Source of the DNA: Atractiella rhizophila
Lineage: Eukaryota
Direction of reading: 5' to 3'
DNA: 35,472 nucleotides
Assembly: GCA_021432655.1 (NCBI GenBank)
Contig: MU271651.1
Span: forward strand, 1 to 35,472
Part shown: positions 1 through 35,472 of the stretch, one piece after another
How the letters are laid out: every line of letters begins with the position of its first letter
Position numbering within the stretch: position 1 is the first letter of the stretch
The notes under the pieces: model-generated
Database searches by the model: none
Told to the model about the DNA's origin: nothing
The model's input: only the letters and a program-made list of their open reading frames with translations
Program-made: the position numbers and the translations under genes

Positions 1-483
1 ATGGATAGGAAACCTGAACTTTGTGAGCCTCGCGAGATTCACATGGCCACCTCAGCAGCGTCCGCGAATGGTAAGACTGCTTCATCTCGCCACTGAGGAC
101 TGCTACCTCTCGTGGTTCCGCCTTCTTTGGGTTTTGATGCTTTCTAGTTTGTGCAACTGATCGTTTCTATCCTGCCCATGAAGGCCACGACATTACTGTG
201 CTCTGAACCACAATGAGGGACATCATCCACTATTTCACTTTCTCGGGAAGGTACTTCATCTTTTCACCGCTGCCTCATACGTAGCAGTCGAGTCGCAAGC
301 TGCCTGTTCAGTCACGTTCAGTACCCTGATACCCTGACGTGGTCTGGCCTCTTCGAGAGGCACTGTCTTGCATATGCAGTGATTTCCAGGGATTTTTCCA
401 GATTTCAGAGCTCCCGCCACCAAGTCACTCCGCAGCTGGCACGCAGTCACCGCAGGCATGACTCTTGCTCCCATTCTCCTGCC

Positions 484-492
484 TTTATAAAG
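484..492 (+). promoter_or_regulatory. Putative TATA box of PB1 copy A
   Basis: TTTATAAAG lies ~65 nt upstream of the ATG. It is conserved as TTTATAAG at the same position in copy B (~22859-22866, minus strand). Confidence 0.5.
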
Positions 493-552
493 GGTTGCTT
501 TGACGTCTTGGTCTTGCCACTCGAACGAGCAAAACGAACGATCAGCACCAAG

Positions 553-1388
553 ATGTCTCAAGTTTTTAAGCTCACACTAGGAGAAATTGTTAGGAAAGTG
601 GTGGTTCCCACTGAAGGAGGCATGAAGTGGGAGGCGATCGAGAATGCGGTCAAGGAGAGGTTTGGGATCGAAGACACGAAGAAGATCGGGCTGAGCTACG
701 TCGATGAGGATGGAGACGAAATCACGATGTGCGTACTCCCCTCCACCGTTATTTCCTCGTATGTGGCGAAAGACGATATTGACAATCACTTCTATAATAA
801 CAGCTCGTCGACTCAGGAACTCAACGACCTCGTACCTTTCCCGAAGCCAGCTAAGTTTAACGTCGTCGTCTTCACAGACATCGCGACTGGAGCCGTTCTT
901 CGCTCTCCTCCTATCGCGCCGCCTGCTTCGCTTCCCGCATCTGCGATGGGAGATTGGGTCATGGATGACGACTCTGTTACTCCTGCTTCCACAAGAGAAG
1001 ATAAGGGGAAATCTCGCGCACCATCTTCTCCTTCCGTCCACTCTCGTGATGGAACGGCGACGCCTAGTGGAAGTAACAATGGCGGAAGGAAGGCTTTGAG
1101 GAGTATCTTGGAGGAGGTTCTTGGCAACCCAGCGTTCAAGCAGGTTGGAGAGAACATCGGTCTGAAAGGAGGGAAGGAGGAGATGGCTTCTACCGTGGAA
1201 GGGTATCTCGATAGGTTCGGTTGGGCGGATTTCGTGGACAACATCGTGGGTGCCAAACATCCGAACATGCAGGTCAACGTCGACATCGGTGATCCGGAAG
1301 ATGCGCCGCTCCCTCAAGCTAGATCACATCGCAGAGAAGGAAGGAGGGGAAGGAGAGGAGAGAGGCATTCTCATCCCGCTCCACCACC
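553..1388 (+). CDS. PB1-domain protein, copy A (3' end lost in the assembly gap)
   Basis: ATG at 553 (MSQVFKLTLGEIVRKV). Removing the 75-nt intron 729-803 (GTGCGT...AACAG) gives IGLSYVDEDGDEITISSTQEL, the acidic OPCA motif of PB1 domains, and the N-terminal Lys typical of PB1 is present. The frame stays open into the N run. It is a near-identical paralog of 21365-22798(-). Confidence 0.85.
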
Positions 1389-2224
1389 NNNNNNNNNNNN
1401 NNNNNNNNNNNNNNNNNNNNNNNNNNNNNNNNNNNNNNNNNNNNNNNNNNNNNNNNNNNNNNNNNNNNNNNNNNNNNNNNNNNNNNNNNNNNNNNNNNNN
1501 NNNNNNNNNNNNNNNNNNNNNNNNNNNNNNNNNNNNNNNNNNNNNNNNNNNNNNNNNNNNNNNNNNNNNNNNNNNNNNNNNNNNNNNNNNNNNNNNNNNN
1601 NNNNNNNNNNNNNNNNNNNNNNNNNNNNNNNNNNNNNNNNNNNNNNNNNNNNNNNNNNNNNNNNNNNNNNNNNNNNNNNNNNNNNNNNNNNNNNNNNNNN
1701 NNNNNNNNNNNNNNNNNNNNNNNNNNNNNNNNNNNNNNNNNNNNNNNNNNNNNNNNNNNNNNNNNNNNNNNNNNNNNNNNNNNNNNNNNNNNNNNNNNNN
1801 NNNNNNNNNNNNNNNNNNNNNNNNNNNNNNNNNNNNNNNNNNNNNNNNNNNNNNNNNNNNNNNNNNNNNNNNNNNNNNNNNNNNNNNNNNNNNNNNNNNN
1901 NNNNNNNNNNNNNNNNNNNNNNNNNNNNNNNNNNNNNNNNNNNNNNNNNNNNNNNNNNNNNNNNNNNNNNNNNNNNNNNNNNNNNNNNNNNNNNNNNNNN
2001 NNNNNNNNNNNNNNNNNNNNNNNNNNNNNNNNNNNNNNNNNNNNNNNNNNNNNNNNNNNNNNNNNNNNNNNNNNNNNNNNNNNNNNNNNNNNNNNNNNNN
2101 NNNNNNNNNNNNNNNNNNNNNNNNNNNNNNNNNNNNNNNNNNNNNNNNNNNNNNNNNNNNNNNNNNNNNNNNNNNNNNNNNNNNNNNNNNNNNNNNNNNN
2201 NNNNNNNNNNNNNNNNNNNNNNNN
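1389..2224. other. Assembly gap (836 N)
   Basis: Run of N. It begins where copy B has its Pro-rich tandem repeats. Confidence 1.
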
Positions 2225-2730
2225 TCAACTTACAGTATCTTTCTCCTTCGATGGCAAAGTTGACATCAGCTCGATCATTTACACTTTTTTCAACTTTTGT
2301 CATTGCAGAGCAGTTGCAGGGAATAGCAGAATAGAGACGCAGCTACAGTTCAGGGTCTAGGTGGGAGTCAGGTTGAAGGAGATGAGAACGCGCCACAATT
2401 TTTCATAGATATACAAAGAACACACCGTGCGTAACCCCACATACCGGATATTGGGAAGTGTTGGATGACGATGTCCCATGAGTTGCCATCAGAATCATTC
2501 GTTATGATATGCTGAGCTGGAGGACCTATTCTCGCCATGTCCCCCGAATTTGATCTGGTTTGCATCTTGCGTGTTACACGACCCTATGTATCATCTATGC
2601 TTGTACAAGATTCTTCGTCAAAACGTGTAATTTGTACAACAGAGGGCAACTCGCATCGAATACTGACCCTCGTGCCAACCTTTCTCCTTTGAACGCCGAA
2701 CGGGGTCTATACTGACAAGTCTTTCACTAG

Positions 2731-5142
2731 AATTAGCATTATGTCATCGTCAACACATTCAAGTAGTACCCAAAGGACCACGACCCAAAGCCACCATTTC
2801 CACACGGACGACATCTTTCGCATCCACATCATCTCTGCCCACTCCACCACCGTCTGCTTACTTCACCACTCCATCAGTCCCCGATGCGGCACTTTCTCCT
2901 TCTCATGCTATATTTCCAGACCTTTCTTCTCCCAAATCCACCACGTCCTGGACTGGTGTAGCTATCGGAGTAACGAACATTCTAGGTGGCAATATCCAGA
3001 AGGGGAAAGAGAAAGGCGCTTCAGTAAAGAATGAGAAGAGCCTTAGCGCTCAACAGTTGAAGAAGCTTGCGCAATGGAGGACCAAAGCGAAGGGTAAAGA
3101 GAAGGAGATTGATGATAAACCATCCCCGATAAACGTGGAGAGCGGGTGTCCCATACTTCCATCGCTGCCTCTTGCATCCCACCAATCCTCTCAATCTTCC
3201 TCCTCTCACTCTCGATCCGGACCACCTACCCTTTCATCCTCTCGGTCGCGTGGGACGATGGAATCGGAGCTGTCCCTTGCCCAAGGCGAAGACAACGCTA
3301 GTTCATGGGTCTATAGCGTGGAGAGAGCTACACCTACCCAGCCTACAATACATTCTGCTGAAGTGCGGAGAAGCGCAAGCACGAAGAGTCGCGCCTCTAT
3401 AGACTGGAACTGGAAGCCACCGAATCTCTCTGTTCCACCTCTGAGCGAGTGGAAGCCTTCCTTCAATGCGCCGACGCTACCAGCGATGAATTGGGAAGTT
3501 CCAAAGGTCGACATGTCCTATCTCAACACCACGATGAATAACCTCAACTTCATGACACTAATTGCACGGAAGCAAACGTCAGCGGCTGAGGAAGCACAGG
3601 ACGGAGCAGCAACGGAGGGAGGTTCGGAAGAGGAAGAGCGACCCGTCACTCGGCGGAGGAGAACATCTTCGAACCCCCTTCCTTTCACACCTTCGGAAGC
3701 TATGGAGCGAGGATATTTAGAGGCAGACGAGATGGACGAACAGCTGGAGGTGGATCCCGACTTTGAGTTCCAGCGAGTACGACACAATTCATTGAAAAGA
3801 ACTTCAACAGCGCCACTTCCTCACGTGGAGCGTCCCAAATCAGCTCCTCTCTCGTCCCCATTTCTTCCTGTCCTACCCCCGGCTTCATTCGCGGCAAAGA
3901 AAGCACTTGCGAATACCCAACAGAAACCTGGATTTTTTGCCAACTTTTTCTCTACTAGTTCGAATAGTGGTGGAGTGAAAGAGAGCACAAAGAAGGGTAT
4001 GATGGAGGATGAAGATGTCGAGAGGGAGCGAAGACTATTAGAAGAACAGGATAAACTTTATGGGACTTTGAAGGAGATTTATAAGACACCTAAAGATCCT
4101 GTGGTCTTCGCTCATGGTCTATTTGGTTTTGATCATCTTGGTCCCGCTGGAATTCCCGGCTTGCAGGTCTCATACTGGAGAGGCATAGGAGAAGCGTTGG
4201 AGGAGAGAGGATGCGAGGTCTTGATTGCCAAAGTCCCAACCTCTCACAGTGCGTCAGTTCTTGCTAGGGTATCACTTCAATCGACGTGTGACTAGGCATT
4301 GAGACGCGCGCCAAAGCCCTGTGCGAGATGATCGAACAGAAATTTCCAGGTCGAGAGGTGAATATCGTAGGGCACTCGATGGTCTGTGATCTGTCGCTCC
4401 GTATCCAAGCTTCGTCTAACTTCGGATTCAGGGTGGACTTGATTCCCGTTACCTCATCACCCATCTTCGACCAACCAAGTTTAAAGTCAAGTCGCTGTGC
4501 ACCATCGCTAGTCCCCACCGCGGGAGCACATTTGCTGACTATTTCATTGAGGAAATGATTGGCCGTGCGTCTGTCCTTTGTATCATACTTCGACTGTTAC
4601 TGAGAACTGTGGCTTCACAGGAGATAACATTGGCTCTTTCCTCTCCGTTATGAAGACATTCGGTGGTGAGGGCGGCGGTGCGGCTTTCGAGGCTCTGACC
4701 ACTTCTCGAATGGCTCGGTTCAACGTCGAGACGCCGGATATGCCAGGCGTGAAGTATTATTCCTATGGAGCCGAGTTCACAGCAGGTTGGAGCAGTCCTT
4801 TCCGGATTCCATGGGGCATTGTAAATCTTTAGTCGGGCACATTTGGGATGTAGCTGATCGAGAATTCAGGTGTATGAGCAGGAAGGACCAAATGACGGTC
4901 TCGTCTCTGTCGAGTCTGCCAAGTGGGGGTCTTACAAAGGGACGCTGCATGGCGTAAATCACCTGGATTTGATCGGATGGGTGGATAGGGTGAAGTATGC
5001 GTTAGCAGAATGGACGGGAAAAAAGACTGGTTACAAACCGTTCGTCGTTCCTCTATGCTGCAGACGGTTCGGTGGCCAACTCTGGGATAGAATATCGTTT
5101 TATCTCGCCGTCATGGAGATGCTTGCTGAAGAGGACTGCTAG
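2731..5142 (+). CDS. Tgl2-like triacylglycerol lipase (alpha/beta hydrolase) with a long low-complexity N-terminus; start uncertain
   Basis: Introns at 4249-4295, 4382-4431, 4565-4620, 4821-4869 and 5040-5090. The spliced protein has PVVFAHGLFGFD, the GHSMGG nucleophile elbow, SPHRGS, NDGLVSV (Asp) and VNHLDLIGW (His), with the stop at 5142. The frame is open from 2667, the first in-frame ATG is at ~3258, and there is an acceptor-like CTGAC...CACTAG ending at 2730. Confidence 0.9.
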
Positions 5143-5682
5143 TGTGTTACTTGAGTTCACTTTCGTGCGTTGCAGAGGTGGTGAGCTTCTGTACGTTTAG
5201 TATTTTAGATAACAATGTGACCTTCTTCGTATATGTTGTCAATGATTTAACGGAATGTTTTAGTTTCAACTGGTGAATTGAGTTGCTATCCAGCTTTTCA
5301 GTGAGCGTGGCTCTGCAGCTCCATTCTGATGTCCAAATCGTAAAAACCCATCCCTACTCTCGATTTTTCTGTCGCTAGCTTAATGCAGCTCAAACCAACT
5401 ACTCAATTGTTGGTTCAACTTGGTCGTAGTATTTACGTTATGACATACTACATAAAGTGTCATGCAATCCAAATCGAGAGGAGAGAATCCACAGAACGCC
5501 ATCTATGGTTCCTTCGGTTCCTAAATTCATTTTCTTTTGAACATTAACCCAGCATTAATACTCCGAAGTTAAATCTAGTTACTTACGGCTCCGAACTACA
5601 GCTGGAGATCGATTTGGAGACAAAAATTCGACCACTCACTCGTTCTGGGATCTCTTAATTTTACGATTTGGATCGCTCTAGA

Positions 5683-7084
5683 ATGTCCTCTCCAGCTCTC
5701 GTTGGCCTTGGCAACCCTCTTCTTGGTGCGTCTGCGCCGTAGTATGCGAAGCGTGCTGATCGGGAAGCGGTAGACATTCAGGTCAGAAATGGAGAAGCAG
5801 TCCTCGAGAAGTATAACCTAAAGGCCAATGATGCCATACTTGTAGATGAGAAGCAGGCTTCGATGTAGGATGCCTTACTCCCGCCGTTCGCGGTCACTCT
5901 GACGTTGCTGCTCTGCAGTTATGATCACATCGAGAAGGAGTACGAGACCGCCTATGTAGCAGGCGGAGCAGCTCAGAACGCCTGCCGAATGGCGCAGGTA
6001 TGTCTTCGATTACCATTCTCTATTAAGAAAGGCTGATTGAAAACTCTCAGTATGTTCTGCCTGAAGGATCGACTGCCTTTATCGGCTGTGTTGGGAAGGA
6101 TGAATTCGCGTCGAAGCTTGAGGAGGCAAACAAGCGTGAAGGTCTGAAGAGCGCCTATATGTTCGCTGAAGACGCGCCCACGGGAGCTTGTGCCGTCATT
6201 ATCACGGGTCATCATCGGTATGTTTCCTCATCTCTGAGTAAAGAGGGGACTGAGAGTTGGCCGTTGCTCCGCAAGGTCGCTTGTTACGCGTCTGGGAGCA
6301 GCAGAGAGCTTCAAACCTTCGCACTTCGAGAAGCCCGAAATCAAGGCTCTCCTTGATGGCGCCAAATATTTCTACATGGAGGGATACTTCCTTACTCACG
6401 GGTTAGAGAGCGCGAAGCTAGTCGCTAAGCGAACAGCGGAAAGTAGTCAGGTACGTTTTACCCGTCTCCCTGCTGGAATCGACTTCTGATGGTGGCTTTG
6501 GATCCTAGATGTTCGCAATGAACCTTTCCGCCCCTTTCATTCCCCAATTTTTCAAATCCCAAGTTGACGAAATTATGCCCTACGTCGACATTCTTATTGG
6601 GAACGAGACTGAAGCTGAGCATTACGCCGCAGCGGCTGGCTGGAACGTGTGTTTTCTCTTTACTCCCGATCCTGAAGACAGCCAACTGACTTCGTTGGAT
6701 GACAAGACGAAAGACCTTGGTGTGATCTCGAACAAGCTTGCTCACCTCCCTAAAGCGAACAACACCCGTCCGCGACTTGTCATAATCACTCAGGGACCTG
6801 AAAACACCTTCGTCTCGTCTCCTTCCATGGTCGCTCAGCCCGAACTCTCCTCTCACCCTCATCCTCACAAATCTTATGCCGTTACCTCCCTCGCTTCCGA
6901 TTCCATCGTCGACACGAACGGAGCAGGAGACGCCTTCGCTGCTGGGTTCATGGGTGGTTTGGTTAGGGGTCTGGGCGTTGACGAGTGCATTGAGTTGGGA
7001 CATAGATGTGGTGGCATGTGCGTTCAGCAGGTCGGACCTCAGCTCAAGTGGCCGAAGGAGGACGTGTTGAAAGGGCTCATTTAA
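5683..7084 (+). CDS. ADO1: Adenosine kinase (PfkB family)
   Basis: The spliced product reads MSSPALVGLGNPLLD...KANDAIL...AGGAAQN...PTGACAVIITG..RSLVT.LGAA...NLSAPFIPQFF...GNETEA...IVDTNGAGDAFAAGF. Six short introns. Confidence 0.95.
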
Positions 7085-7542
7085 TTGATCCCTGAATAGA
7101 AAGCTAATTGTAAGCTGAAAGAAGAGATGTTGCTCAACCAACTGGCATGTAATAAAATAGCAAGCATTTGTTCATCCATCTTCCGTTCCCAACTTACTTC
7201 GTTCGGAGTCAACCCGACGATGCTTGGAGCTCCTTTCGTGCTCCTTGAGGGCTTCAACCGACCGACACAAATAGCGTTCTAAATTTACACTGTGTTCCAG
7301 CATGGAAGTCAATGGAAGTTACGGTTTCTGCAAAGATCGCGCCTGCTTCGTTTCAACCGTCGGCGGAGCTGATCATGTGCTAAAAGAGAGTTGCCGATCA
7401 GTTGCAGCTCCTCAAAACGACCATCAGCACCATTGCCCCCTCGTTGGTGCCTCTTCAACGTCTCTGAGTAGAATACCAGAGACTTCTCCCCCTTCCCAGT
7501 AGAACACACATTCTTTAGAGAATACACACTCCTTCGCCCAAC

Positions 7543-9502
7543 ATGAAATATTCCCTCATTTCTTCGTCACTCTCTTTGGCGCTCCTCGCCTCCGAAGGCG
7601 TTCAAGCTCATCCCGGTGCGTATTCTTGCCTCGGTTCTTGTGCGTGACTTATGGAAAAGGCAGATGTCGCTGCTATGCAAGGACGAGCGATCCAGTTGGA
7701 CAAGAGGTTCAACTTCGAACCCATCCGCGACATTTTCGGTCTCTTCAAGTGCGTTTCCAGGCCCAGCATTAGATGCCTCTCATGAAAAATTATTCAGGCT
7801 GCCTACAGCGAGACACCATATCGATTTCGTCAAGAACAAGTTCATTGGAGGGATCGGTGCGGCCCTTTGTCTCTCCGCTGAGAACCTTTGTGTTGAGGGT
7901 GGAAACAGACAACTATCACCGGAACACTGGGAAACATTCCATCCTCGAAGCTAGTTCTCACAAGAAGCTTCTCGCAAAGAGGCAGAAGGAGCCCCTCACA
8001 GACTTCAACAACGACGTTCTGTGGGCAGGCACAATTAGCATTGGGTACTCATTCCTTGACTTGCACCATTAAGATGCTCATTCACTACTGCAAAGCACCC
8101 CAGCGCAAAAGTTTCTGATCGACTTCGACACTGGCTCCTCCGATCTTTGGTTCGCTTTCCTTTCGTTGTGTGTTTGCTGGCTCATGCTGAATTTCAGGGT
8201 CGCTCACACCGTGTGTCGCTAACTCCACCACTGCTCCAGGCAGCTTCTGATCTCCTGCATAGAATTGCACCACAGGTGGCTGTGCGAATACCCACATCAA
8301 GAAGTACAACCCAGCGAAGAGCTCCACCTCTTCTAAGAAATCTGGAACGTTCGAGATCGAATATGGGGACCACTCCAGCAGCAAAGGGCCTGTGCGCTCA
8401 TTCTTCCCGTCTTCCATTCGATCACCCTGATGGCCTTGTTGCAGATCTTCACAGACACTGTCTCCGTGGCAGGAATCAAGGTGACCAAGCAGTACTTGTC
8501 GGCGGTAACGACAGAGAGCGCATCCTTTGTCGATGATCCACAAGACGGAATTCTAGGTGCGTTGTCTTGATCAGGTTCACATGGTACTCATGGACTTATA
8601 TCTGAATAGGTTTGGCCTTTGAAAGCATCTCCAGCCTCGGACAGCGCCCATACTTCGAGTCAGCTATCGCTCAGAAGTCTGTTAAGACGAAGCAGTTTTC
8701 ATTTGCTCTCAAACACACAGGCTCTGAACTCTACATCGGAGGAACAAACAAGAACCTGTACACTGGTGCTATCCACTGGGCTGATGTCGTTGAGGAGTCT
8801 TATTGGGTTTGTTCCACGACTTTCTAATGAGCCGCTGGTTGAGGTATCTCAACGCACAGGTCATCAAGCACAAGATCAAGGTCGCCAACAAGGTTGTTTT
8901 CGAAATGTCAGGTTAGATTCTTTCTCTACATTCGCTTTGAGCTTTGTTGATTGGGCAACAAGCTATCGTGGATTCGGGAACGACTCTCGTCATTGCCCCT
9001 CCTGCGTACGCCACCAAGATTTACAACCAGTATGCCAGCCCTGCCTCCATGAGCGTACTCCGTGACCTGAACTGTTTTTTTAGCATCCCTGGTTCCAAGG
9101 CGTGCACCGCTAGCACCTGCGGAAGTGGCTCTGACGGCTTCTACATCTATCCTTGCGCCTCCAAGCCCAAAGTCTCGGTCTCTGCTGGGGGTACCACCTG
9201 GGCCATCTCAAACGACAATTTCAACTTGGGTGTCTTGCAGACCGGTAGCACCTACTGTGTTGGAGGCATTGTTGGCCAGGTTTGCCTTTCCGCTCCCAAT
9301 AATGAATGGAAGGTATCTGATGGAATGTTGAAACTAGGACGTCGGTTTGAACGCTGTCATTTTGGGAGACGTGTTCATGAAGGTATGCTGCTGCCTTATG
9401 TTCAGCCTTAAAGGATTACAATGCTGAGGCTGGCTTTGACAGAACGTGTACTCCGTCTTCGACGTCGCCAACTCCCGAGTCGGATTCGCGCAGCTCAAGT
9501 AA
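7543..9502 (+). CDS. Secreted aspartic protease (pepsin family A1)
   Basis: Signal-peptide-like MKYSLISSSLSLALLASEGVQAHP and a propeptide ending LAKR. Catalytic motifs FDTGSSDLW and IVDSGTT, flap IEYGD, DGILGLAF, ILGDVFMKNVYSVFD and RVGFA. About 13 introns; TAA at 9500-9502. Confidence 0.95.
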
Positions 9503-10187
9503 AGTTTGTCCATTGGACGAACAGCACATTCGTGATCAAGAGGACGATCATTTCTGCCAAAGGACTTTCATTCCATTTCACCTGGACTTTTATGGCTGCG
9601 CATTCTTTGTTTCCAAGTTGAGTCTTTCGAGCACTCAACACGTTTCATTCTCTCCCGGATCCGCAAGCTGTAAATACCCTTCAGGTAATTTATCTACTCA
9701 TTTGGGTCTATTAGTGTTACTTCAACTTAGCAGCACGACCGAGTTTGAGGTTTAGAGAGTTACAATTGCAATCCACATCATAATGAGGGTGACGGTAAGC
9801 TGAGAAACGGATGGACGAACATAGCATCAAATCAAGCAGCTCAAGAGGGGTAGGATCATATGAACATCTGACCAGATATGCACAAAGTACCTATCGATAA
9901 TCACAAACTTGGAAGGAAATGAAAAAATCTAAGCAATAATTCAGCAAGTGAAATGGGAAGGGACGAAGAACGATGTAAGCTTTCATAGGAGGAGAAAGTT
10001 GAAAATAAGGATAAGGGATATATGGTGATAGAACATGGTAGTAGATTGTAATTCTAATCCTCGCTGAGGATCAATCCATCCCTTCCGCCCATTGCATTCT
10101 GGGTGATGTTCCCGAATGCGACAACAAAGGCTCACAGAGACCTCATCAAAGTTCAACCAACCAAACCAAACTGATGTTGTGTTTATC

Positions 10188-12507
10188 TCAAATAAACCGC
10201 GCCGTCGGAAACCACCGTACGTCGACACTTCTGACGCCTCCACGCTGGACGCCTTCCCATCCTCCTTTCCAAAGCAACACCAGCAGTCGTCCCACGTTGC
10301 TGCTTCCCGTGAAGACCACTCCGTCCGTCTTCTCTGCTAAAAAGGTAACGTCTCGTACAAACTTGAGGCCGAGATTTATGCGTTCCGACTCCGGAAGGCT
10401 GTTGAATGATGTTTCTGAGAAACCGTTGAGAGCGGCTGTTTGCTCCGAAGAGGGCTGGGTGGCATCTGTTTCCCGAGCAGGAGTCGGAGCAGGCTCCGGA
10501 GTGCGATTATTGATGATACGGAGGGGCTTCCCTCTCTTGACCTTGTTCGAAGTTGCTCTCCTCTTCTTCTCATCCCAAACCTCCTCTTCCTCCTCCTCCT
10601 CTCCCTCCTTCTCCCCCTTCGGCTCCTCATCAGCCTCATCCTTCTCAGTCCCCACGACCTTCCATCCATTCTCGTCCCCCCATTCCTCCAACACATCGAC
10701 CGCCGAAACGTCATCGCTCATGATGACCAGCGTCTTCTTCTCCGTCCTCTCCATCTTCGGACTCGTGCTCACCACCGCTTCTGAGCTCTTCACGTACACC
10801 CGCGTCCGGATGTCGTTCGCGTCCAGATGGTCGAGAGAGTCGAGCGTGTATGCGTGCGGATTGTGGCTTTCGTTGTTCGACAGGAGCGGGTTCAAGTTCG
10901 AAGGTCCCATGTGGTTCGCTTCTCGAAACTTGTCTCCCAACCTACATACATACATCAATCCCTTCTTCTATCTTCTAGTCGCCGTAGGTGAAGGATGAGG
11001 AGGAAGAAGATACGGACCTAACATGTACGCCGACCAAATTCGTCTCTTCCTCCTCCTTCCCATCAAACACCCTCCCTTCGACCTCATTGACCAACTTCAA
11101 CACTTCTCCATTCACTCTCCAATATTTCCTCGCCACCCTCGACATCTCCTTAAAGACGTCTTCAAACGCTTCCGGAATCGTCTCCCTCCACGTCAATCCC
11201 TCCAAAAGTCCTCCCGATTCAATGGCCGATGCTTGTAATGTATCGTTTTGATGTAATGCTTCTAATTTGACAGGATCGACATATAACCTACATGACACGT
11301 TCAGTCAGTACATCAATTGAAGGCGACTTCGAAAGGAAAGCAAGAAGAGAAAGTACATACGAAGCGATGAGAGCATCGATATACTCCACTCCGCCCGTCC
11401 TGTCCCAAATCACATGATCCCTCTCCTTCCACCAATCGTCCAACGGGTTCTCCGGGTCCCTCGCTCCAATCTTCTTCCTCATCAACCTCGAATCCCAACC
11501 ATGATGAGGCCTACACCCCAGGAAAGCGGGGTCGTTAACGTCTAGGAAGTAGGATTCGAAGGGGCCGTAGTTCCACGGTTTGAGGGACGAGATCAGGACG
11601 GTGTAGTTGTATCGAGGGTGGGAGGCGAGGAGGAGGAGTCGGACTAGGAGGAGGTATTCGGACGCGAATCCGTGCACGCCTGGTACATAGTGAGGGGTAA
11701 GGAATGTTAGTACCAAGTGCGCGGATGTATTGACATGGGGGGTGTCTGGGAAGTCTGATAAGGGGAATCGGGGATCGAAAATAGCAAAATAGCACGGCGT
11801 TTCATCAAAGTGTATGAGGAGGGTAACAATGGCTTTTCTTCAGCCTGAGTTTCAGGTGAAAATGGAGATAGAATCGGTGTAGTTATGTTCGAAGAAGCTC
11901 CCCTCCATCCACAAGCCTCGACCAAGGCTCTTAGGTCTTGGCTTCTCTGTAACTTCCATCTCGATCTAGCAACCAAGCAAAGAGGAAAAGTTTCCATGAA
12001 TTATTGCGATTGTGAGCAATGTAGACTCATGGCCATGTCTTTCTTGGTCCTCCATTCGTAGGTTAGGAGGAAGAATGTATCAAGACATCTTCTCTATCTC
12101 ACCAACGAGTCTTGTGACGCGTGGCAAATGTTTCTTTGAGCAGAGCATAGAGCAAACACCAACCAAATCAAACGCGAACGAATGAAAGTGAGAAACTCAC
12201 TAGTGAAAACAAACAACAGCGTCCTCTTACACTCCGGCACCCTCCCCACTCCCGGTTTCCAAGTGATAAGGTGGTCGTATTCCTTCTCGATCCAGTCCCA
12301 ATATCCCTTCCCGTGCACCTCCGCACCTACATGCTCATCGGGGGCGTCTGAATCGGCACCCGGACGTCGAGAATGGGGAGGCTGAGATGCTGGCCACTTG
12401 GGTGGCTCGCCCGAAGAAAGGGAGGAGAGGGAGGAGGATGAGGAGAAGGCCCAGAGGAGGATGAGGGATATGGGGAAGAGGAGGAGGAGAGAAGAACGTC
12501 GGCCCAT
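10188..12507 (-). CDS. Type II membrane GDP-fucose fucosyltransferase-like glycosyltransferase (GT23/FUT8-NodZ-like)
   Basis: N-terminal signal anchor MGRRSSLLLLFPISLILLWAFS. Introns at 12200-11680, 11360-11288 and 11017-10942. Motifs HGFASE, VGVHVRLGDK, LVIMSDD and DVTFLAEKTDGVVFTGSSNVGRL parallel FUT8 motifs I-III (HVRRTDK, LATDD, D..FLS..D..VCTFSS.V.R). Confidence 0.75.
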
Positions 12508-13985
12508 GTTTGAATCGTGGAATTCGTCGTTTGGCGGTCAGAAAGCAAAACTCGGGAGAAAGACGAATATATGTAATGTATATGTGGCCACCTGCAGGTG
12601 AAGGTGGACCTGATGGAGATATATGTTTTATGAGAAGCAGAAGCAAAGGAGTGTGGGATATAAACAAGGCTGGCGGGTGCAGAAGTAGTGGACGTTAGGG
12701 GTACATGCTCCTTTGCGCAAGAAGCAAAGATAATGAGCCAGCGGAAGCAATTGAGCGGAGTGTCTCAGCTTCGGTGATCGTCTCGCGATGAAAACGACGA
12801 ACAACACGGTTTACGTGTGTGAACAACGACAGAGAATAAATGGATGCGAGAGAAGGTGGGAGTTCACTGTATTTATAACCAGACATTTATAACCAGACGG
12901 GACCTCGGTGAGACGTGAACTGAGGGAAGAGGAAGGTACGCTGATCATTTCAAGTTAGCCATGCAACTTGAATCCCCGTTGATCACCAAGGGACAACAAG
13001 GACATGTCTATCTTTGCCTTGCCTCAAATCGTTTCGAGATTGACTATCCTTCGCCATGACTACTTTATATTACTTTATCCTCATCCCGTGGCCGTTTGCT
13101 ATCACTAGCAGCCCGTGAAGTTTTTAGACAAGGCTGTCAATGAATGTAAACCTGAACCTCTGTAGTGGAATATCGGGGGTACATTCTTCAGGCTCAACTG
13201 TCCGTCTCGTCAATCCCGGAGTCCACCAATGTGGATTTTAGTTTTAGGTGAGGAAGTTCAGAGATCGAGCTTCTGTGGCTGAATTATCAACAAAGCACTC
13301 TTCTTCCTGTCGTCTCACTAGACATGAAACTGAAAGTAGCCGAAATGCCCTATCAATTGCTGGAAGTGTACGGTTTTCTGGGGGAGACACAGAATCTTAT
13401 GGCCATTTGAGGGCGAGCTTTGGAGAAAACGAAGCTCAGCATCATTGGGTGAGGAACCACCGTCGCGTATGAATGTGCATGTGTTATTTTCTCCAGTTCA
13501 AAGTGGGCCAATAACGCTAGTGTTGGTGCGACGATGTTCCTTTTGGTAGCAAGAATGTGTGATAGTGTTCCCGATGTTTTGCTAATCTATCTACCACACG
13601 GCTTTCTTCATGCTATTCACATATTAAACTGTTACCAAATTTCATTCTTGAAATTTGTGTGCTGACGCTCAAGTCCAGGCGCGAGGTGGTTCGCATACAC
13701 ACTGGAAAGAAGGATATCCCTCTTCCAGCAATGTGTCTGCTGGCAAAAATTCTTCACCGTTTGTAACGCGCCACGCTCGTTGTAATATGGTACAAGATAT
13801 GTTAACGTATATGTATATACAGATTCGCCACAATCAAATGGCTCAGTGCGGCGGTTTGTGTCCCATAGTCAACAGCATCAGAGCTGCTCTTGTCATATTC
13901 ATCTCTTCTATTGCTTTCCTGCCTATCAATTGATGCGATATTTCAACCTGTCCCATATGAGGAGATTTGCGAGATGCATTTGAAA

Positions 13986-15012
13986 CTAGAGAAGCATTCG
14001 TTTTCGAGTTTGTAGACTGATTGACCACGGTGGGAGATAGAGGCCCCTGCGTCTCAGAACATGCTTGAGTCGTTGATGCGGCTGCCTCCTGCTTGTGGAG
14101 TTTTGGAAGCTGTCTTTCCGTGTCCAGAGGGCGAAGAAACAGCCTGTGTTGAGGAGACGGCAAAAAGTGACACGTTCTTCGTGACGATTTCGCAGAAGAG
14201 TTGGGGCGTAATATTTGATACCTTCATCGCGGACAAAACTTGTGACAGCCCAAGTTAGTTCTTCGACATTCTGTGCATGGGGGGCGAGCCAGGCAGAGTC
14301 TTCCGCTTCGGTGAGTGATTTTGTTCCTCCAGCGACGTTCCAGCCTGTCAATTTCCGCCACAACAGGAAAACACCCGCGGGACAATCTCCACCTCCACCT
14401 TCCCGACGGCCAGCTCGAGTGCAGTGGTAAAACAGAACGGGAGGCACGGAGACTTGGGACAATCCTGGGTAGTAACAGCTTTGGGACGTGAAGCCTTCTT
14501 GCAGGAAACACGACTGTAAGTAATAGTCGACTTTGTAGATGTCTGGAAATCGGGCACCGAGTTCAGGAAAGAGAAGGGCGGGAGCAGACATCCACTCTTC
14601 GACAGTGGATACCCTGACTCCGTGTGGAAACAACCGCACCCACGTCGGCACTGAAAGCTCTGGATCCTTCACTTTTCTCGCTCTTCGTGGAAGCGGTCTC
14701 GTCTGCCGCGTGACGGCCCTCGTTGGAGGTGGATCCTCTCTTCTGAGAACTGAGTGAGACAAGTTCGTTTTCCAGGTACGTGCTAGAATTTACCATTCAA
14801 TCAGTAGTCCTTTATGAATGAGAACACCTCTCACCTCGAGCTCCTTTCGTCGATAGCCTATTGATCCCGGCTGGCTTTTCAATCGCGCTTTCGTTCCCTC
14901 CAACAGTCACGACTCGCTCTTCCGAAGCCGCTTTGTTCTCCGTTGCCGCTTTGAAACATTGTTCTATGAAGCAACGGACCGTGTTCCCGCCAATTGAGGC
15001 GTTGGGGCTCAT
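13986..15012 (-). CDS. Hypothetical protein
   Basis: ORF 14812-15012 joins ORF 13986-14762 in frame across a canonical intron at 14834-14783 (GTGAGA...CTGAT...TTCTAG). No family confidently recognised. Confidence 0.45.
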
Positions 15013-15502
15013 CTTGCTTTACCTCCTGATGATTCCCATCACAAACCTAGCGTAGATTTATCACAACAGAGCTCAGAGAAAAGGACAAAGACGCGATACA
15101 AGAAATAAATCGCGATTCTCCTTCATGGTGCTGACAAGACACAACACTGCTTCCACAATCGCATTTCGCATCCTCCAGCTGAAGACAGTTGACATTTCGC
15201 TCCACTAGAGACATGGCGAGGACTTAAACGGCAAGATGGCGAATTCCCGGAAGAATTTGAGTGAATCCTTTGTTGGTCCATTACAGTATTAGCGGAATGA
15301 AAGGACGTCAGGTGCGCCAGACTCTATCCCTATCTATCCTCTTACAAGCATCTAGGTGAAACGGTGATTCTCTCCGTATCCGAACGACAATTTCGACCTT
15401 TCCTCCGCGTTGCAAAGTGAACTACATCTCAGCTCTCTACCGTAAAGGCGCCGTGCGCCGATATCCGTCATTTTTTGTGCGGGGGTCTTTCTGGGAATCC
15501 CG

Positions 15503-16603
15503 ATGATGGGGGGAAAGTCAATATTGTGCCAGAATGAGGAGCGGCAGAAAACGCAAGTGGAAGGCAGGACAGAATCTATGGGAAGCTCGCGGAGGTTCCT
15601 ACTATGGGGCTGTCAAACTATTCTGTCATGGGACAGGTATTCAATGGGCTGTCAAAAGCTAAACATATGGCAGCTCCAGCCAGCATCTCTTAAGCAAGAC
15701 TTGGTACGTATCCCATGGAGCCTCTCTCGTATCTGCACGTCACTCATCATGCAGCATAGAACGTCTTCTTCTGACCTTTCGTTTGGTGATTTGCGACGTA
15801 AGCGTCCTCTCCCCTTACCGCCATCTACAAATGAAGCAATCACCTCTTCCGTCAACTTCGAAACTACCCCCGCTCCGTTTCTTTATCCTTCAATATCGAT
15901 CACTTGTATTCCTCAGGCGTCGATAAGCGGGAATCCGACTTACTCCTCGCCTCCTGAGAGTCCTTCTAGCTCGACTGTATTTGTTCAAGTGGGCCCTCGT
16001 CTCTCCTTTAGAGTAGTGCTTAGTTGCCACCTGCAGAAACAGAGGGCTAGACGAAAGAGACCCAGTTTTCCTGTAGACGGGACGACATTTTGTCCGCCAA
16101 TCCTGTCATCAAAACGTTCTTTGCCACATCTGTACTCAGAAGCCGTTGAGATATCGTCTGTCCCGATTTCAGGCCAATGGACAGGCCACAACCACGTTCC
16201 GTTCCTGGAGAGGCAATCTCCAACGCTCCTAGATTTTGGAACTACCTCGGCAGGTAAAGAATCCGCTCCAACAATGGCGAAACAACCTTTAAGGCTGGAT
16301 GTGACTGAGCCTTCTCGGAACCAGTACGGCAGTCCTCCCGAAACAACTAACTCTCGTCATGCACACCGCTTTGTTCGGGAGTCAGCCAAATATGCAAGCT
16401 ACGTTGAAGAGTGGCGATGGGACATGTATCGAGAGCATTGCGAACGAGAAGATTGTGACTTGTCGGAAGATGTTGAAGACAGAAACGGGAACATGGAACA
16501 GATGCTCCACAGGATTCTTTCCATCTCTTCAGATGAATCGTACTCTCATTGCGCTTGCATTTCTCATTCGGGAACTGTTTCAAAAATGATAAATTTGACT
16601 TAG
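15503..16603 (+). CDS. Hypothetical Ser/Pro-rich protein; true start possibly further downstream (MQHRTSSS)
   Basis: Uninterrupted 366-codon ORF, divergent from the previous gene, with no recognisable domain. Confidence 0.4.
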   Translation: MMGGKSILCQNEERQKTQVEGRTESMGSSRRFLLWGCQTILSWDRYSMGCQKLNIWQLQPASLKQDLVRIPWSLSRICTSLIMQHRTSSSDLSFGDLRRKRPLPLPPSTNEAITSSVNFETTPAPFLYPSISITCIPQASISGNPTYSSPPESPSSSTVFVQVGPRLSFRVVLSCHLQKQRARRKRPSFPVDGTTFCPPILSSKRSLPHLYSEAVEISSVPISGQWTGHNHVPFLERQSPTLLDFGTTSAGKESAPTMAKQPLRLDVTEPSRNQYGSPPETTNSRHAHRFVRESAKYASYVEEWRWDMYREHCEREDCDLSEDVEDRNGNMEQMLHRILSISSDESYSHCACISHSGTVSKMINLT

Positions 16604-16776
16604 TCGGAAATGGTGGAACTATTCGATGATAAACCACACCCGGCTTCCCTTAGTTCTGCACAAAATACTGGGTTGCTGTATTGTTTTCTGATTTTCAGGA
16701 ATCACATCAGTTAAGCCGCTCACTGCACATTCATCTTATAATTCAGTAAAAGGACGTCAATAAATCCATGAGCGAT

Positions 16777-17681
16777 TTAGGTCAAGGTGAAAAGTATGAA
16801 CCAAGGTCTCGTTCCCACCTTTGTTCTATCTTTTGGAAACTTGTCCTCCTCCCATTCGTCCCCTGGGCGAAGTTCGACGAGATTCCTTCGGGGACATCAG
16901 CTGTGAGTTAGCTTCCGCCAAACCCAAATGCTTACTTGATTCTAAGTCCTCCTTCAATGATTTCACGTACTTGCTCAGTCAAAGATCTCCTATAGAATCG
17001 CACATCTCCGACCCACCACCTATCAACCACCAATTGTGGTTGTTGCGGTTCAGTATGGTAAGAAATAGGCGGGACGAAGCTATCTGACAACAGGAAGGTC
17101 ATAGCTGAAGGGAACGACTCTTTTGCAGCCGGGTTCTGATCAAGGTATCTTTCAGTAGCGAGGCACCAGTCTAAGGTTGGATGATGCGTGGTGAAGATGA
17201 AGTAACCGTCAGTCGCCAGCAGGGCTTTGATTTGCTTGAATAGCGGGACCCAGTCTTTTATGTAATGGATGGTAAGGCTGGAGACGACGAGATCGAATTC
17301 TCCTCGCAAGAAGGACAGACAATCCGGCTTCGCAAGGTCCACGCAGAAGAAGCTGCATTTTTCTTCCTCCACCTGTATCTTTGCCTCATCCAGCAAAAAT
17401 TTACTTGCATCGATTCCTACAGCCTCTTTGACTGGGAGCTTCGCGAAGATTTCCTTCAGAAGCGCTCCACTTCCACAACCCAGATCCAACACTCTAAGTG
17501 GCTTCTTGTCGATAGAGACAGACAGGACGGCAGACATCATACCAGGTCGCTCGTAAAAGCTGCAGGGCATCACCTTGGGCAGTCGGGCATGAATAACGTA
17601 CTGATTGTAGGGAGATACAGTGTTTTGTTTGGCATAGGCTTCACCAAAGTTGTCATATTGAGCCGCTGGTACCTCAGACAT
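16777..17681 (-). CDS. Class I SAM-dependent methyltransferase
   Basis: Motif I RVLDLGCGSG, GIDAS, FDLVVSSLTIHY, DGYFIFTTHHP and VRFYRRSL. Introns at 17601-17560 and 16935-16886. The final exon reads NLVELRP...PWFILFTLT* with TAA at 16779-16777. Confidence 0.9.
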
Positions 17682-18925
17682 TTCGCTTCACCTGCCATAT
17701 GGCATCAGTGCTGCCACGGTTGCAGTGACTGACAAAGGGAATTCTCAGTGGACATATCGCTAAAAACAGCCGATGAAAATAGCTTTTAAATCTCCTAACA
17801 TTTGCAAGAAAGAGAGCATGATAGTAGCGCTAATCAAGATGGGCAGCATTCGGTTAGTGCCCATACGTAATCCCACCGTCCATTTCCATCCACCTTCTAC
17901 ATGTTGACAACTAGGGTCTAACAGCTTCAACTCGGTGCTAGGCATAATTTTCAAAATAATGTGTCATAAGTACGAAAATAGGGAGAGGGACCGAGGCCTC
18001 ATGCATAGTCCTACAATATCATGCCCAACGTGCTTGAAAGAAAGGGACAGACCTCGCGTAATCTGCTAGCTCTTTAATACTCAAAGGCACAAGATATAGC
18101 CTTGTCTAGACTCCAGATTGGATGTCGGTCTCTTCAGCCTTAAAGCTTCATGGATTATGTGGGTCCTGACTCGCATCCTGACTCGGATGGCAAAGTACTG
18201 AACCAGGATTGTGGAGTGCTTCTCATGTCTTGACATTCTCCCCTTTCCTGGTTCCGTCATTTCATCTATCCTGTGACTTTATGTTATGCCTTTTCCCACT
18301 TGATAACATTCCTCTTTGGCAAAGTTCTTTGCAAATTGATGGTCCCGTCGAACAAACGCTTTGAACGGGCAGTTCCTCCGACTCCCTGCGCTCCAACATT
18401 AATCAGGAGAACTGAACATGTCATTTGAACAAATGAGCCCGCGGAGGTAATTCCTACAGAATGCTGAAATTGTTACAGCTGCTCGCATACTGAACGACAC
18501 TCCCCTCCCAAGTAGTAGCTCAGCAGGGCTTCAGGACCGTGCACTCAAACTGGTGACAACTAAGACAATCCAGACCACATTCAACACCATGCCCACTGCC
18601 CAAGTAACTAAACGAATAACATTAGCGACGCATAGTTCTTTTCAAGCAGGATACAGCTACAATCAATGGAAAGCGGTTCTTCAATCAAAGTTACAGGCCA
18701 TATATCTATGTTAAAACCACACGAGAGAGATAAAATTATCCAAAAACTTAAGGCAAGGTAGAACAACAGCTCATCCATATCGAGCGAAGGACAGTCACAA
18801 AAAGGGCACACTCAACAGATATAAACGCTAGTAACCCGTCCAAGAAACACCCATGAGTTATAGAACTTAGATGCAGCGCGACTTAGCCGAAAACAGGAAG
18901 AAATGCATGAGCATTCGCCTATCCT

Positions 18926-20444
18926 TCAGTTCCCAACTTCGTCGACATTGCCCTCCTCCAATGCCGGCATAGGATTAATCCTAGGTGCTAAACGCACTCT
19001 GGCCTTCTTCGTTGGATGGAATTGGGCATAAGAAGCCCATACGTTGCACTGAACCAGCAAGGTGACCATGGTGTTTAGGGACACAAACTGACAGCTCACG
19101 TGGAAGGCCTGGAAACAGGATTCTTCGCAATCAATAAAGAATGCAGAGGAGTACGGAGTGCTCACCCATCGAGCTTGGCAGCATGCGGCGACAGCAGGAA
19201 TGACGAACGCATCCAATTTCTCAGGATCCGCGTCGATACCCAATTCCTGTATGCCTCGAAGGACAAAGTAGGCGACGATTTGGCTCTGCGGTAATCCATG
19301 TGTTAACTGTCGGAAGTACTTCCCATCAAGTCTAGAACTGGAACGATCGTTAATGGCGGGCCAGAATCATTGAATATTTGGAGGGACACTTGCGGATCCA
19401 TCAAGATCTGGCGACAGCTCTGCGCGACCGGAAGGCTCATGCAGTACTTGCGCAACTCCTCACCAATTGCTCGCTCGTAAGAATCTTTAAAAATTTTTCT
19501 GGTTTTCAGCATTGGCCCTAAAGGTTTGAGGGCCGCTTGATTGATAGCAACTCTGTCAGATGGCGGAAGTAAGTCTAAGGTCCTTGAGCCTTTCAAGGTA
19601 CGAAGTTGGACGATGGAAGTAGGAAGATATTCCCAGCACGGCGGTTTGGTCTTACTTGACGTATCAAACGTATCTAATATAGAATGTTAGTGGCGCGAGC
19701 AATTGGTGTTTTTAGCACTGACGGTCCATGGGAAAATCTGCCTACGAACATTCAGCCAGGCAGAGCTATAGAACAGTCTACCTACATTCCATGCCTGACC
19801 TTATCTCAGGGAAGTAGCCACAATTAACACAATAGATAAACGCACATCACGAAAGGAGCCTATACCAAGCAGAGCTTGAGCAGCATACCCACCAAGTTCA
19901 TCCACTTTGGCACGGCAACCAAGGGCTAGATTTGCCAGCCGCACGGCAATCCCGACGTCATGAGCATCAAAATTGATGTCCCTGCTTAACTGTTGAGAAA
20001 ATTTCATTCTGGGATCAGAGGCATACCATCCTTCGGTAATCCGACGCGAGACTCCAGCCTCAGGGAAGTGAGTACACATGTCGTCGATTACGAATTTGAG
20101 TGACTTTCGAAGAAATTCTAGTTTTCCATCTCGAGATCCCATACCGAAAACGGACTCTTGATAGGCTTGCTTTGAATCCTCGAGCCATAATGTGACGAGT
20201 TCATCCAGACTACCTTCTGCTTCTAATCGGTTGTATATCATACAGAATGATGGGCTAACCCGCGATTCAGTTTGAGGTTAGTTTGTGGAGATAGCGTACT
20301 CGTTCTTGACATCCTCCTTTGCTTCGTCAAGCATGGAAAGCATTTGTGGCCTAGCAGCAGGTTAATCTAGTCTGTTGCACAGGAAGGTTTAACCAACCCT
20401 TGCAGATCATCTGCGTTGGCGCTTCTGGTTGTGGCACGGTCCAT
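18926..20444 (-). CDS. Hypothetical multi-exon protein
   Basis: ATG at 20444 (MDRATTRSANADDLQG). Successive minus-strand ORF segments (19801-20241, 19303-19596, 18926-19243) are separated by GT..AG intervals with CTAAC-like branch sites. Downstream junctions were not fully resolved. Confidence 0.55.
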
Positions 20445-21364
20445 TTACGAGATGGTAAATAAATAAGCAAGAACGAAGTTGACTCGTTGCAAAAACCTAG
20501 GACAGGATATTTGGTTCAATAGACTACAAAGCTTATTAAATATTCAAAGTACCATCCAAGTTCAAAACGTTATAGATGTCTGAGACAAATAGGTTTGATC
20601 TCTCGACTAGACAAAATGTGCCCACACATATCTGAGCGGGAGGCATGTGCCCATGGATGCTATTTCTCAGCGGCAGAGAAGTTGGGTTTCAGTTACCCGA
20701 ACGCTCCTACTAATCTGGACGGGAAGGATTGGGTTGGGTGCTAGCTACATAAATCATTGCTGCTACATGGTAGTTATTTAGAACTAAGTTAGACTGGAAG
20801 GGGAAAGGAAGATTTCCTCGCTCTTCCGTAAGTGAAACCATTGAAAAACATGAGTCGTACTGACCTCCTCCAGGATGGGAAAAGCGAAGAAGAAAAGTCT
20901 AGCGCAGATAGCGACAAGTCAACCCTCCAAACCTCTTAGCCGATTCGATTTTCGTGAGTATCAGGCGTGAGCTTGGATATACAACGACTTGTGATAGCAT
21001 AATTTGTTTAATACAGAATTAGAATTCCAGATAGCAGGGAAAGACCCGAGCTTGCGAATACTGGGAGTTGGTGGATACAATGAGCAAGGGAAAACCAAAT
21101 GAACAAATTTGTTTCGAGCTTTATCTTCTAGGATTTATCCCCTTTTATCACACTCCCCGGAACCGTCCCCAAGTCTGAGATGACCTAAGAAGATGGGGCT
21201 AGTCTGCCAAAGTAAGGCGGAACAACAGCATTCCGAGTACTTTGTACTTTGGCGGCTTACATGCTCATGTAACTTCGTATGGGTACACATACACATTTAA
21301 ATTTCATGATTTATGTGATTCGTTGACGCGGAAATTCGTTGAAACACTTCTTGAAGAGGAAGAT

Positions 21365-22798
21365 TCAGTCGCTCTCGGAACTGGAAGAGCTGGTGGTGAC
21401 ATCTTCCCCCCTCTTCGCCCTCTCTTCCCTCTGCCTCCTCCTTTCCTTGCGTTGGTTCTTCCTAAATCTCTTTTCTGCTCTCCTTGCCTCCCTTTCCATC
21501 CTTCTCCCCTCTCGCTCAGCCTCCCTCGCCAATCGCCTCGCTTCCCTCTCAGCATCAGCTGAAAACCTTCTTGCCTCCCTCTCGACCTCGTTCGCAAGCC
21601 TCTTTGCTTCCTTCTCAGCCTGTCGCGCATAATCGTGAAAGTCGTGTCCGCGCCAATGTGTGTGGTAAGGACCAAAGCAGCCCCTCCTTCCATGTCCATA
21701 GCCGCCTCGACCGGTATGTGGAAAGCTGAAGTTTCGTCGGTTGGGATGGATATCCCCCGGCGGAGAAGCGACGAATCCTTGCATAGGAGGCATTCCTGGC
21801 ATGGGTGGAATAGGGGGCATTCCTGGCATGGGTGGCACAGGAGGCATTCCCGGCATCGGAGGCACAGGAGGCACTGGCGGGGTAGGGAATCCCCTTGGCG
21901 GCGAATGAGCGTTGGGAGAACGCTCAAACCCATCAGGCGAGAGTTGAGGGAACGGGGGAAATGGGGGGAATGGTGGTGGAACTGGGTGAGCACGCTTTCT
22001 CTTCCTTCCTTCTTCTCCACCACGAGATCCAGATCGAGAAAGCAGAGTATCTTTCGCGCCACCAAAGTCGACATCGACTTGTACGTTCGGGTGTTTGCCA
22101 CCCACGATGTTGTCCACGAAATCCGCCCAACCGAACCTCTCCAGATACCCTTCCACAGTAGAAGCCATCTCCTCTTTCCCTCCTTTCAGACCGATGTTGT
22201 CTCCAACCTGCTTGAACGCTGGGTTGCCAAGAACCTCCTCCAAGATACTCCTCAAAGCCTTCCTTCCGCCATTGTTACTTCCACTAGGCGTCGCCGTTCC
22301 ATCCCGAGAGTGGACGGAAGGAGAAGATGGTGCACGAGACTTTCCTTTGTCTTCTTTCGCGGAAGCAGGAGTGACGGAGTCGTCGTCCATGACCCAATCT
22401 CCCATCACAGATGCGGGAAGCGAAGCAGGAGGTGCGATAGGGGGAGAGCGAAGAACGGCTCCAGTCGCGATGTCTGTAAAGACGACGACGTTAAACTTAG
22501 CTGGCTTCGGGAAAGGTACGAGGTCGTTGAGTTCCTGAGTCGACGAGCTGTTATCATAGAAATGATTGTCAATATCGTCATTCGCCACATATGAGGAAAT
22601 GACGGTGGAGGGGAGTACGCACATCGTGATTTCGTCCCCATCCTCATCGACGTAGCTCAGCCCGATCTTCTTCGTGTCTTCGATCCCAAACCTCTCCTTG
22701 ACCGCCTTCTCGATCGCCTCCCACTTCATGCCTCCTTCCGCGGGAACCACCACTTTCCTAACAATTTCTCCCAGTGTGAACTTAAATGTTTGAGACAT
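21365..22798 (-). CDS. PB1-domain protein, copy B (PB1, then Pro-rich repeats, then a charged helical tail)
   Basis: ATG at 22798; 75-nt intron 22622-22548; OPCA motif YVDEDGDEITISS; PPVPPMPGM repeats; E/R/A-rich C-terminus; TGA ending at 21365. Confidence 0.88.
   Translation of the reverse strand: MSQTFKFTLGEIVRKVVVPAEGGMKWEAIEKAVKERFGIEDTKKIGLSYVDEDGDEITMCVLPSTVISSYVANDDIDNHFYDNSSSTQELNDLVPFPKPAKFNVVVFTDIATGAVLRSPPIAPPASLPASVMGDWVMDDDSVTPASAKEDKGKSRAPSSPSVHSRDGTATPSGSNNGGRKALRSILEEVLGNPAFKQVGDNIGLKGGKEEMASTVEGYLERFGWADFVDNIVGGKHPNVQVDVDFGGAKDTLLSRSGSRGGEEGRKRKRAHPVPPPFPPFPPFPQLSPDGFERSPNAHSPPRGFPTPPVPPVPPMPGMPPVPPMPGMPPIPPMPGMPPMQGFVASPPGDIHPNRRNFSFPHTGRGGYGHGRRGCFGPYHTHWRGHDFHDYARQAEKEAKRLANEVEREARRFSADAEREARRLAREAEREGRRMEREARRAEKRFRKNQRKERRRQREERAKRGEDVTTSSSSSESD
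21781..21880 (-). repeat. Coding minisatellite, ~27-nt unit (PPxPPMPGM)
   Basis: GGCATTCCTGGCATGGGTGG-like units recur at 27-nt spacing, about 3.5 copies. Confidence 0.85.
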
Positions 22799-23327
22799 CT
22801 TGATGCTGATCCTTCGTTTTGCTCGTTCGAGTGGCAAGACCAAAACGTCAAAGCAACCCTTATAAAGGCAGGAGAATGGGAGCAAGAGTCATGCACTGCG
22901 GTGACCAGACATGCTGCGGGGAGGAACTTGGTGGCGTCGTTCCTTTTGAACAGCATTTGAAAAATTGCAGCCTGGTGCACAACAGCACCTCCTGACAAGG
23001 ACAAACAGGCCAGTTGTCAGGTTGGGCAGTGGCCTCAGATTGGAGATCTACGATAGCGTGGAGAAGGCAAAGTAGTCACCCACGACGTCCAATTTGTGAA
23101 TTTCCACAGAATGTGAAACACGGAAGACATCCTTCTCCTGGTTAAGAGTGCAGCAATATCATGGACAGGAGGTATTGGCAGCTGCGCAAACGGGAAGTGA
23201 AAGGCGAAGGCGGAACCACCGGAGGTAGCAGTCCTCAATGCGAGATGAGACAGCCGTACTAGTTCACAGATGCTGAAGCTGCCTGGTAAATTCCATGAAG
23301 ATCTCGAGCTTCAGAGTTTCTATTCAT
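21970..23327 (-). repeat. Inverted duplicate of window positions ~1-1388
   Basis: The reverse complement of ~22100-22893 is almost identical to ~458-1250. Weaker homology continues upstream: 23205-23250 matches 82-125 (TCATCTCGC..TGAGGACTGCTACCTC..GTGGTTCCGCCTTC). Confidence 0.95.
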
Positions 23328-24224
23328 GACGAAAGACTTTAGCAACGGTGACGCTGAACAAAGCATGCAACCGCTCCCATCTGGTCAATAGCCTTCGGAG
23401 TCACATTAATCGATCCGAAGTGCTCATTGCGATGAAGCGGTCTTCCCAGTTCATTGGCGCGCCTAAAAGTGCCTTGTGGATCCCACGAGGCTCAGAATTT
23501 TAGAGATTCCCGTTAAGTATGAAGAACAAGACGAGCCGCAGTCACTTCGAGTAAAATACGGACCTGCGTTGTTTCGCAGGGACGATCTCAAGGAGTCGTA
23601 GATTTGAAGTTAAGCTGGGCAATGGGGAATCGCTTCCGACTGTTTGGTAGAGAGAGAAGTCTTTATCGCCCCTGCGCACGTATCTAAGCAAATCTTTTGC
23701 ACATAGACTGGATTGCATTGGATTGGAGAATTGGCGACAATTGCAGAACGCACAGCGCGCTGCTCAGGTACCTACTGAATCCTGCAGAACAGTGTCCAAT
23801 AACTACCATCGTTCACATAACCCAGCACTTAGTCCATTGCATGAGTGTGGCCGTTCAGAAGCAGGAAAATGGCGTTGACGCCTGCAGTAGCTAGGTCAAG
23901 CGACATTTGAGGTGTTTTCTTTCCATTTCAATTCTAGAGCATCCAAGAAACACCAGATATCAAAGGAATAAGATCCCATAGGAACTGCTCGACTGCACCC
24001 TCGAGTTGTACAAAGGAACAGAAGGACGGACCGTTATGTAACATTGGTATGTCATCTAGCTTACCACCGTTTGTCTGCGACGCTTAATAAAGTAAACTTC
24101 GCTATGTCAGCTGTAGGATCGACACCGGAATCATCGTGAGAGTTTTCTTGGGTACCTTGGTTCAGGGTTGTTGTGGTCGTTCACAGTTCCTCCAACAACA
24201 GTTCTGAACAATCTCCAACGACCA

Positions 24225-25319
24225 ATGGTTAGACCAACTCACTTCATCTCACTTCCTCTGCACTCGAGCCATCTAACTACCCATTACACCGCTCTCACCC
24301 AGCGCTGGCTCAATTCCCCCTCAACGAGCCAAGCGAAAGGTTTCGATCCTACCCTGCTGGCAGAGGCACAACGACTACATCTCACGATCGGCGTGTTCGC
24401 ACTTACAAAGGAGAGAGAAGAGGGAAAACAATATCTTGGAGACGCTTTAAATGCATTAAAAGAGTTGGATGGCGGTGCTTTGAATGAATTTGTTGGGACG
24501 AAAGTGAAGCTAGGAAAGTTGGACACTTTCAGGAGGAAGGAATGTCATGTTCTGTTTGTGGAGCCTGAAAGCGAGGACGGCAGGCTGGCGAAACTCGCTG
24601 GTGAGCATTCTATACCTTTGAAGGAGCAGCGAAAGGGCACTCCGTTCGCGCATCCAGTGTCACCTCGTCTCATTTTGAGCGCGTCGTGGGATGTGCCTGA
24701 AAGTCTTGTCATCGGATACTTTTGCGAAGTATACGTCATATTCTCGTTCGAAACTCGATAAAACTCTATCAGTGGCGCGTCGAGATCAAACAAACATACT
24801 TAAACTTTTCTTCTATTGCTCCTGAATTGCTACCCTCCAGCAGACGAATTTCTCACAAATCTTTGTTCAGAGCGCCTACGCCATCATTTTCTTTCCCGCG
24901 GTTTCCAGTTCGCAGACGGTAATCGCCCGCTAACTGTTCGCTTTTTACCATCAACATTTCTTTGTCGATAACGTTAGTTTCAGTTGCATTTGACTGTCAT
25001 GAACACATCGTACCGCCGCACACCTCGTCCAGCAGGGAAGCCAGCCCGAAATCGAAACAAGAAGCGCCTGCCATTCGATCCTATTCCTTTCCTCCACCCT
25101 ACTCCAGATGCAACTGTGACTACCGACGTGTCGGACGATGTCAAAGCAGAGGGAATGGTCGTGGTGGATGGTAATGTCGGTGGACCTGGTGTGGATAGTG
25201 AGCTTGGAGAACACGTTATTGAGAGCGTGCAGATCTGTGCGATGGGGAGTAGAGATGAGCAAGGGCGATACATTGCCCTCGAGACAGTGAGCCTGAAGGA
25301 AATGAATGAACAGGCTTAA
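24225..25319 (+). CDS. AKAP7/ASCC1-like 2H phosphoesterase (2',5'-RNA-ligase-like fold)
   Basis: MVRPTHFISLPL, two HxT motifs (RLHLTIGV and LHLTVMNT), HVLFVEP, and C-terminal VQICAMGS...GRY. Introns at 24601-24870 and 24936-24983 give LAKLAERLRHHFLSRGF...RPLTLHLT. Confidence 0.85.
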
Positions 25320-25696
25320 TGCATACATCCTCACTAATTCATGATCAGACTAAACGTTGCCGCCACTTGATATCAATTTACTGTAAACGGACAATCAATT
25401 AATCATCATTGTGGTGTCATACCCTCGTTCTCGTTACACTCGTTATTCTCGTCTCGTCTCACACGACTCGCTCACCGTACATGGGAGATTACGGGGAAGA
25501 CCTGTTATTTACGGTACATTTGTGCCTACTTCAATCCACCACCTTCTCGGTTTTCTACCAGTGGGTTGTGCTATGGCCAAGTTCTGAGCAAAGATCTGGA
25601 GAACAACGCCGTAAGTTACAGCCTTGGATCCCACACGTGCACCTCTCTTCCCAGTGCTACGGTGAACTGACGCTGCCTATTAGCTTATTCCCTACC

Positions 25697-27142
25697 ATGA
25701 CAATTTTGAGCCAAATGCAATGTTTTTCGTTTCAATCGCTGCCTATCGAGCTTCAGACGGAAGTTGTCGATGAGCTTGCAGTGCTGGAGCCCGATCGCCA
25801 AACACTTATTTCTACGAGCCGAGTCAATCGCCGGCTCAGGAAGCTTTCTATCCGCGTCCTTTTCAAAAGTATTTATCTGTCTAATTCCCGATATTACCCA
25901 ACAAACAATCACAGATGGCAGGTTGATTTCTCGACGCCTCTATATGACCTTCCTCAGTCATACTTGTCCTACATTCATATTGTTCACATCAATCTGCATG
26001 AAGACATCTGTCTCGATGAGGATTCCAGATATCCTGTTGGTGACGATTCTGAGGGACGTCTCGCTCCTTTAATGCAATTAGTGGATCTAGTCATTTGCTT
26101 TCAAGATGTAACCACCCACTGCCATTCTCTTAAGGAGGTCTTTATTCATCTTAAGTTTAAGGAAGGGATCGATTCACATGGGACAGCGTCAGCTAACTAC
26201 CCGGGGCTTGTAACAACTAGCTTCAGCTCCCTTGTTGACCAAACCAAGTTTTGCGTCAATAAAATCCGACTTGGCTTTCATGTACACTTCAGTGATCCAG
26301 ATTTTGATTGGATGGAATCGCATGCGAGAATCGACTATGCACTCCGTAGCATGACCAGGCCAGACAGAATTACAACCATCGAATGTCATTCCGGATTCAT
26401 AACGGGTTTAGTTTTGCAATCGTTACTGTCATTGCCAGCGGTCAACCAACTTTCTTTGGGTACTTGCAGCATCCTGGGTCTCATGTCGCTGGCACAAACC
26501 AGCCTTCGTCATCTCAGCATTGATGCTCGATGCACCGACTTATGTTTTGGCCATCTTTCCGTGGATGCGGAGTGGGAGTGCGCTTTCAATCTTGTCAGAA
26601 CTTGTGCTGCAACTTTAGAAAGCGTGCACATACGCCACTACCTTGGACTTCGCGAAGGATTACATCGCGAGCACCCACCTGTCCAGTATCCTAATCTAAA
26701 ACGATTCCACATATGTTACATTCGGCCTGAGTCTCAGCGACAAGAGGAATGGTCTGCAGATGTTAAGGAATACCTACTTGATCAGTTGCGGCTCATAGTA
26801 GGTGAGTTTTACGTGTGCCCTTTGGAGGTTTTTGGATTTTCGGAAAGCTATTCGCTTGAAGCTCCCACTCCTGTAGAAGTTGGCATTCTACCTGTTGCGT
26901 CTGCGGAGCATGAGCAAGAATTCCAATTGCCAGTTGCCTCGAACCGTTCTGAAATCACTCCGGCTTTTGTTGCTTACTTCATTGCAAAAAAGAGGAAGGA
27001 AGGTTACCTCATGAATCTCAAACGAGTGGATTTTGGACGGTCTACTTTCGATTGCTTGACCAGAACAACGCAAGGAGCCATGTACTCAGGCAAATTGGCA
27101 AAACTGGGAATTGTGACCAGGAGCGGGTGTCGTGAGGAATAG
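25697..27142 (+). CDS. F-box-like protein, intronless
   Basis: FQSLPIELQTEVVDEL...TLISTSRVNRRLRKLSIRVLFKSIYL is a typical fungal F-box pattern. It is followed by degenerate LRR-like units (SLKEVFI, SLRHLSI, TLESVHI, NLKRFHI, NLKRVDF). Confidence 0.75.
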   Translation: MTILSQMQCFSFQSLPIELQTEVVDELAVLEPDRQTLISTSRVNRRLRKLSIRVLFKSIYLSNSRYYPTNNHRWQVDFSTPLYDLPQSYLSYIHIVHINLHEDICLDEDSRYPVGDDSEGRLAPLMQLVDLVICFQDVTTHCHSLKEVFIHLKFKEGIDSHGTASANYPGLVTTSFSSLVDQTKFCVNKIRLGFHVHFSDPDFDWMESHARIDYALRSMTRPDRITTIECHSGFITGLVLQSLLSLPAVNQLSLGTCSILGLMSLAQTSLRHLSIDARCTDLCFGHLSVDAEWECAFNLVRTCAATLESVHIRHYLGLREGLHREHPPVQYPNLKRFHICYIRPESQRQEEWSADVKEYLLDQLRLIVGEFYVCPLEVFGFSESYSLEAPTPVEVGILPVASAEHEQEFQLPVASNRSEITPAFVAYFIAKKRKEGYLMNLKRVDFGRSTFDCLTRTTQGAMYSGKLAKLGIVTRSGCREE

Positions 27143-27594
27143 CTTCACCAGACTTAAATATTATTGCAATAAACACGTATCAAACTTCAGGCTGATAGTA
27201 GGTACAGGACAATGGACATTCTGTTGAAAACTGATATGTGCTCACTGATAAAAGAATGAAGGAATGGCTAGAATAAGAAGGACAAGAATGATAGTGAGGG
27301 AGATCCAAGTTTCGTGGAACTACTAATACAGTAGAGAGTGAATATGGGAGAATACCAACGGACCAAAACAAATTGTACAGAACTAGGCACTGATTGGAAA
27401 TGACACGATGTGCAGAGAAAGCAGCCAAAAGAGCGAAGAAGCCAATCCAAGCAAAGAATCGAGGAGGTGGCTTGGATGCGAATTGTGGCTAGAAGCGTAA
27501 GCAATAGGATTGTGAGGAGGTAGTTTGAATAGAAAGGTTAGATTTATCAAGCTGTTGCCACTACTGAAAGTCAGAGAAGGATAATTGTCAGTGA

Positions 27595-27850
27595 CCCTTG
27601 GATTTGAAAGTTGTCCCATGGGGAAGGGCAGAAGTCTCGCATGATTATCCTTTCCTCCTCCTCTCGGCAAGCCATCTCTGCCTCCATAAAACGCCTCTCG
27701 CTCTTCTCGCATTTCCCTCCTCTGTTGTTCCTCTTCTCGTCTCCTCGGCTCCTCTAGTTCCCTCCTCCTTCTATGCTCCTCGTCTCGTTGCTCAGCTCGT
27801 CGCCCGCTCTTCTGTGTCCGTCCTCAACATTTCTGGATGTCGAGCAGCTC
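27595..27850 (-). pseudogene. Possible degenerate fragment of a coiled-coil gene
   Basis: The E/R-rich frame RRAEQRDEEHRRRRELEEPRRREEEQQREMREEREA continues as MEAEMACREEEERIIMRDF only after a frameshift in a T run (~27687-27690). There is an in-frame stop upstream. Confidence 0.3.
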
Positions 27851-28534
27851 CAGTAAGCCGAATAACGACTGGTGAGAAATGAGGCATGGTGCTAATTTAC
27901 GCCGCCTTGCGAACATTCATGGCATATCTGCTTTTGAACCTCCATGTCTGATTGGTAAACGGAGAATTGTGACGATAGAGAGACGAGGAGGGGAAGATAA
28001 ATGCCATTTTATATTTGCTGGTTGGCAGAGACGCTTTACAGAACGTGATTTGTTAGATCGTTTGCGAGGACGCCATAACTGGTTCGCAAACGCAAAAGCA
28101 AAGAAGGCAAGGTATCATTTGCGTCATTAATTCATGGACGCAGTATAAGTGTGTTTCCACGGGACCTCCGCAACAATGAAAGAGTGTAATCAACGGAAAC
28201 ACTTGCTCTCGACATCACGAGAGGCGCGAAAGAAAAGGAGCCAAGCCACACTTGATTTGGTTAAATCATTGTCTCACGTCTTTCGTTCTAGTCAATAACA
28301 TTGCCAAAGTCTTTACTAAAACGCCTCGCCCTGCCGCACGGCTTCATAAAATACAAAGTGACAGCATAAATACTGTAGTTGACTCTTGACTCCTGACACA
28401 GACGTTCTTTGAAAGAACCGTAAAGTTCGGAATTTTTCAAACTTTATTCAACTACACTACGAGCAGCTGGCGAATTCACACTTGCTGCTGAGGAACGCTG
28501 CCGAGACTACCCACTGAGAATTGTGCTACGGATT

Positions 28535-28972
28535 ATGTGGTTTAATGTTTTCACCCGCCCCGGTCGTGTCTTTCCTCTCTTCCTCACGACTGTTGGTGCG
28601 TCCATTTTCTTGTTTCAGTTTTCTTCTTCAGTCATTCTAACATTGCAAGGAACTAGTTGGGCTCACTTCTGGAGTTTAGTAAGTTGTTTTGCTTTTTAGC
28701 AATCGGTGCACAGAAAATTAACATGAGGGAACAGTATCTTTGATCCCATCTTCAAAGACATGAGAGACAGAGGATTTGAGGAGCGCCGAGAGCAGCTACT
28801 GCAGGCTCAAGCAGCGCAGAAGGAACAGTACGTTTCTTGTTCTAACTCGAACAAGTTAAAAGAGCACTGATTGATCACGTTTAGAAGTGCCGAAGTCACA
28901 ATTCCTGTCAACAAAAGCTCAAGTTCAAACGGGCAGAGCCTTGCAATAGATACTCCTGCTTCTACCAAATAA
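28535..28972 (+). CDS. PIGBOS1-like single-pass microprotein (87 aa)
   Basis: Exons 28535-28595, 28657-28678, 28735-28827 and 28885-28972 have canonical donors (GTGCGT, GTAAGT, GTACGT), YAG acceptors and matching phases. Product: MWFNVFTRPGRVFPLFLTTVVGLTSGVYIFDPIFKDMRDRGFEERREQLLQAQAAQKEQSAEVTIPVNKSSSSNGQSLAIDTPASTK. Confidence 0.8.
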
Positions 28973-29191
28973 ACAACATACCCACCTGACTGAAAAGTGA
29001 GGTGGATGTGGAGAAGCGGTAATGGCACCAACTGCAAGGGGCAAGATGGATGACGACGGACACCGTCGAATGCCTTCCAGTCTCAACGCACGGTTCCCAA
29101 GACTTTCCGAATTAAGATGAGTAAATATCCTGAACTACGTGCTCTTTCAAAGCAATATACATTTTGGCTCCCCGCCCCCAATGCCTCTAGG

Positions 29192-30731
29192 TTAATTGGC
29201 GAGGTCCCTCCTGCTATTCCACTGCCGAGCCTCCCTTCCACCAAGTCCTGCCTGACTCCGCGCCCCTCCCGCGTTAGCTATAGGCCGCTCCTGCCTTCCT
29301 TCCCTCCTGATCTTCCGCTCCTTCTCATCCTTTGAGAGTTTTGGTTGTGAGCGCGTTTTCGATCTAGTCTTGAATGGAGTGGACATTGGTTTTTGGCCGG
29401 GGAAGAGGGGAGTCCCAGTGACTGGACGCTGGTAGCCTTGAACCTTCAGTAGTTGCTAATTCCCACCACAATGTTTAGCTATATTCTGCGGAAGCAGGCG
29501 ACAGAAGACAAGGATGGAGAACATACCGGAAATTGATCAGGGTCTCGCTTCTCGTCTCTATCCCAACCAAACTTCTTTTGTTCCTCATCCGTCTTCAACA
29601 TCCTCAAACTATGTCTCCATGTCCGCACAAGAAAAGCAAGAGCAAGCTCGCCGTAGGAGTACGGTTTTGACAGAGGTTGTTTTCTAGCATCCGTTGGATC
29701 CGTAATCACTTCCTTCATCATCGTTTCCATCGAAACAACCAGTGGTTTCTTCTCGAACTCGACTTTTGGCACCTCTTTCGTTTTCGGGATGAAGCGAAAG
29801 ACCCTGATGAGGTGTTGTCGCGTCTCCTCAGAGATAGCACCCTGGTGGGCCTTTCCCAACCGAGTTAACCTAGGCTCAGCCATTAACCTCTCCACAAGTG
29901 CGACCGCCTCTTTCTCCCCAAACTCTCCCTTTTCGACCCTCCACAGAAAACCGGTGATCTCTCTCAACTCTTCCTCCCGTCTATCATCCTTCGGATTCCC
30001 TGCCCATCCGTATATCATTTCGCGAGCGATGAGACCGGCGACCTTCTCCCGTTTCAAGTCTTTGGGATTGTCTACCAGTTCAAGAATGGCTCGCGGGGAC
30101 TGGTCGTGATGGTGTGGAGGTAAGCGATGAAGGCGCGTGTAGCCAGCTTTCCGAAGGGAGTAGCGGTGAAGGAGTGTTCTGAAAACTTGTGGGAGTGTTG
30201 CTTCGTGAGCCTGTTCCGGTGCGAAAGGTCAACATAAACTCACTCCTGTACCGAAAACTAGCTAGTAATGCTTTGCGAATATAAACGACCAAAAGCAGAG
30301 CCAATGGGCACTTGCATTTTGTCTGCAGTCGTAACAGCTTCAACGCTGTAAAACGTAAGCTCGTAGAGAAAGGCTTCACCACAATCACAAGCAACGTTTC
30401 TGCCATATTAACCTCGTTCGCATGAGGTTACTAGCATCATGCAGACCACTTCGAAAGCACATAATGATAGAGGAAGCCAACACGTCCTCCAAACCTCAAC
30501 CCAATGAAATGTATAAAGAAAGCTCACATAAGTCCATTGAGCAACTTTAACATGCTTTCCCCGTTTTGCTGCAGTCAGAACCTTCTCCACCAGAGGCTGT
30601 ACCTGCTTTGCCTTTGCTACAGTGGTCGAAATTTGGTCGTGCATAATGAGGGAAGAAATCATGTTCCGAAATAGCTGTATTCGAGCTGCTGTTGGACGAC
30701 CAAGTGAGGAGAATGCTACGCGATGTCGCAT
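29192..30731 (-). CDS. MRPL8: Mitochondrial ribosomal protein bL17m with a long C-terminal extension
   Basis: MRHRVAFSSLGRPTAARIQLFRNMISSLIMHDQISTTVAKAK...; after intron 30527-30211 it reads RYSLRKAGYTRLHRL...AILELVD, the L17 signature. A second intron starts at 29526 (acceptor ambiguous), and the TAA ends at 29192. Confidence 0.92.
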
Positions 30732-30923
30732 GGTGCTGTTACAAGGCAGAAGGGTTACTGTGTAGCTGCAATGGAGAATGGAATGTGTGCTAGGGGGATG
30801 AACAAAAATCTTGAGGGGCTCAAGATAAAGCCCGAACATTCCACACTGACGGCAAGGATACTCCGCAGCACAGTTAGGTTTGTGCAGGTCATACCGTGGA
30901 ACTGGTTTAGTAGCCTGAGCAAC
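30732..30923. promoter_or_regulatory. Compact putative bidirectional promoter
   Basis: Only 192 bp separate the divergent ATGs at 30731(-) and 30924(+). Confidence 0.5.
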
Positions 30924-33165
30924 ATGGTCACTACAACCCGTCAAGTCCACGTATTTGCGCCACAAACAACGCCTTCAGCCACGTCTAATGCACTCAATGA
31001 TCTTTTGAGATCCGGAGGTCCAGGAACCATCGTTCACTTGCTGCCCAACACGACGTATCATTTGCACTCCCCCATTCGGTTCTTCCATCCTAATCAAGAA
31101 TTATCTACATTCTCCTATCCGAGAGAGCCCGAGTCTTACGCGCGCATAGTTGTCGCTGGACCCAACCAATCCGTTGCTCTTGATGTGACCGGCCAGGATT
31201 GTGCTGTTCTGCGCAACTTGTACATCGAAGGAAATCGAGAGGAGCTGGGATGGATCGAAGGTGGTGGAGCCCTCGTCATTGTTGGAGGTAATGGTGTGAA
31301 GGAACCTACCGTGCAGGATTGCATCTTGAGGGATCCAAGAGGCTGGAGTTGCCTCCATGCCGTCGATTGGTGCGTTGGAGCCAAGATCTTAAACAATCTA
31401 GTCGGACCGGCTGGTCAACCTGCGCCGAACGGTCCATGGGCTGATGGACTGAGCTTGGCTTGCAAGGATGGGCTTGTAGTTGGTAACACTGTTCGTTCCT
31501 TTTTGTCTTTGGAACCTGAGTTAAAGGTCCATGGGCTGATGGACTGAGCTTGGCTTGCAAGGATGGGCTTGTAGTTGGTAATACTGTTCGTTCCTTCCTT
31601 TTCTTTTGAACCTGAGTTGAAGTTGCGTACGCAGATCATCGATGCTACCGATGGAGGAATAGTGGTCTTCTGTGCGCCAGGGACAATCGTGGCTTCCAAC
31701 ACTGTGGTCTCAAGAACACGGACTCTTCTAGGAGGTATCAACCTGTTAGTTATTCCGTATCCTTTTTGAGACTTGCTGGACGGACGAGCCGAGCAAAGCG
31801 TAGATCCGTTTCCTTTTGAGGCCGACTACACAAATACACGGGTTCTCAACAATCGGATAATCACAGAGACATCAGAAGGGTATATCAAACTCGGTATAGG
31901 GTTTGTATCTCCTACCCAATACTCTGACCTCTCATGCTGTTAGTCCAGGATTGGGGAGACGTGTTGGGGAGACAGCCACAATACTCTCAACTACGGAGGC
32001 ACTGTAAGCGGCAACATAATTGGGCCAGGTCTTCCAGCTTGTACATCAGGCAGCTTGATCTCATTAGTTTCATTTATAGGGAAGTTCGGCTATGGAATTG
32101 CACTCGCTGGATGCCGCGATTTCACAGTTCTCCACAACACCATCAACCAGAACACAACTTTCTGCGGCGATACGGCAGCTCGTCCTACGAACTGCCCACC
32201 TGTTCCTTTTCTCAAAACATGGGATCGTGATTGGGCTTTGGGAGAGTTCCAGCCGGAATTTGTCGAGGGAGAAGTAGGATATTTGATCGGGATCGAGAAG
32301 GGGTTCAGCAGGAGTCTCCGATTCCCCGTATGTCGCCTCTCTTGTTGTTTCGTTGAAGACTAAATCACGTCTAGAATAATTCGCTTCCTCCAGAGGTGAG
32401 AGTTCAAGGCGGTTGGCTCGGAATCGAAGATGGGGAGTTGAAACTCGTCGATCTTTCCCCTGATGGGAAGAGCAATACCGTTTGGTCGACGCGTTCGGAA
32501 GGAAAAGTTCAGAATTGGCAGTTCAAAGGCGGCGTTCTGATTGCGCGCGATAAGGAAGGAGAAGCCGTTTGGGATTCGTGGAAGCATGTTTTTGGACGAA
32601 ACCCGACACCGGGACATGGAAGAGAGACCTTCACGATAGAGAAAGGGAGGCTGTTGATCAACGATGCCGCGCAAAATGTGATCTGGATGAATAGATACTG
32701 TGTGTGTTCGAGTCCTGAACACAATACACTGATAGCCGTGCAGTCTTTCCTCTGGGTTGGCGTTTGAATGCCGGGCAGTGGATTGCTCTTCCCTCCTCCA
32801 CGAGCTTAGTATCTCCCGAATCTGAAACACCACCGCTCTTACCTTCCCGTCGTGGCCCTATCTTCTTCTCTCTTCTCCCCAATGGTCACTTGGTACTCCA
32901 TTTCTCCGTCCATCCATTGCAACCTCGACGGGAGGAAGTTATTTGGACGTCACCCAATTGGAAGCAAGTCCAAGCGGAAGGAGAATGTTTCTGCTCCTTA
33001 CAAGGTGATGGAAATCTCGTCATCTACAAAGCTGGAGAAGCTGTGTGGGCTTCTGGGACGAACGGGGAAGGACATATTGGGAAAGTGGAATGCCTCGAGG
33101 TCGGCAGGGAAGGGATTATGCTTTCAGCCAAAGGTGGAGCGAGGTGGAAGAGCTGGGACAAGTAA
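30924..33165 (+). CDS. Right-handed beta-helix (pectin-lyase-like fold) protein fused to a bulb-type (GNA/B-type) lectin domain
   Basis: Beta-helix-type rungs GTIVHLLPNTTYHL, LRNLYIEGN, WADGLSLACKDGLVVGNTIIDATDGGIVVF, VASNTV and VLNNRI. The C-terminus has LQGDGNLVIYKAGEAVWASGT (QxDxNxVxY) plus degenerate subdomains. Multiple introns. Confidence 0.8.
31431..31621 (+). repeat. 95-bp tandem duplication spanning an exon end, a 5' splice site and intron sequence
   Basis: GGTCCATGGGCTGATGGACTGAGCTTGGCTTGCAAGGATGGGCTTGTAGTTGGTAAyACTGTTCGTTCCTT...GAACCTGAGTT starts at both 31431 and 31526. Confidence 0.97.
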
Positions 33166-33347
33166 CCTTACACTACTTTTGTTACAAAATCGATTGCTCA
33201 AACGTTTCTTCTATTCTACAGCGAGAGAGAGTTCAAACAAGACAGACTAGATCGAGGAGGAGGGCATAACATCATAAGTAGTCTAAATGCATAAAACGAA
33301 ACCTTTGCATACATAACACGATCATATTTGCATAATCCATCCCTCAA

Positions 33348-34956
33348 TTAGTAGCGACGAGTAGGCCTTACGTGCGTCGATTGGGTCCTCCTGCGCTGAG
33401 CTGCATTAGCCGCGTGGAAAGAAGCCATGACTCCGGATGAGAGCTTAAGAGGTGCAATCTGTAAGCCTAGACCGTTGCGATTGCCGGGACGGTCTACCTC
33501 CTTGATCCATCCAATGTTTCTCTTCTCATGCCACATGGCGGGAAAAGAGTCCAGAGTTTCTGGATCGAGTGTGGAAGACGTGGCCACAGACGCAGTTCGT
33601 GTTGGCGGAATCAGGCGGATGTCTGGTACCGTTTTGGGAAAGTAGGATGGTACGGTAGAATTTGAGTAGTGTGATGAGTACGATGAATTCGAAGTCTGAG
33701 ACTCAGCAACAGAATATGCATCAAAGTCGACAGCGGTCGATTCATCGAGTCTGAAATATTCCGAGAGACCCCTAGTACCTGAACTGTACATAGGCGGTGG
33801 CGATTCGGGGAGTGGAGGAGGCTGAGGAAGGAGCGGCGCCTGAGGGAAATCAGCTAAGAATCAAAAGAAAGGATAAAGTACTTACCTGTCTCCTAGGAGA
33901 ATTGTTGGTCTCCCACATAGGAGGGTCAAGAAATGAGTCAGCATATGAGCTGGTGGATACGTTCCTTCTCCAAGCGGAGCTGCGTGGCGGTTGAGGAGGG
34001 AGAGGAGGGAGGGGGAAAGGTGGCGGAGGCGGTAGGCCGTTCCTATAAGAAGTGGAGGTCTTCGAGGCTTTGCTTCCGGAACTTCCAGCACCAACAGGAG
34101 TGGAAGAGGACAAAGTCTTATAAGATTTGGTAGGAGGTGGAGGTGACAGATCGTCCCAATAAGAATCGAAGGCGTTTGAAGTCTTGCTTGCAGAAAGTCC
34201 AGAGACAGGAGTGGGAGAGGTCTTGTTCCGATAGGACTTTGTGGGAGAATCTGCGTACAAGGATTTCTTGCGGTCTAAACCTGCCAAAGAAGGGATAGAG
34301 TCTTTCCTCCAGGGATCGATAAGCGAATCCGCCTCTGTGCTCATCGAGCCCTTTTTCCCTCGCTGCACTCCACGATTTCCCATAGCGGGGAGGTAAGGCT
34401 CCGGGTCGAACGAGAATTGCTCGAATGTGGCTTGAACATCAGGAAAATAGTCATATGACTCCTCCGTCGACGATCCTCGCACAGTGTGGACGGAGGGTTC
34501 ACGGCGAAGCGGCTTCGGGGTGGAGGTTGGAGTGATTGTTGAAGCATCGTCATCTTCGTCCTTGTCCTTGGCATATGGAAACGGGTACGGGAAAGTCGAT
34601 GAATGAGGCGAAGGGATCATATCCGGTATGACATTGGCAGGATATCCAGGTCGCCTTGGCTGTTGACATCAAAACACTGTTAGGGTCCAGAAACCAACAG
34701 CAGAAATGTGGAAACGCACCACATAAATGTGAGGGACTCCATTCTTCTCATATGGGAAAGGCTCATAGTCTGGATAGAAAGGCTCTACAGACCAGGCTAG
34801 TTGTGTACCTGAAAGCGTTCGCTTCCTCGAACTAGCCCACATGTTAGCTCCTTCTTAACAAAACAAGTCAAAAAAAAAGCGAGAAAACACGTACCCTGAC
34901 TTCACGAGCTTGGTGGGTGCCCTTCTTAGGCCTTGTCCGTTACCTCCCCAAGACAT
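33348..34956 (-). CDS. Hypothetical Ser/Pro-rich, probably disordered protein
   Basis: ATG at 34956 (MSWGGNGQGLRRAPTKLVKSG). Three phase-compatible canonical introns (donors GTACGT, GTGCGT, GTAAGT; the last is 33885-33840) link ORFs 33850-34620 and 33348-33791. Confidence 0.7.
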
Positions 34957-35472
34957 TTACACGTCGTTTAGGATCTCAAACAAAAATAAGGGAAACTGCG
35001 GAATCAAAAACAAAAAATTGCGCAAACAAAATCTTAGGGCACAACAAGGATATCCTTTTGCAAAGAAATAAAATATGTGAAAAATTCGGACAGTGTAAAG
35101 ATAATGCAAGAAGGGGGCGGTAAAAGGCAACGGATTTATCGCAAAAAATGGAACAAGTGGTGGCAAGCAAACGTTTATTTTATACGCAAAAATGGTGAAT
35201 AACAATTCTTCGTGGATATTCTCGAGGGTACGCTTGTACTGGTTATGCTGTGAGATGGGGGCACTGTAGTGACTTTTTGTGCGGGGAGCAGAGAAGGAGC
35301 CTCGACCACTTTTATACTTTTTCCAGACCGCCCTTGTTGTTGTGGTATCGATACCGATGATCATCAATCAAATGCATCAAGTGTCTCAGACACAACCGCC
35401 CGTCAGTGTCTACAAGGCTTCTGTCGCAGAATTTTGTCAACAATAGGGAGGAAGGTGTCCAATGTCAAATAA

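Follow-up and report, generated by a model that had tools for sequence, protein, structure and literature searches.

A spliced four-exon microprotein gene in Atractiella rhizophila with a predicted PIGBOS1-like product

Whether fungi encode relatives of the human mitochondrial microprotein PIGBOS is a question raised by a short stretch of Atractiella rhizophila DNA. The 2019 paper on the human protein described PIGBOS as having neither paralogues nor homologues (PMC6814811). As far as the available text of that paper goes, human PIGBOS has 54 residues with a membrane segment at residues 7-29, and its coding sequence occupies one exon, according to a figure legend (PMC6814811). The protein is placed among N-terminally signal-anchored outer-membrane proteins; protease protection and split-GFP located its signal anchor in the mitochondrial outer membrane and its C-terminus in the cytosol (PMC6814811). 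Human PIGBOS self-associates, and its C-terminal region binds the ER protein CLCC1, an interaction for which residues 30-32 are needed and whose function is abolished by a triple-alanine change of those three residues (PMC6814811). In human cells PIGBOS1 also affects the unfolded protein response. Data on its partners conflict. While one account places PIGBOS with CLCC1 at ER contacts (PMC6814811), another reports that HIGD2A, which is orthologous to yeast Rcf1, came down with PIGBOS1-FLAG from human mitochondria, along with complex III and IV subunits and carriers (PMC8664129). Rcf1 is conserved in fungi (PMC8664129).

The window analysed here is a stretch of 35,472 nucleotides (contig MU271651.1 of assembly GCA_021432655.1, positions 1 to 35,472 of the forward strand). 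At 28535..28972 on the plus strand it holds a gene of four exons (61, 22, 93 and 88 nt) that join in phase across three GT..AG introns into a coding sequence of 264 nt, that is, 87 codons followed by TAA. The start ATG at 28535 has A at -3 and is the first in-frame ATG after the upstream stop, and a branch-like element (CTAAC, TTAAC or CTGAT) lies 15-20 nt 5' of the acceptor in each intron. The parts of the gene and its convergent neighbour are as follows, X1 and X4 being RNA runs and PF23670 a Pfam family.

28535..28595, plus strand: exon 1, with the start codon, the short basic N-terminus and the beginning of the hydrophobic segment, ending in phase 1; present in X1 RNA.
28596..28656, plus strand: intron 1, 61 nt, GTGCGT..TAG, with the branch-like element TTCTAAC; spliced out in an X1 RNA contig.
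28657..28678, plus strand: exon 2, a 22-nt micro-exon with the GxxxG stretch and the opening half of the core motif (..GLTSGV and two bases of the Tyr codon); present in X1 and X4 RNA.
28679..28734, plus strand: intron 2, 56 nt, GTAAGT..CAG, with the branch-like element TTAAC; spliced out in X1 and X4 contigs.
28735..28827, plus strand: exon 3, which completes the core motif with (Y)IFDPIF and encodes the charged helix; PF23670 is its sole Pfam match; present in X1 and X4 RNA.
28828..28884, plus strand: intron 3, 57 nt, GTACGT..TAG, with the branch-like element CTGAT; spliced out in an X4 contig.
28885..28972, plus strand: exon 4, with the Ser-rich, probably disordered C-terminal tail and TAA; RNA for the first 20 nt only.
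29192..30974, minus strand: gene for the mitochondrial ribosomal protein bL17m, a convergent neighbour outside the microprotein gene, with a PF01196 match and an RNA-joined intron.

Read without splicing, the ATG frame meets a stop after 54 codons and has just its first 20 residues in common with the real product, so that a plain ORF list passes over the gene. The remaining exons sit in stop-to-stop frames of 47 and 33 codons. ORF finders, and probably gene callers too, miss it because the frame is cut three times, including on both sides of the 22-nt exon.

Transcripts establish that this arrangement is used. Four runs, each with a small share of the window's sequence words in an index search, were mapped on 27600-31200, and two of them, X1 and X4, cover the microprotein gene. 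Both are metatranscriptome RNA libraries with the label 'root metagenome'; they come from two studies and represent a near-identical strain. The two studies have year and habitat in common, may be parts of a single campaign and are perhaps not independent. A 171-nt X1 contig consists of 28540-28594, 28656-28675, three letters that differ from 28676-28678 at one position, and then 28735-28827, so that exons 1, 2 and 3 are joined as predicted. Junction 1 falls at 28595/28657 when read as GT..AG, with a cut movable by one base, and is seen in this one contig. Junction 2 (28678/28735) is seen in two contigs, one from X1 (with T28676G) and one from X4 (with T28676G and T28735C). Support for junction 3 (28827/28885) comes from a single 20-nt overhang in one 166-nt X4 contig: past 28827 the contig agrees with exon 4, from 28885 onward, at 19 of 20 positions before adapter sequence follows. 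RNA depth is about 4, and the contigs carry neither strand nor transcript ends. As a positive control, X1 also has the 317-nt intron of the minus-strand neighbour bL17m (30210-30526) spliced out. Runs X2 and X3 cover 29141-29354 only, at the 3' end of bL17m and outside the microprotein gene.

Other than by splicing, a form without introns is hard to account for in an RNA library, and the microprotein gene is confirmed as real, spliced and expressed as RNA. The preliminary description of this locus had proposed the four-exon, three-intron, 87-residue in-phase model and had observed that the ORF track misses the gene. The model proved exactly right, with the joined form present in RNA and the three junctions it had put forward for checking found in one, two and one contigs, and the early stop of the unspliced frame bears out the second observation. 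The contigs also differ from the window at three coding sites. T28676G and T28735C, in the core of the product, are synonymous (Val27 and Tyr28), and a change in the tail is a replacement (S60N); this is the pattern that purifying selection on the core would give, three sites being few.

Elsewhere in the window are frames with matches to a eukaryotic aspartyl protease, to a class I methyltransferase, to PB1 domains and to an AKAP7-type 2',5' RNA ligase-like domain, and this content identifies the window as nuclear sequence from a eukaryote whose introns are short. On the minus strand, two ORFs match PF01196 (Ribosomal_L17) at profile positions 1-44 (47.2 bits) and 54-97 (31.5 bits), and the 317-nt bL17m intron, about five times longer than the surrounding introns of 56-72 nt, interrupts the Ribosomal_L17 domain, falling between its profile positions 44 and 54. 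The last bL17m exon (29455-29192, minus strand) is modelled in phase: the intron before it would run from a GTATGT donor at 29526 to a TTAG acceptor whose end is 29456, and the stop would lie at 29192-29194. It adds a basic, Lys/Arg/Gly-rich C-terminal extension that matches no Pfam family. If this modelled exon holds, bL17m lies tail-to-tail with the microprotein gene with 219 nt between the stops, as had been described from the sequence at the outset. The adjacency of the two genes is probably incidental.

Several further features of the window were recorded alongside. Two inverted paralogous genes, at 217-2334 (plus strand) and 21365-22888 (minus strand), lie about 20 kb apart; their frames are 88% identical over 294 aa and give weak PB1-domain matches (21.4 and 23.2 bits; cut-off 23.6). 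Over its first 2 kb the window is unusually AT-rich (GC 0.36) and has long open frames on both strands. The AKAP7-type 2',5' RNA ligase-like frame (24117-24761, plus strand, 50.3 bits) adjoins a 579-aa frame at 25403-27142 that matches no Pfam family. A long pyrimidine-rich (CT) tract at 27640-27830, some 700 nt 5' of the microprotein start, could belong to a promoter or leader or to an upstream gene. At 31431-31622 a 95-nt unit occurs in two tandem copies with 93% matches, inside or beside a plus-strand frame (30708-31547) that belongs to no Pfam family.

The product of the microprotein gene is predicted to be an 87-residue single-pass membrane protein. Residues 1-11 include two Arg and no acidic residue. 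In a Kyte-Doolittle scan the best-scoring 19 residues of the sole hydrophobic stretch are 12-30 (mean 1.5), flanked by Arg on the N-terminal side and by Lys/Arg on the C-terminal side. Such a combination of moderate hydrophobicity and flanking basic residues is described for signal-anchored outer-membrane proteins. Within the hydrophobic segment lies G22-x-x-x-G26, and the segment continues into SGVYIFDPIF, placing the core motif GVYIFxPIF at residues 26-34, at the C-terminal end of the membrane segment. Residues 34-60 carry six K/R and six D/E, and a Ser-rich tail follows. AlphaFold2, given the 31-aa exon 3 piece alone and without an alignment, predicted a helix over piece residues 4-30 (mean pLDDT 85), a result that agrees with a charged helix at this position, though as weak evidence. 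The layout is thus a basic N-terminus, a moderately hydrophobic helix at about 12-33, a charged helix at about 34-58 and a Ser-rich tail. The short basic N-terminus, single hydrophobic segment and charged helix noticed earlier from the sequence all reappear in this layout.

To which family might such a protein belong? PF23670, named PIGBOS1 and described as 'PIGBOS1-like', has 54 profile positions and a gathering cut-off of 27 bits. For exon 3 alone (31 aa) it is the only Pfam match at E up to 10, with 13.5 bits and E 0.08, below the cut-off. The alignment is collinear over profile positions 24-52 of 54, and the residues after the motif align to 30-52. Exon 1, the tail and the unspliced 54-aa frame gave no Pfam match at E up to 10, nor did the helix without the motif or the first 20 residues of exon 3. 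The 13.5 bits of exon 3 are no higher than what chance carriers of the full motif reach (best 14.4), and the exon 3 score alone makes PIGBOS1-like membership a lead, not proof.

Relatives were sought by degenerate back-translation of G-V-Y-I-F-x-P-I-F across metagenome contigs, which yielded 60 loci. Ranked by context, these comprised one candidate, L033, and 59 chance matches, which were rejected, being mostly long or broken frames without the family layout. Seven of the chance loci (L004, L024, L032, L037, L048, L049 and L060, on contigs Ga01539xx or Ga0154008) share one identical 33-aa frame; their contigs come from sibling samples, also siblings of the L033 sample, and the same organism's DNA recurs across samples. 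L033 lies on the 12.5-kb metagenome contig Ga0153976_1000614 and has three exons, introns of 61 and 57 nt and a 61-aa product. Its N-terminus is short and basic, its hydrophobic segment contains GxxxG, and an SGVYIFxPIF core and a short acidic stretch follow. It was found through the motif itself and is a single relative, not an unbiased sample. A Pfam scan of the five ORFs flanking L033 found no family, and a neighbourhood shared with bL17m was not seen there.

The 21-aa middle exon of L033 by itself matches PF23670 at 33.3 bits (E 5e-8, profile positions 17-34), above the cut-off of 27. The control set for this score consisted of the 34 distinct motif translations of at least 20 aa, the other 26 of the 60 loci being duplicates or shorter frames. 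Among the 33 motif-bearing translations other than L033, eight scored 10.4-14.4 bits and 25 had no match. The eight always align to profile positions 16-32, the motif falls within 20-30 in the controls, and it thus marks positions 21-29. Judged from these controls, the motif alone is worth about 12 bits and the flanks of L033 add about 20, and L033 is a true member of PF23670 because its flanks contribute that much beyond the motif. G-V-Y-I-F-x-P-(I/V)-F is probably the hallmark of the family, judging by the control profile coordinates and by the human protein.

How far the window product resembles L033 outside the motif was measured on motif-anchored flanks, 16 residues before the motif and 10 after it. 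L033 scored +18 upstream and -9 downstream, a total of +9, against a mean of -28.5 (sd 7.7) and a maximum of -9 for 47 control flanks. This gap indicates that, outside the motif as well, the membrane segments of the window product and of a bona fide member are related. A Smith-Waterman comparison of the two products gave a score of 66, which none of 5000 shuffles reached in either direction, a result that agrees with this but is inflated by the discovery of L033 through its motif; the anchored flank control was used instead. The exposed charged helix, on sequence comparison, is not conserved between the two proteins. Both products have the SGVYIFxPIF core and GxxxG, start with a short basic stretch and are alike in their membrane segments; both genes have short GT..AG introns and a phase-1 intron just 5' of the GxxxG stretch. 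L033 differs in that no intron interrupts its motif and its first intron sits one codon off with respect to the motif; its charged helix is much shorter and its tail unrelated.

Taken from the pieces and the controls, the full 87-aa product is estimated to score near or somewhat above the PF23670 cut-off. It has a core motif at the end of a membrane segment, an N-terminal position for that segment and a charged helical C-terminal region, the features expected of a member. Membership of the product in PF23670 is well supported, not formally closed, the estimate being drawn from pieces and not from a full-length score. The likeness to PIGBOS1 suggested in the preliminary description has gained support from three sides: exon 3 hits PF23670 and no other family, L033 passes the cut-off, and chance carriers of the motif do not.

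Further relatives were not found in broader collections. In a collection of 5.8 billion protein clusters, the 47-aa read-through of exon 3 retrieved four word-sharing candidates among proteins of 84-2000 aa, none of which scored, and no relative among proteins of 25-83 aa. No protein with three 5-residue words in common with the exon 3 translation was picked up in this collection. An alignment of the window piece with the L033 exon (A1) found no homologue in the protein collection. A whole-library profile search with a second alignment, A2, returned one match, a 507-aa protein hit six times by low-complexity helix, which was dismissed. The ESM Atlas gave no usable match to exon 3, and a PDB sequence search with A2 gave no match at E up to 10. 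The exon 3 queries hold only 31 true residues, which makes these null searches weak evidence of absence. The gene is probably unannotated, as the preliminary description supposed; the missing match in the protein collection fits this, with the annotation of this genome not known to be in that collection. A literature search for a fungal PIGBOS homologue, or for papers naming PF23670 or a PIGBOS homolog or ortholog, found none. In the available text of two examined papers that pair PIGBOS with yeast, PIGBOS is mentioned only as a human example, and the PIGBOS literature found deals, in its available text, with animal cells and tissues.

Set against human PIGBOS1 and the PF23670 profile, the window product is likewise a single-pass microprotein with a short N-terminal region, a core motif ending the membrane segment, GxxxG within that segment and a charged helical region directly after it. 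Its parts follow the order of human PIGBOS, shifted by five residues. The window product is longer, having 87 residues where the human protein has 54 and ending in about 29 additional Ser-rich residues, and its coding sequence is divided into four exons in a fungus-like genome, whereas that of human PIGBOS occupies one. Signal-anchored outer-membrane proteins of the Tom20 class offer a comparison of mechanism only, through a moderately hydrophobic N-terminal helix, basic flanks and a cytosolic remainder; unlike the window product they are much larger, with folded receptor domains, and have no sequence relation to it. Mitoregulin/MTLN and BRAWNIN, as portrayed in the available text on them, resemble the window product in size class, in having one membrane helix and in being often missed by annotation, but their family profiles are matched by none of the scanned pieces of the gene at E up to 10.

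The reading that best fits these observations, and that is considered likely, is a real spliced protein-coding micro-gene whose 87-residue product would belong to the PIGBOS1-like family PF23670 and act as an N-anchored mitochondrial membrane microprotein. By analogy with the human protein, a mitochondrial membrane is somewhat favoured as the place of the anchor, and, given such an anchor, the outer membrane would be preferred over the inner one. The helix would then serve as an N-terminal signal anchor, most likely in the outer membrane, with the N-terminus inward and the charged helix and tail facing the cytosol. The GxxxG face might let two copies pair. The exposed helix, beginning with the residues directly past the membrane segment, might bind a partner that belongs to an adjacent membrane or complex; such binding could tune organelle cross-talk.

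A family member might instead act in the inner membrane with supercomplex factors of the Rcf1/HIGD2A type and complexes III and IV, forming no bridge between outer membrane and ER. The copurification of HIGD2A, complex III and IV subunits and carriers with PIGBOS1-FLAG (PMC8664129), as given in the available text, speaks for such a role, as does the conservation of Rcf1 in fungi. That the membrane segment and not the exposed helix is best conserved between the window product and L033 would also fit an intramembrane contact. The protease protection and split-GFP results for human PIGBOS, which put the protein in the outer membrane with its C-terminus in the cytosol (PMC6814811), weigh the other way, and an inner-membrane role is unlikely, if far from negligible. 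A more sceptical account accepts a real small membrane protein and attributes its likeness to PIGBOS1 to chance or convergence in a membrane-edge motif, leaving the protein in no known family. The exon 3 score of 13.5 bits (E 0.08), inside the range of chance motif carriers, would suit this account, and the searches of the protein collection, the whole-library profile, the ESM Atlas and the structure database returned no relative. Yet a nine-residue motif would then have arisen by accident in the place that the profile gives it (positions 21-29). That place is the end of the only hydrophobic segment, some 25 residues into the protein; GxxxG stands before it, and the helix after it aligns as far as profile position 52. 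L033, with the same membrane segment, passes the PF23670 cut-off, and coincidence of this kind is judged very improbable.

The low depth of the RNA contigs leaves room for one further idea, that of a spliced but untranslated transcript with an accidental open frame. A frame with a family signature would then be restored by accident across three introns, of which two have lengths not divisible by three, both letter changes in the core would happen to be synonymous, and L033 would keep an equivalent frame at different intron positions, all of which renders this idea barely credible. The favoured reading remains a translated PIGBOS1-like microprotein, putatively anchored in a mitochondrial membrane.

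A bolder proposal extends this reading to the origin of the family. The PIGBOS1 family might be older than the split between animals and fungi, with an ancestral job as a mitochondrial anchor in contact with membrane-remodelling proteins of the Brl1/Brr6/CLCC1 class in the ER and nuclear envelope, and fungi might then hold a hidden, genetically tractable form of the human PIGBOS-CLCC1 axis. Such a contact is conceivable because CLCC1 shares a domain with Brl1 and Brr6, its yeast homologues, according to the available text of one source (PMC13061601). The proposal as a whole is quite unlikely and is offered as speculation.

The existence of a curated 'PIGBOS1-like' Pfam family already limits the value of the finding, and fungal members may be on record. 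With its 87 codons divided among four exons, the smallest just 22 nt long, the gene is nevertheless a clean case of a kind that annotation is prone to miss. PIGBOS had entered the literature in 2019 as a human microprotein that lacked homologues (PMC6814811). If the locus does express a fungal member, the origin of the family would be at least as old as the common ancestor of animals and fungi. The ancient parts would be the membrane segment with GxxxG and its GVYIFxPIF edge, and the exposed helix would be variable. Organisms with easy knock-outs and localisation would then become usable for studying a microprotein whose function is disputed.
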